Made by a program: the position numbers and the translations under genes. A DNA stretch of 64,000 nucleotides from an uncultured Pseudomonadota bacterium (GTDB lineage: Bacteria; Pseudomonadota; Gammaproteobacteria; DASZBR01): positions 205,365 through 269,364 of the forward strand of contig CAVQJZ010000007.1 of NCBI GenBank assembly GCA_963712965.1. The letters run 5' to 3'. Positions within the stretch are counted from its first letter, which is position 1; each line of letters starts with the position of its first letter. This document shows positions 1-64,000 of this stretch, piece by piece. The notes under the pieces are model-generated. The model was not told the origin of the DNA, made no database searches, and worked only from the letters and a program-made list of their open reading frames with translations.

Positions 1-423
1 GCAGATTAATAAACCAAATTTCTTATTTTTGTATTCAAACACACATGTTTCACCACCTTCTTTAAAATAACGTTTTTCGTCAAACACGCCATAATTAGGC
101 AGCTGTTGTTTACGGTAATAGGCGATTTTTTTACCGTGCAAAAAAACAGCCGCGCTATTAAAGTTTTTTTCTGGATAGCCAACAACCATTAAAATTTCTG
201 GGACGGCTTTTGCAATCTCCTGCAATGCCTTGTTGGCAGACAATAAAAAATCATCGCGCAATAACAAATCTTCTGGAGAATATCCGCACAAGGCTAATTC
301 AGGAAATACAATCATATCAGCGTTTAATACATCGCGTGCATGCTGAGCGCTTTCGATAATTTTTTTAGTGTTATGGCGAATATCGCCCACCGTAAAATTT
401 AATTGTGCTAAAACTATTTTCAT
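1..423 (-). CDS. nadE: NAD+ synthetase, glutamine-dependent (N-terminal CN-hydrolase domain); 5'-partial at window edge
   Basis: Reverse translation from an ATG at ~423 gives MKIVLAQLNFTVGDIRHNTKKIIESAQHARDVLNADMIVFPELALCGYSPEDLL..., a typical NadE nitrilase-like N-terminus. It runs off the window start, so it is absent from the ORF track. Confidence 0.65.
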   Translation of the reverse strand, partial: MKIVLAQLNFTVGDIRHNTKKIIESAQHARDVLNADMIVFPELALCGYSPEDLLLRDDFLLSANKALQEIAKAVPEILMVVGYPEKNFNSAAVFLHGKKIAYYRKQQLPNYGVFDEKRYFKEGGETCVFEYKNKKFGLLIC

Positions 424-455
424 TTAATCCTCTACACCAATTTAATTTAATGCCC

Positions 456-487
456 CGTGTAGGGGCACGATGCATCGTGCCCCTACG
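456..487. terminator. GC-rich inverted repeat (cgtgtaggggcacg / cgtgcccctacg) downstream of the minus-strand methyltransferase gene
   Basis: Hairpin seen directly in the sequence between two co-directional minus-strand genes. Confidence 0.45.
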
Positions 488-506
488 TTAACGTTAGATC
501 ACATTT

Positions 507-1591
507 TTACAAACGCTCCACATAATTCTGCAATTGAAACCCGCGCAACGGTAATTCGATATCACGCGTTAATGCTATAACCTTGAACAATTCTCCCATT
601 TCGCTGGGTAAAGTTAAATATTTTATTGCTTGCGCTTCTTTTTCAGTGGCCATTGTCAGCAATCCACAATCCAATAAAAACGCCGCTTGTGTAGCAAAAC
701 CAGCCACCTCTAAATCATTATCACTTGCTGCTTCTGCCACCGCTGTAAAATCCACATGCGCGGTAATATCTTGCAACCCTGGCATAAAAAAAGGATCGCC
801 ATGTGCATGATGTCGATAATGACACATCAACGTTCCCATGGAACGATCAGGATGATAAAACTCGCGGCGCGAAAACCCATAATCAATTAATAAAATTAAT
901 CCTTGCTTTAAACAAGCGCTTAAACTTTTTATCCAAGGCTTTAATAATAAATGTAATTCACTATGATAAGGTTCTGTTACTAAATCTAAACTTTCAACAA
1001 TGGATGTAATTTGTGAATTGCTCGGTTTGCCTAATTGCCAAGCAAATTGATCTTGTTTATAGCCAACATAATATTCATTAACTTTTTTATCTTGCCAACA
1101 AAAACGCGTGGCCGGAAATGCATCCATCACTTCATTGGCTAAAATCATGCCAGAAAAACTATTCGCAGGCGGCAATCTATCTAACCATATCAAACGATGA
1201 TAATCATCAGGGCAAGTAGCACGTAAAAATTCTTGTTGGCGTTTTTTTAAATCAGCGCTGACTTCTAAAATATAATAGCGCTCAGGTTTGTGTTCACTAT
1301 GCAAAATGCTTGCCGCCAATTTTCCACTGCCTGCGCCCAACTCCAATACATCACCCGATAAAAGTGTTGCAATACAACGACCAAATAAAGGCGAAATCTC
1401 AGGTGATGTGATAAAGTCCCCTGCCGATCCAAACTTTTGTGCGCCCGCTTCGTAATAACCTAATTGCGGCGCGTACAACGCAAGATTCATAAATTCACTA
1501 AAAGGAATTTTGCCACCGGCACGTTCAATCGTTTGTCGAATGAATTGACTGACTTTTTGACTGTGCGCAAGCGCATCAGGGCTAGGACTGG
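507..1591 (-). CDS. class I SAM-dependent methyltransferase, COG1565/DUF185 (MidA/NDUFAF7-like)
   Basis: ORF track 507..1745. An internal start (MSLPSPSP...) at 1591 is preferred because the long N-extension overlaps the divergent MFS gene. GxGxG SAM motif (LELGAGSGKLA). Confidence 0.65.
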
Positions 1592-1638
1592 GCAAAGACA
1601 TTGGTTTACCTATTAAATTTAACATCGCGGTAATTGTT

Positions 1639-3042
1639 ATGCAGAACTCTTCAATAAGCAAACATATCATTATTTGGATTGTCGCCATTGCGCTATTTAT
1701 TGACGCACTCGACGCTACCATCATCAACACCGCCATTCCAACCATTGCGCGCTATATGATGATTAATCCCGTGGATTTGAAAATCGCGTTAATTAGCTAT
1801 CTATTGAGCCTGGCACTTTTCATTCCCATCAGCGGTTGGCTTGCCGATAAATACGGGCAACGTAATATTTTCGTCTTAGCCGTGATTATTTTCACGGTAA
1901 GCTCGATGCTTTGCGGTCTTTCTGAAAATTTATGGCAACTGATGTTGGCACGATTTTTACAAGGAATTGGTGGCGCCATGATGTCACCTGTCGGACGATT
2001 AATCGCTGTACGTTCTGTGCCTCGCTCTCAATTTATTAACATTATGAATCGCATTGTTCTTATTGCATTAATTGGCCCGGCATTAGGCCCATTTTTAGGC
2101 GGTGTCATCACAGACTGGTTTTCCTGGCGCTGGATTTTTTATGTCAACGTGCCGTTAGGCATCATTGAAATATTCGTGGCGTGGAATTTAATTAGCAACG
2201 ATAAAGAACCCTCTACACCACCCTTAGATAAAATTGGATTTATTTTATTTGGCACAAGCTTAGGACTATTAGTGTTTAGTTTGTCTGCGTTGAGTGAGCA
2301 AGCATTTCAAACCTCAAAGGCACTTTATTTATTAGCGATTGCGGTGATTGGTTTTATCACTTACTTTTGGTATTCACAAAAACAAGCATTTCCTCTTTTA
2401 GATTTAACGCTATTTAAAGTGCGCACGTTTGCTATCTCGAACATCGGCGCTTCAGGTATCCGAATCGCAAGCAATGCGATCCCCTTTTTGTGTCCTTTAT
2501 TATTTCAAGTAAGCGATGGTTTATCGCCATTTATTTCAGGCGTACTCATGATACCTTACGCGATAGGTGCAATGGCTGCCAAAATTTGCTCGCGACGATT
2601 AGCGCAACAATTTGGTTTACGCCATTACTTAATCGTCGTTAATCTCGGCGCTAGTTTATCGATTTTTTCATTGTCTCTTATTACTGGAAATAGCGCCCTG
2701 TGGTTCATGGCGGCACTGGTATTTTTTAGTGGCTTATCATCATCACTTTTATTTAGTGGCACAAACCCGATGGCATTTGCTGATATTGATAAAAAGAATT
2801 TAAGCAAAGCCACAAGCATCGTGACAACAAATCAGCAAGCGGCAAATAGTCTTGGCGTGGCCTTTGGTGCTTTCTTTCTCGTGATGTTTTCAAAACACTA
2901 TGGCGACAAACATCATTTGCCTGCAAGCGTTTTTCATCATACTTTTATTGTACTTAGCATCGCTTCATTTTTTGTGACATTCATTTTTTTAAAATTACAC
3001 AAAGAGGATGGCGCAACACTTTTCGAGAAAAATCAAATTTGA
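1639..3042 (+). CDS. MFS transporter, DHA2-like drug:H+ antiporter (14 TM)
   Basis: 467 aa, hydrophobic throughout. Characteristic MFS motifs: GWLADKYGQRN, LARFLQGIGGA. Confidence 0.8.
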   Translation: MQNSSISKHIIIWIVAIALFIDALDATIINTAIPTIARYMMINPVDLKIALISYLLSLALFIPISGWLADKYGQRNIFVLAVIIFTVSSMLCGLSENLWQLMLARFLQGIGGAMMSPVGRLIAVRSVPRSQFINIMNRIVLIALIGPALGPFLGGVITDWFSWRWIFYVNVPLGIIEIFVAWNLISNDKEPSTPPLDKIGFILFGTSLGLLVFSLSALSEQAFQTSKALYLLAIAVIGFITYFWYSQKQAFPLLDLTLFKVRTFAISNIGASGIRIASNAIPFLCPLLFQVSDGLSPFISGVLMIPYAIGAMAAKICSRRLAQQFGLRHYLIVVNLGASLSIFSLSLITGNSALWFMAALVFFSGLSSSLLFSGTNPMAFADIDKKNLSKATSIVTTNQQAANSLGVAFGAFFLVMFSKHYGDKHHLPASVFHHTFIVLSIASFFVTFIFLKLHKEDGATLFEKNQI

Positions 3043-3686
3043 AATATCCCGCGAATCAATGCAATTAATGTCATGGCAAGGGGACTAATAATCATACCCA
3101 ATACACCTGTTACTAATAACAATAATAAAATCCACAAACCATAACGTTCAAATGGAATTAAATAATACGACCAACGACCCGGTAAAATACTCATTAAAAT
3201 CTTGCTGCCATCGAGTGGCGGAAATGGTAATAAATTTAAAATACCTAAAATGACATTGACTTGAATGCCAATTAAACCCATCGCATTTAACGCAAAACCA
3301 AACATAATTCCATGCGCATCAAGAGAATTTCCTAACAAGGCTAATGCACCCCAAAGAAACGCCATGATTAAATTGGCGCACGGTCCAGCAAATGCCACTA
3401 ACGCCATATCACGACGCAAATGTTTTAAATTACGCCAAGTAATTGGCACCGGCTTTGCCCAACCAAAAATAAACCCGCCAGTCATAATAGTTAATGCGGG
3501 TAAAATAATCGTGCCAAAAAGATCGATATGACGAATAGGATTTAATGTCAAACGCCCTAACATTTTGGCTGTGGGATCACCCAATCGATAGGCTACCCAA
3601 CCATGCGCTGTTTCATGAACGGTAATCGCAAACAATAACGGAATTGCCCACAACAAAATCTTTTGTACTGCATTAAATTCAACCAT
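3033..3686 (-). CDS. site-2 protease family (peptidase M50) membrane metalloprotease
   Basis: HETAHG (HExxH) near the N-terminus of a polytopic membrane protein; LNLLPFPPLDGSKIL motif. Confidence 0.7.
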   Translation of the reverse strand: MVEFNAVQKILLWAIPLLFAITVHETAHGWVAYRLGDPTAKMLGRLTLNPIRHIDLFGTIILPALTIMTGGFIFGWAKPVPITWRNLKHLRRDMALVAFAGPCANLIMAFLWGALALLGNSLDAHGIMFGFALNAMGLIGIQVNVILGILNLLPFPPLDGSKILMSILPGRWSYYLIPFERYGLWILLLLLVTGVLGMIISPLAMTLIALIRGIFQI

Positions 3687-3701
3687 ACGAATAACTCACT
3701 T

Positions 3702-4619
3702 TTAGCAAGAAGCTTTTTGATGACAACCATGTTCACCGTCACCACGTTCAATTTGTAGTGTCACATGATGAATATGGAAATGATTTTTCAAATGTTCGTG
3801 AATTTCATGATAATCATGATCAGACAAATTTTTCTCAGGCATAATTAAATGCGCAGTTAACGCCACTTCGCGCGTGCTTAATCCCCAAATATGCAAATCA
3901 TGTACCGCATTTACGTTAGGCAATTGGGTTAAATAATTTTTAACGCCATGATGATCAATATGCGAAGGTACTGCATCTAATATTAAATTCAATGAATCGC
4001 GCAGTAATTGCCAGGTGCCAAATAAAATGGCGAGCACAATCAACAAACCGACTAATGGATCTACCCAAAAAGCGTGCGTGAAGAAAATAATAGCGCCGCT
4101 TAAAACAACACCTGCGGAAATTAACGCGTCCGATGCTAAATGCATATACGCACTTTTAATATTCAAATCTTCGTTTTGTCCGCGCATAAAAAGCATCGCG
4201 GTACCGCCGTTAACAAAAATACCCATGAAGGCAACCAACATCACAATTTTTTCGTTAATGGAAACAGGATGCATCAATCGATGAAAAGATTCGTACGCAA
4301 TCACAGCCGTTGCTGCAATTAAAAATAATGAATTGGTTAATGCGGCCACAATGGTTGTTTTTTTATAGCCATAACTGCGTTTTTGTGTAGCCGGTTTGGT
4401 TAATAACCAATTAGCGCCCCAGGCCATTAACAAACTCAACACATCACCAAAATTATGCCCCGCATCGGCAAGCAAACCCATGGAATGCGCAACAAATGCA
4501 TATAATGCTTCGAATACGGTAAATGTTGCATTGCCGATGACAGCCAGAATAAATACTTTGTTCCATTCAGTCGGCGCATGATGATGGTGATGATGACTGT
4601 GAGAGTGTTCGCAACCCAT
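3702..4619 (-). CDS. cation diffusion facilitator (CzcD/ZitB-like) metal efflux protein with His-rich N-terminus
   Basis: ORF 3702..4673. Start placed at MGCEHSHSHHHHHH (4619), which has a GAGGA RBS. CDF TM signature and HxxxD motifs. Confidence 0.8.
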   Translation of the reverse strand: MGCEHSHSHHHHHHAPTEWNKVFILAVIGNATFTVFEALYAFVAHSMGLLADAGHNFGDVLSLLMAWGANWLLTKPATQKRSYGYKKTTIVAALTNSLFLIAATAVIAYESFHRLMHPVSINEKIVMLVAFMGIFVNGGTAMLFMRGQNEDLNIKSAYMHLASDALISAGVVLSGAIIFFTHAFWVDPLVGLLIVLAILFGTWQLLRDSLNLILDAVPSHIDHHGVKNYLTQLPNVNAVHDLHIWGLSTREVALTAHLIMPEKNLSDHDYHEIHEHLKNHFHIHHVTLQIERGDGEHGCHQKASC

Positions 4620-4713
4620 AAAAATCCTCAATAAAATTTGTGCAACCTTAGCATAAAAATCTGCGCTTCTCATGCTAAGATAACCGTTTAAATCACCCTT
4701 ATGGAATCAGGTT

Positions 4714-5736
4714 ATGGCAACACGTTATGACATTGCAATTTTAGGCGCGACCGGCATTGTCGGCGAAGCATTATTCGATATTTTGGCACAACGCAAATTT
4801 CCCGTTGGCAAAATTTATGCGCTCGCCAGCGAGCGTTCGGCAGGAAACACGGTGATGTTCCAAAAAAAACCTATCCTCGTCGAAGATGCCGCACAATTTG
4901 ATTTCAGCAAAGTACAACTCGCTTTTTTTGCCGTCGACAATAAAATTTCCGCTACTTATGCGCCCATCGCTGCACAAGCCGGTTGCGTTGTCATTGATAA
5001 AAGTTCGCAATTTCGTTTGGATCCTGACGTGCCACTTGTTGTGCCTGAAGTAAACCCAGAAGCCATTGCTGATTATCGCAATAAAAATATTATCGCTGTG
5101 CCGAATTGTTCAACCATTCAAATGGTCGTTGCACTAAAACCAATTTACGATGCGGTCGGTATTGAGCGCGTGAATGTTGCAACGTATCAATCCGTATCTG
5201 GCAGTGGTCGCGATGGGGTTGATGAATTGGTGCATCAAGTCGCTGACTTGTTAAACGGTCATAAAGCAGAATGCAAAGTTTATCCACAACAAATTGCTTT
5301 TAATTTATTGCCACACATTGATGTATTTCTTGAAAATGGTTACTGCAAAGAAGAAATGAAATTAGTATGGGAAACACAAAAAATATTTAATAATCCTGAA
5401 ATATTCATTAATCCTACCACCGTGCGCGTACCTGTTTTTTATGGGCATGCCGAAGCGTTGCATATTGAAACACGTGAAAAAATTGATGCTGATTACGCAC
5501 GCGACCTATTAAAAGCGGCGCCAGGCATTATTGTGATTGATAATCTTAAAAAAGCATTATACCCAACACCGGTTGAAAGTTTACCTGACGAAGATGCGGT
5601 ATTTGTTGGCCGCATTCGTGAAGATATTTCGCATCCCCGAGGATTAAACATGTGGGTCGTAGCAGATAATGTCAGAAAAGGTGCAGCTTTAAATGCGATT
5701 CAGATTGCAGAATTGTTAATTAAAGATTATTTTTAG
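4714..5736 (+). CDS. asd: aspartate-semialdehyde dehydrogenase
   Basis: 340 aa. N-terminal ILGATGIVG NAD(P) motif and the active-site NCSTI motif. Confidence 0.85.
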   Translation: MATRYDIAILGATGIVGEALFDILAQRKFPVGKIYALASERSAGNTVMFQKKPILVEDAAQFDFSKVQLAFFAVDNKISATYAPIAAQAGCVVIDKSSQFRLDPDVPLVVPEVNPEAIADYRNKNIIAVPNCSTIQMVVALKPIYDAVGIERVNVATYQSVSGSGRDGVDELVHQVADLLNGHKAECKVYPQQIAFNLLPHIDVFLENGYCKEEMKLVWETQKIFNNPEIFINPTTVRVPVFYGHAEALHIETREKIDADYARDLLKAAPGIIVIDNLKKALYPTPVESLPDEDAVFVGRIREDISHPRGLNMWVVADNVRKGAALNAIQIAELLIKDYF

Positions 5737-5741
5737 TAATC

Positions 5742-5850
5742 CCCTTCTCCCGCTTGCGGGAGAAGGCCAGGATGAGGGTAATTAAAAATTAATTTTCTTT
5801 TTAACTCTCCCCTCACCCTAACCCTCTCCCACTTTCGTGGGAGAGGGAAT
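5742..5850. repeat. composite inverted pair of the dispersed 'CCCTCTCCC-loop-GGGAGAGGG + TTAGGGTGAGGG' repeat (two divergent copies around an AT-rich spacer)
   Basis: 5743..5779 (ccttctcccgcttgcgggagaaggccaggatgagggt) and 5806..5847 (reverse: ccctctcccacgaaagtgggagagggttagggtgaggggag). Same family as the copies at 36870, 39287 and 40304. Confidence 0.7.
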
Positions 5851-5887
5851 AAATAAATGTTTAATAATTATTAAAAGGAATGTATTT

Positions 5888-7414
5888 ATGTCCCTTGCTA
5901 TTCTCTACAGCCGAGCAGCGCTCGGCATTCAAGCGCCACTCGTTACCGTTGAAACACATCTTTCCAATGGATTGCCCGGCATGTCGATTGTTGGCTTGCC
6001 AGAAACTGCTGTGAAAGAAAGCAAAGATCGTGTCAGAAGCGCGTTATTAAATATGCAATTTGATTTTCCTGCTCGACGCATCACGATTAACTTAGCACCT
6101 GCGGATTTACCCAAAGAAGGTGGGCGTTATGATTTACCTATTGCCATTAGTATCCTGGCTGCTTCTGGGCAAATCCCCGCCCAAGAATTAAAAAAATATG
6201 AATTTGCTGGTGAGCTCGCACTTTCTGGTGAACTACGTTCGGTGAATGGCATTTTGCCCTTAGCGTTACAAACCAAACGCGCCAACCGCATTTTAATTGT
6301 GCCATTAGCTAATGCCGAAGAAGCAACGTTGTGTGGTGATTTAACCGTACTCGCGGCAAAAGATTTAAATCAAGTTTGTGCGCATATATTAGGCGCTGAA
6401 TTAATCACGCCATATATTGCAACACACACGACAACCATTATTAATTCAACCGATGCGATTGATTTACGCGATGTGCGCGGACAACCACATGCGCGTCGCG
6501 CATTGGAAATTGCCGCCAGTGGTGGACACAGTTTATTAATGATGGGCCCACCAGGCACAGGAAAAACTATGCTTGCATCACGCCTGCCCACTATTTTGCC
6601 GGAGTTAACTGACGATGAAGCATTAGAAGTAGCCGCCATTGCATCGATCAGTGGACGAAAAATTTCGTTACCTGATTGGCGCACACGCCCTTTTCGTTCA
6701 CCACATCACACCGCATCCACGGTTGCTTTAGTGGGTGGTGGCACACCACCACGACCCGGTGAAATATCACTCGCACATCAAGGTGTTTTATTTCTAGATG
6801 AATTACCAGAATTTAATCGGCATGTGTTGGAATCATTACGTGAACCCATTGAATCAGGAAGTGTCACCATTTCACGCGCAGCGCGCCAAGCTGAATTTCC
6901 TGCGCGCTTTCAATTAATCGCCGCGATGAATCCTTGTCCTTGTGGTTATTTAGGTGATCGCGCCGGACGTTGTCGTTGCACGACCGAACAAATTGCGCGC
7001 TATAAACAACGTTTATCTGGGCCATTATTAGATCGCATTGATATGCATATTGAAGTACCACTGTTACCTGCTGGTGTTTTAAGCAATGCACAAAATGAAA
7101 TTAATGAAGATAGTTTAACGGTTCGCACACGTGTGAAAAACGCTCGCTTGCTGCAATTAGCACGCACGCAAAAAATTAATGCGCAATTAATGGGAAAGGC
7201 GTTAGAAAAACATTGCCCGCTTTCGAAAGAACAACGTGAATTTTTAGAACACGCCATTCATAAATTAAATCTATCAGCACGTGCGTATCATCGGGTATTA
7301 CGTTTAGCGCGAACCATTGCAGATTTAAGCGCAACAGAAATAATCGAAACTAAACATATTACGGAAGCACTGTCATATCGACGGGTGGAGAAAACACTGG
7401 AGAATCGATTATAA
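5888..7414 (+). CDS. comM: Mg-chelatase-like AAA+ ATPase ComM/YifB
   Basis: ORF 5837..7414. Start at MSLAILYSR (5888). Walker A GPPGTGKT and a C-terminal ChlI-like domain. Confidence 0.85.
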   Translation: MSLAILYSRAALGIQAPLVTVETHLSNGLPGMSIVGLPETAVKESKDRVRSALLNMQFDFPARRITINLAPADLPKEGGRYDLPIAISILAASGQIPAQELKKYEFAGELALSGELRSVNGILPLALQTKRANRILIVPLANAEEATLCGDLTVLAAKDLNQVCAHILGAELITPYIATHTTTIINSTDAIDLRDVRGQPHARRALEIAASGGHSLLMMGPPGTGKTMLASRLPTILPELTDDEALEVAAIASISGRKISLPDWRTRPFRSPHHTASTVALVGGGTPPRPGEISLAHQGVLFLDELPEFNRHVLESLREPIESGSVTISRAARQAEFPARFQLIAAMNPCPCGYLGDRAGRCRCTTEQIARYKQRLSGPLLDRIDMHIEVPLLPAGVLSNAQNEINEDSLTVRTRVKNARLLQLARTQKINAQLMGKALEKHCPLSKEQREFLEHAIHKLNLSARAYHRVLRLARTIADLSATEIIETKHITEALSYRRVEKTLENRL

Positions 7415-7423
7415 ATATGATGT

Positions 7424-7451
7424 GTCACCCCGCGCTCGTCGCGGGGTCTGG
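7424..7451. repeat. left inverted hairpin repeat flanking the GIY-YIG gene (gtcaccccgcgctcgtcgcggggtctgg)
   Basis: The reverse complement of the right repeat (7756..7783) matches this arm except for the loop; it starts 10 nt after the comM stop. Confidence 0.6.
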
Positions 7452-7461
7452 GAGATTAAAA

Positions 7462-7755
7462 ATGGATAATAATTATTACGTTTATATTTTAACTCGAGAA
7501 AGAAACAGTGTTTTTTACACCGGCGTTACTAATAATTTAATACGCCGTATTTATGAACATAAAAGTGAAGCAATCCCTGGATTTACCAAAAAATATAACG
7601 TTAAAATACTGGTGTATTATGAAATATTCCAAGATGTACAATTAGCCATTCATCGAGAAAAAATTATCAAACGCTGGAAAAGAAAAATTAAAATAGATGC
7701 TATAGAAAAAATAAATCCTGAATGGAAAGATTTATATTACGAATTAATTAAATAA
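7462..7755 (+). CDS. GIY-YIG nuclease family protein (COG2827 / UPF0213, YhbQ-like)
   Basis: ORF 7417..7755. Start at MDNNYY (7462), preceded by GGAG. YVYIL...FYTGVT...RRIYEHK...GFTKKY is the GIY-YIG signature. Confidence 0.75.
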   Translation: MDNNYYVYILTRERNSVFYTGVTNNLIRRIYEHKSEAIPGFTKKYNVKILVYYEIFQDVQLAIHREKIIKRWKRKIKIDAIEKINPEWKDLYYELIK

Positions 7756-7783
7756 CCAGACCCCGCAACAAGTGCGGGGTGAC
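7756..7783. repeat. right inverted hairpin repeat flanking the GIY-YIG gene (ccagaccccgcaacaagtgcggggtgac)
   Basis: Begins one nt after the GIY-YIG stop; inverted copy of 7424..7451. Confidence 0.6.
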
Positions 7784-7806
7784 AGATTCGTTTAAACAAC
7801 ACCAAT

Positions 7807-7836
7807 AAAAAACCCCGCAAAAGCGGGGTTTTTTGT
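7807..7836. terminator. symmetric rho-independent terminator (aaaaaaccccgcaaaagcggggtttttt), bidirectional
   Basis: Perfect GC stem flanked by A-run and T-run, immediately downstream of the groEL stop. Confidence 0.8.
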
Positions 7837-7853
7837 TCCACTCAGAACAACAA

Positions 7854-9500
7854 TTACATCATGCCTTCCATTCCGCCCATGCCACCCATACCGCCTGGCG
7901 CACCATGTGAATGCTCATCTTTCTTTGGCAATTCAGCAACCATACATTCTGTTGTTAACATTAAACCTGCTACAGAAGATGCTTTTTGCAATGCCGTACG
8001 TGTTACTTTAGTTGGATCGATAATGCCTAATTCAACCATGTCACCGTATTCTTTGCTGGCCGCGTTGTAACCAAAGTTGCCTTTGCCTTCCAACACTTTT
8101 TGCAAAACAACTGACGCTTCAGCGCCTGTGTTGCTCACGATTTGACGTAATGGCGCTTCCATTGCACGACGCAAAATAGCAATACCCATATTTTGATCAT
8201 CATTGTCACCTTTGAGATCTTTCAAGGATTGCAATGCGCGAATCAACGCAACACCACCACCAGCAACCACACCTTCTTCAACAGCCGCGCGCGTTGCATG
8301 TAATGCATCTTCAACGCGTGCTTTCTTTTCTTTCATTTCAACTTCAGTTGCTGCACCGACTTTAATTACCGCTACACCACCAGCTAATTTTGCAATACGT
8401 TCTTGCAATTTTTCGCGATCGTAGTCAGAAGAAGTTTCTTTGATATCAGAACGAAGCTGCTCTACACGTGCATTAATATCTGCTTTTTTACCAGAACCAT
8501 CAATAATCGTCGTGTTTTCTTTAGTTACCACAACACGTTTAGCGCTACCTAAATCAGTGACTGCCGCTTTTTCCAGTGTTGTACCTAATTCTTCAGCAAT
8601 TACGCCACAGCCAGTTAAAATAGCAATATCTTGCAACATCGCTTTACGACGATCACCAAAACCAGGTGCTTTAACAGCACACACTTTAACAATGCCACGA
8701 ATAGCATTCACCACTAATGTGGTTAATGCTTCGCCGTCAACATCTTCAGAAATAATTAATAATGAACGACCACCTTTTGCCACACCTTCTAAGATAGGCA
8801 ACATGTCACGAATGTTAGAAATCTTTTTATCCACTAATAAAATAAAAGGATTGTCTAATTCACAGCTCATGTTTTGTTGGTTGTTAATAAAGTAAGGAGA
8901 AATATAACCACGATCAAATTGCATACCTTCAACAACGTTCAATTCGTTATCGAAACTATTGCCATCTTCAACGGTGATCACACCTTCTTTACCCACTTTT
9001 TCCATCGCTTGGCTAATTAATGCACCAATCGCTTCTTCAGAGTTTGCAGAAATAGTGCCCACTTGTTTAATGGATTTGCTGTCTTTGCATTCAATCGATA
9101 ATTTTTTCAATGAAGCAACAGCTGTGATCACTGCTTTATCAATACCACGTTTTAATTCCATCGGATTCATACCAGCCACCAGCGCTTTTAATCCTTCGCT
9201 GTAAATAGCACGTGTTAATACGGTTGCTGTTGTTGTGCCGTCACCCGCTTCATCAGATGTTTGTGATGCAACAGATTTAACCAATTGCGCGCCCATATTT
9301 TTAAAGTTGTCTTTAAATTCAACTTCTTTAGCAACGGTTACACCATCTTTAGTTAATGTAGGTTCACCATACGAACGTTGAATTAATACATTGCGGCCAC
9401 TAGGACCCATGGTTACTGCAACCGCATCTGCCAAACCATTTAAACCACTTAAAATTGACTGACGCGCTTCACCAGAAAACGATAATTCTTTAGCTGCCAT
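7854..9500 (-). CDS. groEL: chaperonin GroEL (Cpn60)
   Basis: 548 aa; unmistakable GroEL sequence with a C-terminal GGM repeat tail. Confidence 0.97.
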
Positions 9501-9533
9501 GTTCTATTCCTCACTCAAAAAATATAAAAAAAG

Positions 9534-9821
9534 TTACTCGATAATGCCCATGATGTCTTCTTCGCGCATAACCAAAATGTCTTTGCCTTCGATTTTGACT
9601 TCTGTACCGGAGTACTTACCAAATAATACTTTGTCGCCAACTTTCACGGCTAAATGACGAATCTCGCCACTGTCTAAAATTTTGCCTGTACCAATAGCAA
9701 GCACTTCACCTTTCATCGGTTTTTCTGCTGCTGTATCAGGGATAACAATACCACTTGGGGTGACACGCTCATCGTCTAAACGACGAACAATCACACGATC
9801 ATGTAAGGGACGAATCTTCAT
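9534..9821 (-). CDS. groES: co-chaperonin GroES (Cpn10)
   Basis: ORF 9534..9914. True start at [14 protein letters not shown] (codon 32 of the track ORF), 95 aa. Confidence 0.95.
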
Positions 9822-9835
9822 GCAAATTTCTCCTA

Positions 9836-9862
9836 TTAGCACTCTAACAAAAAGAGTGCTAA
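9836..9862. promoter_or_regulatory. CIRCE operator (TTAGCACTC-N9-GAGTGCTAA), the HrcA binding site upstream of groES
   Basis: Perfect 9-N9-9 inverted repeat. It lies inside the 5' leader that the ORF track translates as the groES N-extension ([10 protein letters not shown]). Confidence 0.7.
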
Positions 9863-9914
9863 TGATAGAGAGAACGTCACCGCAGTCAAGAGAAAAAACA
9901 AAAGATTGTGACAC

Positions 9915-10035
9915 CCCCTTTGAAAAAGGGGGTCGACGAGCTGTAAGCGAGTCGGGGGGATTTTTTCAGAAATTTAAATCCCCCGCTGCCTACGCATTTC
10001 ATGCTTCGGCAGCTGCCCCCTTTTTCAAAGGGGGC
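9915..10035. terminator. pair of identical GC hairpins (ccccctttgaaaaaggggg at 9915..9933 and its inverse at 10017..10035) plus a central palindrome, downstream of pyrG
   Basis: Hairpins seen directly. They sit between the pyrG stop (10048) and the groES promoter region. Confidence 0.5.
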
Positions 10036-10047
10036 GATATACATTTT

Positions 10048-12524
<2,477 letters not shown>

Positions 12525-12613
12525 TGCATTCTCCTAGTTGCAAAGTAGTTTTAACCTGACTTAGACTCCGATGCCTTAGAGTAAAAAGCCGTCATTTTGT
12601 GACTACAGGAAAA

Positions 12614-13285
12614 ATGTTTATGGAAGATATTAACATTATTGCGCAAAGAATAGCGGATTTGCATGAACAAATAGAAACACACATGCATGAATCTCAAGCA
12701 AAACAAAATCAATTTGATACCATGCTTTCTCACCGACGAACGGTTGTTGATGAAAAATTAAAAACTATTGCCACGGATATTCACTCTTTTCGCTCTATTA
12801 TGAGTCGCACGGGTTTTCATGAGTGGCGCCAAGAATCAGAACGATTCGCACAACAAACATCCCACGAACTACAAATACTCAGCAATACCTATCAGCAGGT
12901 GAAAGCCAGCGTCATGCAAGGCTGTGAAAGCTTACAGCACGCCTCTATGAATACTGTAAAAACCGTGGCTAAGCTCGTTAGCTCATTCCGTGGCAATGAT
13001 TTCAAACGTGTTACTGACAAACACACAGACGAGCTAAAAGAAATCTCTCAAGCTAATTTGAGCCAAATTGAACACGCGGTGCATCGATTTCACTGGAAAA
13101 ATCTCACCATGGTTGTCATCATTACTCTAATCGTTTCATTTTTAACGAGCGTTTATATTGATGGTGAGTTACCCTGGCAGATGCATCGACAAATAGTGCG
13201 TGAGCGTGAAGCGGGTAAAGCACTCACACATGATTGGACCAAACTTTCACAGGCCGATCAAAAAACGATTATCAACGACGCTTAG
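12614..13285 (+). CDS. hypothetical coiled-coil protein with a C-terminal transmembrane anchor (paralog 1 of a tandem pair)
   Basis: ORF 12599..13285. The C-terminus (FHWKNLTMVVIITLIVSFLTSVYIDGELPWQMH) is shared with the next ORF. No family recognised. Confidence 0.55.
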   Translation: MFMEDINIIAQRIADLHEQIETHMHESQAKQNQFDTMLSHRRTVVDEKLKTIATDIHSFRSIMSRTGFHEWRQESERFAQQTSHELQILSNTYQQVKASVMQGCESLQHASMNTVKTVAKLVSSFRGNDFKRVTDKHTDELKEISQANLSQIEHAVHRFHWKNLTMVVIITLIVSFLTSVYIDGELPWQMHRQIVREREAGKALTHDWTKLSQADQKTIINDA

Positions 13286-13304
13286 TTAATAAACAGGAAA
13301 ATTT

Positions 13305-14730
<1,426 letters not shown>

Positions 14731-14740
14731 AGGGGTAACA

Positions 14741-14780
14741 AAAAAGGCGCTTTTTATTTTTTGGTAAAAAGCGCCTTTTT
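14741..14780. terminator. inverted repeat aaaaaggcgc...gcgccttttt downstream of the HU-like gene
   Basis: 10-bp stem flanked by A/T runs, seen directly. Confidence 0.55.
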
Positions 14781-14787
14781 ACTAAGA

Positions 14788-15180
14788 TTACAAATTAACG
14801 CTATCTTTCAATGATCTTAATGCAGTGATCTTAACTACTGTACGAGCTGGTTTCGCAGCAATAGTAATTTGTTCACCGGTGGCAGGATTACGGCCAAGAC
14901 GTTTTTTGGTCGCTGGACGCATTTTGCGTTTTACACGAACGCCTGTTTCAGGAATAGTAAATTCACCAGAACCACGTTTTCTCATGTGACGTACGATGTG
15001 CTGGCCTAATGACGCGAATACAGTAGCTATTTCTTTCTTAGCTAAACCTGTGTCATCTGCAATTGAAGATAAAATAGAACTTTTGGTTTGTTTGTCAGAA
15101 ATCGCTTTTGAAGAAAAACTAGTTGTTGATGATTTAGATACCTTACTCGTTCTCTTACTCTTGCCAGCTTTTTTAGCCAT
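14788..15180 (-). CDS. HU/IHF-family DNA-binding protein with a ~35-aa Lys/Ser-rich N-terminal tail
   Basis: C-terminal GFGTF-like beta-arm region (RNPATGEQITIAAKPARTVVKITALRSLKD); N-terminal MAKKAGKSKRTSKVSKSS... histone-H1-like tail. Confidence 0.75.
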   Translation of the reverse strand: MAKKAGKSKRTSKVSKSSTTSFSSKAISDKQTKSSILSSIADDTGLAKKEIATVFASLGQHIVRHMRKRGSGEFTIPETGVRVKRKMRPATKKRLGRNPATGEQITIAAKPARTVVKITALRSLKDSVNL

Positions 15181-15340
15181 ACATCCATCCTTCCCAATTT
15201 AAAGTTTAATAAAACCCGGCAATCATGTTACCGGCATTAAAGAAGTTGCTATGTTAATCATTTTATTGGTTTTTGCAAGCAATTATTACATTGCCCTTAA
15301 TTTTTTTCGTGTAAGATAGCGCGTTTGATATTTTATTTAC

Positions 15341-16201
15341 TTGAATAATTGGGGAAAAACGACCGTGTCCACCAAACCACTTTCCTTGAAAAACATTGAA
15401 AAAAAACTACTGCATTATACGGGCAAAGCCATCAGTGATTATCGTATGATACAACCTCACGATAAAATTCTCGTGTGCCTTTCTGGTGGAAAAGATTCTT
15501 TTACGATGTTAACTTTACTGCGTATTTTACAGGCTAAAACGCGTGTTCCCTTTGAATTACACGCCTTCACTTTAGATCAAGGACAACCCGGTTGGAATGA
15601 CGCTGCATTGCGCCAATGGTTAACAGAACGTGATATTCCACATACTATTTTGCATCGCGACACATACACTATTGTGAAAGAAAAAATTCCTGAAGGCAGC
15701 ACTTATTGTTCGCTATGTTCAAGATTACGTCGTGGCAATATTTATACCTTTGCCAGAGAAAATGGCTTTAATAAAATTGCGCTGGGTCATCATCGCGATG
15801 ACTTGATTACCACCTTACTCATGTCTGTCTTTTACAATGGCGAAATTCGTTCCATGCCACCAAAACTACTGACAGATAATCAACAACACATCGTCATTCG
15901 TCCACTGAGTTATTGCCAAGAACAAGATATCGCGCGCTTTGCAACGTTAATGGAATACCCGATTATTCCGTGTAATTTATGCGGTTCTCAAGAAAACCTG
16001 ATGCGCAAAAAAGTTAAAAATCTCATTGCCGAATTAGCCAAAGAAAACCCCAAAGTACCCAGCAACATGTTACACGCCTTAAGCAGCATTAAACCTAGTC
16101 AATTAATGGATAAAAACCTATGGGATTTTAAAGGCTTAGAAACCAAGCAACTTTCTACTTCAGCCATTCAGGCAGAGGAATCTCTCGATGCCCTTTTCTA
16201 A
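15341..16201 (+). CDS. ttcA: tRNA 2-thiocytidine(32) synthetase
   Basis: PP-loop SGGKDS and two CxxC pairs (CSLCSRL, CNLCGSQ). Confidence 0.85.
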
Positions 16202-17261
16202 TACGAACAAAGTCATTGTTGCTATGTCAGGTGGTGTTGATTCTTCCGTCGCCGCGCTTTTATTAAAACAACAAGGCTGGCGTGTTGAAGGTTTGTTCAT
16301 GAAAAATTGGGAAGAAGATGATACATCAACTTATTGTTCCGCGGCACAAGATGTGGCGGATGCAAAAGCGGTGTGCGATCGCTTAGCCATTCCTTTACAT
16401 ACTATTAATTTTGCGGCGGAATATTGGGACAATGTTTTTGCTTATTTTTTACAAGAATACAAAGCGGGTCGCACACCCAATCCCGATGTTTTGTGTAATC
16501 GTGAAATTAAATTTAAAGCTTGTTTAGATTACGCCACACAATTAGGTGGCCATTATTTTGCTACCGGTCACTACGCGCGCTTGGTTGATGGGCAATTATT
16601 AAAAGCGCTCGATGCCAACAAAGACCAAACTTATTTTTTACATCGTGTACCACGCGCGCAGTTTGCCCATACGTTATTTCCGATTGGTTCATTGCCTAAA
16701 CCAGACGTGCGAAAAATTGCCGCGCGCGAAGGTTTAATTAATCACAATAAAAAAGACAGCACTGGCATATGTTTTATTGGCGAACGTAAATTTAAAACAT
16801 TTCTCGCCACTTATTTACCCGCGCAACCTGGAAACATTGAAACGACTGAGGGGAAAATTATTGGCCGTCATGATGGATTAATGTATTACACCATTGGTCA
16901 ACGCCAAGGATTATTCATTGGCGGTCAACGCCAAAGTAATGGCAAACCTTGGTATGTGGCGCAAAAAGATTTAACGCGCAATGTATTAGTTATCGTGCAA
17001 GGTCATCATGATCCGTTGTTATATCAAGATAACTTGCAGTGTGAACAATTAAATTGGTTAACCGAACATCCGCCCACATTTCCATTAATTTGTTACGCCA
17101 AAACGCGTTATCGGCAAACCGAACAACGCTGCACGGTAACCACGACCAATGAAAATCAATTTCATGTGCAATTCGAACAACCACAATGGGCAATTACGCC
17201 TGGGCAATCCGTTGTTTTTTATCAAGATGATAAATGTTTAGGTGGTGGTGTGATTTTATAG
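16188..17261 (+). CDS. mnmA: tRNA-specific 2-thiouridylase
   Basis: PP-loop [10 protein letters not shown] and the conserved GHYAR block. Confidence 0.9.
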
Positions 17262-17277
17262 TTTTGTAGTCTTGTCA

Positions 17278-18309
17278 TCACGCACTAATCTTCAACAACT
17301 CCATATATTTTTCATACAATGCATCGACATTTTTGGGATCCGTTTCTAACTGCGCACGTGCCAATACTTTTGCCGATGGATAAATAGTTGTGTTGTTGCG
17401 CACATTTGCTGGCAATAATTTAAGTGCCGCAATATTCGGCGAAGCATAACCCAAATCTTGACTTAGCTTCGCTGCAATATCAGGGCGCAATAAAAAATTA
17501 ATAAATTGATAAGCATTGGATAAATGCGGTGCATTTTTAGGCACGGCCAAACAATCGACCCATAGGGTAAATCCCTCTTTAGGATAAATATAAACAAGAT
17601 GTGGATTTTCTTGCTGCGCCACATAGGCATCGCCACTATATATCATACCGATGGTAGCATCTTCATCAATGTACGTTGCTTTCGCCGCATCTGCATTAAA
17701 CAATTTTACATTAGGCAGCAACTGCTTAAGTTTTAAATAGGCTTGGTGAATATGTTCCGGGCTTGAATCACTTGCCGGATAACCCAATGTCATTAATGCC
17801 ATAGAAAATACATCATGCGTATCGTCGAGAATTAATAACTGATTTTTAAATTCCGGTTTCCAAAAGTCAGCCCAACGCGTGATTTTTTTAGGATCGTAAT
17901 AACGATCATTAACGACCATGGCGGTCGTTCCCCAAAAATAAGGAACGGTATACTCGTTATGTGGGTCAAATGATTTATTGAGCAACGCAGGATTTAAGTT
18001 TTTAAAGTTAGGTAATTTGGCTTTATCCAACTTATGTAACATATTTTGATCGCGCATGCGCGCGACAAAATAACTGGTCGGCACGATGATGTCATACCCC
18101 GCATTGGGATCCACTTTTAATTTTGCATACAAACTGTTATTGCCGGTAAACGTCGCGTAGTTGACATGGATGCCAGTTTCCTTTTCAAATTGTTTTAAGA
18201 TATCGCTGCTCATGTAGTTGGCCCAATTATAAATATTGAGCACTTTGTCGTTAGCAAAAACACTCGAGCTTATCAATAACAAGACAAACGCCAACAAGAT
18301 CCTTTTCAT
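17278..18309 (-). CDS. spermidine/putrescine ABC-transporter periplasmic binding protein (PotD/PotF-like), orphan
   Basis: ORF 17278..18330. Start at MKRILLAF with a signal peptide; PotD-family motifs. No permease or ATPase genes are adjacent. Confidence 0.7.
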   Translation of the reverse strand: MKRILLAFVLLLISSSVFANDKVLNIYNWANYMSSDILKQFEKETGIHVNYATFTGNNSLYAKLKVDPNAGYDIIVPTSYFVARMRDQNMLHKLDKAKLPNFKNLNPALLNKSFDPHNEYTVPYFWGTTAMVVNDRYYDPKKITRWADFWKPEFKNQLLILDDTHDVFSMALMTLGYPASDSSPEHIHQAYLKLKQLLPNVKLFNADAAKATYIDEDATIGMIYSGDAYVAQQENPHLVYIYPKEGFTLWVDCLAVPKNAPHLSNAYQFINFLLRPDIAAKLSQDLGYASPNIAALKLLPANVRNNTTIYPSAKVLARAQLETDPKNVDALYEKYMELLKISA

Positions 18310-18394
18310 GTGATGCGAACACTCCAACAAAATAATGAGTTGAAAAACCGCATCATGTCATTCATGATTTCCCTTAGCAAGCGGAGGAAAATCC

Positions 18395-19189
18395 ATGCAA
18401 CAATATCAAGACTTTTTGCGCACCATTCTCGCCAACGGCGCACGCAAAAATGATCGCACGAATACGGGAGTCATAAGCATTTTTGGTCATCAAATGCGTT
18501 TTGATTTAAGCAAGGGATTCCCCACCGTGACCACTAAAAAACTGCATTTACGCAGTATTATTCATGAATTATTATGGTTTTTGCGTGGCGAAACTAACGT
18601 GCGCTACTTGCACGAAAATAATGTTTCTATTTGGGATGAATGGGCCAACGACCAAGGTGATTTAGGTCCTGTTTATGGCAAACAGTGGCGTCGCTGGGAA
18701 ACCGCTGATGGCCGCTCGATTGATCAAATACAAAAAGTCGTTGATGAAATCAAAACTAATCCTGATTCCAGACGCTTAATTGTCAACAGCTGGAATGTCG
18801 GTGAATTAGCACAAATGGCACTCACCCCTTGCCATTGTTTATTTCAATTTTTTGTGACCAATAACAAACTTTCTTGTCAGTTATATCAACGCAGTGCGGA
18901 TGGTTTTTTAGGTGTGCCTTTTAATATCGCCTCTTATGCGTTACTCACTCACATGATTGCTCAACAAACCAATCTTGATGTAGGTGAATTTATTTGGACA
19001 GGCGGTGATTGCCATATTTATATTAACCATCTCGAACAAGTGGATACATTACTTGCGCGCACGCCTTATCCACTGCCACAATTAAAAATTCGGCGTCAGC
19101 CTGATTCACTGTTTGATTATCATTATGACGATTTTGAAATCATCGATTATCAATCACACCCTAAAATTGATGCGCCAATTGCCGTATAA
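18395..19189 (+). CDS. thyA: thymidylate synthase
   Basis: 264 aa; the conserved ThyA sequence with active-site Cys ([10 protein letters not shown]) is present. Confidence 0.92.
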
Positions 19190-19204
19190 ATAAGGATATG
19201 CCTT

Positions 19205-20284
19205 GTGAATCTAGCCTTTTGTTTATTTCGTTATTTTCCCTTTGGCGGATTGCAAAAAGATTTTTTAGCCATTGCGCAAGCATGCGCCGAACGCGGGCAT
19301 ACTGTTTCTGTTTTTACTATGGAATGGCAAGGCGAAGTGCCAAAAAATTTTATTTTACAACTCATTCCAAAACAAGGGTTGACCAACCACACACAAGCAC
19401 TAAATTTTGCTAAACAATGCAACACTTATTTACAATCACGCACGTTTGACGTTGTCATCGGCTTTGACAAAATGCCCGGCCTTGATATTTATTTTGCCGG
19501 TGATGTTTGTTTAAAAAAAGAAGTGGCGGACTCCATAAAACGTTGGCTACCTCGCTACCGAACATTACTACAACTAGAAAATACTATTTTCTCGCCCGAT
19601 CAAAAAACACACGCATTATTCTTAAACAAACAACAACAACATGATTTTATTCATTGTTATCAAACACCCTTTTCACGCGCTCATTTATTAAAACCCGGCT
19701 TGGAAAAAAATTGGCGTTACCCTCTCGATGCTTCAACCATTCGCGCGCAAATTCGTCGTGAATTAAATATTCCCGAAGATAAATTATTATTTTTGATGGT
19801 ATGTGGTTATTTCAACATTAAAGGCGTTGATCGCACGATTAAAGCAGTTGCTGCATTGCCTGAAAATATAAAAAATAATGTAGAAGTCATCATCTTAGGT
19901 GGCGACAAACCAATAGCAGCAGAAAAAAATATTCATTTTCTTGGCGCCAAAAAAGAAACGAAAAATTATTATCTTGCAGCAGATTTATTCATTCACCCGG
20001 CACGCAAAGAAGCCGCTGGAAAAGTTTTATTAGAAGCATTAAGTATGGGATTACCTGTCATTACCACAGATGTGTGTGGTTACGCTGACCAAATCATGCT
20101 GGCTAATGCGGGCACAGTTCTTGCGTCACCGTTTGATCAATCGACATTAAACCAAGCGCTCATCGATGCTTTACCCAAACTATCTTTCTGGGCAAAAAAT
20201 GCGCTACATTACGGCAACGCGCACTTAAGTGAATTCTATTCACCAATCGTAGACTTTGTTGAACAGTTTAGGAAAACAACGTGA
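19205..20284 (+). CDS. glycosyltransferase family 1, LPS core glucosyltransferase WaaG-like
   Basis: GTG start. N-terminal YFPFGGLQKDF resembles WaaG; C-terminal GT1 EX7E region. Confidence 0.7.
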   Translation: MNLAFCLFRYFPFGGLQKDFLAIAQACAERGHTVSVFTMEWQGEVPKNFILQLIPKQGLTNHTQALNFAKQCNTYLQSRTFDVVIGFDKMPGLDIYFAGDVCLKKEVADSIKRWLPRYRTLLQLENTIFSPDQKTHALFLNKQQQHDFIHCYQTPFSRAHLLKPGLEKNWRYPLDASTIRAQIRRELNIPEDKLLFLMVCGYFNIKGVDRTIKAVAALPENIKNNVEVIILGGDKPIAAEKNIHFLGAKKETKNYYLAADLFIHPARKEAAGKVLLEALSMGLPVITTDVCGYADQIMLANAGTVLASPFDQSTLNQALIDALPKLSFWAKNALHYGNAHLSEFYSPIVDFVEQFRKTT

Positions 20285-21075
20285 TTATTGAATTACCTCC
20301 GCAATGGTTAGCACGCTGGCAACATCCTGATCCTTTTTGGCATGTGCTTCATTTGCAAGGTAAAATTTTTCGCGAACAACCAGGGCGTAAAACATTGCGC
20401 TTTACTCTAGAAGATGAAAATTATTTTGTTAAAATGCATTTTGGTGTGGGTTGGCGTGAAATCATTAAAAATCTTTCACAAGGTCGTCTGCCTGTCCTGG
20501 GTGCAAAAAATGAATATATTGCCATACGTCGTTTAGAACATTTTGGCTTCACACCAACTATTGTCGGTTATGGGTTACGTGGTAAAAATCCAGCCACGCA
20601 ACAATCATTTATTATTACGAAAGAATTAGATTGCACCATAAGTCTTGAAGATTTCTGTCGCGATTGGCCAACAGTGGCGCCTGATTCTGCGCTCAAAGCC
20701 GCGTTGATTAAAAAGATAGCATTAATTGCCAAAAATATTCACGACCAAGGCATTAATCATCGTGATTTTTATTTATGTCATTTTTTATTAGACTTAACCG
20801 GTGGGCGCGATTTATTGGATCCTGATGCATTAAACTTGTATGTCATTGATTGGCATCGTGCGCAGACACGCGCCAAAATACCTTTACGTTGGCGCATTAA
20901 AGATATCGCCGGCCTTTATTTTTCTGCGATGGATATTGGTTTAAGCCCCGAAGATTTGCAATTGTTCATGTATCATTATGATTCGCAAATGAGCCAACAT
21001 TTTTGGTGGCAAGTGAAAAGACGTGCGCACAAACTTTATCGTAAAATTCATCATTATTCACCCAAGGGAGCATGA
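20281..21075 (+). CDS. LPS core heptose(I) kinase WaaP/RfaP-like
   Basis: 264 aa. Strong similarity in motif blocks to E. coli WaaP (KDPFxxV, TLRFxxxxxxYFxKxH, INHRDxYxCHFLL). Start codon overlaps the previous gene's stop. Confidence 0.7.
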   Translation: MIIELPPQWLARWQHPDPFWHVLHLQGKIFREQPGRKTLRFTLEDENYFVKMHFGVGWREIIKNLSQGRLPVLGAKNEYIAIRRLEHFGFTPTIVGYGLRGKNPATQQSFIITKELDCTISLEDFCRDWPTVAPDSALKAALIKKIALIAKNIHDQGINHRDFYLCHFLLDLTGGRDLLDPDALNLYVIDWHRAQTRAKIPLRWRIKDIAGLYFSAMDIGLSPEDLQLFMYHYDSQMSQHFWWQVKRRAHKLYRKIHHYSPKGA

Positions 21076-22043
21076 TAGCAATGTTCGAACAGAAGAAAAT
21101 TCTGATGGTATTGCCCGAACGTTTGGGTGACACTCTTATGACAACTCCCGCGATTCATTACCTCAAACATTATTATCCTAACGCACAAGTTGATGTCATC
21201 TGTGTTTCAGATTTATGCGCTGACACCGTTAAAAATAATCCCGATATCAAACGTATTTTTATTTCCCCCAGTCACAAAACAGCGATGGATTTAGCCGGTC
21301 ATTACGACATCGGCATTAATATTCATGACGGGCCTCAAGCACGCGAATATTTTTCTTTATTAAAATTAGATCCGTATCAAATAGAACCAGCCGATCAACA
21401 ACAACATCAAGCCGAACAAGCATTACGTTTTATGCAGCGTTTGTTACCAGGCAGCCCCGATATTGTAGAACGACAATATCGCATTTTTCCGCACGCTAAT
21501 GATTTTAAATATATTGAAAGCATTCTGGCTGAAAATCATATTGATCTAAAAAAAGATATTTTAATCGGCTGTCATTTAGGTTGTCATAGTGTTGCCAAAC
21601 GTGGTTATAAAATTTGGCGCAAACCTTCACATCCGAAAGTGTGGCCATTTAATAACATTATTGCGTTGGCACAACGTTTGCAAAAACACAACCCGCATAT
21701 TCATTTAGTCGTTACAGGATCCAACAGCGAACAAGTATTGGCAAAAAAATTATGCAAAAAAGTTCCCGGCACCATTAATTTAATTGATCAAACTACTGTC
21801 GCGCAATTAGCCGCGCTGATGAAATACCTCAACGTATTTATTACACCTGATACGGGTGTTATGCATGTTGCTTGCAGCACACACGTGCCGATGATTGCTT
21901 TATTCGGCCCGACATCACTTACCCGCACTGGCCCTTATCCGGAATTGGAAAATTTAACATTGCTGCAAGCACCAAGAATGGAAGATATTTCTGTCGATGA
22001 AGTATTTAACGCGGTGTTGAAAAAGATAGAACCCAGCAAATAA
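21072..22043 (+). CDS. glycosyltransferase family 9 (LPS heptosyltransferase)
   Basis: GT9 features: N-terminal ILMVLPERLGDTLMTTPA, C-terminal DTGVMHVA. Confidence 0.75.
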   Translation: MIAMFEQKKILMVLPERLGDTLMTTPAIHYLKHYYPNAQVDVICVSDLCADTVKNNPDIKRIFISPSHKTAMDLAGHYDIGINIHDGPQAREYFSLLKLDPYQIEPADQQQHQAEQALRFMQRLLPGSPDIVERQYRIFPHANDFKYIESILAENHIDLKKDILIGCHLGCHSVAKRGYKIWRKPSHPKVWPFNNIIALAQRLQKHNPHIHLVVTGSNSEQVLAKKLCKKVPGTINLIDQTTVAQLAALMKYLNVFITPDTGVMHVACSTHVPMIALFGPTSLTRTGPYPELENLTLLQAPRMEDISVDEVFNAVLKKIEPSK

Positions 22044-22048
22044 TCTCT

Positions 22049-22110
22049 TGTCATTGCGAGGAGTCTACCGCAGCGAAGCGAAGGTAGACGACGTGGCAAT
22101 CTAAATCGCA
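22049..22110. repeat. REP-like palindromic element of the 'GTCATTGCGAGG' family
   Basis: gtcattgcgagg + hairpin gtctacc...ggtagac + cgtggcaatc. Related modules occur at 32088, 34272 and 60226. Confidence 0.6.
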
Positions 22111-22215
22111 TTTTTGGAACTAAAAAATATTTCCTATTTTCTCCTGCACAAACCTTATCGTTAACTATACTAATACTGCAAAAGCATTTTTTTATTTGGT
22201 CGGCAGGAGGGTATT

Positions 22216-22992
22216 ATGAATAACAAAGAATCACTTTTATCTTTAATAACACAACTAATTTTTTTAATCAGAACAATGATCAAAGCTACCGGTCCGAAAA
22301 AAAATGAAGACCAATGGCAAAATCCAGAAATTTGGGAAGAGAACATAATCAAAGATCTCGAATCATTGAGTAAACACTACAAAGAACGAGACACTCGAGA
22401 AGACTTAGCAGAAATACTGATAGGGTTTGCGAAATATTTCGACTATTACTCACTTGATTGGGCAAAACCTAGAGATCGCAAAGAATTCCATAAAAAAATT
22501 AAAAATATTGTCAGTAAAGCAACAAAAATTTTATCTGGGCGGCAATATGCGATATTTAAAAAATGTGGCAAACATGAAGATACGGCATGCCATTTAACCG
22601 AGAACAACGATCGACATAACCAACAACATGCAGTAAATTTTTATCCTCACCCTATACATCATACATTGAAACCCGGTGATAAACTTATACGTATAATTGG
22701 CATAAAAAATACCCCTTATGGTTCTTATTGGTTTCTCGAAAAGAATCTTCCCGAATCAAAAGAAGAATGGCGATCATTATTTGCAGTTTTATCCAACTGG
22801 AATGATGGAACTCATTACGTGATACTAACAATTGAAAAAGAAATTCAAACCTGGCGTGGAACTGCTGCAAACCAAAAAATCCCCTACGAGAAATGCTTCC
22901 TTACAGGCGGCGGACAACAAATTTGGATAAAGCCGAACATTATAAAAGGGATCAAACGAAAGATGATAAGCCAACCAAAAAAAATCTGGTGA
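22216..22992 (+). CDS. hypothetical protein (AT-rich accessory ORF); weak ADP-ribosyltransferase-like R / S-x-S / E-x-E spacing in the C-terminal half
   Basis: 258 aa, no recognised family. LIRIIG...YGSYWF...IEKEIQTW spacing is only suggestive. Confidence 0.45.
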   Translation: MNNKESLLSLITQLIFLIRTMIKATGPKKNEDQWQNPEIWEENIIKDLESLSKHYKERDTREDLAEILIGFAKYFDYYSLDWAKPRDRKEFHKKIKNIVSKATKILSGRQYAIFKKCGKHEDTACHLTENNDRHNQQHAVNFYPHPIHHTLKPGDKLIRIIGIKNTPYGSYWFLEKNLPESKEEWRSLFAVLSNWNDGTHYVILTIEKEIQTWRGTAANQKIPYEKCFLTGGGQQIWIKPNIIKGIKRKMISQPKKIW

Positions 22993-23099
22993 TTTTTGTT
23001 TTTTTGAGTTTCTACCACCTACGCTTCGTTTCGACAAGCCAACCCAACTTTTATCTACCGCAACAAACCAACGAAGATTTAAAAAAATCTTCCCTTTAC

Positions 23100-24065
23100 C
23101 TAAATGAAGGGAAAAATGTTTTCCCCCTTAACTATAATTTTATCGGGTTTAAATATTACTTCTGTGTTACTCTCGAATATATCCATTAACAAAGGCTTTT
23201 TTGCCGCCGAATTATGAACCAAAACAAAATCATTTTTTATTCCATTCCACACAATATTAGGCAACTCATCTGCTGATTCTAATAAAAAACCAGGATTAAC
23301 CCCCGAGAATAATACAGCACTAACCCAACTATATTCTTCGCTACCGAAAATATTACAAGGAATCAAAGCATCGCTTGTCGGTTTTTTATAATCTTCTTGG
23401 TACCCAAACCCTTTTGATCCTACTACTGGCTCACCAGAGAGTGGATCTATGTTTACTGTTAATTGATAGTCTCCGATGGGACATACAGTCTGAACTGCAT
23501 TATAAAGATCGCAATTGGCATAGAAAGGAAGCCCACCATACGACACAGCAAGTATGTAGCCAGCATCTTTACTTATCATAAAGTCTTGATGTTCTTTCAA
23601 TTTACGATCAACAACAGCACTAATTCTGGATTTTGCTTCTACACTTAATTTTTCATCGGAAGAACTCATGTTCCCATTGGAAAACTCGCGCGTAACTCTA
23701 TTAATTTCGGAGTTACTATTGGTTGGTGGATGAGCGCAAGTTGCTTCAACATAATATTCACAATTATTATTTAACCTTACTTTCCAATCTGGGCCATCAT
23801 TCGTGTGAGGATAGATATTAACGCCAACAGCTCTCCTGAGACGATCTAAGACAACAAACTCCCACAATCTCGAAGTAACTTGAGTTTTCTCTCCCTTCAA
23901 TACATCATCTAGAAACTTAGAATCCAACTCTCTGGAATACATCTTATATTTTTTAACAAGCTCTTCATGTATTTTTATTAAAAGATCCGGGCAATCTCTA
24001 CAAACAGAATCGCCAATTATTTTTTCAGCAAACAATTTAGCTTCATTCTCACTGAGGGGTTTCAT
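23100..24065 (-). CDS. hypothetical protein (AT-rich accessory ORF at the 3' end of the mrdA-rodA-mpl transcription unit)
   Basis: 321 aa; no recognised domain. Co-directional with mpl, 26 nt downstream of it. Confidence 0.45.
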   Translation of the reverse strand: MKPLSENEAKLFAEKIIGDSVCRDCPDLLIKIHEELVKKYKMYSRELDSKFLDDVLKGEKTQVTSRLWEFVVLDRLRRAVGVNIYPHTNDGPDWKVRLNNNCEYYVEATCAHPPTNSNSEINRVTREFSNGNMSSSDEKLSVEAKSRISAVVDRKLKEHQDFMISKDAGYILAVSYGGLPFYANCDLYNAVQTVCPIGDYQLTVNIDPLSGEPVVGSKGFGYQEDYKKPTSDALIPCNIFGSEEYSWVSAVLFSGVNPGFLLESADELPNIVWNGIKNDFVLVHNSAAKKPLLMDIFESNTEVIFKPDKIIVKGENIFPFI

Positions 24066-24090
24066 TCTCTCTCTTATTAATCCTTAGAAA

Positions 24091-25446
24091 TCATTTCAAC
24101 GCCTTCAACAACTTCTCATGCAACCCACCAAAACCAGTATTACTCATAATAACAACATGATCGCCTGATTTTGCCTGCGCTGTAATTTTCTTAATTAGGT
24201 CGTCCACATTTTCACTAATAATTCCCGCGGGAGATAATTGATGCGCAACAGCATCAACACCCCAATCTTTATTGGGGCGCAAAATAAATACCTGATCTGC
24301 TTGTTTTAATGAAGGCGCCAGTGTTTCCTTGTGCACACCTAAGCGCATGGTATTTGAACCACATTCCACCACGGCTAAAATTCTTTCTTTCCCTACTTTC
24401 GCGCGCAAACCCGCTAACGTTGATTGAATAGCCGTTGGATGATGCGCAAAATCATCGTACACCGTAACGCCATGAATTTGTGCGCGCACTTCCAAACGTC
24501 GCTTTACATTTTTAAATTCTTTTAATGCACGAATTGCAACATCTACGGGCACATTCACATGGTGCGCCGCAGCAATTGCAGCCAGCGCATTTTGCACATT
24601 GTGCTCGCCAAGCAACGACCATTCGACGCGTCCATGATTTTTATTTTGATAAATTACATCAAATGCGCTGCCATCGTTAGTCGCTCGCTCAATTTTCCAA
24701 TCCGCTTCATGGCCTGCAAACGTTGTCGTTTTTGTCCAACAACCTTTTTCCAGAACATTGTTTACGTTTTTATCTTCTTTATTCGACACAATTAATCCAT
24801 TGCCTGGCACGGTACGCACTAAAAAATGGAACTGTTGTTCGATCGCATTTAAATCAGGGAAAATATCAGCGTGATCAAATTCTAAATTATTTAAAATTAA
24901 GGTGCGCGGATGATAATGAACAAACTTAGAACGCTTATCGAAAAAAGCGGTATCATATTCGTCCGCTTCAATCACAAAATATTTACCTTCGCCTAAACGT
25001 GCTGATACACCAAAGTTTTCTGGAATACCGCCAATTAAAAACCCTGGCTTTAATCCGGCGTATTCTAAAATCCATGCGAGCATACTCGACGTTGTGGTTT
25101 TCCCGTGTGTGCCAGAAACTGCCAACACCCAACGATCACGTAAAATATTTTCCGCTAACCACTGCGGCCCAGAAATATAGGAAATGTTTTTATTTAACAA
25201 ATCTTCCACAGCGGGATTACCACGCGAAAGCGCATTACCAACAATGACTTGCGCAGGAGCTTGAGCGAATTGTTCTTGGTCATAACCATTAATTAATTGA
25301 ATGCCTTGCGCTTCTAATTGTGTACTCATCGGCGGATACACATTGGCATCACTGCCACTCACCACATAACCTTTTTGCTTAGCCAAAACAGCCACGCCAC
25401 CCATGAATGTCCCGCAGATACCGAGAATGTGAATATGTTGTTTCAT
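24091..25446 (-). CDS. mpl: UDP-N-acetylmuramate:L-alanyl-gamma-D-glutamyl-meso-DAP ligase
   Basis: Mur-ligase motifs: ICGTFMGG, VSGTHGKTTT. Confidence 0.85.
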   Translation of the reverse strand: MKQHIHILGICGTFMGGVAVLAKQKGYVVSGSDANVYPPMSTQLEAQGIQLINGYDQEQFAQAPAQVIVGNALSRGNPAVEDLLNKNISYISGPQWLAENILRDRWVLAVSGTHGKTTTSSMLAWILEYAGLKPGFLIGGIPENFGVSARLGEGKYFVIEADEYDTAFFDKRSKFVHYHPRTLILNNLEFDHADIFPDLNAIEQQFHFLVRTVPGNGLIVSNKEDKNVNNVLEKGCWTKTTTFAGHEADWKIERATNDGSAFDVIYQNKNHGRVEWSLLGEHNVQNALAAIAAAHHVNVPVDVAIRALKEFKNVKRRLEVRAQIHGVTVYDDFAHHPTAIQSTLAGLRAKVGKERILAVVECGSNTMRLGVHKETLAPSLKQADQVFILRPNKDWGVDAVAHQLSPAGIISENVDDLIKKITAQAKSGDHVVIMSNTGFGGLHEKLLKALK

Positions 25447-26540
25447 CATGTACTCACTAATTTACGATGTGAATAAATTGCCATTAACACGCCAAAACCT
25501 GCCATTAATGTAATGACTGATGTGCCGCCGTAACTCACCAACGGCAAAGGCAAGCCCACGACAGGTAAAATACCCGTGACCATACCAATATTAATAAACA
25601 TGGAAAAAAAGAACGTGAGCGTGATACTACCCGCTAATAAACGTGAAAACGTATCTTGGGCTTGCAAACTAATGAAAAAACCGCGCGCGATTAAAACGCT
25701 ATAAATAATAATTAAAAATAATACGCCCATAAAACCAAATTCTTCACCGCACACGGCAAAAATAAAATCCGTCGCATGCTCGGGTAAAAATTGTAAATGA
25801 GATTGCGTGCCTTGCAGCCAACCTTTACCAAATAAACCACCTGAACCAATCGCGATTTTCGATTGAATAATGTGATAACCCGCACCGAGTGGATCACGTT
25901 CTGGATTTAGAAAGGTCAGCACTCGTTGACGTTGATAATCATGCATGTGATGCCACATCAAAGGAGTCGCGGCAACAAAAAGCAACAGGCAAATAACGAT
26001 TAAGCGCCAACGCACGCCGGCTAATAAAATAACGCCGATACCTGCTGATGCAATAAGTAATGCGGTACCCAAGTCGGGTTGTTTCAAAATTAAGGCGGCT
26101 GGCAAACCAATTAATAGCGCACATACTAATAATATGCGTTTGCGTGGTGGCAATGTTTGGCCAGCCAAATACCAAGACAACATTAGAGGTAACGCGAGTT
26201 TCATGATTTCAGCGGGTTGAAAACGAAATAATCCCACACTTAACCAACGTTGTGCGCCTTTGCTAATTGCACCCAACACCAACACCATCAATAACAACGC
26301 AATACCAAAAATATATAACCATACTGCAAAACGTTTGTAATGATCCGGGCGAATTTGCGCTAATAAAATCATTAATGCAAATCCAATAAAAAATCGCACG
26401 CCTTGGCCAATCACGACAGATAAATCTTGATTACTCGCACTATATAAAATAAATAAACCTACTGTACATAAAAGCAAAAGACTTACCAAAATCGTTAAAT
26501 CAATATGTAATTTTTCCCATAGATTTTTATTGAGCGTCAT
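25446..26540 (-). CDS. mrdB: peptidoglycan glycosyltransferase RodA (SEDS family)
   Basis: 364 aa polytopic SEDS protein, adjacent to the PBP2 gene. Confidence 0.9.
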   Translation of the reverse strand: MTLNKNLWEKLHIDLTILVSLLLLCTVGLFILYSASNQDLSVVIGQGVRFFIGFALMILLAQIRPDHYKRFAVWLYIFGIALLLMVLVLGAISKGAQRWLSVGLFRFQPAEIMKLALPLMLSWYLAGQTLPPRKRILLVCALLIGLPAALILKQPDLGTALLIASAGIGVILLAGVRWRLIVICLLLFVAATPLMWHHMHDYQRQRVLTFLNPERDPLGAGYHIIQSKIAIGSGGLFGKGWLQGTQSHLQFLPEHATDFIFAVCGEEFGFMGVLFLIIIYSVLIARGFFISLQAQDTFSRLLAGSITLTFFFSMFINIGMVTGILPVVGLPLPLVSYGGTSVITLMAGFGVLMAIYSHRKLVST

Positions 26541-28425
26541 GATTTTCTTCCTGCGCTAGCAATGGCACTTTAGGTAATGGCGTTTTATCCAAATTAAAAT
26601 ACACATCTAGTATTTTACGTACTAAAAATACAGCTCTACCTTCACCACCGTGTTCCACAAAAACAACAATGACAATCGTCGGATGATGCAAAGGAGCGAA
26701 TGCTTCAAACCATGAATCATCTCGCAACCTTACTGGCAACAAATGTACTTTGTCTGTGTCACCACCATGCAAATCGAATACTTGTGCCGTACCACTTTTC
26801 CCACCAAATTTATAAGGCGCATTAATACCCGCTAAATAACCTGTGCCACGCGGATCCGAAACCACTTCACCCATCGATTTCAATACCAAATTCCAATACG
26901 ATAATTTAAAATTCGATGCAATCGATGGACGTGGTGCAGGTTGCATCGTTTGTATTTGCCCTTTAGGCGTTTGAATTTTTAAAATTACTTGGGGTTTATA
27001 ACCTTGCCCACGATCAACTAACGTCATCAACGCATTAGCTAATTGCAATGGCGTGACCAATAAATATCCCTGACCGATTCCCGTAACAACGGTATCTCCT
27101 TGATACCAAGGCTGATGATGCACACGTAATTTCCACGCTGGCGATGGTACTAGACCATCACTTTCACTGTAGGTATCAATGCCCGTAGGTTGTCCAAATC
27201 CAAATTCGGTTAATACTTTATCTAATCGTTGAATACCTAATTGGTGCGCTAACGAATAAAAAAATGTATCGCATGATTGAATAATCGATGTTTCAAGATC
27301 TACCCAGCCAAATCCACTACGCACCCAATTGTGATAAATATGTTTGTTATCACCAGGCAACTTATAATAACCAGGATCAAATAAAGTTGTCTGCGGCGTA
27401 ATCACACCCGCTCGCAACCCTTCCAAGGCATAAAACGGTTTAATCGTTGAGCCCGATGGAAACTCACCACGTAATGCACGATTAAACATGGGATGCTCTG
27501 GATCATCATTCAACGCTTTGAAATCTTTATTGCTAATACCGGAGACAAATAAATTAGGATTAAATCCGGGCGTGCTAACCAATGCCAATACTTGTCCATT
27601 ACGTGGATCAATAGCAACCACAGCACCGGCATAACTTTTTAATGCTTCCGTCGCAGCAATCTGCAAACGCGCATCGATCGTTAAATATAAATTATCGCCG
27701 GCGGTGGCTGCTTTACTTTGATTACTGCGAATCACCTGACCATTAACATTGGTTTCAATTTGTTGAATACCCACTTTGCCATGCAATAACGTTTCGTATT
27801 CTTTTTCAACACCGGTTTTACCAATATCATTGGTGGCGCTGTAATTGGTGGGATCGACGTGTGCCAATTCACTCGCCGTAATTCGCCCAACATAACCTAA
27901 GATAGGTTCCATCACTGAACCAAATGGATAATAACGCAGCATGCGTGCTTGAATGAAAACACCTGGGAAACGATATTGATTAACAGAAAAAGCAGCAATT
28001 TCTTTATTGGTTAATTTAACACGCAATGGCACGGCATCAAAACGTCGTTGCTGATTGAGTTGCTTATAAAATGCTTGGATATTGTTGGGTGTTAAATGAA
28101 TAATCTTAGAAAGTTCTTCTAATGTTTGTTTAAGATTGTGTACCTTGTCAGGACGAACTTCCAAACTAAATACCGGAAGATTGCTGGCTAACAACACACC
28201 ATTGCGATCAAAAATTAATCCTCGGCTGGGTTCAACTGGCGCTACACTTAATAAATTCTGACGTGATAAGGTACTGTATAATTTGTGTTCGACAATCTGC
28301 AGATAAAATAAACGTACGATCAAGATCAATACCAAAAGCCCCACGAAAATACTGACAACGGCGATACGTCGTTTATACTGATCGATTTCCTGCTGTGGGT
28401 TGTTTAAGGTATAACGGTTTGGCAT
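26527..28425 (-). CDS. mrdA: penicillin-binding protein 2
   Basis: 632 aa. Transpeptidase motifs STIKP (SxxK) and KFGGKSGTAQ (KSG). Confidence 0.9.
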   Translation of the reverse strand: MPNRYTLNNPQQEIDQYKRRIAVVSIFVGLLVLILIVRLFYLQIVEHKLYSTLSRQNLLSVAPVEPSRGLIFDRNGVLLASNLPVFSLEVRPDKVHNLKQTLEELSKIIHLTPNNIQAFYKQLNQQRRFDAVPLRVKLTNKEIAAFSVNQYRFPGVFIQARMLRYYPFGSVMEPILGYVGRITASELAHVDPTNYSATNDIGKTGVEKEYETLLHGKVGIQQIETNVNGQVIRSNQSKAATAGDNLYLTIDARLQIAATEALKSYAGAVVAIDPRNGQVLALVSTPGFNPNLFVSGISNKDFKALNDDPEHPMFNRALRGEFPSGSTIKPFYALEGLRAGVITPQTTLFDPGYYKLPGDNKHIYHNWVRSGFGWVDLETSIIQSCDTFFYSLAHQLGIQRLDKVLTEFGFGQPTGIDTYSESDGLVPSPAWKLRVHHQPWYQGDTVVTGIGQGYLLVTPLQLANALMTLVDRGQGYKPQVILKIQTPKGQIQTMQPAPRPSIASNFKLSYWNLVLKSMGEVVSDPRGTGYLAGINAPYKFGGKSGTAQVFDLHGGDTDKVHLLPVRLRDDSWFEAFAPLHHPTIVIVVFVEHGGEGRAVFLVRKILDVYFNLDKTPLPKVPLLAQEENHDAQ

Positions 28426-28474
28426 TTTATCGCTTCATAAAAAAACAGGAAGTATACACATTCATAGGAAAAAC

Positions 28475-30175
28475 ATGACGCCCTTTTTGACGTTTTGCAA
28501 AAATTTTTGGCGGATTCTGCGCCCTTACTGGACCTCTGAGCAAAAATGGTCAGCCGCACTTCTGCTTGCTGGCGTACTCGCTTCCGTCATCATTCAAGTA
28601 CGCATCATGGTGATTTTCAATTACTGGATTCAAGCGTTTTATGATGCGTTAGAGACCTTCAATCTCCACGGCATACTTTTGTTGATGGGCGAGTTTGTCA
28701 TTATTTTGGTATTGGCTATTATCATCTTTACTTATGGCAGCTATTTCGCCGGTCTTTTGGCTAACCGTTGGCGTTTGTGGATGACAGAAAAGTATCTTGA
28801 TCGCTGGTTATCGCATAGCACTTTTTACGGTCTGCAATTACTCAACAAAAAAATAGACAACCCCGATCAACGTATCAGCGAAGATTTAAATGAATTCCCA
28901 CAATTAACGATTGGTTTATTAACTGGTTTAGTTGGTGCAATTTTAAGTTTTGTGGCATTTAGTGTGATTCTTTGGAAGTTATCGGGATCATTTGCACTAC
29001 ATCTACTAGGAAAAACTTTTGTCATTCACGGCTATATGTTTTGGGCAACATTGGTTTACGCCGCATTCGGCACCTGGATCACACATCTTATTGGTAAAAA
29101 GTTAACGCCTCTTAATTATCAACAACAGCAATTCAATGCGAATTTTCGTTTTGGTTTAATCCGCGCGCGCGAAGCAGCGGAACAAATTGCACTATACAAC
29201 GGCAGCACAAATGAACGATTTCGTTTACGCCATTTATTTCAACCCGTGTTCGATAACTTTTTTTCCATCATTAAAATACAAAAATACATGGGATTTTTTA
29301 CGAATGGCTATAACTTGATGGTACAAGTCGTCGGGATTTTAATTGCACTACCCAAATATATTGCAAAAAAAATAACGTTCGGTACGCTCATTCAAATTAC
29401 ACGCGCCTTTGAAACAGTCGTAAATGCACTGTCTTATATTGTGTCGAGTTATAGCACGTTGGCAAGTTGGGCCGCTGTTATTCGACGGTTAAGTGAATTC
29501 GAACAATTTATGCAGGAAACTGAAATCACCATGTCACAATCACCTTTTATTTTTAGTGTCGCAGCAGATGAATTAAAAGCACAGAATCTGCGCATCACAT
29601 TGCCTAATAACACTGTACTGCAAAATAATATTAATTTTAATGTCAAAAAAGGCGAAAGCTTATTAATCACGGGCAATTCAGGTGCGGGCAAAAGTACGTT
29701 ACTGCGCACACTGGCCAAATTATGGCCTTACGGTGCAGGCCATATTGTGTTGCCGCAAAGCAAAAAAATATTATTTCTGCCGCAAAAACCGTATTTGCCG
29801 CTGGGCACACTGCGCGAAGCACTCACTTATCCTAGCAATGAAATATTTTCAGATGCGCAAATTACACAAGCATTAACGCTGTGTGGTTTAGAACGTTTTC
29901 TACCGTATCTTAATGAAACACATTATTGGGCGATGGAATTTTCATTGGGTGAACAACAATTAATTGCATTTGCGCGTATCTTTTTGCACCAACCAGAATG
30001 GATATTTTTAGACGAGGCGACATCCGCTCTAGATGAAAATAATGAAAGTACAATGTATCAACTATTAAAAGAAAAATTACCTGATGCATCTGTGATCAGT
30101 GTTGGTCATCGCTCGAGTTTACCGCAATGGCATGCAAGGACGTTGCATTTGGATGCTGCCACCGCCAATTCTTGA
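28475..30175 (+). CDS. ABC transporter, fused permease/ATP-binding protein (YddA/ABCD-like)
   Basis: N-terminal 6-TM region; Walker A GNSGAGKST; signature FSLGEQQ; Walker B FLDEATSALD. Confidence 0.8.
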   Translation: MTPFLTFCKNFWRILRPYWTSEQKWSAALLLAGVLASVIIQVRIMVIFNYWIQAFYDALETFNLHGILLLMGEFVIILVLAIIIFTYGSYFAGLLANRWRLWMTEKYLDRWLSHSTFYGLQLLNKKIDNPDQRISEDLNEFPQLTIGLLTGLVGAILSFVAFSVILWKLSGSFALHLLGKTFVIHGYMFWATLVYAAFGTWITHLIGKKLTPLNYQQQQFNANFRFGLIRAREAAEQIALYNGSTNERFRLRHLFQPVFDNFFSIIKIQKYMGFFTNGYNLMVQVVGILIALPKYIAKKITFGTLIQITRAFETVVNALSYIVSSYSTLASWAAVIRRLSEFEQFMQETEITMSQSPFIFSVAADELKAQNLRITLPNNTVLQNNINFNVKKGESLLITGNSGAGKSTLLRTLAKLWPYGAGHIVLPQSKKILFLPQKPYLPLGTLREALTYPSNEIFSDAQITQALTLCGLERFLPYLNETHYWAMEFSLGEQQLIAFARIFLHQPEWIFLDEATSALDENNESTMYQLLKEKLPDASVISVGHRSSLPQWHARTLHLDAATANS

Positions 30176-30189
30176 ACTTTTCAACACAC

Positions 30190-30262
30190 CATGTTAAGTT
30201 GGCCTTCGCTAGCGGAGAGCAGGTTTGCACGAGCGAGCCACGGTCTTCGGACCTCCGTTAGC
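30190..30262. other. structured GC-rich intergenic element between convergent genes (10-bp outer stem gctagcggag/ctccgttagc enclosing a ggtc-UUCG-gacc hairpin)
   Basis: Stems seen directly; function unknown (terminator or sRNA-like). Confidence 0.3.
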
Positions 30263-30269
30263 ACTCTTT

Positions 30270-31004
30270 CTATAGTGGAAAATCTTTAGTAAATAACCAC
30301 TTTTTCTTCAAATTAACACGCGCGTAAGTTTGATAAAAATATTGGTGTCCTTTGTGACCACTGTGCGCGCTCACTTCCTTGCCTCGACGTATTAAATAAC
30401 AAACCACATCAGTTAATTGCATAAGATAATTATTATTAGACTGCACAAAATGTACAGAATCTATTATACGATCGACTAAAACATTATTTTGGCCAAAGCG
30501 CATACCGTGCTGTTTATAATGATCTAAATCATCAATTAATCTCTGCTCAAGTTCATCTTGCTCATCAGCAACAAGTAAACAGTATGAATTAAGTTGCCCT
30601 TTTAAAAGCTCCTCAACTTTCTCTACCAGCAAGGAAAAAGCAGATTGTTGGATATGCAATTTTCCATCATATTCAGATTTTTTAATAGAAACGTAACCGA
30701 TGCGAATACAATCATGCTTCAGAACAACATCCACAAGTGCATCCAATATATTTATTCGCTCACCCAATGGAAGTCTTTTAAAATATCGGCCGCGGGCATT
30801 ATAAATACCATCTCCATGGAATTCAAAATCCGTGTTATTAGACTCTACGCCAAAATAATGACGCCCTAATGACCTCAGATCATTTTCAATATGTTTAATA
30901 TTTTCAGGCGGAACAAGAAGGGCTGTCAAAACCAGATAAGGTTGATGAACATCTTTTAAATTATTCCCGGTATTTCCTGATTCATCAATATAACAAAGAT
31001 ACAA
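30270..31004 (-). CDS. DUF3800-like protein (N-terminal YIDESG motif)
   Basis: 244 aa beginning MYLCYIDESGNTG. Matches my recollection of the DUF3800 N-terminal signature. Isolated ORF, AT-rich. Confidence 0.55.
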   Translation of the reverse strand: MYLCYIDESGNTGNNLKDVHQPYLVLTALLVPPENIKHIENDLRSLGRHYFGVESNNTDFEFHGDGIYNARGRYFKRLPLGERINILDALVDVVLKHDCIRIGYVSIKKSEYDGKLHIQQSAFSLLVEKVEELLKGQLNSYCLLVADEQDELEQRLIDDLDHYKQHGMRFGQNNVLVDRIIDSVHFVQSNNNYLMQLTDVVCYLIRRGKEVSAHSGHKGHQYFYQTYARVNLKKKWLFTKDFPL

Positions 31005-31097
31005 GATGACCTCCTATTATTATCATAATCTTGGACTTTACTATAACATACAATTATCCTTGCGCTAATTAATCAACTGAGGCACAGCAACAACAAC

Positions 31098-32051
31098 ATG
31101 CAAAAAATAAATTATTTACTCTTTAGTTTACTCGCGCTTTTTTGGAGCGGTTCTTTCATCACCATCCATTTTTCAGTGGCTGCTTTTCCGCCATTGTTTG
31201 GTGCCATGATGCGTGTTTTTATCGGTCTTATTTTTTTAACGTTATTTATGTGGCAACAACAACATTCTTTTGGTGTGCCAAAAACAATTTATTGGCGCTT
31301 AATTCTTGTTGCTCTGTTAGCACAAGGCATTCCCTTTGCATTTTTATTTATGGGTGAAACGACAATTGCGCCTGCCATTGCCGGCATCATCAATAGCACC
31401 ACGCCCATTTGGGCATTGGTCATTAACGTTATTTTCTTAAAAGAATATGATCAACTCACTATTAAAAAAATTACAGGTTTATTGATAGGTATTATCGGCA
31501 TCACCTTAGTTTTTTGGCCCATGCTACAACATGAAAAAACACATGATACCTTAGCAGGCTTACTATTCGTCTTAGTCATGGCTATTTCGTATGCATTAGG
31601 CGCTATTTTAAATAAACGTTTATTATTTGGCAGAGCAAGCATTCCACTGCAAGCAAATTTATGGCATCAAACATTGGTTAATTTTGTTTTTCTTTCAGTC
31701 ATTTCATTACTGCTTAAACAATGGCCTACGTGGCATCACTTCACTCATGCTCATATCGCGTTATGGTCATTGCTCTATTTAGGTTTATTTTCGACTGCTA
31801 TCGCGTGGATTATTTTCTTTCATTTATTACACGTGTGGGATGCCGTGCGCGCCAGCAGTGTGATGTATCTTGTGCCACTACTTGCCATTGTATGGGACAT
31901 ACTTTTTCTGCACACTATTCCACAAGCGGAAGAATTATACGGTGCAGCGGCTATTTTAATGGGCGTTGTATTAATTCAATTATCGCGAGGGAGAACATGT
32001 CAACCTCACAAGAAGGCATCATTGAAATTGTTGCGGAAAAACCAGGATTAG
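31098..32051 (+). CDS. EamA/DMT-family transporter (10 TM)
   Basis: 317 aa with two EamA-like hydrophobic halves. Confidence 0.75.
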   Translation: MQKINYLLFSLLALFWSGSFITIHFSVAAFPPLFGAMMRVFIGLIFLTLFMWQQQHSFGVPKTIYWRLILVALLAQGIPFAFLFMGETTIAPAIAGIINSTTPIWALVINVIFLKEYDQLTIKKITGLLIGIIGITLVFWPMLQHEKTHDTLAGLLFVLVMAISYALGAILNKRLLFGRASIPLQANLWHQTLVNFVFLSVISLLLKQWPTWHHFTHAHIALWSLLYLGLFSTAIAWIIFFHLLHVWDAVRASSVMYLVPLLAIVWDILFLHTIPQAEELYGAAAILMGVVLIQLSRGRTCQPHKKASLKLLRKNQD

Positions 32052-32116
32052 AAGCGTATGCGTTTACGTTTGGTGACTGACACCCACGTCATTGCGAGCG
32101 TAGCGAAGCAATCCAG

Positions 32117-32323
32117 AAATCCTAGATTGCCACGGCGACTTTGTCGCCTCGCAATGACGGACATCAACAATGCCAAAATATTTCACAATAAAATTGTTTT
32201 ACTTTTCTCACCTTTTTCTTCTTTCGCCAGGCGCGGGACTAAATATCCCGGCAATTGCGCTTGCATAAGTTTGACAATTTTTTTCGCGGTTTTTTCACTC
32301 ACGTCAATGTGCAAATAATAAGG
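32117..32323 (-). pseudogene. degenerate duplicate of the epmB 3' end plus its downstream REP element (~90% identical to 34272..34508, with a ~30-bp deletion)
   Basis: Direct alignment of the two segments in the sequence. The ORF-track pair 32058..32318 and 34282..34503 share the PRRLCRLAMTDINNAKIFHNKIVLLFSPFSSFA... peptide because they are antisense readings of this duplication. Confidence 0.7.
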
Positions 32324-32476
32324 AAGAGCGCTCGTTTTATTGGCAATATAATCCACCGCGCAGCTCTATCCTTGGGCTTAATGCTTTAATATGGTCGAAG
32401 CACAAAGAGTAAAAAATCAAAGTAAATGCTATAATTCACCTGGAACAACCTTTTGAAAGGTGTAGGAGATTGATTT

Positions 32477-33886
32477 ATGTTAGAAGCCTTTGCTCGATTT
32501 ACTTGTCCCCCTTTATCTACTGATTCTTTCGGAAAGGAAAAAGCGATTAGAGCACTCCGGGAACAGATCGATAGACAACTTAAGTCTATTGTTGAGGAAG
32601 TTGTTGGGCTACCAGTAGAGCTAGGGAAATTTAGCAATGAGCTTCCATCAGAAATAGCAATCCAACTCATTCAAACCAGCCGCCATTTTCTTCAGCAAGT
32701 GATTAAACTTCCTGCCATGGAAGAAAAAAATGCTTTAGAACAGCAAATGCGTTTTATTGCATTAATTCTAAGCAACCGAATCAATCAATTTCCCAAAGTG
32801 CTTCATGGCGTAGTTAATACTCTTTTGCGGGAAATTAGCCAAACAGTTGGAAAGGTTCCTGTATTAAACGAAAGTGTTCCACTGCCTGAGCAAGATTTTC
32901 TACCTGTAAAATATGATGATTCAGTTAAACACTGGCAAACCACTGTTTATCGTGACCCAGGTAGAGATAAAAAAGACAAAGTAGCGTTTTTTAGTCGGCA
33001 AGATGATTTAGGTCAAATTGCGTCGGTAAGAAGGCAGTTGCTCGTTGAAAGCATGAACTCACGAAATCAAGCTGAAGCTTTCAGTTTTGCCGAGTCAGAT
33101 TATTATGCGATGGGCGATTTACAAGTCAATCATTTGCAGCCTTCTGAAGAAATCATCGAGCGACAATTAGAATTAATCATGGCTATGAATATAGATTCTT
33201 TGTTCTGTGAAGCCATGATGGAACATCAAGAAGCCGACAAGTATTTTAAAAAAGTACATTCACATGGTAGAGACGAAATAGCAGGAACGAAATACTTTTT
33301 CCAGGTGTATCATAATTGCATTGATAATCTGTGGTTGATTAGTACCGCGGCAAATACGGGCTTGGGCAAACTTAATCAAAATCCTATTGATTGGCTAGAA
33401 TCACACTTAAGATACGGAGCAAGATTTTTCAATGAATCAGGTGGAATCCAGGCGATAAATCGTGATTCAATATTATATACTGTTGAAAAACCTGGCCAAA
33501 AAGTAGTTTTGGCCAAAGTAGCGAAAGAATGGTTTTTAAATACTTACAAAGAAGAGCTAGCGGCAGCAGGGTATTTGCGAGAAATAACGAGTACCGCCAA
33601 AGGGAAATTAGGCGGAGTTATACAAGAACCGAAAACATCTATTTCTAAACGCAAAAAAATTAAATTTATGATAAGAGCGGCAATGGCTGAAAGATTATTA
33701 CAAATTTCTTCGCCAAGTGGTTCTTCAAGCCCATCGTCATCTTTTGCAGAGATTAATCAGGAAAATATGAATCTTGTAGGACAAGTCATCGACGAAGAAT
33801 TTGCTAATCCAACTTCCTTGTTGACTCTAGCAAAAGGTAGTGCTGGCAAGCTGTCAAAAGCTTATGTCAATCTTAAGAAGAGGTAA
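32477..33886 (+). CDS. hypothetical protein (469 aa), island cargo; effector-like, no recognisable domain
   Basis: GGAG RBS 8 nt upstream. Acidic block (IDEEF) ~30 aa from the polar C-terminus. Confidence 0.55.
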   Translation: MLEAFARFTCPPLSTDSFGKEKAIRALREQIDRQLKSIVEEVVGLPVELGKFSNELPSEIAIQLIQTSRHFLQQVIKLPAMEEKNALEQQMRFIALILSNRINQFPKVLHGVVNTLLREISQTVGKVPVLNESVPLPEQDFLPVKYDDSVKHWQTTVYRDPGRDKKDKVAFFSRQDDLGQIASVRRQLLVESMNSRNQAEAFSFAESDYYAMGDLQVNHLQPSEEIIERQLELIMAMNIDSLFCEAMMEHQEADKYFKKVHSHGRDEIAGTKYFFQVYHNCIDNLWLISTAANTGLGKLNQNPIDWLESHLRYGARFFNESGGIQAINRDSILYTVEKPGQKVVLAKVAKEWFLNTYKEELAAAGYLREITSTAKGKLGGVIQEPKTSISKRKKIKFMIRAAMAERLLQISSPSGSSSPSSSFAEINQENMNLVGQVIDEEFANPTSLLTLAKGSAGKLSKAYVNLKKR

Positions 33887-33891
33887 ATTTT

Positions 33892-34203
33892 ATGAAAAGA
33901 TCTAGGGAATTAAGTCAAAGTGGAATTTTTAAAAAAACTGGTGTATTTGCAGAAAAAAAACAACTAAAAGAGGAGAAAATGTTTCTTATAGCTATGCGTG
34001 AAAAATGTTTCCCACGAATTCGTCAAGAAACAATGGATGAACTAGGAGAAAAATTTACTGAGCAAGCTGCTGAGGATAATTATAAATTGTTTGTACAAGC
34101 TTGTTATAGCAAGGGGATAATGGAAAAAATGCTGGGTGAATATTTGCAGAAAAAAATTGCGCGTGAGCGGGAAAAATACGCAAACCCTAGCCCTCGAAAG
34201 TAA
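33892..34203 (+). CDS. hypothetical small protein (103 aa), co-transcribed with the 469-aa ORF
   Basis: 5-nt intergenic gap, GAGG RBS. Charged and helical. Confidence 0.5.
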   Translation: MKRSRELSQSGIFKKTGVFAEKKQLKEEKMFLIAMREKCFPRIRQETMDELGEKFTEQAAEDNYKLFVQACYSKGIMEKMLGEYLQKKIAREREKYANPSPRK

Positions 34204-34337
34204 AATTAAGATAGTAAAAAATATCGCAAATATTCGGGACACCTTGTTATGCCGAGCATGCGGTAATCCATAAATCCTAGATTGCCACGGCGACTTTGTC
34301 GCCTCGCAATGACGGACATCAACAATGCCAAAATATT

Positions 34338-35303
34338 TCACAATAAAATCGTTTTACTTTTCTCGCCCTTTTCTTCTTTTGCCAAACGCGGAACCAAATA
34401 CCCTGGCAATTGCGCTTGCATAAGTTTGACAATTTTTTTCGCGGTTTTTTCACTCACTTCAAAATGCGCAGCACCCTTCACTTTATCTAACATATGCAAA
34501 TAATAAGGCAGGATACCCATAGCGAATAATTGTTCGCTTAATTTAGTTAAGCTCTCTGCTGTGTCATTAATATTTTTTAGTAACACGGATTGATTTAATA
34601 ATACTACGCCGGTTTTTTTTAATTTCGCCATCACGCTCGCAATTTTTTTATCTAATTCATTCGGATGATTACAATGCACGACAACAACTTTTTGCCACGG
34701 TAAATTTTTCAACCACGTTAAAAAAACAGTATCAATACGGTCGGGAGCAACGATAGGCATGCGCGTGTGAATACGTAATGTTTTAATATGTTTAATCGCG
34801 CGCAATTTATCTGTGAGATTTTTAAGCGACGCATTAGTTGCCATTAAAGGATCGCCACCACTTAAAATAATTTCCGTAATGCTTTTATCATGGGCAATAT
34901 AATCAACCACTTTATTCCACCCTTGGCGCCCTGGATTATTGTCGTTATAAGGAAAAGCGCGGCGAAAACAATAGCGACAATGAATCGCGCAGCTTCCAGT
35001 GACCGTCAAAAGCACGCGCCCTTGATATTTATGTAGCAATCCCGAAATGGGATTAGCTTGCTTTTCACCTAAGGGATCCAAAGAATAGTCTTTGGGCGAG
35101 TAAAATTCCGCGTGAAGTGGCAAAACTTGTTGCAACAAAGGGTCATTGGCATTACCTTTCTCAACTTTTGATAGCCAGTGGCGCGGAAACCGCAGCGGAA
35201 AAAGTGTCGCCACACGATAAGCTTCTTCCAAGAGAGTTGCATCCAATGCCAAGGCGTTGAATAATTCTTTAGGGTCAGTGATAAAAGCGGGTTTTGATTT
35301 CAT
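34338..35303 (-). CDS. epmB: EF-P beta-lysylation protein EpmB (lysine 2,3-aminomutase-like radical SAM)
   Basis: CAIHCRYCFRR radical-SAM cluster motif. Divergent from efp. Confidence 0.88.
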   Translation of the reverse strand: MKSKPAFITDPKELFNALALDATLLEEAYRVATLFPLRFPRHWLSKVEKGNANDPLLQQVLPLHAEFYSPKDYSLDPLGEKQANPISGLLHKYQGRVLLTVTGSCAIHCRYCFRRAFPYNDNNPGRQGWNKVVDYIAHDKSITEIILSGGDPLMATNASLKNLTDKLRAIKHIKTLRIHTRMPIVAPDRIDTVFLTWLKNLPWQKVVVVHCNHPNELDKKIASVMAKLKKTGVVLLNQSVLLKNINDTAESLTKLSEQLFAMGILPYYLHMLDKVKGAAHFEVSEKTAKKIVKLMQAQLPGYLVPRLAKEEKGEKSKTILL

Positions 35304-35314
35304 AAGGGGATTGT

Positions 35315-35884
35315 ATGTCTGTTTATAGCACCAACGAATTTAAAAGCGGCCTAAAGGTCATGATGGATAATGACCCGTATAATATTTTAGAAAACGAATT
35401 TGTCAAACCCGGAAAAGGCCAAGCGTTCAATCGCGTCAAAATGCGTAACTTAAAATCAGGGCGCGTCATCGAACGAACATTCAAGTCAGGTGACACCTTA
35501 GAAGGCGCGGATGTCATTGATATTGAAGTACAATACCTTTATTACGATGGCGAATTTTGGCACTTTATGTCACAAGAATCCTTCGAACAGTACATGGCCA
35601 GCGAAACCATTGTTAGCGAAGCCAAACAATGGCTCAAAGAACAAGATATGTGTTTTATCACGTTATGGAATGGTTCTGCGCTTACTGTCACCCCACCTAA
35701 TTTCGTTAATTTGAAAATTGTGCAAACAGATCCTGGTCTTCGTGGTGATACTTCTGGCGGCGGTGGCAAACCCGCGACGTTAGAAACAGGCGCTGTGGTT
35801 CGTGTGCCATTATTCATCCAAAATGGTGAAGTCATTAAAGTCGACACGCGCAAAGGCGAATATATTTCTCGTGTCAAAGAATAA
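35315..35884 (+). CDS. efp: elongation factor P
   Basis: 189 aa, with KPGKGQAF (the modified Lys34 loop). Confidence 0.95.
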
Positions 35885-36821
35885 TATTGCTTGGCAACCG
35901 ACAGCAAGTATTGATGCTTTAAAGTTTCGCGCGGAAATTCTCAGTAAAATCCGCGCTTTTTTTCATTCGCGAAATATACTCGAAGTCGACACGCCACTCA
36001 TGGCGTCCAGCACTGTTACCGATCCTTTTATTCAATCATTTAACGTCAACAAAAAATGGTATCTGCAAACATCCCCCGAATATGCGATGAAACGTTTGCT
36101 CGCTGCTGGCAGTGGTTCCATTTATCAAATTTGCAAAGCGTTTCGCGATGATGAAACAGGGAAATTGCACAATCCTGAATTTACGATGCTCGAGTGGTAT
36201 CGCTTAAATTTTGATCATCATCAATTAATGCAAGAAATGGATGAATTTTTTCAAGCCGTTATTCAAACCAAACCCGCTGAAAAAACAAGTTACCAAAAAT
36301 TATTCGAAAAATATTTTCAAATTAATCCCCATCAAGCAACATTAACAACACTAGAACATATCGCTCACGAAAAACATTTAGTCGTTAATGCCAACGATTT
36401 AACCAAAGACGATTGGTTACAATTATTAATGACGCATTTTATCGAACCTGAACTAGGCAGAGAATGTCCTCTATTTATTTATGATTTTCCTGCATCGCAA
36501 GCAGCGCTGGCAAAAATTCGCGCGGATAAATTTCCGGTAGCTGAACGTTTTGAGGTTTATATTCATGGCATTGAATTAGCTAATGGTTACCATGAATTAA
36601 GTGATGCCAACGAACAACGACAACGTTTCGCAAATGATTTAGTCAAACGAAAAAAATTAAATTACGCCACACCACCGGTGGATGAATATTTGTTGGCGGC
36701 CATCGAACATGGGCTACCTAATTGTGCCGGTGTAGCATTAGGCATTGATCGATTAATTATGATCGCCGCGCAAAAAGCATCTATTGCAGATGTGATGAGC
36801 TTTACAATTGATCGAGTTTAA
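35871..36821 (+). CDS. epmA: EF-P-lysine lysyltransferase EpmA (GenX/PoxA)
   Basis: ORF track 35802..36821 overlaps efp by 83 nt. An in-frame GTG at 35871 gives [14 protein letters not shown], aligning with the E. coli EpmA N-terminus (MSETASWQPSASI). Class II aaRS core motifs present. Confidence 0.8.
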
Positions 36822-36822
36822 A

Positions 36823-36913
36823 TCCGCAGAATCCCCTCTCTCGTGATAGAGATTGATCAAAATTGAAATCCCCTCTCCCGCTGGCGGGAGAGGGTTAGGG
36901 TGAGGGTGGAAAA
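36823..36913. repeat. dispersed hairpin + G-rich repeat (aaattgaaat-cccctctcccgctggcgggagagggttagggtgagggtgg)
   Basis: Near-identical direct copy at 39280..39330; related inverted copies at 5806..5847 and 40304..40375. Confidence 0.7.
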
Positions 36914-37001
36914 AATCATTGCGAATGGGTAAGCCTCCCTTAAAATTCCCCAGTTAGCAACTAGAGTTTTTTGGTAAATTACGCACCAGGAGACTTTAGA
37001 C

Positions 37002-37304
37002 ATGAAAAAGAAAAGATTTAACGAGATACAGATTCTTAATGTTTTAAAAGAACATGAAGCTGGCATACCTGCAGTTGAGTTAGCGCGCAAATATGGTATT
37101 GGCGAAAGCACCATTTATGCATGGAATGCTAAATATGCGGGCATGGAAGTAAACGAGCTTAAACGATTAAAACAATTAGAGGATGAAAATGCTCGTTTAA
37201 AAAAGATGTACGCGACGTTAAGCATGGACCATGAGCTACTGAAGGAGGTGCTTGAAAAAAAGTACAACGTGGATCTGAGCGACGCGAAACAGCGAAAGAT
37301 TTAA
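37002..37304 (+). CDS. IS3-family transposase OrfA (HTH)
   Basis: 100 aa: HTH (IPAVELARKYGIGESTIYAWN) followed by a leucine zipper. Confidence 0.85.
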   Translation: MKKKRFNEIQILNVLKEHEAGIPAVELARKYGIGESTIYAWNAKYAGMEVNELKRLKQLEDENARLKKMYATLSMDHELLKEVLEKKYNVDLSDAKQRKI

Positions 37305-38113
37305 TCGAAAGTCGCGGCGCCTCTATCAGTCAGGCATGTCGTGTTGCCAATATAGATCGCAAAACATATCGCTATCACCCGAAGAGAAAACAGGACAACA
37401 AAATGATTGAAGATTTATTAAAAACTCTTTCTGCTCAGCATCCCACATATGGGTTTCAGAAATTATTTGATTTAATTCGAATTAAAAGTTATTCGTTTAA
37501 TCACAAACGCGTATACCGAATTTACTGTGATTTAAGTCTTAACTTGAAGATAAAGCCCAAAAAACGCCTGGCACCAAGAACAAAAATTAAATTAGCACAA
37601 CCAGAAAATCTTAATCAGTGCTGGTCATTGGATTTCATGAGTGATGCGCTCACTAGCGGGCGACGTATTCGCACAGCAAATGTGATTGATGATTGTAACC
37701 GTGAGGCATTAGGTATTTTAGTTTCGCTTTCATTGACATCAAAAAGAATTACTCGATGGCTTGATCAGCTTGCATCATTACGCGGATACCCGAATCGAAT
37801 TCGCGTTGATAACGGGCCGGAAAATATTTCCCACCATTTTCAAAGCTGGGCAAAAGCACACGGCATTTTTATCCAATATATTCAACCAGGCAAGCCAGCA
37901 CAAAACGCTTACATTGAAAGATTTAATCGTAGTTATCGCGAAGCAGTTTTGGATATGTATTTATTTCGAAACATACAAGAGGTGCAAAATATTACTAATA
38001 ATTGGCTTAAACACTACAACGAGGAAAGACCACATGAATCACTAAATAATCTGCCACCCAGGATTTTTATTAACAACTTACATCAAAACCACTCTAGTTG
38101 TGCAGTGGGGTAA
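37256..38113 (+). CDS. IS3-family transposase OrfB (DDE/rve integrase), expressed by -1 frameshift at A_AAA_AAG (37256..37262)
   Basis: The OrfB frame is open upstream of its ATG (…KDLIESRGASISQACRVANIDRKTYRYHPKRKQDNKMIEDLL). The slippery heptamer a-aaa-aag lies in the orfA frame. The rve motifs and the DDE triad region are present. Confidence 0.8.
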   Translation, partial: KKVQRGSERRETAKDLIESRGASISQACRVANIDRKTYRYHPKRKQDNKMIEDLLKTLSAQHPTYGFQKLFDLIRIKSYSFNHKRVYRIYCDLSLNLKIKPKKRLAPRTKIKLAQPENLNQCWSLDFMSDALTSGRRIRTANVIDDCNREALGILVSLSLTSKRITRWLDQLASLRGYPNRIRVDNGPENISHHFQSWAKAHGIFIQYIQPGKPAQNAYIERFNRSYREAVLDMYLFRNIQEVQNITNNWLKHYNEERPHESLNNLPPRIFINNLHQNHSSCAVG

Positions 38114-38228
38114 ATTTGGGGGCTTTACAAATGCTCTTCCAAATTTTTATAAATAATTTCATTATCGGTATAACGTATTTTAACTAGGCAATTAAATAGA
38201 ATCCTCGGGGGCTTGCCAATAATCAAAA

Positions 38229-39269
38229 TTATCGGCTATTTTTCGGTCCTGGACCTTTCTCGTGATCAGACTCGCTAACAATCTCTGATGAGCTTTGTGA
38301 TACTTGGTTTTGGGCAGATCCACTAGAAGCAGAAAGCGTAGAATGAGCATAGACGCCAAAATTACTTATGGCTGATGCTGGTGATTGGTCTACGGCAGTA
38401 TGACCACTTAATCTTCTTACTTGTTCTCTAAGCTGCGCTATTTCTTCTTGAGCTTTTCTTTCATTTGCTTGCGCTTTTCTTTCATTTGCTTGCGCTTCTT
38501 CCTTTAATCTTCGTTCTTCTTTCAATTTTCCTTCCGGGCTTTCTTCCTTAAAAAACTGACACAACTTTTTTTCTAACTCAATAAAAGGTTTCTTAGCTTC
38601 CTGTTCCGCACAACTGGTAACAAAAGCTTCAAACTTCTCAGCAACATTATGCCAATCATCTGAATTCGCTCGTTCATCTGTCGCTGCCAATCGTTTTAAC
38701 AAATTGTAAACTTTTTTCTTAAGCGGCCTTTCTTCACAAATTAACCTTGATAAACGCGCTATGCGTTTATAACTTCTCGTCATACTCCAAGCGTTATAGT
38801 GTGCCTTTTTTGTTAAAAAGCCTCTTAAATCATTATCATCTGCATCATCACTTGTGCTTTCCGTTGTACTTGATGCCGTACCGGTACTTAAACGTCTATA
38901 GCCCTGCAGCAACTGGCGCATCGTCTGACCGGCATCATGCTCAGGACGTAATATACTAAACGTCCCATCTGCTCGATGTTGAACAAACAACGTTTCGCCT
39001 TTTTCACTATCCTTCATAGCCAAATCACCCTTTTCATTGATTACTCTCGCTGCACTATCTAATATCACCACAAGCTGTCCAGTTAATTCTTCTAATGCCT
39101 TCAATTCTAACGATCTCGGAAGTTTTTCTCCATTATCTATGTGCTTTAAACACGCTTCTAATTCAGATCGACTGCTGCCTTCCTTTGTTTGTCCAGCCTG
39201 CCTTTCTAAATGGGATCTTATCCTTTTTCGCAAATCGCTACCAAATTCAGGATACCGAGTTAAAAGCAA
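38229..39269 (-). CDS. hypothetical coiled-coil protein (346 aa) with an internal 7-aa tandem repeat (AQANERK x2.3) and a Ser-rich C-terminus; effector-like
   Basis: No recognised domain. The 21-bp tandem DNA repeat at ~38452..38500 is seen directly. The stop codon lies 10 bp from the IS right end. Confidence 0.5.
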   Translation of the reverse strand: MLLTRYPEFGSDLRKRIRSHLERQAGQTKEGSSRSELEACLKHIDNGEKLPRSLELKALEELTGQLVVILDSAARVINEKGDLAMKDSEKGETLFVQHRADGTFSILRPEHDAGQTMRQLLQGYRRLSTGTASSTTESTSDDADDNDLRGFLTKKAHYNAWSMTRSYKRIARLSRLICEERPLKKKVYNLLKRLAATDERANSDDWHNVAEKFEAFVTSCAEQEAKKPFIELEKKLCQFFKEESPEGKLKEERRLKEEAQANERKAQANERKAQEEIAQLREQVRRLSGHTAVDQSPASAISNFGVYAHSTLSASSGSAQNQVSQSSSEIVSESDHEKGPGPKNSR

Positions 39270-39279
39270 TTGATAAAAA

Positions 39280-39330
39280 TTGAAATCCCCTCTCCCGCTG
39301 GCGGGAGAGGGTTAGGGTGAGGGTGGGAAA
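39280..39330. repeat. dispersed hairpin + G-rich repeat, direct copy of 36861..36913
   Basis: cccctctcccgctggcgggagagggttagggtgagggtggg. Its 3' end overlaps the stop codon of the DUF559 gene. Confidence 0.7.
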
Positions 39331-39332
39331 AA

Positions 39333-39674
39333 TCATTTCGAACGTTCTTCTAACTTTTTATAAATAACTTCCAGAACCGTACTAACTTCTTTAAAAATTT
39401 GGTCATTCCAAAATCTAATAACTTTGAATCCCAATCCCTCTAAATATCGCGAACGTTTCTCATCGTAACCAATCTGTTCCAGATGCTGACCACCATCTAA
39501 CTCAACAATCAACTTTTGTTCAATACAAATGAAATCAGCAATGTAGTTTCCGACCCAGTATTGTCGCCTGAACTTGAATCCGTAAAATCTTCTATTTCGC
39601 AAGAAATACCACAATCTATTTTCTGCGTCTGTTTGAAACTTTCGCAATGCGCGTGCTTTTTGTTTCATTACCAT
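39333..39674 (-). CDS. DUF559 (Vsr-like endonuclease fold) protein
   Basis: 113 aa; YFLRNRRFYGFKFRRQYWVGNYIADFICIEQKLIVELDGGQH matches the DUF559 signature. Confidence 0.7.
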   Translation of the reverse strand: MVMKQKARALRKFQTDAENRLWYFLRNRRFYGFKFRRQYWVGNYIADFICIEQKLIVELDGGQHLEQIGYDEKRSRYLEGLGFKVIRFWNDQIFKEVSTVLEVIYKKLEERSK

Positions 39675-39733
39675 CCCACTAACTTTTATTATTTTTTACC
39701 ACTCTCTTTCACTAGCGTTAAAACTGGAAAAAA

Positions 39734-40258
39734 CTAAACAACGCCAATTTCTTTACTTAATATTTGCTTTAAATCCTTAAAAATAGACAAGGTCTCAGAA
39801 GGTTCACGATCAAGAATTACTTTTGTCTGCAACACTTTAGATTCAATAACATTTAGTACGCTCTCAAGATCATGAAGCAAATCCCGAATCTCTGGATAAT
39901 GTAACTTATTCTCTTTAATAGAATCTTTCTTCTTGTGCGCCATACTGTGGCGAAAATCTTTATATTTTTGGATCTGACTTTCCCATTCTTCAAATTTTCG
40001 CTTTAAACTTGGTTCTGATTTTAGAACCGCCTTAATCAAACTATCGCTTCTGCTATCAAAAATACTAAGCAGCTCTATTACAACAGAACTAATAATTAAA
40101 TTTTTTGCTGGAATCCCCAGAAATTTTGATGAATCAAACGAGAAGCATACTCACTGATAAGCTCATGTATTTTAATTAATATCCTGATGCGATAAACACC
40201 GGAACGCAAAACTTCCAAGCCTTCTTTAATTCTCTCTTTTTCCATACCGTTCATCATG
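39734..40258 (-). pseudogene. frameshifted ORF (54-aa 5' frame plus ~140-aa 3' frame joined at an A6/T3 run near 40095..40110); the 3' part carries an Rx4H (RHSMAH) HEPN-like motif
   Basis: The ORF track shows only 39734..40039 (TTG start). Manual reverse translation shows an upstream ATG ORF (MMNGMEKERIKEGLEVLRSGVYRIRILIKIHELISEYASRLIHQNFWGFQQKI*) overlapping the open upstream extension of the downstream frame. Confidence 0.4.
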
Positions 40259-40303
40259 CTTTCCAAAGATAATTCTCAAAAAATTATTTTACTTTGAAAT
40301 TGC

Positions 40304-40375
40304 CCACCCTCACCCTAACCCTCTCCCCTCCTCCGCCCGCCTACGTGACTTCGGTGTGCTTCGGCGGGAGAGGGA
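40304..40375. repeat. inverted, expanded copy of the hairpin + G-rich dispersed repeat (cccaccctcaccctaaccctctcccc...gcgggagaggg)
   Basis: Reverse complement contains gggagagggttagggtgagggtggg and a longer GC hairpin. Confidence 0.65.
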
Positions 40376-40398
40376 AAAACACAATAACTTAACCTTTA

Positions 40399-41319
40399 TT
40401 AATTCTTATCCTTAAACGCCTGCTTTGCAATTTCAGCAATGCCCGCCACGCTACCAATGACGCTTGATGCTTCCAACGGCAATAAAATAACTTTTTGATT
40501 ATTCGCCGAACCAATTTTACTTAATGCATCAATATATTTTTGTGCGACGAAATAATTAATTGCTTGAATGCTACCTTTGCCGATTGCTTCAGATACAGAC
40601 AATGTTGCTCTACCTTCGGCTTCTGCTGTTCTTTCGCGCGCTTCTGCTGCACGATAGGCTGCTTCTTTATCACCTTCGGCTTTTAGAATTACGGCTTGCT
40701 TTTCACCATCGGCTTTAAGAATAGCAGATTGCTTCAATCCTTCCGCTTCCAAAATCGCGGCGCGTTTATCACGCTCTGCTTTCATTTGGCGCGCCATGGA
40801 ATCGACCAAATCTTTAGGCGGCGCAATTTCTTTGATTTCAATACGCGTTACTTTGATACCCCACGGTGTCGTTGCATCATCAATAACATGCAATAACTGT
40901 GTATTAATGTTGTCACGCTGAGAAAGCATGGAGTCTAAATCAAGCGCGCCTAATACCGTACGAATGTTGGTCATCGACAAATTGCGCATAGCATTTTCTA
41001 AATAACGTACTTCATACGCCGCTTTGGCTGCATCAATCACCTGGAAAAACACGACGGCATCCACACGGACCATGGCGTTATCACGACTGATAATTTCTTG
41101 CGGAGGAATATCTAAGACTTGTTCCATCACATTTAATCTTGCGCCAACATTATCAATAAACGGCAAAATCAAATTTAACCCTGGGCGCAAGGTGTGGGTA
41201 TAACGGCCAAAACGCTCAACCGTCCATTCAAACCCTTGGGGCACTTGCTTAACACCCATATAAATCACTAATACCACCAACAATACCAACAAACCCACTA
41301 CAAATTCGAAACCGGTCAT
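40399..41319 (-). CDS. SPFH/band-7 (stomatin/HflC-like) membrane protein with a C-terminal Ala/Glu-rich repeat
   Basis: ORF 40399..41412. Start at MTGFEFVV (41319, GGAG RBS). N-terminal TM plus PHB domain; EAEG/KAEG repeats. Confidence 0.8.
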   Translation of the reverse strand: MTGFEFVVGLLVLLVVLVIYMGVKQVPQGFEWTVERFGRYTHTLRPGLNLILPFIDNVGARLNVMEQVLDIPPQEIISRDNAMVRVDAVVFFQVIDAAKAAYEVRYLENAMRNLSMTNIRTVLGALDLDSMLSQRDNINTQLLHVIDDATTPWGIKVTRIEIKEIAPPKDLVDSMARQMKAERDKRAAILEAEGLKQSAILKADGEKQAVILKAEGDKEAAYRAAEARERTAEAEGRATLSVSEAIGKGSIQAINYFVAQKYIDALSKIGSANNQKVILLPLEASSVIGSVAGIAEIAKQAFKDKN

Positions 41320-41405
41320 GACGTATCTCCACTCTCTCTGCAAGGTATGACAATAAGCGGCTAGTCTATTATAATTCGCCTCCTTTTGACTAATGATGAA
41401 TAACC

Positions 41406-42785
41406 ATGACAACTATCCGCACGCGATTTGCTCCAAGCCCCACTGGTTCACTACATGTCGGCAGTGTACGCACCGCACTTTATTCTTATTTATATGCGCG
41501 ACGATACCAAGGTGTGTTTATTTTGCGCATTGAAGATACGGATGTCGAACGCTCAACACTTGAATCCGTGCAAGGTATTTTAGATGGTATGCATTGGTTA
41601 GGATTAAATTACGACGAAGGTCCGTTTTTTCAAGCGCAGCGTTTTGATCGTTATCGCAAAGTAGCCGCCGAATTATTACACGCTGGAAAAGCTTATCGTT
41701 GTTATTGCAGCAAAGAACGTTTAGAACAATTGCGCAACACACAAATGGCGAATAAAGAAAAACCCCGTTACGATGGTCATTGTCGTCATCTCAATCATCC
41801 ATCTACTGACCAACCATTTGTGATACGTTTTGCCAATCCCGAATCAGGTGAAGTGATTTTTGATGACGCGGTGCATGGTCGTACGGTATTTCAAAATAAA
41901 GAATTAGATGATCTAATTATTTTACGCAGTGATAACACGCCCACTTATAATTTTACAGTGGTTATTGATGACTGGGATATGAAAATCACGCATGTGATTC
42001 GCGGTGATGATCACTTAAATAATACGCCACGCCAAATTAATATTTTAACAGCGCTCGGCGCTGCATTACCTGTTTATGCACATATTCCTATGATTTTAGG
42101 CCCCGACGGCAAAAAATTATCGAAACGCCATGGCGCAGTGAATGTCACACAATATCGCGAAGAAGGTTTTCTTCCGCATGCGTTATTAAATTATCTAGTC
42201 CGCTTAGGGTGGTCACACGGCGACCAAGAAATTTTTTCCGCTGAAGAAATGATTGCTCTATTTGATATCGATCATTTAAATAAGTCCGCCGCCGCATTTG
42301 ATCCTGAAAAATTACGTTGGCTCAATCAACATTATTTAAAAACCATGGATCCTGACGATGTGGCACCAGAGTTTATTTGGCAATTAAAACACTTAAATAT
42401 TGACTACATTCACGGGCCGTCGCTGAAAGAAATTATTCTCATTCAACGTGAACGTTGCAAAACACTGACTGAAATGGCCGAACGCAGTCGCTTCTTTTTT
42501 GAATCCATTAAACCTAATGATGCGCTGTTACAAAAACATGTCACGCCTGAAGTAAAGCCTGCGATCAAAAAACTACATGATGAATTAAAACAATTAGATC
42601 ACTGGACTGATGAAAACATTCACAACATCTTGCAGCAACTCACCGTGGAATATGCCATTTCATTAGGTGCGTTAGCACAAGCGGTACGTGTATTAATTAC
42701 CGGCGGCACCGTTTCACCACCGTTGAATAGTACCTTGCGCGTTTTAGGCAAAACTAAAACATTGCACGCATTAACTATAGGATAA
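41406..42785 (+). CDS. gltX: glutamyl-tRNA synthetase
   Basis: Class I motifs: HVGSVRTALY (HIGH), KLSKRHG (KMSKS). Full-length anticodon-binding domain. Confidence 0.88.
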   Translation: MTTIRTRFAPSPTGSLHVGSVRTALYSYLYARRYQGVFILRIEDTDVERSTLESVQGILDGMHWLGLNYDEGPFFQAQRFDRYRKVAAELLHAGKAYRCYCSKERLEQLRNTQMANKEKPRYDGHCRHLNHPSTDQPFVIRFANPESGEVIFDDAVHGRTVFQNKELDDLIILRSDNTPTYNFTVVIDDWDMKITHVIRGDDHLNNTPRQINILTALGAALPVYAHIPMILGPDGKKLSKRHGAVNVTQYREEGFLPHALLNYLVRLGWSHGDQEIFSAEEMIALFDIDHLNKSAAAFDPEKLRWLNQHYLKTMDPDDVAPEFIWQLKHLNIDYIHGPSLKEIILIQRERCKTLTEMAERSRFFFESIKPNDALLQKHVTPEVKPAIKKLHDELKQLDHWTDENIHNILQQLTVEYAISLGALAQAVRVLITGGTVSPPLNSTLRVLGKTKTLHALTIG

Positions 42786-42788
42786 ACC

Positions 42789-43676
42789 ATGAATTTATTA
42801 ATAAAAACTCGCACTGAGATTATTGAACAACTGTGGCAACGTTATTTAAATCGCTTGCCTAAGACACAAAAAATAATTGCCCAGCTGCAAGAATTACAAC
42901 AACCCATTGTGCTTGATCATTTTGCCCTAATTGACTTACCTAGTAGCCATAGCGGCATTCATACGCTCACGCAAATTTTTACTGCATTGGGTTATGGCAC
43001 ACGCGGGCATGGTTATTTGCCCGAAAAACAAAATGATTTTTCCTGGCTTGCACCCACCGATGCGAATAATCAAACAGCCACAAACGTATTGCCGCAAATT
43101 GTTGTGGCTGATTTTCGTTATGAACAATTATCTCATGATGCACAAAAAATTCTTGATAAATATACAGCGTCTATTAAACCATTTGATTTTGCCGCTTTTT
43201 ATCAATTATTAAGCCAACTACACAAAAATGATTTTTCTGCTGAAGAACCTTTAGTTAATTTAGTGGTTAATTATTGTGACGAAAAAGACTGGCCCGCATT
43301 AACGCTCGCCGAATTTAATGAGGTTAAAAAATCTAATGAATTAATGGCGTGGGTGCTTGCTTTTGGTCGACGCATTAATCATTTTGGTTTAAGCATTCAT
43401 CACATGCCAAAATTTGAAAGCCTTGAACAATGGAATAACTCTATTCAACTCAATGACACCATCAAAGGCGATGCCACTCGTGGTATCGCGCAAAGCGCTA
43501 GTCGAGGCGAGTTAGAAGACGTTCATTTCGCTGACGGCCACATAACCATGCACGGCCCCTTCGTTGAATTTGTATGGCGTTACCCCAACAAAACTAATCC
43601 TCAATACTGGCAAGATTATTTTACTGATTTTATTGATTACCAAGCCAATCGTGTGATTGAGTCTGTTTATGAATAA
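42789..43676 (+). CDS. conserved hypothetical protein (possibly VOC/DUF1338-like)
   Basis: 295 aa; no firm family assignment from inspection. Confidence 0.45.
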   Translation: MNLLIKTRTEIIEQLWQRYLNRLPKTQKIIAQLQELQQPIVLDHFALIDLPSSHSGIHTLTQIFTALGYGTRGHGYLPEKQNDFSWLAPTDANNQTATNVLPQIVVADFRYEQLSHDAQKILDKYTASIKPFDFAAFYQLLSQLHKNDFSAEEPLVNLVVNYCDEKDWPALTLAEFNEVKKSNELMAWVLAFGRRINHFGLSIHHMPKFESLEQWNNSIQLNDTIKGDATRGIAQSASRGELEDVHFADGHITMHGPFVEFVWRYPNKTNPQYWQDYFTDFIDYQANRVIESVYE

Positions 43677-44229
43677 ACGTTGTGCGTGGGCAAATAACGA
43701 TCCGCTCATGATCAATTACCATGATAACGAATGGGGCAAACCCATTCATGATGATCGCTTACTATTTGAATTTTTAATTTTAGAAGGCGCGCAAGCCGGT
43801 TTAAGTTGGTCAACCATTTTGAAACGCCGCGAAAATTATCGGCTTATTTTTGATCAATTTGATGCACAAAAGATTGCGCGTTATTCAGATAAAAAAATTG
43901 AAAAAATTTTAGTAGACGATCGTATTATTCGTAACCGTTTAAAAATTCAAAGTGTCGTAAGCAATGCGAAAGCTTTTTTGGCCACACAAAAACAATTTGG
44001 TAGCTTTGACCAATATCTTTGGCAATTTGTGGATGGCAAACCAAAAATGAATCATTGGCGCACACACCAACAAATTCCTGCCAGCACCATAATTTCTGAA
44101 AAATTATCCAACGATTTAAAAAAACGCGGGTTTAATTTTGTCGGCAGCACGATTTGTTATGCCTTTATGCAGGCCGTGGGCATGGTCAATGATCATTTGG
44201 TTGATTGTTTTTATCGTCAAGGAGCTTAA
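43669..44229 (+). CDS. tag: DNA-3-methyladenine glycosylase I
   Basis: ORF 43657..44229. Start at MNKRCAW; NDPLMINYHDNEWG and the C4 zinc residues are typical of Tag. Confidence 0.85.
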   Translation: MNKRCAWANNDPLMINYHDNEWGKPIHDDRLLFEFLILEGAQAGLSWSTILKRRENYRLIFDQFDAQKIARYSDKKIEKILVDDRIIRNRLKIQSVVSNAKAFLATQKQFGSFDQYLWQFVDGKPKMNHWRTHQQIPASTIISEKLSNDLKKRGFNFVGSTICYAFMQAVGMVNDHLVDCFYRQGA

Positions 44230-44232
44230 CGC

Positions 44233-45087
44233 ATGACAGCGCAATTATTGGATGGAAAAACTTTAGCTGAAAAAATTCAAGCGGAATTACGTGAGAAAAT
44301 TCGCCATCTTTCACGCGCACCAGGACTCGCCGTAATTTTAGTCGGCCAGGATACTGCTTCAACCATTTATGTACACAAAAAAAGTGAAGCGTGCAAAGAA
44401 ATCGGTATTCATTCCGTATCATTTAATCTTGCAGAAGATGTTTCTGAAAAAGAATTATTATTATTAATCGATCAATTAAATAATGATGCAGTCATTGATG
44501 GTATTTTGGTACAACTGCCTTTACCTAAACATATCAATACACAACATGTCATTGAACGCATTGCGCCACACAAAGATATTGATGGTTTTCATCCTTATAA
44601 TTTAGGACGCTTAGCGCAAGGCGCACCTTTGCTTCGCCCCTGCACACCGTATGGCATCATGCATTTACTGCACGCCACAAAAATTGATTTGCAAGGCATG
44701 CATGCCGTGGTGGTAGGTGCTTCAAATATTGTCGGCAAACCGATGGCATTAGAATTATTAACCGCACAATGCACTGTAACGTTATGCCACAGCAAAACAA
44801 AAAATTTAGCGCAGCATATTAAAGCAGCAGATATTTTGGTGAGCGCCATGGGCAAAACAAATGTTATTCAACGTGACTGGATAAAAAACCAAGCTATCGT
44901 CATCGACGTTGGCATTCATCGTACACAAAATAACAAATTGTGTGGTGATATTGAATTTGATTCGGCCAAAGAAAAAGCCAGTTGGATCACACCAGTGCCT
45001 GGCGGTGTCGGACCAATGACAGTGGCTATGTTATTATCGAATACCGTATTTGCAGCAACTGCCTTTCATGGAGTAACGTCGTTATGA
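44233..45087 (+). CDS. folD: bifunctional methylene-THF dehydrogenase/methenyl-THF cyclohydrolase
   Basis: 284 aa; canonical FolD sequence (LLDGKTLA...[10 protein letters not shown]). Confidence 0.92.
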
Positions 45088-45869
45088 TTCTTTGTCTTGA
45101 TGTCGGTAATTCACAAATTTTTGGTGGCGTGTTTGATGAAAAAGAACAAATTCAATTACGTTTTCGCCATGATACAACTTACAGCAGCACCTCTGATCAA
45201 CTAGGTATTTTTTTAAAAAGTGTCTTGCGCGAAAATGGTATTGATCCGAAACAAATCAAACGCATCGCGATTTGTTCTGTCGTACCACCCATTGATTATT
45301 CATTGCGCGCTGCATGCATTAAATATTTTGAGATTGAACCTTTCTTTCTTGAAGTCGGCGTCAAAACCGGCTTAAAAATCAAAGTGTATAACCCCAAAGA
45401 ATTAGGCGCCGATTTAGTTGCTAATGCGATTGCTGCTGTTGAGCAATATGCGAATAAAAATATTATTGTCATTGATTTCGGCACCGCCACTACTTACAGC
45501 GTGATCACCAAACAAAAAGAATATTTAGGTGGCGCGATTTTACCTGGCATGCGTTTATCGATGAATGCGTTGCAAGGTGGCACAGCAAAATTATTCGCCG
45601 TGGAGATTTTAAAACCCAAAGATGTGGTTGGTCGCTCGACAGAAGAACATATTCAATCAGGTTTGTATTATGGTCAATTAGGCGTCATCCGTGAATTTAT
45701 TGAGCGCGTGAGCAAAGATTATTTTGCTAATGAAAAACCTGTTGTCATTGGCACCGGTGGATTTGCGTATTTATTTGAAAATGAAAAATTATTTACCGCG
45801 ATTGTTCCTGATTTGATTTTGCATGGGTTATTACAGGCATTAAAATTAAATTCGTTAAAGCGTCATTAA
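45084..45869 (+). CDS. coaX: type III pantothenate kinase
   Basis: ORF 44982..45869. Start at [15 protein letters not shown] (45084), overlapping the folD stop. Confidence 0.85.
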
Positions 45870-46127
45870 TACCAGTTCACACGCGGTTAATTCGCGATAA
45901 ATATTATCTAATTGCTCTTGGCTTTGCGCCTGAATTAATACCGTCAACGCGAGATATTTACCGTCTTTACTGGGGCGAGTACGAATAGCCGTTTCTTTTA
46001 ACTCAGCAACATGATGACGAATAATCGACAAGGCGGCTAATTCAAATTCTGGATTAGCCGCACCGACGATTTTAATCGGAAAATCACAAGGGAATGTTAA
46101 TGCCGTTTTGGTTTCTTGATTATCCAT
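45855..46127 (-). CDS. ybeD: YbeD/UPF0250 (DUF493) protein
   Basis: 90 aa; FPCDFPIKIVG motif; located downstream of the dacA-like gene as in E. coli. Confidence 0.8.
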   Translation of the reverse strand: MDNQETKTALTFPCDFPIKIVGAANPEFELAALSIIRHHVAELKETAIRTRPSKDGKYLALTVLIQAQSQEQLDNIYRELTACELVLMTL

Positions 46128-46130
46128 TAA

Positions 46131-47495
46131 TTAAAAGAATCTCTTAAAAAATAATTCGATATGATCGATAAAATCAGTCCACACACCACCACTTGGAGCT
46201 GCCGTTAACGCAACAATATTCGCGGAGGCAATAACTTTTTTATCTAACACTACATTGATATTACCAACGACCGCGCCTTTCGCTAATGGCGCTACCAAAT
46301 ATGGATTAATATTTTTTTGAATCGTTGCTTTAGCAAATTGACCTCTGACGACCGTCACATAAAAATCATTGGCGAGACCAACAGGAATATTGCCATTGGT
46401 GCTATACCATACACGCACATTGGTAATTGGTTGATCCGCAGAATAAATTTTGTGCGTATTATAAAAACGATAACCATAATTTAATAATGCTTCGCTGTAA
46501 GCATCACGATCGTGACTCGAAGGCGCGCCTAACAATACCGATAACAAACGCACATTGCTGCGCACAGCAGAAGATACCAAACAATAACCTGCTTCGCTGG
46601 TATAGCCTGTTTTCAATCCATCGACGGAAGGATCACTCCACAATAAGCCATTGCGATTAGGCTGTGTAATGTTGTCATAGGTTAATTCTTTCAAAGCAAA
46701 GAAATGGTAATACTGTGGGAAATTAACCATCATCGCGCGCGTTAACGTCGCAATATCACGCGGCGTGGTGTAATGATCAGGATTCGGCAATCCAGTGCAA
46801 TCCACATAATGCGTATTGGCCATATCCAAAAGTGCCGCTTGTTGATTCATTAAATTAACGAAGTTAGCGCCTGTGCCACCCACATATTGTGAAAGTGCAA
46901 CACATGCATCATTGCCTGAATCTACCACAATACCTTTAATTAATTGTTCTACTGTCACCGATGACCCTGGGGTTAAAAACATACGCGAACCACCCGTCGA
47001 CCATGCTTTTTTACTAATCAACACAGGATCATTTAAATGAATACGTCCGGCTTGCAACGCTTCAAACGTTAAATATAAGGTCATTAATTTGGTCAAACTA
47101 GCAGGCGCCATATGTTGATTAGGATTTAACGTCGCAATCACCGCACCGCTGTTAACATCCATCAAATAATATCCATGAACATTCAATGCTGGCGGTATAG
47201 GATTTAACACGGGAGTTACAGTTGGCATCGGCATTGCTTGTGGCAAAGGCTGTGACACAGGTTGTGCATTAGCTGTCGCGGTAGCGGTAGTAGCGCCAGT
47301 CGTCGTATTGGTATTTTGTTGTGTAGGGCCTGCAACACTGTCAGTAGGTGAAACGGTTCCAGGTGCTTGCGTTGCAAATACGGACGATGTACTCACTGAT
47401 GAAGATGAATCTGCAAAACTAGAAGAGATAAAACTGATATTTGCAAACAATGAAACCAACAAAACTAAGCCAATTTTCCTAACAACGTTATGCAT
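46131..47495 (-). CDS. D-alanyl-D-alanine carboxypeptidase (PBP5/DacA-like) with a ~90-aa Ser/Thr/Ala/Pro-rich N-terminal linker
   Basis: SLTK (SxxK), SGN and KTG motifs. A low-complexity segment after the signal peptide. Confidence 0.8.
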   Translation of the reverse strand: MHNVVRKIGLVLLVSLFANISFISSSFADSSSSVSTSSVFATQAPGTVSPTDSVAGPTQQNTNTTTGATTATATANAQPVSQPLPQAMPMPTVTPVLNPIPPALNVHGYYLMDVNSGAVIATLNPNQHMAPASLTKLMTLYLTFEALQAGRIHLNDPVLISKKAWSTGGSRMFLTPGSSVTVEQLIKGIVVDSGNDACVALSQYVGGTGANFVNLMNQQAALLDMANTHYVDCTGLPNPDHYTTPRDIATLTRAMMVNFPQYYHFFALKELTYDNITQPNRNGLLWSDPSVDGLKTGYTSEAGYCLVSSAVRSNVRLLSVLLGAPSSHDRDAYSEALLNYGYRFYNTHKIYSADQPITNVRVWYSTNGNIPVGLANDFYVTVVRGQFAKATIQKNINPYLVAPLAKGAVVGNINVVLDKKVIASANIVALTAAPSGGVWTDFIDHIELFFKRFF

Positions 47496-47586
47496 CGATG
47501 ACTACCCTCTTGCGTAAATAAAATAAAACGTAAAATCTACCATAAAACTTGCCTTCACCCAACAAACTACTTACTCTTGCCGCCTT

Positions 47587-48240
47587 ATGCCGATCGAAAC
47601 TGCCAGACAAAATATGATTTCGCAACAAGCACGTGCTTGGGGTGTGCTTGATCAACAAGTACTTGATTTATTGCGCCATGTCCCGCGCGAAAATTTTGTC
47701 CCAGCAATGTATCAAGCATTAGCGTTTGCCGATACCCATATTCCACTCGAACATAACCAACAAATGTTATCGCCCAAAGAAGAAGCGCGCATTATTCAAG
47801 CACTCCATATCCAACCCAATGAACGTATTTTAGAAATTGGCACGGGCAGTGGTTATTTCACAGCGTTATTAGCTCACTTGGGCAAACATGTTGATAGCGT
47901 TGATATTTTCGCTGATTTTACCGAACAAGCAAGCGACAAATTATCCGCGCTCAATATTCATCATGTCAAATTACATACAGCAGATGCCGCGCATGGTTTT
48001 ATGAAGCAAACGCATTTTGATATTATTGCCATCACCGGAAGCGTGCCATTTTTACCCGAACATTTTAAACATCAATTAACCTTAGGCGGACGTTTGTTTG
48101 CTATTATCGGCGATGATCCTTTGATGCAAGCAACATTAATCACGCGCGTAGGGCAAGAAACTTGGCAAACACAAATTTTATTTGAAACATTAGCTAAGCC
48201 ATTAATTAACGCGCCACAGAATGAAAAATTTATTTTTTAA
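47587..48240 (+). CDS. protein-L-isoaspartate O-methyltransferase-like (Pcm family)
   Basis: Pcm-fold SAM motif RILEIGTGSGYFTALLAHLG. Confidence 0.7.
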   Translation: MPIETARQNMISQQARAWGVLDQQVLDLLRHVPRENFVPAMYQALAFADTHIPLEHNQQMLSPKEEARIIQALHIQPNERILEIGTGSGYFTALLAHLGKHVDSVDIFADFTEQASDKLSALNIHHVKLHTADAAHGFMKQTHFDIIAITGSVPFLPEHFKHQLTLGGRLFAIIGDDPLMQATLITRVGQETWQTQILFETLAKPLINAPQNEKFIF

Positions 48241-48263
48241 TATTTGTTTGTGAGAAATTAAGT

Positions 48264-49745
48264 ATGAAAAAGTTTCACTTATTTACTTTATTAGCCATCG
48301 CGACCTGCTTTGGTATGACAAGCAATGCGCGGGCAGCAGATTTATTAACTGTTTATCAACAAGCCGTACAAAATGATCCCACATTTCAAGGCGCATTAGA
48401 TACGCGCAATGCAACAGCCGAAGGTGTGCCAATCAGTAGAGCCTCATTATTACCTACCCTAGGAGCTACCGCGCAAAGTAATTTCACGCAAACCAATTCA
48501 CCAAGCGCCAACAGTCCATTTAATAACGTTGCTGCTTTTAATTCACATGACTACGCCTTATCGTTATCACAACCTATTTTTAATTTAGCGGATTGGATGG
48601 CATTACGTTCTGCAAGTGCTACCGCAAAACAAGCGGACGCTACATATGCTGCTGCACTGCAAACATTAATCATCAATGTTTCTACGGCGTATTTTAATGT
48701 ATTACAAGCACAAGACACGCTAACGTATACCGAAGCGCAAAAAGAAGCATTAGCAAATCAATTAAAACAAATTCGTGCCAGATTTGATGTTGGTCTTGCG
48801 ACCATGACAGATGTTTACCAAGTACAAGCTTCCTATGATGCAATTGTTGCCGCTGAAATCACGGCAAAAAATGCGATCATTAATAATGAAGAAGCACTCA
48901 CAGCGATGACAAATAATACATATTCGCATTTAGCCACATTGCGTAAATCATTTCCTTTGGTGACACCTGCACCTTCTAATACAAATCAATGGATTCAAGC
49001 AGCCGATGCACATAATTGGACTGTGCGCGCAGCGCGTTATGCCATGCTTGCTTCGCATGAAACATTGCGCCAAAACTTTTCTAACAATTTGCCAACAGTT
49101 TCTGCAACAGGTTCGTACCAAGATGGTAACAATCTTGGCGGTGGTGGCAGCAGTAGCGGCAGCAATGCAAGTTCTACTGATAGCGCATGGTCAACCACGG
49201 TTGGCGTGCAAGTCAGTTTCCCTATTTTTTCCGGCGGTTTAACGCTTGCACAAACACGTCAGGCTGAAGATAACTACGCTGGCGCTAATGCAAGTTTGGT
49301 GTTGGCACAACGCACTGTTGATTTACAAACTGAACAATCATTTAATAACGTTGTTGCTTATGCGAGCAAAGTTGCTGCCGATCGCGTGGCCATTACTTCA
49401 GCAGAAAGCGCACTCGATGCAACTAACGAAGGATTTAAAGTCGGCACAAAAACTATTTTAGATGTATTAACCGCCGAGCAAAATTTATATTCTGCGCAAA
49501 CAACCTATGCTGCTGATGAATACACTTATATTTTAAGCACGCTGCAATTAAAACAAGCCGCCGGCACATTAAGCGTGGAAGATGTGCAAGCGATTAATGC
49601 GTGGCTGGAACATCAACAAAAAGAAACTACCACTGAAAAAGCGCACGTCCCCAAAATTAAAACATACACCATGCACAAGTATGATCACGTCAAAAAAGAT
49701 GTAAAAAAGAGTGTGAAAAAAGAAATTGATGCGAAGAATTCGTAA
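48264..49745 (+). CDS. tolC: outer-membrane efflux channel TolC
   Basis: Signal peptide; two OEP repeats; LTVYQQA / TILDVL signatures. Confidence 0.85.
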   Translation: MKKFHLFTLLAIATCFGMTSNARAADLLTVYQQAVQNDPTFQGALDTRNATAEGVPISRASLLPTLGATAQSNFTQTNSPSANSPFNNVAAFNSHDYALSLSQPIFNLADWMALRSASATAKQADATYAAALQTLIINVSTAYFNVLQAQDTLTYTEAQKEALANQLKQIRARFDVGLATMTDVYQVQASYDAIVAAEITAKNAIINNEEALTAMTNNTYSHLATLRKSFPLVTPAPSNTNQWIQAADAHNWTVRAARYAMLASHETLRQNFSNNLPTVSATGSYQDGNNLGGGGSSSGSNASSTDSAWSTTVGVQVSFPIFSGGLTLAQTRQAEDNYAGANASLVLAQRTVDLQTEQSFNNVVAYASKVAADRVAITSAESALDATNEGFKVGTKTILDVLTAEQNLYSAQTTYAADEYTYILSTLQLKQAAGTLSVEDVQAINAWLEHQQKETTTEKAHVPKIKTYTMHKYDHVKKDVKKSVKKEIDAKNS

Positions 49746-49747
49746 AT

Positions 49748-50497
49748 TTATTTCCGCGTTCTTCTCTGCCTTATCACTTCAAACAAACACACACCCGTGG
49801 CAACAGAAACATTCAAGCTAGAAACAGAACCCAACATCGGAATACTAATCAGAAAATCACATTCATCGCGCGTTAAACGACGCAACCCTTCACCTTCAGC
49901 ACCCATCACAATTGCTGCCGGACCTTTGAAATCCATTTCATATAATGTTTGCGTAGCTTCGCCGTCTGCACCGTATAACCAAATACCTTTTTCTTTAAGT
50001 TCACGAATCGTGCGCGCAAGATTTGTGACGCTAATAAAAGGTGTTAGTTCTGCCGCGCCACACGCGACTTTTCGCACCACCGGTGTAATACCTACCGCGC
50101 GATCTTTCGGTGCAATCACCGCATGCACACCCGCGGCATTCGCTGAACGCAAACACGCGCCTAAATTATGTGGATCTTGTACGCCATCTAAAATTAACAA
50201 TAATGGCGGGCCATCAATATTTTCTAATAAGTTTTCCAAATCATGTTCTTGCCACACTTTTTGTTCTTTCCCTGCGCACAGTGCAACTACCCCTTGATGC
50301 ACACGCTCTGGCGCATACTTTTCTAATTGTTCGAGCGCCACGCGTTGTATAGAAACATGCTGCGTTTGCGCAAGATCGATTAATTGATTCATCCGCTGAT
50401 CACGACGTTCTTTTTGAATCAATAGCGTTTGAATCTCTTCGGGAGATTGTTTAATTAATGCTTCAATGGCGTGTAGGCCGTAGACAATATTCTTCAT
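49748..50497 (-). CDS. rlmB: 23S rRNA (guanosine2251-2'-O)-methyltransferase RlmB (SpoU family)
   Basis: SpoU motifs and an N-terminal L30e-like domain (IVYGLHAIEALIK). Confidence 0.8.
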   Translation of the reverse strand: MKNIVYGLHAIEALIKQSPEEIQTLLIQKERRDQRMNQLIDLAQTQHVSIQRVALEQLEKYAPERVHQGVVALCAGKEQKVWQEHDLENLLENIDGPPLLLILDGVQDPHNLGACLRSANAAGVHAVIAPKDRAVGITPVVRKVACGAAELTPFISVTNLARTIRELKEKGIWLYGADGEATQTLYEMDFKGPAAIVMGAEGEGLRRLTRDECDFLISIPMLGSVSSLNVSVATGVCLFEVIRQRRTRK

Positions 50498-50526
50498 AAC
50501 GATAGATCCTATTAGATTTCAAAACA

Positions 50527-51324
50527 TTATTTAATTTTTGGCTTAGTTGCCTTAAACCAACGAATTAGCAATTCTTGATCATAAATTGAATCAGCAATTA
50601 ATTGATATGCTTCAACGGCTTGCTTCCAAGCCAGCTCACCGAAACGAGAACAAAAAACTTTGGCATTATCAGGATCGCTAAGTCTTTTAACAATGTCATT
50701 ATTGTATTCAACATAATGGTGATTTTCGTCCCTCATTTGAATGTCACAAAATCCGTTACGTTTAAGCGCATTCTTATAATCTGCTTCTGTTTGAGCATAC
50801 AATGTTAAATTCTCCATCTCGCACATCTTTTGCAATCGGGCGCTCCATTGATTTTTCGCTGGGCTCAACCAGTCATCAACGACAAAAAAACCTTGCGGCT
50901 TCAAAACACGCATCACTTCTCGAAACAGCGTACATTTGTCTTCTACATGAACTAAAACACCCTTACTATAAATCACATCAAAAGACTCATCCGAAAAAGG
51001 CAACTGCGATAGATTATCGTAAAGAACAAATTTTACTTTTGAATTTAGTGCACTCGGCGTTCTATGCGTAGCTTCTTGAACTAACCATGGATTAATTTCA
51101 ATGCCTGTTACCTGAGCTCCATAATGTTCTGCCAAATAAAAGGCAGCTGCACCAAGCCCAAAACCAATATCAAGAATTTTTTTATCGCGCAAAGATATCC
51201 CAGCAAACATTCTATCAATGGCAACCGTTCCACCTTCGGATAACATATGATCGCCATAAGTGCCTTCTAGGAATAAACAGTAATCTGTTGAGTATTCAGA
51301 AATTAATTTTTCGAAATTGCTCAT
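50527..51324 (-). CDS. class I SAM-dependent methyltransferase (phospho-ethanolamine/phospholipid N-methyltransferase-like)
   Basis: SAM motif ILDIGFGLGAAAF, acidic loop, ~90-aa C-terminal extension. Confidence 0.55.
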   Translation of the reverse strand: MSNFEKLISEYSTDYCLFLEGTYGDHMLSEGGTVAIDRMFAGISLRDKKILDIGFGLGAAAFYLAEHYGAQVTGIEINPWLVQEATHRTPSALNSKVKFVLYDNLSQLPFSDESFDVIYSKGVLVHVEDKCTLFREVMRVLKPQGFFVVDDWLSPAKNQWSARLQKMCEMENLTLYAQTEADYKNALKRNGFCDIQMRDENHHYVEYNNDIVKRLSDPDNAKVFCSRFGELAWKQAVEAYQLIADSIYDQELLIRWFKATKPKIK

Positions 51325-51388
51325 AAATAATTCCTTAACGATAAATCATCCAGTATGTCGACACGCATTCGACATACTGGCTATCTGG

Positions 51389-51931
51389 TCAATAACGAGG
51401 AATATCTTTTTTGGAAGAAAAGTACTTTTCCATTACCTCTTGGGTAGTTTCCTTATCGGCAAACCCCAAAGTATCTATAAGTTTACCTTCCCTATCGAAA
51501 GCATCAGCGTAACTTCTAAGTGCGTCTTCGCGACGATCAAGATGGTGCTTTAGCAAAGTAGCTTTATTAAAATGGTATAAAGCGTTACCCGGGCAAAGTT
51601 CTATTGCTTTATTAAAGTTTTCCAAAGCACTCTCGTGTTTGCCTAAATCTTCCCATTCAATAAAAGCTTTAGCTTCGAATAAATCAGCGCGCATAGACAA
51701 TTGTGACATGGCTAACGTTTTATCTAGTAATTCTAAGGCGGTTTGAGAGTGTCCCAGTTTACCTAAAGTGATAGCCTTTTCTGTTATGCCTTTAGTGTTA
51801 CTAGGATCGTACTTTAGCGCCTCTTCAAAATCCGCTAATGCTCCCGAATAAGCTTTGCTTAATTTTTTTTCTACACCTCGATTGTAATAAAATTTAAAAC
51901 TTTTATTTCGTATCCATTCAAGTACGAACAT
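51389..51931 (-). CDS. tetratricopeptide-repeat protein
   Basis: Several TPR-like 34-aa units; a G8 tract occupies the Shine-Dalgarno position (see findings). Confidence 0.6.
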   Translation of the reverse strand: MFVLEWIRNKSFKFYYNRGVEKKLSKAYSGALADFEEALKYDPSNTKGITEKAITLGKLGHSQTALELLDKTLAMSQLSMRADLFEAKAFIEWEDLGKHESALENFNKAIELCPGNALYHFNKATLLKHHLDRREDALRSYADAFDREGKLIDTLGFADKETTQEVMEKYFSSKKDIPRY

Positions 51932-52019
51932 TATCGCCCCCCCCTTAACTATATGCGAAATTTTTTTAATTTTACGATCCTATCTCGGTTTCATAGAAAC
52001 AAAAATCTTATCTCACGCG

Positions 52020-55000
52020 CTAATAACACACGGCAACTTTCTGCTCACCCAACGATAAACGCAATTGCCCAAGCAATTCATCGCTTAATTTCACTTTCCA
52101 TTGCTCGCCTAAAGCCACTTTGGCTTTAGCTTCTTTAGTTTCATATTCAATATACACTGGGCAAAACCCAGGACAAGCGGGATGCAATATTTTCTGCAAT
52201 CGTTCAATATCGTGTGACGCCATTTTTTCAGCTTGCAGCGAAAGCAATAAATATTTAGCAAAACGTTCACGCGCTACATCCAAGCTATATAAATTACGTG
52301 CGATTAATTTATGGCTGCCAGTAAAATCATCTAAACTGACTTCACCTTCTACAATTAAAATTTGATCGGTTACTAAATACTTTTTGTTTTTCTCATACAT
52401 CTCTGAAAAAATAGTTAATTCTACGCGCGCGGTTTGATCTTCCAACTGAATAAATGCCATGCGATCGCCACGCTTAGTAAACATCGTGCGCATCCCGATG
52501 ACTAATCCTGCCACCATCAATGTTTGTTTTTGTGTTTTGGCAATGTCGGCTAACGCGGCTGTTGTAAAATGGCTGAGCTCTTGTGCATATTGTTGCAAAG
52601 GATGGCCGCTCAAATAAAATCCTAATGTTGTTTTTTCATTTTGTAATCGTTCTTTTTCAGTCCAAGGAGAAGCTGCATTGTAATGAACGTGATGCGCGGC
52701 AGGTTCGTCATCAAATAAACTCACTTGGCCACGATTTTTTGCGCTTAATTTTTGTTCGGCGGCAAGCAATGCTTTATCAACATTGGCAGATAAGACAGCG
52801 CGATCCACTGCAAAAGAATCAAACGCACCGGATTTAATTAATGCTTCTAACGCACGACGATTAAGTTTGTGCGAATCTAAGCGTTGGCAAAAAGAAAATA
52901 AATCCGTGAATACACCCTCAGCACTTCGCTTTTCAACAATATGATTAATAATGGCTTCGCCCATACCTTTGATGGCGCCCAACCCATATAAAATTTCACC
53001 TTTTTCTGTCACGGTAAAACGATATTTACTGCAATTCACATTCGGCGGAATAATGGTTAATTTCATGCGACAACATTCTTGTAGAAAATCGACCACTTTA
53101 TCTGTGTTATCCATATCAGAAGACAAAACCGCCGCCATAAATTCTGCTGGGTAATGCGCTTTCAACCACGCGGTTTGATAAGCTACCATCGCATAAGCCG
53201 CGGAATGCGATTTGTTAAATCCGTATTCAGCAAATTTTTCCATTAAATCAAAAATAGTATTCGCAATGTGCGCGTCGACACCACGTGTCACCGCACCTTC
53301 GATAAATATCGCGCGTTGTTTTGCCATTTCTTCGATTTTTTTCTTACCCATGGCTTTACGTAATAAATCGGCGCTGCCTAACGTATAACCGGCAAGAACT
53401 TGTGCAATTTGCATTACTTGCTCTTGATACAAAATCATTCCATACGTGGGACGCAACACAGATTCTAATGATGGATGTGGATATTCCACGCGTGCACGAC
53501 CATGACGCCGATTAATAAAATCGTCCACCATGCCAGATTGCAATGGACCTGGTCGAAACAATGCCACCAACGAAATAATATCTTCAAAAGAATCTGGCTG
53601 AAGACGTTTAATTAAATCTTTCATCCCGCGAGATTCCAGCTGGAACACGGCGGTCGTTGCACAATCTTTAATTAACGCGAATGTTTTTTGATCATCTAAC
53701 ATTAATTTAGTGATATCGAGCAATGATTCTTGCTGCGTGCGACGCTGTTGATTAATATTTTCTACGGCATGCGCAATAATGGTTAACGTACGCAATCCTA
53801 AAAAGTCGAATTTAACTAAACCCACCGCTTCAACATCATCTTTATCAAACTGCGACACAGGATGATCACCACCCGGTTCACAATAAATGGGAGTAAAATC
53901 TGTCAGCAACGACGGTGAAATTACAACGCCTCCTGCGTGTTTTCCCGCATTGCGCGTTAGGCCTTCTAATTTTTTCGCCAAATCTAATAAAGTTTTTACC
54001 TCATCTTCATCGTTATAACGCGCGCGCAATTCTTCTTCTTGCTTGAGCGCTTTATCTAAGGTGATACCTAATTCGAAAGGAATTAATTTAGCAATTTTGT
54101 CGACAAATCCATACGGATGCGCCAAAACACGCCCCACATCACGCACCACCGCTTTGGCTGCCATCGAACCATACGTAATAATTTGCGCTACACTTTCACG
54201 ACCATATTTTTGCGCGACATAATCAATCACGCGATCACGTCCATCCATACAAAAATCGATATCGAAATCGGGCATGGAAATACGTTCAGGATTTAAAAAA
54301 CGTTCGAACAGTAAATCGTAAGGCAATGGATTAACATCCGTAATACCTAACGCATACGCAACTAATGATCCTGCGCCCGATCCACGACCAGGCCCAACTG
54401 GCACGCCATTATTTTTCGCCCACGCAATAAAATCTGCCACGATTAAAAAATAACCGGCAAAACCCATATTATTAATAACAGATAACTCAAACGCTAAACG
54501 GTCATCATATAATTTTCGTTCCGTAATATTCGCTTCTTGTAACCGTGCATTTAATCCTTGATTAGATTGATCTGAAAGATATTTTTCGATAGTTGTTCCA
54601 GAAGGAATAGGAAATTGCGGTAGAAAATTTTTGCCTAAATTTAATGTGACGTTACAACGCTTGGCAATTTCAACACTATTGGCCAGCGCTTCGGGAAGAT
54701 CGGAAAATAATTCTTCCATTTCTTTACTGGAGCGCAAATATTGTTGTGCAGAATATTTACGTTGGCGCTGCGGATCTGCCAGCACAACGCCATCATGAAT
54801 ACACACGCGTGCTTCATGTGCCTCATAATCATCAGCCGCTAAAAATCGTACATCGTTGGTGGCAACCAGCGGAACATCAAAGCGTGCAGCGAATTCAACC
54901 GCGGCATCAATAAACGTTTCTTCATCCGCACGCCCTGTGCGTTGAATTTCTAAATAAAAACGTTGGGAAAATTTTTCTTTGAATTGCTGATACAAGTTTT

Positions 55001-55424
55001 CTGCTTGCGCTACTTGATGCGTCAATAACGCTTGGCCGATTTCACTTTCTTTGCCCTGCAATAACAATAAACCAGCACTACTTTCTAGTAACCACGCAAG
55101 CTTAATGACAGGTACGCCATTCACTTGCCCTTCCATATAAGCGCGCGAAATTAAACGTGTAAGATTTTTATAGCCTTCCTCGTTTTGACACAATAACGTC
55201 ACACGCCATGAGTCTAGAAAAATATCCATGCCAAAAATAGGTTTAATACCAGCCGCGATCGCTGCTTTATAAAATTTTACGGCGCCAAATAAATTATTTT
55301 GATCAGTGAGCGCACACGCAAACATGTTTTTTTCATGCACGGCTTTAACGAGCGGTTTCAAACGCACGATACCATCGACGATGGAATATTCGCTGTGAAT
55401 TCTCAGATGAATAAACGATGTCAT
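52020..55424 (-). CDS. dnaE: DNA polymerase III alpha subunit
   Basis: 1134 aa; PHP domain, polymerase core, OB fold. Confidence 0.95.
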   Translation of the reverse strand: MTSFIHLRIHSEYSIVDGIVRLKPLVKAVHEKNMFACALTDQNNLFGAVKFYKAAIAAGIKPIFGMDIFLDSWRVTLLCQNEEGYKNLTRLISRAYMEGQVNGVPVIKLAWLLESSAGLLLLQGKESEIGQALLTHQVAQAENLYQQFKEKFSQRFYLEIQRTGRADEETFIDAAVEFAARFDVPLVATNDVRFLAADDYEAHEARVCIHDGVVLADPQRQRKYSAQQYLRSSKEMEELFSDLPEALANSVEIAKRCNVTLNLGKNFLPQFPIPSGTTIEKYLSDQSNQGLNARLQEANITERKLYDDRLAFELSVINNMGFAGYFLIVADFIAWAKNNGVPVGPGRGSGAGSLVAYALGITDVNPLPYDLLFERFLNPERISMPDFDIDFCMDGRDRVIDYVAQKYGRESVAQIITYGSMAAKAVVRDVGRVLAHPYGFVDKIAKLIPFELGITLDKALKQEEELRARYNDEDEVKTLLDLAKKLEGLTRNAGKHAGGVVISPSLLTDFTPIYCEPGGDHPVSQFDKDDVEAVGLVKFDFLGLRTLTIIAHAVENINQQRRTQQESLLDITKLMLDDQKTFALIKDCATTAVFQLESRGMKDLIKRLQPDSFEDIISLVALFRPGPLQSGMVDDFINRRHGRARVEYPHPSLESVLRPTYGMILYQEQVMQIAQVLAGYTLGSADLLRKAMGKKKIEEMAKQRAIFIEGAVTRGVDAHIANTIFDLMEKFAEYGFNKSHSAAYAMVAYQTAWLKAHYPAEFMAAVLSSDMDNTDKVVDFLQECCRMKLTIIPPNVNCSKYRFTVTEKGEILYGLGAIKGMGEAIINHIVEKRSAEGVFTDLFSFCQRLDSHKLNRRALEALIKSGAFDSFAVDRAVLSANVDKALLAAEQKLSAKNRGQVSLFDDEPAAHHVHYNAASPWTEKERLQNEKTTLGFYLSGHPLQQYAQELSHFTTAALADIAKTQKQTLMVAGLVIGMRTMFTKRGDRMAFIQLEDQTARVELTIFSEMYEKNKKYLVTDQILIVEGEVSLDDFTGSHKLIARNLYSLDVARERFAKYLLLSLQAEKMASHDIERLQKILHPACPGFCPVYIEYETKEAKAKVALGEQWKVKLSDELLGQLRLSLGEQKVAVCY

Positions 55425-55428
55425 GCGA

Positions 55429-57663
55429 TTAATTTCTCAACGGTTTGCCCGTCTTTAACATATGCGCAATACGCGCTTGGGTTTTTTCACTGCGTGCTAG
55501 CTCAACAAATGCTTCACGCTCGAGACGCAAATACCATGTTTCATCAACGATCGCGCCTGCATCTAATTGTCCGCCGCATAATATTTCCGCTACTTTGGTA
55601 CCAATCAAATAATCATGATCAGAAATAAAACTACCTTCGCGCATATTGATTAATTGCATCATAAACGTCGCAATACCTGCTTTACCTACTACAGGAATTC
55701 GCGGATGCATCGGCGCTTGATAATAATCACTCATCATCAACACTTGTTGTTTAGCAACAGACAATAATTTATCAGCGTTCATGATAATGACATCAGATTC
55801 GCGCAAATAATTTCTTTGTTGCGCTTCTTCTGCACTACTTGATACTTGTGCCCAAGCAATTTGTTTAAAATACTGTTGTAAATCACGAAAAGGATCATCG
55901 CCACGTGCTTCTTGATAAGCGCGTAATGCAAATTCTTTTGAACCACCGCCGGCTGGCAATAAACCCACGCCCACTTCAGGTAACCCAATATAACTTTCGC
56001 AGGCAGCTACAATTCTTGCACTGTGCATTGCCAGCTCACATCCGCCACCTAACGCTAATCCACGAATTGCTGCAACAACTGGCACATTCGCATAACGAAT
56101 CGCAAGCGCTGTTTTTTGAAATTTTGTTACTACCTCTAAAACACGACTTGGATCTGCTTCGGCTAAATTTGCACCGGCACTAAAATTTTCTGTGCCTTGC
56201 CAAATCACTAAACCACGATAATCTTTTTCCGCATAACGAATTGCTTCAACAATACCATCAAGCACAGCATCATTAATCGTATTTAATTTAGTTTTAAAAC
56301 TTAAAATAGCAACGCCATCTTTTTGATGCCAACAACGCAGCACATTATTTTCAAAAATAATTTCGCTTGGCATACTCGCGGCAGGTTTTTTAAAGCTTGG
56401 ATTTTTTGTCCATTCAGGTAACGCCACTGCTGCCATGGTTTTATTGGCTTTTTGTTCTTCTTCAATTGCTTTACGCACCTCTTCCCATCCGGCATTTTTC
56501 CACACGGCAAAAGGCCCAGCTTGCCAACCAAATCCCCAACACATCACCGCATCAATATCTTCTAAAGAGTGCGCGATTTCTTGACAATGAAAAGCACAAT
56601 AATGAAATAAATCACGCAGACACGCCCATAAAAATTGGGCTTGTGGATGCGCACTTTGACGCAACAATTGCACACGTTCTTGCGGATTTTTATTTTGTAA
56701 TATTTTCAATACCTCGGGATCTGCATTTTTATCTGCAAGGCGATACGCTTTTTGCGCGATATCCCACACATAAATGGCATTACCCATTTTTTGATAAATA
56801 CCCTTGCTTGCTTTTTGTCCAATGGCACCTTGTTGAATTAATTCCATTGACCAAGCGGGCATTTGATAAAACTTCGCCCAGGGATCTTTGGGCAAACGTT
56901 CAATTAGTGTATTCACCACATGGGCAAACGTATCTAACCCAACCACATCCGCGGTACGTAACGTAGCGCTTTTAGCACGACCTAATGCCGGACCTGTTAA
57001 CGCATCGACAACTTCCAAAGGAATATTAAATTGTTCGGCGTGATAAATCGTTGCCAACATGGAAAATACACCGACGCGATTGGCAATAAAATTCGGTGTG
57101 TCTTTAGCATAAATACAACCTTTGCCTAAACGATCGGTTAAAAATTGTTCCAACGCATGCAACATATTTTTATCTGTTTTTGCGTGCGGAATTAATTCCA
57201 CTAAATGCATATAACGCGGTGGATTAAAAAAATGTACGCCACAAAAATGATGGCGCAATGATTCAGGTAACGCTTCGGCTAATTCATGAATCATCAAACC
57301 AGAGGTATTACTCACAAAATAAGCTTCTGGCTTAATAAACGGTGCGATTTTATTATAAAGCGATTGCTTAATATCCATACGTTCTGCAACCGCTTCCACA
57401 ATCAAGTCACATTCTTTTAATAACGCTAAATGTTGTTCGTAATTTGCTGGAATAATTTCATCAGCCACACTTGGCACCACTAAAGGCGAAGGCTTTAATT
57501 TTTTCAAATTTGCTAATGCTTTTAAGACAATGCCATTTAAATCACCGTCTTTAGCTGGCATATCAAATAATATGACGGGAATATTTGCATTAGCGATGTG
57601 TGCCGCGATTTGCGCACCCATCACTCCCGCACCCAAAACGGCGACTTTACGAATGGTTGACAT
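55429..57663 (-). CDS. fused 3-hydroxyacyl-CoA dehydrogenase (N-terminal) / enoyl-CoA hydratase (C-terminal), FadN-like
   Basis: 744 aa. N-terminal Rossmann VAVLGAGVMGAQIA; C-terminal crotonase block ALGGGCELAMH. Confidence 0.8.
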   Translation of the reverse strand: MSTIRKVAVLGAGVMGAQIAAHIANANIPVILFDMPAKDGDLNGIVLKALANLKKLKPSPLVVPSVADEIIPANYEQHLALLKECDLIVEAVAERMDIKQSLYNKIAPFIKPEAYFVSNTSGLMIHELAEALPESLRHHFCGVHFFNPPRYMHLVELIPHAKTDKNMLHALEQFLTDRLGKGCIYAKDTPNFIANRVGVFSMLATIYHAEQFNIPLEVVDALTGPALGRAKSATLRTADVVGLDTFAHVVNTLIERLPKDPWAKFYQMPAWSMELIQQGAIGQKASKGIYQKMGNAIYVWDIAQKAYRLADKNADPEVLKILQNKNPQERVQLLRQSAHPQAQFLWACLRDLFHYCAFHCQEIAHSLEDIDAVMCWGFGWQAGPFAVWKNAGWEEVRKAIEEEQKANKTMAAVALPEWTKNPSFKKPAASMPSEIIFENNVLRCWHQKDGVAILSFKTKLNTINDAVLDGIVEAIRYAEKDYRGLVIWQGTENFSAGANLAEADPSRVLEVVTKFQKTALAIRYANVPVVAAIRGLALGGGCELAMHSARIVAACESYIGLPEVGVGLLPAGGGSKEFALRAYQEARGDDPFRDLQQYFKQIAWAQVSSSAEEAQQRNYLRESDVIIMNADKLLSVAKQQVLMMSDYYQAPMHPRIPVVGKAGIATFMMQLINMREGSFISDHDYLIGTKVAEILCGGQLDAGAIVDETWYLRLEREAFVELARSEKTQARIAHMLKTGKPLRN

Positions 57664-57676
57664 AAAAGATTACCCT

Positions 57677-57925
57677 TTATTTGTTTTTGCAGTTCTTAGT
57701 AATAAGCTGGTCTAATGCTTGGCGTTGCGCAGTAGTGGTATCACCGGTTTCTGTATTCATATTAGTTTGGTTATACAATTGTTGTCTTTCCAACGCTTTG
57801 CAATTAATTTTAGCGGGAACATAAGCAGCCGTTGAAGAATTGGCGGAATGAGTAGCGCTGGTGTAACATCCAGCAAGTAAAAGAGAGGCCATAAATACAA
57901 CAGCTAAACGAATAAAGTGAGACAT
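57677..57925 (-). CDS. small putative lipoprotein
   Basis: ORF 57677..58105. Start at MSHFIRLAVVFMASLLLAGC (lipobox LAGC). Confidence 0.4.
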   Translation of the reverse strand: MSHFIRLAVVFMASLLLAGCYTSATHSANSSTAAYVPAKINCKALERQQLYNQTNMNTETGDTTTAQRQALDQLITKNCKNK

Positions 57926-57976
57926 AAAAGCACTCCGTAATTGGTGAATTTGGTATTTTAAACAAAGGAAGGACCC

Positions 57977-60217
57977 GTGGCAAAACGTTCGAAGATCAAT
58001 GACCCTTTCGCACATCGCGAAGCACAAAAATATTCGCAACCCATTCCCAGCCGGGAATATATCATGCAAATCTTGAAAGATCGCGGTAAACCTGCCAACG
58101 CGCAAGAACTGCAGGAGCTACTACAATTAAAAGACGATGAAGCGATCGACGCCTTAAAAAAACGCCTGCGCGCCATGGAGCGCGATGGTCAGTTAATTCA
58201 GAATCGTCAGGATGGTTTTGGCTTAGTCAGCAAAATGAATTTAATCCCTGGGCGCGTGATTGGCCACAAAGATGGCTTTGGTTTTGTGGTTCCCGATGAT
58301 GGCAGTGATGACCTGTTTTTACCGGCGCACTTTATGCGCGCTGTCTTTGATGGCGATCGTGTTTTAGTCCGCGTCAATAATATTGATCGACGTGGTCGAC
58401 GCGAGGCGGCATTAGTACAAGTACTCGAACATAACACGCAACAATTGGTTGGCCGCTTGAGTATTGAAAATGGCGTGGCCCGATTAATGCCTGATCACAA
58501 ACGCATCAGGCAAGAAATTATTATTCCACCGAGCGAAGTGAATGGCGCAAAACACGGGCAAATTGTTACCGCTACCATCACCACACAACCTACACTCAGT
58601 CGTAATGCCATTGGAAAAATCACTGAAATATTAGGTGAGCAACGCGCACCTGGCATGGAAATTGATATTGCCATTCGCTCACACGACATTCCTTATGTAT
58701 GGCCCAATGATGTGAATGATGAAATCAAAACATTTAAACCATTAAAAGACGGCGTAAATTATACCGATCGCGAAGATATTCGTCATTTGCCATTAGTTAC
58801 GATTGATGGTGACGATGCAAAAGATTTTGATGATGCCGTATATTGTGAAAAACGTGCGCGCAATGGGTGGCGTTTAATTGTAGCGATTGCTGATGTGAGT
58901 CATTACGTTATACCAGAAACCGCATTAGATAAAGAAGCGGCTAATCGCGGCAATTCAGTTTATTTTCCCAGCAGCGTTATTCCCATGTTGCCAGAAGTAT
59001 TATCCAACGGATTATGTTCATTAAATCCTAACGTTGATCGTTTATGCATGGTTTGCGATATGCAAATTAGTCCAGAGGGCACATTATCGCGCTACGAATT
59101 TTATCCTGCCGTCATGCACTCTAAAGCACGATTAACATACAACGATGTCGCCGCCGCATTAAAAGGCGAAAAAGACGCTGTGAAAAAATTAACTAACGTA
59201 TTGCCGCAGTTGCAAGAATTACATGGTCTTTATAAACAATTATTAAAATCACGGCATGGACGTGGCGCCATTGATTTCGACACGGTGGAAACTAAAGTTA
59301 TTTTCGGACCTGAACGCAAAATTCAACAAATTGTACCGGTCATACGCAATGATGCGCATCGTTTAATTGAAGAATGTATGTTGTGTGCCAATGTGGCTGC
59401 CGCACACTGGTTAGAAAAATATGATTTGCCGACATTATATCGAGTGCACGAAGGACCAACCGCCGAAAAGTTAATGGATTTACGTGATTTCTTAAAAGAA
59501 TTTAATTTAGGATTGCGCGGCGGAAAAGATCCACAACCGAATGATTACGGCGAATTATTGCGCCAAATTAATTCACGCCCCGAAGCGCACATTATTCAAA
59601 CAGTTTTATTGCGCTCATTGCGTCAAGCAGTTTACAGCCCAGAAAATGTAGGGCACTTTGGTTTGGCGTATGATGCGTATACGCATTTCACATCGCCTAT
59701 TCGTCGTTACCCAGATTTATTGGTGCATCGCCAAATTCGTCAAAGTTTAAAAAAGGGCAAAAAAATAGTTTCTTTATATGATGAGAAAACATTACACGAA
59801 ATCGGCACACATTGTTCGATGACCGAACGCAGAGCCGATGAAGCAACACGCTCGGCGATGGATGCATTGAAGTGCGAATTTATGTCATCGCGCGTTGGTG
59901 AAGAATATTCAGGCATCATTAATTCTGTCACTGGCTTTGGTTTGTTTGTTGAGCTGGCGGATCTTTATATCGAAGGTTTAGTGCATATCACTGCGTTACC
60001 TAATGATTATTACCAATTTGATCCGATTAAACATTGCTTAATCGGTGAGCGCACAGGAAAAATTTATCGCTTAGGCCAAACTATTCGCGTGAAAGTCGCG
60101 CGCGTTGATGTTGATGATAAAAAAATTGATTTTGTTAGCACTGAAAAAGTGGAAGAAAAGAAAACGGTCAAAAAAGAAAAACGCAAACAAAAAGGCAAAC
60201 GTAACAAAAAACGCTAG
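57977..60217 (+). CDS. rnr: ribonuclease R
   Basis: GTG start; cold-shock domains, RNB domain, S1 domain and a Lys-rich C-terminal tail. Confidence 0.92.
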   Translation: MAKRSKINDPFAHREAQKYSQPIPSREYIMQILKDRGKPANAQELQELLQLKDDEAIDALKKRLRAMERDGQLIQNRQDGFGLVSKMNLIPGRVIGHKDGFGFVVPDDGSDDLFLPAHFMRAVFDGDRVLVRVNNIDRRGRREAALVQVLEHNTQQLVGRLSIENGVARLMPDHKRIRQEIIIPPSEVNGAKHGQIVTATITTQPTLSRNAIGKITEILGEQRAPGMEIDIAIRSHDIPYVWPNDVNDEIKTFKPLKDGVNYTDREDIRHLPLVTIDGDDAKDFDDAVYCEKRARNGWRLIVAIADVSHYVIPETALDKEAANRGNSVYFPSSVIPMLPEVLSNGLCSLNPNVDRLCMVCDMQISPEGTLSRYEFYPAVMHSKARLTYNDVAAALKGEKDAVKKLTNVLPQLQELHGLYKQLLKSRHGRGAIDFDTVETKVIFGPERKIQQIVPVIRNDAHRLIEECMLCANVAAAHWLEKYDLPTLYRVHEGPTAEKLMDLRDFLKEFNLGLRGGKDPQPNDYGELLRQINSRPEAHIIQTVLLRSLRQAVYSPENVGHFGLAYDAYTHFTSPIRRYPDLLVHRQIRQSLKKGKKIVSLYDEKTLHEIGTHCSMTERRADEATRSAMDALKCEFMSSRVGEEYSGIINSVTGFGLFVELADLYIEGLVHITALPNDYYQFDPIKHCLIGERTGKIYRLGQTIRVKVARVDVDDKKIDFVSTEKVEEKKTVKKEKRKQKGKRNKKR

Positions 60218-60244
60218 TATATTTCCCCGTCATTGCGAGGCAAC

Positions 60245-61111
60245 TTAAGACCCCACCGCTGCTGCACCGGCGACAATTTCTGCTAATTCTTTGGTAATCG
60301 CTGCTTGGCGCGCTTTATTGTAAACCAACTGCAATTTGTTAATTAAATCATTAGCGTTTTCAGACGCATTTTTCATCGCCACCATACGTGCGGCTTGTTC
60401 GCACGCAATATTTTCAACTACACCTTGGTAAATTTGCGATTCGATATAACGCTTTAATAATAAATCTAATAATTCTTTAGCTTCAGGTTCATAAATATAA
60501 TCCCAAATACCTTTGGTGCCTTCTTCTTTGATAGCCTCTAACGGTAACAATTGAATTAATTGTGGTTTTTGCGTCATGCTATTTACAAACTCATTGTGCA
60601 CAATAAATAAACCATCAATTTGTTTGGCGTCATACGCATCGAGCATTACTTTAATCGCACCGATTAAATCAGTGGCGCGTGGCGCGTCACCTAAATGTTT
60701 TGCTTGCGATAATATTTTTCCGCCGTGGCGTTTGAAAAATATTTCCGCTTTATTGCCAATTAAACACAATGAAATATCTACATCATTGGTATTCCAATCA
60801 CGCATCGCGTGAATAGCTGTTTTAAATAAATTAACATTTAAACTTCCACACAATCCACGATCGGAAGTCACGACGACTAAACCCGCACGTTTTAGTGCGC
60901 GCTCTTCTAAATAAGGATGGCGATATTCCGGATGAGAATTTGCTAAATGCCCAATGACCGTGCGAATTTTTCGCGCATACGGGCGAGCATTAGACATGCG
61001 CTTGTGCGCTTTATGCATTTTACTGGCAGCGACCATTTCCATCGCACGCGTAATTTTTTGCGTACTTTTTACACTGCGAATCTTGCCACGAATTTCTTTG
61101 GTAACGGCCAT
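60245..61111 (-). CDS. atpG: F0F1 ATP synthase gamma subunit, stand-alone
   Basis: 288 aa, collinear with E. coli AtpG ([32 protein letters not shown] ... [13 protein letters not shown]). No atpA or atpD flank it. Confidence 0.85.
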
Positions 61112-61204
61112 AAAGCAGTAATTCCTTGATCGTTTATTAAATAAGTGTGCGAGTATAACCAGCGTGAGGAAATGGTGGAAGCATGCTAGTCTTTAAATAT
61201 GAAA

Positions 61205-61281
61205 GTCCCGGTGGCGCAGCTGGATAGCGCGGCCCCCTCCTAAGGGGCAGGTCGGCGGTTCGAATCCGCCCCGGGACACCA
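61205..61281 (+). tRNA. tRNA-Arg (anticodon CCT)
   Basis: Manually folded cloverleaf: acceptor gtcccgg/ccgggac, D-arm gcgc/gcgc, anticodon stem gcccc/ggggc with loop cuCCUaa, T-arm ggcgg-ttcgaat-ccgcc, 3' CCA. Confidence 0.85.
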
Positions 61282-61284
61282 AAT

Positions 61285-61929
61285 TCAAAACCAATATGCT
61301 GTCGCTGTCATTACCTTAGAAACCGCTGACATCAAGTGTTTTATTGGTTTAGGTAATTCTTCTGCACCTTGTGTGATAGCCACTTGTGCATGTTCCGCTT
61401 CTTCATCACGCATCGTTTCTAAAATCTTGCGTGTTTTAATATCAGTGGCGGAAATTCGCTGTAGATGATTTTCTAAATGGCGCGTGACCTGGCGTTCCGT
61501 TTCCGCCAGAAACCCTAAGCTCCATTGGTCTCCAGCAACGCCTGCCAGCAACCCCAACAAAAAAGAACCAGTAAACCAAACTGGATTTAGATAACTCACG
61601 TGACTATCTAATTCTTGCAGACGCTTTTGGCACCAGAGCAAATGGTCTTCTTCTTCGAGGCCGGCATGCTCTAATTGTTTGGTGATCTCATGATTGCGCG
61701 CAGTTAATGCCTGACCTTTATAGAGTGCTTGCGCACAGACTTCGCCGGCATAGTTGACGCGCATAAGACCCGCCACATGTTTTCGTTCTTCGGCAGACAA
61801 CGCATGGTCAACGATATATTCCGCAGGATTTGCTCTGCTGTTTTCATGACCAACGTTATGGCCAGTGAGCACACGCAAGGCTTTATCTGCCTTTAAGCAA
61901 AACGCATCAATAGCTGAGAATTGGCGCAT
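61285..61929 (-). CDS. coq7: 2-nonaprenyl-3-methyl-6-methoxy-1,4-benzoquinol hydroxylase (Coq7, di-iron)
   Basis: COQ7 ExxH di-iron motifs (NYAGEVCAQALY, EEEDHL). Confidence 0.8.
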   Translation of the reverse strand: MRQFSAIDAFCLKADKALRVLTGHNVGHENSRANPAEYIVDHALSAEERKHVAGLMRVNYAGEVCAQALYKGQALTARNHEITKQLEHAGLEEEDHLLWCQKRLQELDSHVSYLNPVWFTGSFLLGLLAGVAGDQWSLGFLAETERQVTRHLENHLQRISATDIKTRKILETMRDEEAEHAQVAITQGAEELPKPIKHLMSAVSKVMTATAYWF

Positions 61930-62006
61930 AAGGTTTTTTCCGCAAGCCGTAAAAATAAGGTACTATCGCAAGATTAACATAAATGTTTTTTGTAAGGTGT
62001 ATACCT

Positions 62007-62690
62007 ATGCCAATTCGAGTATTAGTCAACGGTGCCAATGGCAAAATGGGCCAAGAAGTGGTGAAAGCCATACAACAGGACAAAGAATTAAATCTAGCGG
62101 GTACCGCAGGCAAAAATGACAATCTGGCAGAAAAAATTAAAAGCACACAAGCGCAAGTTGTCGTCGATTTTACTGTTGCGGGTAGCGGATTTAAAAACAC
62201 ACAAACGATTATTGAAGCCGGCGCACATCCTGTCATTGGCACGACGGGTTTTAGCCTAGAACAAATCGATGCGTTACAAAAAATAGCTGCCACTAAAAAA
62301 CTCGGCGGCATTGTTGCACCGAACTTTTCTCCTGGCGCTGTACTTATGATGCAATTTTCCGAAACGGCCGCACGCTATTTTCCGCACGTTGAAATTATTG
62401 AAATGCATCATGATGGCAAAAAAGATGCGCCTTCGGGTACGTCACGCAAAACTGCTGACATGATTGCGGATGTATTAAATAAAAAATCTTCTGCGATTCC
62501 TATTCATTCTGTACGCTTACCAGGATTAGTTGCGCATCAATTAGTGGTATTTGGTGGACACGGTGAAACGTTGACGATTCGTCATGATTCCGTCAATCGC
62601 GAATGTTTTATGCCAGGCGTGATCCTTGCTTGTAAAAAAGTCGTGCTATTAAAAGAATTGGTTTACGGCTTAGAAAAAATATTGAGGTAA
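62007..62690 (+). CDS. dapB: 4-hydroxy-tetrahydrodipicolinate reductase
   Basis: ORF 61983..62690. Start at MPIRVLVNGANGKMG (62007); EIIEMHHDGKKDAPSGT motif. Confidence 0.85.
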   Translation: MPIRVLVNGANGKMGQEVVKAIQQDKELNLAGTAGKNDNLAEKIKSTQAQVVVDFTVAGSGFKNTQTIIEAGAHPVIGTTGFSLEQIDALQKIAATKKLGGIVAPNFSPGAVLMMQFSETAARYFPHVEIIEMHHDGKKDAPSGTSRKTADMIADVLNKKSSAIPIHSVRLPGLVAHQLVVFGGHGETLTIRHDSVNRECFMPGVILACKKVVLLKELVYGLEKILR

Positions 62691-62693
62691 TTA

Positions 62694-64000
62694 TGTTCAA
62701 CCAACTAACACAAAATATTGCCAGCGTAGTTAAAAAAATCACGGGCAAAAGCAAATTAACCGAAGAAAATATTCAAGACGCGCTACGCGATGTGCGTGTG
62801 GCATTATTAGAAGCGGACGTTGCATTTCCTGTCATCAAAATTTTTCTTGATCACGTGCGCGAAAAAGCGCTTGGTCAAGAAGTCTTAACCAGCGTTAATC
62901 CTTCACAAGCATTCATTAAAATCGTACACGATGAATTAATCACTCTCATGGGACAATTTAATGAAACATTACAATTAAATACGCAACCACCGGCCGTCAT
63001 TTTAATGGCGGGCTTGCAAGGTTCAGGAAAAACAACCACCACAGGAAAACTGGCGCGTTATTTAAAAGAAACACAAAAGAAATCTGTGTTGATCACAAGT
63101 TGCGATATTTATCGCCCAGCCGCCATCAAACAATTAGAAACATTGGCGCATCAATTAGACGTTCATTTTCATCCCAGCGATAATTCGCAATCACCCGTCA
63201 ACATTGCTAAAGACGCGATTCAATCCGCTAAACAAAAATCCATTGATATCGTTATTATCGATACAGCCGGACGATTACATATTGACGCCGACATGATGCG
63301 TGAAATTCGTGAGATTCATGCGGCTGCGCAACCTATCGAAACATTGTTTGTTGTTGATAGCATGACAGGGCAAGACGCCGCGAATACAGCCAAAGTATTT
63401 AATGATGCATTGCCATTAACCGGCGTGATCCTCACAAAAACCGACGGCGATGCTCGAGGCGGTGCCGCACTTTCCATCCGACAAATTACCGGCAAACCAA
63501 TTAAATTTATTGGCGCTGGTGAAAAACTCGATGCGCTACAACCTTTTTATCCTGAGCGAATTGCTTCACGCATTTTAGGCATGGGCGATATTGTTTCTTT
63601 GGTCGAAGAAGCGCACGCTAAAATCGACGAAGCCGCTGCCAAAAAAACCATGAAAAAATTAAACAAAGGCCGATTCGATTTAGAAGATTATCGTGATCAA
63701 TTGCTACAAATGAATAAATTAGGTGGCGTAGCAAGTTTACTAGACAAACTACCTGGTGCGGCAACATTGCCCAGTCAATTAAAAAATACGGTCAATGACA
63801 AAATGTTTGGTCAAGTGGTCGCCATCATTAATTCTATGACGCCACAAGAACGACGCTTTCCCGATATCATTCGTGGTTCGCGCAAGCGTCGAATTTCAGC
63901 AGGTTCAGGAACGCAAGTGCAAGATGTGAACCGTTTGTTAAAACAATTTATACAAATGCAAAAAATGATGAAAAAAATGTCTGGTCGTGGTGGAATGATG
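62694..64000 (+). CDS. ffh: signal recognition particle protein Ffh (3'-partial at window end)
   Basis: MFNQLTQ...; NG-domain GTPase motifs GLQGSGKTTT, DTAGR, TKTDGDARGG; M-domain begins. Runs off the window, so it is absent from the ORF track. Confidence 0.92.

What the first reader, a model, noticed from the sequence alone, without database searches (positions are those of the whole stretch)
32117..34508. ~2-kb island with two unknown genes inserted at the 3' end of epmB, bounded by a duplication of the epmB 3' end
The last ~57 codons of epmB plus ~65 bp of downstream REP sequence (34272..34508) are repeated in direct orientation at 32117..32323. The distal copy is ~90% identical and carries a ~30-bp deletion, so it is an inactive displaced gene end. 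Between the copies lies a two-gene operon with its own RBSs: a 469-aa ORF and a 103-aa ORF separated by 5 nt, with no recognisable domains. The 469-aa protein has an acidic block about 30 residues before a polar C-terminus, as Dot/Icm-type substrates often do. This geometry is the classic footprint of site-specific integration into the 3' end of a gene, but no integrase remains. Either the cargo is the remnant of a decayed integrative element, or these are novel effector/chaperone-type or toxin/immunity-type genes acquired by it.
Basis: seen in the sequence. Interest (0 to 1): 0.72.

Follow-up and report, generated by a model that had tools for sequence, protein, structure and literature searches.

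The report
Two-gene islet inserted behind epmB
A 2-kb piece of imported DNA sits at the end of the housekeeping gene epmB, flanked by a duplicated copy of that gene's end, and carries a wandering two-gene cassette: a previously undescribed, degenerate "split" HNH nuclease-like protein plus a small partner that always accompanies it.

Summary
The last 57 codons of epmB plus 66 bp downstream (34272-34508) recur at 32117-32323 with a 30-bp in-frame deletion, flanking a 469-aa and a 103-aa gene 5 nt apart. Three things are new.

1. The repeat has a 78-bp perfectly identical block (34272-34349 = 32117-32194). In the coding part next to it, 11 of 12 differences are synonymous. The two epmB ends therefore diverged as working genes in different lineages, so one was imported.

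2. No empty site was found. Two relatives carry other cargo between epmB and EamA: a PIN toxin-antitoxin pair plus a thioredoxin-like gene, or GNAT plus MFS. The gap is an insertion hot spot. The island has no integrase.

3. The 469-aa protein does have a recognisable domain. It belongs to an unannotated family of 223 clusters whose core is an HNH nuclease motif split by an insert of about 50 aa. Its own clade has lost all four zinc ligands but keeps the catalytic His and Asn residues. A small downstream gene follows the large one in all 14 loci examined, each in a different genomic context. Some relatives are fused to OTU or Ulp1-type proteases.

Most likely this is a nuclease-like toxin or effector with its antidote or chaperone, inserted by recombination. 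The function is inferred.

The parts
31098..32051 (+). EamA-family transporter gene; left flank of the island, convergent with epmB
   Evidence: Pfam EamA 1.8e-33. 84-94% nt identity to relative L014.
32085..32160 (.). Complete REP-like palindromic element (termini CGTCATTGCGAG / CTCGCAATGACG with two inner hairpins), probably the resident element between EamA and the original epmB end
   Evidence: Fold -38.3 kcal/mol, z = -3.9. The terminus motif occurs 5 times in the window against 0.3 expected.
32117..32194 (.). Distal copy of the 78-bp perfectly identical direct repeat (right half of the REP element + 22 bp spacer + last 12 nt of epmB); candidate crossover or att-like segment
   Evidence: 66/66 non-coding plus 12 coding nt identical to 34272-34349. 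The first mismatch on either side is at 32116 and 32195.
32183..32323 (-). Displaced epmB 3' fragment: 46 codons plus stop, with a 30-nt in-frame deletion. It encodes a peptide identical to EpmB over VSEKTAKK...TILL.
   Evidence: tblastn 9e-26. 129/141 nt identical; 11 of 12 differences are synonymous.
32330..32408 (-). Possible older, heavily degraded epmB remnant (about codons 116-141, 'QG..VDYIA'), joined directly to codon ~265. Weak evidence.
   Evidence: Local alignment score 18.5 against shuffles 10.7 +/- 1.5; reached by 1 of 1000 shuffles.
32409..32476 (+). Cassette's own promoter and leader. Homology to the L002 cassette begins at 32409. Extended -10 TGcTATAAT at 32427-32435; RBS GGAG before the ATG at 32477.
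   Evidence: blastn L002 9933-11708 = window 32409-34181, 83%. Sequences read. This promoter was read by eye; the simple promoter scan did not list it.
32477..33886 (+). 469-aa protein: N-terminal helical bundle, central split and degenerate HNH-like domain (H219, N280, N284, N293, K298 retained; zinc ligands lost), long basic C-terminal helices with a Ser-rich linker
   Evidence: Family search, motif table, Pfam HNH on relatives, AF2 pLDDT 93.3 / pTM 0.91.
33892..34203 (+). 103-aa basic (pI 9.6) small partner protein, co-transcribed 5 nt after the large gene; conserved C-terminal motif G(I/T)..K(M/I)LdeYLqeKI
   Evidence: Alignment A5. HMM tests recover partners in 10 further loci. No Pfam, NCBIfam or PADLOC hit.
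34240..34316 (.). Second REP-like element. Its right part is identical to the distal one; its left arm is degenerate (about 60% identity). It lies between the convergent ORF103 and epmB.
   Evidence: Alignments.
34272..34349 (.). Proximal copy of the 78-bp perfect direct repeat
34338..35303 (-). Intact epmB (EF-P beta-lysylation radical-SAM enzyme). Its last 57 codons (34338-34508) are the proximal repeat copy.
   Evidence: TIGR03821 3.2e-137, above cutoff. 90% aa identity to P0009.

Best explanation
The region 32195-34271 is a small genomic islet. It entered the convergent gap between epmB and EamA by recombination across the epmB 3' end and the adjoining REP-like palindrome.

The incoming DNA came from a related lineage and brought its own copy of the epmB end, leaving two copies. 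They share a 78-bp perfectly identical joint. Beyond it they differ only at synonymous sites. epmB stays intact, and the extra copy has since lost 30 bp and probably more upstream. The island has no recombinase of its own. The 78-bp direct repeats could also allow RecA-mediated excision.

The cargo is a self-contained cassette, with its own extended -10 promoter and two genes, that turns up at unrelated intergenic sites in other uncultured bacteria. Its large protein belongs to an undescribed family whose core is an HNH (His-Me finger) nuclease motif interrupted by an insert of about 50 residues. In this clade the four zinc ligands are lost, but the catalytic His and the Asn/Lys positions are kept. 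The small basic protein encoded 5 nt downstream is its obligate partner.

The most likely working model is a nuclease-type (or nucleic-acid-binding) toxin or secreted effector that is neutralised or chaperoned inside the producer by the small partner.

Shown: the repeat anatomy, the xenologous origin of one copy, the hot spot, family membership, conservation of the gene pair, and its mobility.

Inferred: the recombination route, which copy is foreign, any nuclease activity, and the antidote or chaperone role.
For: Repeat anatomy:
- Alignment and codon analysis show a 78-nt block at 100% identity. Next to it are 12 differences in 141 coding nt, of which 11 are synonymous and one (E to D) sits at the edge of the deletion.
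- If one copy had drifted as a pseudogene, I estimate about 40% of differences would be synonymous. The chance of 11 of 11 is then about 5e-5 (my calculation).

Hot spot:
- L014 (EpmB 90% identical) has a PIN_3/RHH pair and a thioredoxin-like gene between epmB and EamA.
- L015 (71% identical) has GNAT and MFS genes there.

No integrase: only an IS3 element at 37002-38113, outside the repeats.

Cassette mobility:
- The L002 cassette is 83% nt identical over 32409-34181 only, and sits in another context.
- 14 loci were examined, all with different neighbours.
- No flanking gene-end duplication occurs in the other loci.
- Island GC content matches its flanks.

Family:
- 223 clusters at E<=1e-3.
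- Family-wide motif C-x2-[HC]...DH...N..NLWLIC..CN..K, with N284 and K298 invariant and H219, N280 and N293 at least 90% conserved.
- 15 of 66 distant members hit Pfam HNH.
- With the insert spliced out, Cys-bearing members match HNH over its full length (profile positions 1-47 or 4-47 of 47), E 6.5e-9 to 5.9e-5, above the gathering score.
- JGI named one member McrA.

Partner:
- A small ORF lies 0-72 nt downstream in every locus with the large gene.
- Eleven partners are demonstrably homologous: the window's own and those in 10 further loci. One follows an 853-aa Ulp1-fused relative (E 3e-18).
- An orphan partner gene remains in L007 after loss of the large gene.

Effector flavour:
- Fusions to OTU, Peptidase_C48 and RickCE domains.
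- Neighbours include Mito_carr, Ank and RAP genes.
Against: - ORF469 itself gives no HNH hit even after splicing. It has lost all four zinc ligands, and residue 218 is Asn instead of the family's Asp, so it may be catalytically dead.
- The partner is basic (pI 9.6) and the HNH-like core acidic (pI 5.1). This is the reverse of colicin DNase/Im pairs.
- No secretion or trafficking domain was detected.
- No empty epmB-EamA site was found in any relative, so the insertion event is inferred from the footprint alone.
- Which epmB copy is foreign is unresolved. At the 12 variable sites the proximal copy matches L014 at 7 and the distal copy at 2, while L015 splits 5 to 5.
- The 78-bp identity is unexpected under simple homologous (Campbell) integration at 9% divergence (0.91^78 is about 6e-4). 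It requires either an att-type core or gene conversion.
Confidence: 0.55

Rival explanations
1. Remnant of a classical integrase-driven integrative element (phage 21 / e14-at-icd type). An element carrying a replacement epmB 3' end integrated by site-specific recombination within the 78-bp identical core. Its integrase and most other genes were later deleted, leaving only two cargo genes.
For: A perfect 78-bp direct repeat is flanked by similar but synonymously diverged gene-end sequence. To my knowledge, this is the icd/icd' geometry at the phage 21/e14 site; that both integrate in icd is stated in PMC12803456. The target gene is left intact.
Against: There is no integrase, excisionase or any other element gene between the repeats. 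The 2.08-kb interval is fully accounted for by promoter, two genes and REP. The same cassette in 13 other loci never sits next to an integrase or at epmB, and shows no such repeats. Neighbouring relatives carry unrelated small cargo at the same gap. This fits a general recombination hot spot better than one element's att site. No relatives were found in viral or plasmid collections.
Confidence: 0.2
2. The cassette is itself the mobile agent. The HNH-like protein acts as a free-standing homing-type endonuclease, with the small protein as cofactor. It cuts target DNA and is copied in by double-strand-break repair. The duplicated epmB end is a by-product of co-conversion or imprecise repair.
For: The family has an HNH-type motif. 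The cassette boundaries coincide with promoter plus two genes and nothing else. It is scattered in unrelated intergenic sites of different genomes. In three genomes it is bracketed by the resident palindromic repeats.
Against: Homing enzymes recur at one cognate site, whereas here every site differs. There are no phage, intron or intein associations and no viral hits. Fusions to OTU/Ulp1 protease domains and a strictly conserved partner are not features of homing endonuclease genes. The ORF469 clade has a degenerate motif.
Confidence: 0.1
3. The pair is an intracellular toxin-antitoxin or anti-phage defence module (nuclease effector plus small regulator), carried like the PIN/RHH pair that occupies the same gap in the relative L014. 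It is not a secreted toxin or effector.
For: The same hot spot holds a PIN_3/RHH toxin-antitoxin pair in L014. In L007 the orphan partner lies next to a HigB/HigA-like pair. The compact two-gene architecture has its own promoter and moves patchily.
Against: There are no PADLOC hits. The small gene lies downstream and has no HTH, RHH or other antitoxin-type domain. At 469 aa, with large helical N- and C-terminal domains and eukaryote-type protease fusions in relatives, the large protein is atypical for type II toxins.
Confidence: 0.15

Closest known systems
Phage 21 / e14 integration into the 3' end of icd in E. coli (icd plus displaced icd' fragment)
   Same: The insert lies at the 3' end of a housekeeping gene, and the gene stays intact. 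A second, slightly different copy of the gene end sits at the far side of the insert, with differences that are mostly silent. The icd details are from my own knowledge. That both elements use the icd site is stated in PMC12803456.
   Different: Here there is no integrase or any other element gene, only 2.08 kb between the repeats. The repeat extends into a REP-like palindrome. The cargo cassette occurs elsewhere without this footprint.
HNH / His-Me finger nucleases (Pfam PF01844; McrA-type C-x2-C...DH...N...C-x2-C-N/H..K)
   Same: The wider family carries the full motif in the canonical order. Once the insert is removed, it matches the Pfam model end to end.
   Different: An insert of about 50 residues splits the hairpin between the DH strand and the N..NLW strand. 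ORF469's clade has replaced all four zinc ligands (C to S, H to E, C to S, C to A). ORF469 has NH instead of DH, and ORF469 itself has no significant profile or fold match.
Colicin E7/E9 DNase-Im7/Im9 and polymorphic nuclease toxin-immunity pairs
   Same: An HNH-type domain protein is followed immediately by a small helical partner gene that co-varies with it. An orphan partner gene occurs in another genome.
   Different: The partner is basic, not acidic. There is no receptor-binding, translocation, PAAR, Rhs or LXG-type delivery domain. The nuclease-like domain is central rather than C-terminal.
Effector/metaeffector gene pairs and DUB effectors (OTU, CE-clan/Ulp1, RickCE) of intracellular bacteria such as Legionella and Rickettsia
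   Same: Adjacent co-transcribed large and small proteins. Family members are fused to OTU or Ulp1/RickCE-like domains. Genomic neighbours include Mito_carr, Ank and RAP genes typical of host-associated bacteria.
   Different: No secretion system or translocation signal was demonstrated. The acidic block is at -32 to -28, not at the usual E-block position. One relative sits in an anaerobe-type gene context.

Membership tests
HNH / His-Me finger superfamily (PF01844) | Significant match to an HNH profile | tested here: not met
   For ORF469 itself: no hit for the full-length protein or for the insert-spliced sequence. For the family it is met: 15 of 66 distant members hit HNH, and spliced constructs give E 6.5e-9 to 5.9e-5 over profile positions 1-47 or 4-47 of 47. 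Homology of ORF469 to those members is secure (E down to 1e-10 and better).
HNH / His-Me finger superfamily (PF01844) | Catalytic His at the end of strand 1 (DH/HH) plus the conserved Asn residues and the metal-ligand N/H in the helix | tested here: met
   H219, N280 and N293 are at least 90% conserved. N284 and K298 are invariant in 106 sequences. ORF469 has N218-H219.
HNH / His-Me finger superfamily (PF01844) | Structural zinc site (C-x2-C/H ... C-x2-C) of McrA-type HNH | tested here: not met
   Present in distant members (PC.AHGD ... LIC..CN). Replaced by FSFAESD ... LISTAAN in ORF469 and its clade.
HNH / His-Me finger superfamily (PF01844) | Beta-beta-alpha-metal fold in three dimensions | tested here: inconclusive
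HNH / His-Me finger superfamily (PF01844) | Metal-dependent nuclease activity | not testable with these tools
   Needs biochemistry.
Integrase-mediated integrative element (phage 21 / e14 type) | Direct repeats made of the target gene's 3' end flanking the insert, with the target gene left intact | tested here: met
Integrase-mediated integrative element (phage 21 / e14 type) | Tyrosine or serine recombinase gene within the element | tested here: not met
   Only two ORFs lie between the repeats, and neither has a recombinase domain. The IS3 transposase at 37002-38113 is outside them.
Integrase-mediated integrative element (phage 21 / e14 type) | Empty attB in related genomes | tested here: inconclusive
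   The two closest relatives found (L014, L015) carry other inserts at the site. No empty site was recovered.
Nuclease toxin-immunity pair (colicin DNase/Im, polymorphic toxins) | Small cognate gene immediately downstream, co-conserved with the toxin domain | tested here: met
   A small ORF lies 0-72 nt downstream in every locus that has the large gene. Eleven partners are homologous by HMM: the window's own and those in 10 further loci.
Nuclease toxin-immunity pair (colicin DNase/Im, polymorphic toxins) | N-terminal delivery or trafficking domain; acidic DNA-mimicking immunity protein | tested here: not met
   No Pfam or NCBIfam domains in the N-terminus. The partner has pI 9.6.
Dot/Icm (type IVB) effector | C-terminal translocation signal (E-block about -17 to -10, small polar tail) and a Dot/Icm system in the genome | tested here: inconclusive
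   The acidic IDEEF block is at -32 to -28. The 10 largest ORFs of the window that were scanned are housekeeping genes, not dot/icm genes. The rest of the genome is not available.
Free-standing homing endonuclease gene | Recurrence at one cognate site; phage, intron or intein association | tested here: not met
   All 14 loci have different neighbours. There are no viral or phage relatives.

The most novel reading that the evidence does not exclude
The split-HNH protein and its obligate small partner form a new kind of system in uncultured, host-associated bacteria. One reading is a host-directed nuclease-type effector with a dedicated intrabacterial antidote; the OTU and Ulp1 fusions point to delivery into eukaryotic cells. 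The other reading is an autonomous two-gene mobile cassette that installs itself at REP-rich intergenic gaps without an integrase or transposase, using the HNH-like protein to initiate recombination.
Probability: 0.15. Interest if true: 0.7.

Novelty: new variant of a known kind. Interest (0 to 1): 0.45.

Why it matters
The footprint itself is a textbook type of event and mainly useful as a clean example. The synonymous-only divergence between the two epmB ends dates them to separate functional lineages, and the epmB/EamA gap emerges as a hot spot with three different cargoes in three relatives.

The more valuable result concerns the cargo, which standard annotation leaves as two hypothetical proteins. 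It defines an undescribed family of 223 clusters (at 50% identity) with a split HNH core. A small gene follows the large one in every locus examined. The family also shows occasional fusions to eukaryote-type deubiquitinase or deSUMOylase domains. It is confined so far to metagenomic bacteria and absent from the Pfam, NCBIfam, PADLOC, PDB, phage and plasmid collections searched.

If the pair proves to be a nuclease effector with an antidote, it adds a new module to the repertoire of host-associated bacteria. If the protein is inactive, it is an example of an HNH scaffold repurposed after loss of its zinc site.

Tried and rejected
- Direct Pfam, NCBIfam and PADLOC scans of both proteins: nothing.
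- PDB sequence searches with 5- and 106-sequence profiles: only chance hits.
- AF2 with the 5-sequence alignment: unusable, pLDDT 52.7. It was redone with 106 sequences.
- The GTDB genome scan with EpmB returned only distant relatives at 51% identity or less, so it could not supply an empty site.
- Viral, plasmid and phage searches for the family: no match.
- Transposon ends. The 22-nt perfect inverted repeat around the L002 cassette turned out to be that genome's own repeat motif (TAGTTCCGATAA), absent from the window. It lies outside the region shared with the window.
- Assembly artefact. Rejected because the copies differ at 12 sites and by a 30-bp deletion, and because an independent unitig spans the inner junctions.
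- Post-duplication decay as the source of the differences. Rejected by the synonymous-only pattern.
- Identity profile of epmB and its flanks against L014, to locate a recombination breakpoint. The 3' half of epmB is about 81% identical against a background of about 86%, within the range seen elsewhere, so this was not decisive.
- L016's 466-aa unannotated neighbour of miaA/mutL as a family member: no.


Full report
**1. The observation**

- epmB (34338-35303, minus strand) is an unambiguous EF-P beta-lysylation radical-SAM gene (TIGR03821, 3.2e-137, above cutoff).
- It is followed divergently by efp and epmA.
- On the other side lies an EamA transporter gene (31098-32051, plus strand; Pfam 1.8e-33).
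- Between them are a 469-aa ORF (32477-33886) and a 103-aa ORF (33892-34203), separated by 5 nt.
- The last 57 codons of epmB plus 66 bp downstream (34272-34508) are repeated in direct orientation at 32117-32323.
- The distal copy lacks 30 nt in frame.
- The downstream sequence is part of a REP-like palindrome with termini CGTCATTGCGAG / CTCGCAATGACG. It is complete at 32085-32160 and folds well beyond shuffles (z = -3.9). Its terminus motif occurs five times in the window against 0.3 expected.
- An independently assembled public unitig (L001) is identical to 32273-34301 and breaks inside both repeat copies. The inner junctions and the deletion are therefore not an artefact of this assembly.

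**2. Fine structure of the repeat**

Read in the sense of epmB, the two copies fall into zones.
- First comes 16 nt (CCTTATTATTTGCA..) with one difference, then the 30-nt indel.
- Next come about 109 coding nt that carry 11 of the 12 coding differences.
- Then comes a block of 78 nt with no difference at all (34272-34349 = 32117-32194). It covers the last 12 nt of epmB, the spacer and the right half of the REP element.
- Finally, the left arm of the REP element is only about 60% identical.

Of the 12 coding differences, 11 are synonymous (ten third positions and one TTG/CTG). The twelfth (GAA/GAC) abuts the deletion. The encoded peptide VSEKTAKK...KSKTILL is identical in both copies.

If the distal copy had simply drifted as a pseudogene, I estimate that only about 40% of differences would be silent. 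The chance of 11 of 11 is then about 5e-5. The two ends therefore diverged while both were parts of working epmB genes in different lineages, and one of them was imported with the insert.

Which one was imported is not settled. At the variable sites the functional (proximal) copy agrees with the closest relative L014 seven times and the distal copy twice, while L015 splits five to five. This mildly favours the distal fragment as the foreign one. That reading also fits the REP arms: the intact palindrome lies next to EamA and the degenerate one next to the cargo.

A further weak similarity upstream of the distal copy (32330-32408 against epmB codons about 116-141) scores 18.5 against shuffles of 10.7 +/- 1.5, and 1 of 1000 shuffles reached it. 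The fragment may once have been longer and lost about 370 bp internally.

**3. The locus in relatives**

A search of 5.8 billion proteins with EpmB found two close relatives (90% and 71% identity), and their contigs were retrieved.
- L014 is collinear with the window on both sides: 87% nt identity over epmA-efp-epmB, ending exactly at the epmB stop, and 88% over EamA-DUF3800. Between epmB and EamA it carries a PIN_3 toxin, an RHH antitoxin and a thioredoxin/AhpC-like gene. The thioredoxin-like gene is itself inserted into the last ~15 codons of EamA and displaces the old gene end.
- L015 carries a GNAT acetyltransferase and an MFS transporter in the same gap.

The predicted empty site was therefore not found. 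Instead, three relatives hold three unrelated cargoes, so the convergent epmB/EamA gap is an insertion hot spot in this lineage. The island's GC content is indistinguishable from its flanks. No recombinase lies between the repeats. The only one nearby is an IS3-family element at 37002-38113.

**4. The cargo is a wandering two-gene cassette**

The word-indexed search found only four relatives of the 469-aa protein (81%, 41%, 38% and 34% identity) and one relative of the 103-aa protein. Their contigs, four metagenome loci and three loci of more distant members were then examined.
- In every case the large gene is followed on the same strand, 0-72 nt downstream, by an ORF of 80-156 aa.
- Neighbours differ in every locus: HTH/Mito_carr genes, YkuD|xseA, apaG, miaA|mutL, a TPP enzyme|TenA, rubredoxin|rubrerythrin.
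- HMM tests show that partners in 10 loci outside the window are homologous to the 103-aa protein. One follows an 853-aa relative fused to a Ulp1-like protease (E 3e-18). Three other partners are conserved only in position.
- In L007 the partner gene survives alone, preceded by only the last 36 bp of the large gene.
- DNA homology between the window and the L002 cassette runs from 32409 to 34181. This covers a conserved extended -10 promoter (TGcTATAAT, 32427-32435) and the two genes, and nothing else.
- No other locus shows a flanking gene-end duplication.
- In three genomes (window, L002, L018) the cassette is bracketed by that genome's own palindromic repeats.

**5. What the proteins are**

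Direct scans against Pfam, NCBIfam, PADLOC and PDB sequences find nothing. An exhaustive profile search of 1.84 billion representative proteins changes the picture.
- It finds 223 clusters at E<=1e-3 and 62 at E<=1e-30. The conserved core is residues about 200-440, in proteins of about 70 to 924 aa; the shortest are probably fragments.
- Across 106 aligned members, N284 and K298 are invariant and H219, N238, N280, W286 and N293 are at least 90% conserved.
- The distant members spell out P-C-x-A-[HC]-G-D-x-V...L-x-x-D-H ... (about 50 residues) ... F-N-D-I-D-N-[IL]-W-L-I-C-x-x-C-N-x-x-K. This is the McrA-type HNH motif in the correct order, but split by an insert.
- Fifteen of 66 distant members hit Pfam HNH, but only with the second half of the model.
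- When the insert is removed in silico, four of five Cys-bearing members match the whole model (profile positions 1-47 or 4-47 of 47) at E 6.5e-9 to 5.9e-5, above the gathering score.
- JGI had independently named one member McrA.

ORF469 and its clade are degenerate. The four zinc ligands are replaced (FSFAESD..., LISTAAN), ORF469 has N218-H219 rather than D-H, and its spliced sequence no longer hits HNH.

With the 106-sequence alignment AlphaFold2 gives a confident model (pLDDT 93.3, pTM 0.91).
- It has a helical bundle at 20-124, a mixed alpha/beta core at 146-356 and long C-terminal helices.
- A strand ends in H219, followed later by strand 285-289 and helix 290-293.

Several distant members carry C-terminal OTU, Peptidase_C48 or RickCE-like domains. 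Neighbouring genes in two loci include mitochondrial-carrier, ankyrin and RAP proteins. This points to host-associated bacteria and possibly secreted effectors. One relative, however, lies in an anaerobe-type gene context. The family has no relatives in the phage, viral-contig or plasmid collections.

The partner protein is basic (pI 9.6). The HNH-like core is acidic (pI 5.1) and the C-terminal helices are basic (pI 10.0).

**6. How it most likely works**

Shown:
- An imported 2.08-kb segment is bounded by 78-bp perfect direct repeats within a longer, synonymously diverged duplication.
- It sits in a hot spot.
- It carries a promoter-plus-two-gene cassette that moves between unrelated sites.
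- The large protein belongs to a split-HNH family and always has a small gene immediately downstream.

Inferred:
- The insert entered by recombination across the epmB end and REP segment, by one of two routes. One is Campbell-type integration of a circular DNA from a related donor, with conversion of the joint. The other is an integrase acting in trans on an att-like core.
- The repeats could also allow excision.
- The proteins form a toxin or effector with an antidote or chaperone.

The antidote reading rests on three points: the strict synteny, the co-variation of the two genes and the orphan partner gene. The basic charge of the partner and the degenerate active site argue against a classical colicin-type DNase/immunity pair and leave room for a non-catalytic role.

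**7. Comparison with what is known, and verdict**

- The footprint works like phage 21/e14 at icd. The shared icd site is stated in PMC12803456; the duplicated icd end is from my own knowledge. It fails the membership test for an integrative element because there is no recombinase.
- The protein family is a member of the HNH superfamily at the family level. ORF469 itself fails the profile and zinc-site tests and is best called a degenerate split-HNH homologue.
- The gene pair resembles nuclease toxin-immunity pairs and effector-metaeffector pairs, but meets only the synteny criterion of either.

I rate the finding as a new variant of known kinds. It is moderately interesting, chiefly for the undescribed protein family and its obligate partner.

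Noticed in passing
L014:4376-5335 (equivalent to window 32002|32009): In the closest relative, an ~887-bp thioredoxin/AhpC-like gene is inserted into the last ~15 codons of EamA. The old EamA end (L014 4381-4447 = window 32009-32075, 88%) is displaced without duplication. This is a second, independent gene-end insertion at the same hot spot.
   Followed up: partly
L014:3666-4305 and L015:1597-3253: The epmB/EamA gap holds a PIN_3 toxin plus RHH antitoxin in one relative and GNAT plus MFS genes in another. With the window's cassette, that makes three different cargoes in three related genomes.
   Followed up: yes
window 37002-38113: IS3-family insertion sequence (orfA HTH_Tnp_1 at 37002-37304; orfB rve/rve_3 at 37403-38113) just beyond epmA. 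L014's homology to the window on this side ends at 36843, before this position.
   Followed up: partly
window 22049-22122 and 60228-60239: Further copies or fragments of the REP-like palindrome with CGTCATTGCGAG termini. No Rfam family matches them. The only Rfam hit in the window is a tRNA at 61205-61278.
   Followed up: partly
L002:9854-9875 / 11722-11756; L018:1491-1880 / 3991-4268: In two other genomes the same cassette is bracketed by those genomes' own short palindromic repeat families: TAGTTCCGATAA hairpins in L002 and clustered 42-60-nt repeats in L018. This echoes the REP elements on both sides of the window's island. It may indicate that REP-rich gaps capture the cassette.
   Followed up: partly
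L007:1583-1929: Orphan copy of the small partner gene (82% identical), preceded by only the last 36 bp of the large gene. It lies beside a HigB/HigA-like pair and two large unannotated proteins with acidic or Ser-rich C-termini.
   Followed up: partly
L023:9395-9638: A 122-bp tandem duplication (99% identical) spans the end of the large gene and the start of the small gene in one distant family member. It is absent from the otherwise matching contig L024.
   Followed up: no
window 30270-31004: A DUF3800 protein gene (Pfam 3.1e-22) lies next to EamA. Its DNA is conserved in L014. Its function is unknown.
   Followed up: no
window 34338-35303 vs L014:2698-3663: Identity between the two epmB genes falls from 99% in the first 90 nt to 74-81% in the 3' half. 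This may reflect recombination tracts reaching in from the variable gap, but similar dips occur in epmA.
   Followed up: partly
window 38229-39269: A 346-aa ORF with no Pfam or NCBIfam match lies beside the IS3 element. L014's homology to the window ends before this region.
   Followed up: no

Follow-up and report, generated by a model that had tools for sequence, protein, structure and literature searches.

In the window analysed here (the whole 64-kb stretch of DNA), an islet of accessory genes next to epmA is punctuated by copies of one short repeat. What is this repeat, and why does it stand beside these particular genes? A preliminary description had proposed a REP/MITE-like family that marks hot-spots. 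The family is indeed dispersed and structured, has G-quadruplex (G4) potential and occupies variable sites, but it is not a new one: it corresponds to the element known as BoxC, PIT or TMECO. In the islet, three of its copies are the inverted arms of cassettes built around DUF559 nuclease genes, an arrangement that recurs outside the window, and the DUF559 protein may be to the repeat what RAYT transposases are to REP repeats. We assign a probability of roughly 0.7 to this reading as a whole, that is, to the BoxC identity, the DUF559-cassette islet, the wider bracketing and the RAYT-like partnership jointly.

To our knowledge, BoxC has for some 30 years been without an assigned function, a means of spreading or an explanation of its conservation across phyla. 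One small nuclease family is a concrete candidate, given its close, oriented and co-varying association with the repeat.

The repeat and its copies

An exact 21-mer, GGGAGAGGGTTAGGGTGAGGG, occurs four times in the window (5810-, 36886+, 39303+ and 40307-), as had been described, against an expectation of 0 from 100 dinucleotide shuffles. With a fifth, degenerate copy (5758+) and a stub, the total is five BoxC copies and one stub in 64 kb, every one of them outside intact genes. The first two islet copies (BoxC #1, 36870-36909, and BoxC #2, 39287-39327) share the layout CCCTCTCCC-GCTGGC-GGGAGAGGG-TTA-GGGTGAGGG-TGG(G). This 9-bp C/G hairpin followed by TTA-GGGTGAGGG identifies the window repeat, by its sequence, as BoxC (= PIT element = TMECO type A). 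A folding tool that considers Watson-Crick pairs only gave the hairpin -11.8 kcal/mol as DNA (z -4.1 and -3.3).

In E. coli, BoxC is an established family of repeats, known as a hairpin-plus-G-run element since the 1990s (Bachellier 1990s; Hoyne and Maher 2000; Holder 2015, PMC4666352). The pattern given by Holder 2015 for an intrastrand triplex motif is CCCTCNCCC-N3-6-GGGNGAGGG-N3-GGGNGAGGG, in which a TTA loop defines type A (PMC4666352). The copies at 36871 and 39288 match it exactly (6-nt loop, TTA); those at 5810 and 40303 have all three stems exact and loops, of 8 and 39 nt respectively, that exceed it; and the one at 5742 has 2 stem mismatches. The earlier statement that each copy contains a GC hairpin with a 6-nt loop holds for copies 1 and 2 but not for the two long-loop copies, and the fold of the copy with the 39-nt loop does not exceed that of its shuffles in stability (z -0.5). 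The window repeat also matches the E. coli entries in Table 1 of Holder 2015, and the same sequence is present in Kaplan 2016 (PMC5100583).

Copies 1 and 2 lie within direct repeats on the plus strand (36852..36925 and 39269..39342). These had been called near-identical, which they are (96%), and about 50 nt long; the length is in fact 74 nt, reaching the 3' end of DUF559. BoxC #3 (40303..40375, minus strand) is inverted, as reported, with its exact 21-mer at 40307-, and its tail forms a 33-nt inverted repeat (91%) with BoxC #2. Directly past the epmA stop codon is a decayed BoxC hairpin stub (36830..36850, plus strand). What had been described as a distant composite copy resolves into two elements in inverted order (5741-5847), located between two plus-strand genes: a degenerate, type-B-like BoxC on the plus strand (5741..5778; CCCTTCTCCC-GCTTGC-GGGAGAAGG-CCA-GGATGAGGG) and a type A BoxC with an 8-nt loop on the minus strand (5810..5847). 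Their G-run tails face inward across a 31-nt spacer, and the entire pair folds at -31.9 kcal/mol (z -8).

The repeat is dispersed rather than confined to the window, as had been anticipated: more than 120 genome stretches, representing many phyla, contain the 21-mer together with its hairpin, and the 21-mer is retained in genomes spanning 38-70% GC. The window copies resemble published BoxC/TMECO in sequence and design, in lying outside intact genes throughout these 64 kb, in their inverted pairing of types A and B, and in their variable sites. They differ in their host, a Legionellales-like genome of about 40% GC (L. pneumophila carries only one BoxC copy), in the two long loops outside the pattern, and in that three of them are arms of DUF559 cassettes, a link absent from the Holder paper. 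The repeat itself is thus already known, and what is new is the host and the DUF559 bracketing. Because the repeat, G4 and hot-spot readings are all published, the finding as first submitted matters little alone beyond placing BoxC in a low-GC Legionellales-like genome.

Anatomy of the islet

The islet has a mosaic make-up and occupies a variable site adjoining epmA. In the closest relative, a single BoxC follows epmA and then an unrelated gene, so the site is a synteny breakpoint, the break falling at the BoxC directly past epmA. The close relative L236 has a full BoxC at the site of the stub, and homology with the window stops at 36843.

The three islet repeats are the inverted arms of two adjacent minus-strand DUF559 cassettes. 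The first of these, cassette 1, runs from one arm (40375>40303) through a HEPN-like pseudogene and DUF559 to the other arm (39327>39287). Its DUF559 gene, recognised as such from the start, is intact (39333..39674, minus strand; 113 aa, with a Vsr-like PD-(D/E)XK fold) and matches PF04480 at E 2.7e-42, with 143.5 bits against a cut-off of 20.6. The protein retains the conserved core VELDGGQH with the invariant E58, D60 and H64, and its closest solved structure is 3HRL (E 3e-30). The stop codon had been placed inside a repeat copy; it lies at 39333-39335, 5 nt outside the last G tract, and is contained in the 74-nt duplication only. The pseudogene (39734..40266, minus strand) has one frameshift past ..QNFWGFQQ, and the rebuilt protein of 177 aa can be aligned over the full length with members of a small family of about 190 aa. 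Its Rx4H motif, already noted, reads RHSMAH, with R106 and H111 invariant in 7 sequences. The HEPN_AbiU2 model scores 22.8-25.1 bits for the query and its relatives, against a cut-off of 26.8; the predicted structure is helical but has a pLDDT of 59, and a PADLOC search gave no match.

Cassette 2 has decayed to its right arm (36909>36870) and the final 15-20 codons of DUF559, which are now severed by an IS3 element into the last codons (..SQ*; 36914..36926, minus strand) and a remainder (..EIIYKNLEEH; 38130..38175, minus strand) with about 73% DNA identity to the 3' end of the intact gene. With the IS excised in silico, the flank and the 3' end of DUF559 align gap-free, giving a stub sequence of EIIYKNLEEHSQ*. 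This alignment indicates that an intact IS3 element later split the DUF559 stub, leaving a target duplication of 3-4 bp (AAT/AATG).

The IS3-family element (36927..38129, plus strand; about 1203 bp, with imperfect terminal inverted repeats) comprises OrfA (37002-37304), an A AAA AAG slip site for a -1 frameshift (37256-37262) and OrfB, which extends to 38113; Pfam returned HTH_Tnp_1, rve and rve_3. The frameshifted transposase had been correctly described: the fused OrfAB reaches 271 bits (cut-off 160) and covers model positions 2-366 of 369, and the element looks intact. It resembles its family in the HTH OrfA, the DDE rve OrfB, the slip site, the length of the target duplication and an overall size of about 1.2 kb. 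Its nearest plasmid-borne relatives (Piscirickettsia, Legionella israelensis) share 65-69% DNA identity. The left end had been reported to abut a repeat copy exactly, and this had been offered as evidence for insertion targeting; it begins at about 36927, 13 nt beyond the end then given for that copy and 17 nt beyond the last G tract, and the IS3 sits in the DUF559 stub, not against the repeat. The element is a bystander to the repeat.

The bases between copy 1 and the IS are the final codons of the DUF559 remnant. Both this remnant and the arrangement of the repeats as inverted arms of DUF559 cassettes had been missed in the preliminary description.

Upstream of the DUF559 stub is an orphan ORF of 346 aa (38229..39269, minus strand) with coding-like codon usage. 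The 21-bp tandem repeat attributed to it is present (x2.4 at 38447-38497; QANERKA), next to an 18-bp repeat at 38495-38534, and the only relative found for it was itself. As judged from sequence, a local duplication of the 3' end of DUF559 together with its arm produced the direct repeats that bracket the IS and this gene. Because the left arm is separated from DUF559 by a second gene, and because the 74-nt duplication exceeds the arm, the window fits segmental duplication better than precise transposition. The pair at 5741-5847 is an inverted arm pair with nothing between. Since inverted BoxC pairs with inward tails (17) are not commoner than those with outward tails (21), its reading as an empty cassette has no specific support.

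DUF559 genes and BoxC arms in other genomes

In 48 of 76 related metagenome DUF559 loci, we found flanking inverted repeats scoring at least 18, compared with about 9-10 in shuffles; in these loci, DUF559 lies between 33-50-nt inverted arms of BoxC type. A strict BoxC hairpin was present within 200 nt in 46 of the 80 closest metagenome DUF559 loci, which were gathered as the nearest relatives of a set of queries partly picked for adjoining BoxC. Most full motifs (37 of 41) were within 200 nt of DUF559, 14 of them upstream with the tail toward the gene and 17 downstream and inverted. The 17 loci with both strict arms form units of 388-587 bp, in which the two loops are often reverse complements and around which no target duplications were seen. 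On the DUF559 tree, loci sharing an arm type fall together, over a GC range of 38-70%. These comparisons indicate that DUF559 genes of the window's subfamily usually have inverted arms of 33-50 nt on both sides, no more than tens of bases away, and that arm sequences co-vary between both ends of a locus. We did not find BoxC-type inverted arms around DUF559 reported in the literature.

Viewed from the repeat, the 880 kb surrounding BoxC contain four clear DUF559 genes, each of them 20-90 nt away from a copy. DUF559 is tied for first as the most recurrent family beside BoxC and is the only small one among those families. In a genome scan, 124 of 128 BoxC copies were without a nearby DUF559. Arms also occur in named organisms of other phyla (Deinococcus, Azospirillum, Synechocystis, Picosynechococcus). 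Few plasmid records contain DUF559 (45 of 72,556), and on viral contigs the gene seldom has arms (4 of 34).

The E. coli DUF559 gene, ycjD, has the same bracketed arrangement as the metagenome loci. Its stop codon overlaps a partial arm, followed by a 39-nt duplicate of the 3' end and then an intact TMECO; L195 carries the complete arm. We found E. coli ycjD in 3378 of 5426 genomes, single-copy, at one locus and never multi-copy. Lineages with ycjD carry 13-30 TMECO copies and lineages without it 0-13, which is a single phylogenetic contrast.

Alternative explanations and known systems

BoxC might be a mere non-B DNA motif (hairpin, triplex or G4) at which replication stalls and repair, deletions and recombination are triggered without the help of a dedicated protein, DUF559 and IS elements simply accumulating there. 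Holder 2015 found by CD and NMR that an E. coli oligonucleotide forms an intrastrand triplex in vitro, not a G4, and linked TMECO to strain-variable regions; the variable DNA around it in 56 E. coli strains had a mean of 2966 nt, more than in three of four control sets (PMC4666352). The synteny break at BoxC and the presence of an IS3 element and orphan genes in the islet point the same way. However, in vivo DMS footprinting in that study gave no sign of a triplex, and a passive motif leaves unexplained both the tight, fixed-orientation bracketing of one small family, with arms that co-vary with ends and clade, and the same 21-mer across genomes of 38-70% GC. We regard this account as doubtful, if possible.

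It is rather unlikely that the copies serve as transcription terminators or RNA-stabilising hairpins for adjoining genes, including DUF559. BoxC #1 and #2, on the minus strand, are the only two terminator-like sites in 36700-40500; each has a 10-bp stem followed by GATTTCAATT, directly 3' of DUF559 (#2) or its remnant (#1). Yet the scan scores a consensus match only, and two sites are fewer than the shuffle mean of 3.8. The U-tract is poor, termination would need neither the conserved G-rich tail nor the upstream arm, and earlier experiments cited by Holder found no promoter or terminator activity for PIT elements in E. coli (PMC4666352).

The preliminary description had emphasised the G-run. 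In a further reading, this run acts as a switch between G4 and hairpin that regulates neighbouring genes. Its tracts (GGG-AGA-GGG-TTA-GGG-TGA-GGG-T-GGG; at least four G3 tracts with 1-7-nt loops) do match the canonical pattern (G3N1-7)x4, with G4Hunter scores of 1.75-1.88, except in the type-B-like copy at 5758, where a G4 motif scan found none. Kaplan 2016 proposed such a role for this sequence family (HPG1/HPG2), as a G-quadruplex-hairpin-duplex switch: by CD, a related E. coli oligonucleotide was G4-like in K+ and hairpin-like in Li+ or Mg2+, the melting temperatures being similar (PMC5100583). That work concerns the biophysics of E. coli oligonucleotides. Against such a switch, the duplex won in all ions tested once the complementary strand was added (Kaplan 2016, PMC5100583), the -11.8 kcal/mol hairpin ties up half of the G tracts, and Holder 2015 found neither a functional pattern among flanking genes nor a fixed distance to them (PMC4666352). 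We consider a regulatory role of this kind quite improbable. Finally, although the repeats are short, dispersed, hairpin-forming and intergenic, with one copy 17 nt from the IS, it is very unlikely that they are MITEs or REPs moved by a conventional transposase, whether that of the islet IS3 or a RAYT elsewhere: the IS3 ends (TGGGTAAGCC.. and ..GGCTTTACA) show no relation to BoxC, the IS carries a target duplication of its own, inside the DUF559 stub, BoxC occurs in phyla of quite different IS content, no RAYT was found among recurrent BoxC neighbours, and Holder 2015 never found a transposase or mobility gene beside TMECO sites (PMC4666352). As for MITE features, inverted pairs exist, and no consistent target duplication was seen flanking the arms.

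We infer instead that DUF559, a Vsr-fold nuclease, stands to BoxC as RAYT transposases stand to REP/REPIN repeats. By binding or cutting the folded arm, with its hairpin and G-rich tail, the protein would maintain or spread BoxC within the genome; copies standing alone would be relics without mobility of their own, and breaks, hairpin slippage and inter-copy recombination would explain nearby rearrangements. That BoxC/TMECO represents the inverted arms of a minimal DUF559 cassette of about 400-600 bp, with DUF559 as partner enzyme, and hence a second, unrelated pairing of the REP/RAYT kind, is a proposal we advance tentatively and hold at less than even odds. More modestly, the inverted bracketing of DUF559 may help explain the persistence of BoxC. 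If true, the cassette would explain both the cross-phylum conservation of the BoxC sequence and its link with genome rearrangement, and DUF559 would also gain an assigned role. We know of no activity of any DUF559 protein on BoxC DNA; the link is testable in E. coli K-12, in which ycjD is single and non-essential and there are 23 BoxC copies.

Like the REP/REPIN-RAYT systems (Nunvar 2010; Bertels and Rainey 2011, PMC3116915), the proposed DUF559-BoxC pairing joins a single-copy nuclease gene to the genome-dispersed hairpin repeats that flank it; in both, inverted doublets are common and repeat type co-varies with protein clade. The enzymes differ, DUF559 being a Vsr-like PD-(D/E)XK nuclease and RAYT an HUH Y1 (IS200-like) transposase, as do the repeats: the BoxC tail is non-palindromic and G-rich, and one repeat sequence is common across phyla. 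The window DUF559 is unlike the Vsr endonuclease and I-Bth0305I in having no partner methyltransferase, intron or intein context or known recognition site. DUF559 is placed in the same PD-(D/E)XK clade, and I-Bth0305I, a Vsr-fold homing endonuclease, demonstrates that this fold can serve a selfish element.

A known repeat family in a new host

The repeat that punctuates the islet (36823-40378, from epmA to the SPFH gene and gltX) is the known element BoxC, also called PIT or TMECO, a hairpin with a G-rich tail. The window contains exactly four copies of its 21-mer GGGAGAGGGTTAGGGTGAGGG (at 36886 and 39303 on the forward strand, at 5810 and 40307 on the reverse strand) against an expectation of zero from 100 dinucleotide-preserving shuffles, so the preliminary description was right to see four copies of one repeat. 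Copies 1 (36870-36909, +) and 2 (39287-39327, +) read CCCTCTCCC-GCTGGC-GGGAGAGGG-TTA-GGGTGAGGG-TGG(G); in both, as had been proposed, a hairpin (-11.8 kcal/mol as single-stranded DNA, z about -4) is joined to a G-run that matches the canonical G-quadruplex (G4) pattern, with a predicted G4Hunter score of 1.75-1.88. Copy 3 (40303-40375, -) has stems identical to these, a loop of 39 nt and a fold no stronger than that of shuffled sequence. At 5741-5847 lies an inverted pair of a B-like and a type A element, an arrangement that Holder et al. report for E. coli (2015, PMC4666352). A relaxed pattern identified the degenerate copy of this pair at 5758 (+), and a decayed hairpin stub is found at 36830-36850, directly 3' of the epmA stop codon. 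The window is about 40% GC, and BoxC forms a GC-rich island there, as it does in other AT-rich matches. An Rfam search with E-values up to 10 gave chance matches only.

BoxC is a recognised repeat family of E. coli, and two papers deal with exactly this element. Holder et al. (2015, PMC4666352) reported 23 TMECO copies in K-12, with type A given as CCCTC(T/G)CCC-loop-GGGAGAGGGTTAGGGTGAGGG and the general pattern as CCCTCNCCC-N3-6-GGGNGAGGG-N3-GGGNGAGGG, identified TMECO as Maher's PIT element and as the BoxC repeat described in the 1990s, and reported a triplex in vitro and no footprint in vivo. Kaplan et al. (2016, PMC5100583) interpreted the same motif as a switch between G-quadruplex, hairpin and duplex, and tested it by CD. 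The element, the G4 idea and the hot-spot idea were therefore already in print; what had been noticed is a real but known element, with some details wrong, and it adds a new host for the family.

In a collection of species-representative genomes, the exact 21-mer is present in at least 120 stretches from many phyla, and in nearly all matches listed (C)CCCTCTCCC and a short loop stand 5' of it; the motif is thus far from unique to the window, and its dispersal among genomes is strongly borne out. Hosts among the matches listed include Chloroflexota, Planctomycetota, Alpha-, Beta- and Gammaproteobacteria, Cyanobacteria, Nitrospirota, Elusimicrobiota, Atribacterota, Verrucomicrobiota and others. 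Enterobacter and Leclercia loci among these matches carry arrays of alternating BoxC variants.

Gene content and anatomy of the islet

The gene content first described was recovered in full: an IS3 element, a 346-aa ORF with a 21-bp tandem repeat, a DUF559 gene and a frameshifted ORF with an RHSMAH motif. The -1 frameshift in the IS3 transposase is programmed frameshifting rather than damage: OrfA and OrfB are linked by an A AAA AAG slip site, and the fused OrfAB matches the NCBIfam IS3 model along its entire length, scoring 271 bits (cut-off 160). DNA identity of the element to its nearest plasmid-borne relatives is only 65-69%. The DUF559 gene, encoding a small Vsr-fold PD-(D/E)XK nuclease, was recognised at E 2.7e-42.

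The 346-aa ORF contains 2.4 copies of the 21-bp repeat, and a second tandem repeat (38495-38534; 18 bp, 2.2 copies, 77% matches) follows directly. Its frame is coding-like (0.19 versus -0.64 and -0.89 in the other frames), and its putative TTG start adjoins a 74-nt repeat, so that the ORF may be truncated. Among 5.8 billion proteins it matched only itself, and there was no match in Pfam or NCBIfam; PADLOC likewise had none for this protein, the DUF559 protein or the HEPN-like protein. The HEPN-like protein, rebuilt across one frameshift, also matched only itself in a first homologue search, and an exhaustive HMMER search found eight distant relatives. Over its full length it can be aligned with a small family of proteins 182-206 aa long, in which the R and H are invariant; the best Pfam model, HEPN_AbiU2, falls just under threshold for query and relatives alike, and a single-sequence AlphaFold model (pLDDT 59) was too poor for a fold search. 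On a measure of housekeeping codon usage every islet gene falls below epmA and the SPFH gene, with scores of 0.04-0.20 for the islet genes (36927-40266) versus 0.30 +/- 0.06 for housekeeping genes, below that range or at its lower edge, which is consistent with a foreign or recent origin.

Copies 1 and 2 had been described as near-identical direct repeats. The repeated pair is real, at 96% identity, but its actual extent is 74 nt, spanning 18 nt beyond the hairpin on one side and the last codons of DUF559 on the other. If the IS is removed together with one copy of its 3-4-bp duplication (AAT or AATG), the flank of copy 1 runs on, gap-free, into homology to the DUF559 3' end, where it reads EIIYKNLEEHSQ and a stop codon versus VIYKKLEERSK and a stop codon in the intact gene. 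Copy 1 was thus followed by a DUF559 stub, and IS3 inserted into that stub; the same flank analysis rules out that IS3 targeted BoxC itself. Two finer points of the preliminary description need correction: the left end of the IS (about 36927) does not abut copy 1 but lies 17 nt beyond its last G tract, and the stop codon of DUF559 falls not within the motif but 5 nt beyond it. Copies 2 and 3 form a 33-nt inverted repeat (91%) that encloses the HEPN-like pseudogene and DUF559.

We compared the epmA side of the islet with its relatives. EpmA, on which alone the placement of the organism rests, has 60-65% similarity to Legionellaceae-type MAGs, and in the closest available relative EpmA is 92% identical and the DNA about 87% identical. 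There, a single BoxC directly follows epmA and is itself followed by an unrelated gene absent from the window; homology stops at 36843, within the hairpin stub. The site after epmA is a synteny breakpoint, variable between the two. The relative's BoxC (5506-5559 in its own locus) has a 24-nt loop (GCCGAAGCAC..GGAGGAT) related to the 39-nt loop of copy 3 (40307-40374), which is oppositely oriented and sits at the far end of the islet; these long loops may mark a subfamily of their own or have been left by an inversion. A second variable spot lies at 32075-34338, where direct repeats of 203 nt (32110-32312 and 34265-34467, 93% identical), representing a duplicated epmB 3' end, bracket about 2.1 kb with ORFs of 469 and 103 aa; at the corresponding position the relative instead carries genes for an 85-aa protein and a PIN-domain toxin.

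DUF559 genes flanked by BoxC arms

Among the matches listed, 4 of 128 BoxC copies have a clear DUF559 gene next to them, or 6 counting fragments, so the gene is not visible from most copies. In these same matches, the four are all the clear DUF559 genes in the 880 kb scanned around BoxC; each shares the strand of the G-run and lies 20-90 nt downstream of it. Two DUF559 fragments, in addition, lie directly against the C-run side. Among the families that recur most often as BoxC neighbours listed, DUF559 shares first place and is the sole small one.

Seen from DUF559, the association with BoxC arms (copies flanking the gene) is general. We used the 80 closest metagenome loci, whose proteins are 47-59% identical to that of the window, a sample in which close relatives of the query are over-represented. 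A strict BoxC hairpin lies within 200 nt in 46 of the 80 loci. Full motifs are within 200 nt of DUF559 in 37 of 41 cases; 14 are upstream copies whose tail faces the gene, and 17 are inverted copies downstream. In most of the other loci the stems are variants built to this design, for example CCCTCCCCC/GGGGGAGGG/GGGTGGGGG and CCTTCCCCC/GGGGGAAGG/GGATGGGGG, and a flanking inverted repeat scores at least 18 in 48 of 76 loci (shuffles, about 9-10). Where both arms are strict (17 loci), the unit length is 388-587 bp, with arm starts lying 0-145 nt ahead of the conserved core and -2 to 71 nt beyond it, and the loops of paired arms are often mutual reverse complements. Arm type clusters on the DUF559 protein tree, on contigs of 38-70% GC, and arms are also found at DUF559 loci of Deinococcus, Azospirillum, Synechocystis and Picosynechococcus, sometimes with opposite polarity. 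We found no earlier report of this cassette relationship between DUF559 and BoxC, and we consider it the part worth pursuing. In N. gonorrhoeae, the unit made up of a degenerate BoxC and DUF559 is bounded, about 160 nt to each side of the match to DUF559, by a directly repeated sequence of about 40 nt (GTTTTCCTTGCAGC..CCCCAACAGCCGACCCG) in place of inverted arms.

The E. coli DUF559 gene, ycjD, has the same kind of stub-plus-arm as the window. Its stop codon in K-12 overlaps a partial BoxC arm; the 3' end of ycjD is then repeated as a 39-nt duplicate, and a degenerate GGGTTAGGGG and the intact TMECO #9 follow (NC_000913.3, 1351204-1351420). Some alleles have a complete arm, which fits the ycjD allele described as 12 nt longer (PMC12817139). 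The gene is found in 3378 of 5426 E. coli genomes, always as a single copy at the same locus, and active transposition in this species is rejected on that ground. The remaining genomes, ST131 being such a case, have the eef operon at that locus, with BoxC absent. We assigned the strains of Table S7 in the TMECO survey to what we take to be their phylogroups. TMECO counts are then 13-30 in the ycjD lineages A, B1 and C, 0-2 in B2, and 6-13 in E, D and F (Holder Table S7, PMC4666352; PMC12817139). These counts are suggestive of a link with the lineages that carry ycjD, one that is phylogenetically confounded.

Possible basis of the association

In the reading we propose, DUF559 would act on the folded arms and so sustain or spread BoxC, and rearrangements would arise from breaks, slippage and recombination between BoxC copies; for the two parts jointly, we put the probability at about one in three. 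A protein-free model would make BoxC a fragile site in its own right. Strain-to-strain variation is higher around TMECO than around most control sites (Holder 2015, PMC4666352), as such a model would have it; the model does not account for the arms paired so tightly around DUF559. BoxC might instead be a terminator, and copies 1 and 2 are the sole terminator-like calls in the islet region, but published assays are negative, PIT elements having shown neither promoter nor terminator activity in earlier work cited by Holder et al. (2015, PMC4666352). A regulatory G4 switch would suit the predicted fold of the G-run, but the genes flanking TMECO are without pattern (Holder 2015, PMC4666352). Mobilisation by a conventional transposase, which might account for the dispersal, is very unlikely; a transposase or integrase was never found next to TMECO (Holder 2015, PMC4666352).

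Some results limit the link between DUF559 and BoxC. No target duplication is evident around the DUF559 cassettes in the two-arm loci examined. DUF559 is rare on plasmids, and copies on viral contigs rarely have arms; spread by plasmids or phages has little support. In integrons, the cassettes lie between attC sites of the same orientation; the DUF559 arms are inverted, and an integron cassette is ruled out on that ground. Among the matches listed, BoxC neighbours less than 600 nt apart are mostly inverted, the tails pointing inward in 17 pairs and outward in 21, beside 8 direct pairs; since inward and outward pairs are about equally common, there is no specific support for reading inverted pairs as emptied cassettes.

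The action of DUF559 on its arms would have a counterpart in RAYT, the transposase paired with REP and REPIN repeats. RAYT genes encode nucleases, are inherited vertically in single copy, and have on either side the repeats that they presumably serve (Bertels and Rainey 2011, PMC3116915); DUF559 with BoxC is, in the same way, a single-copy gene flanked by repeats.
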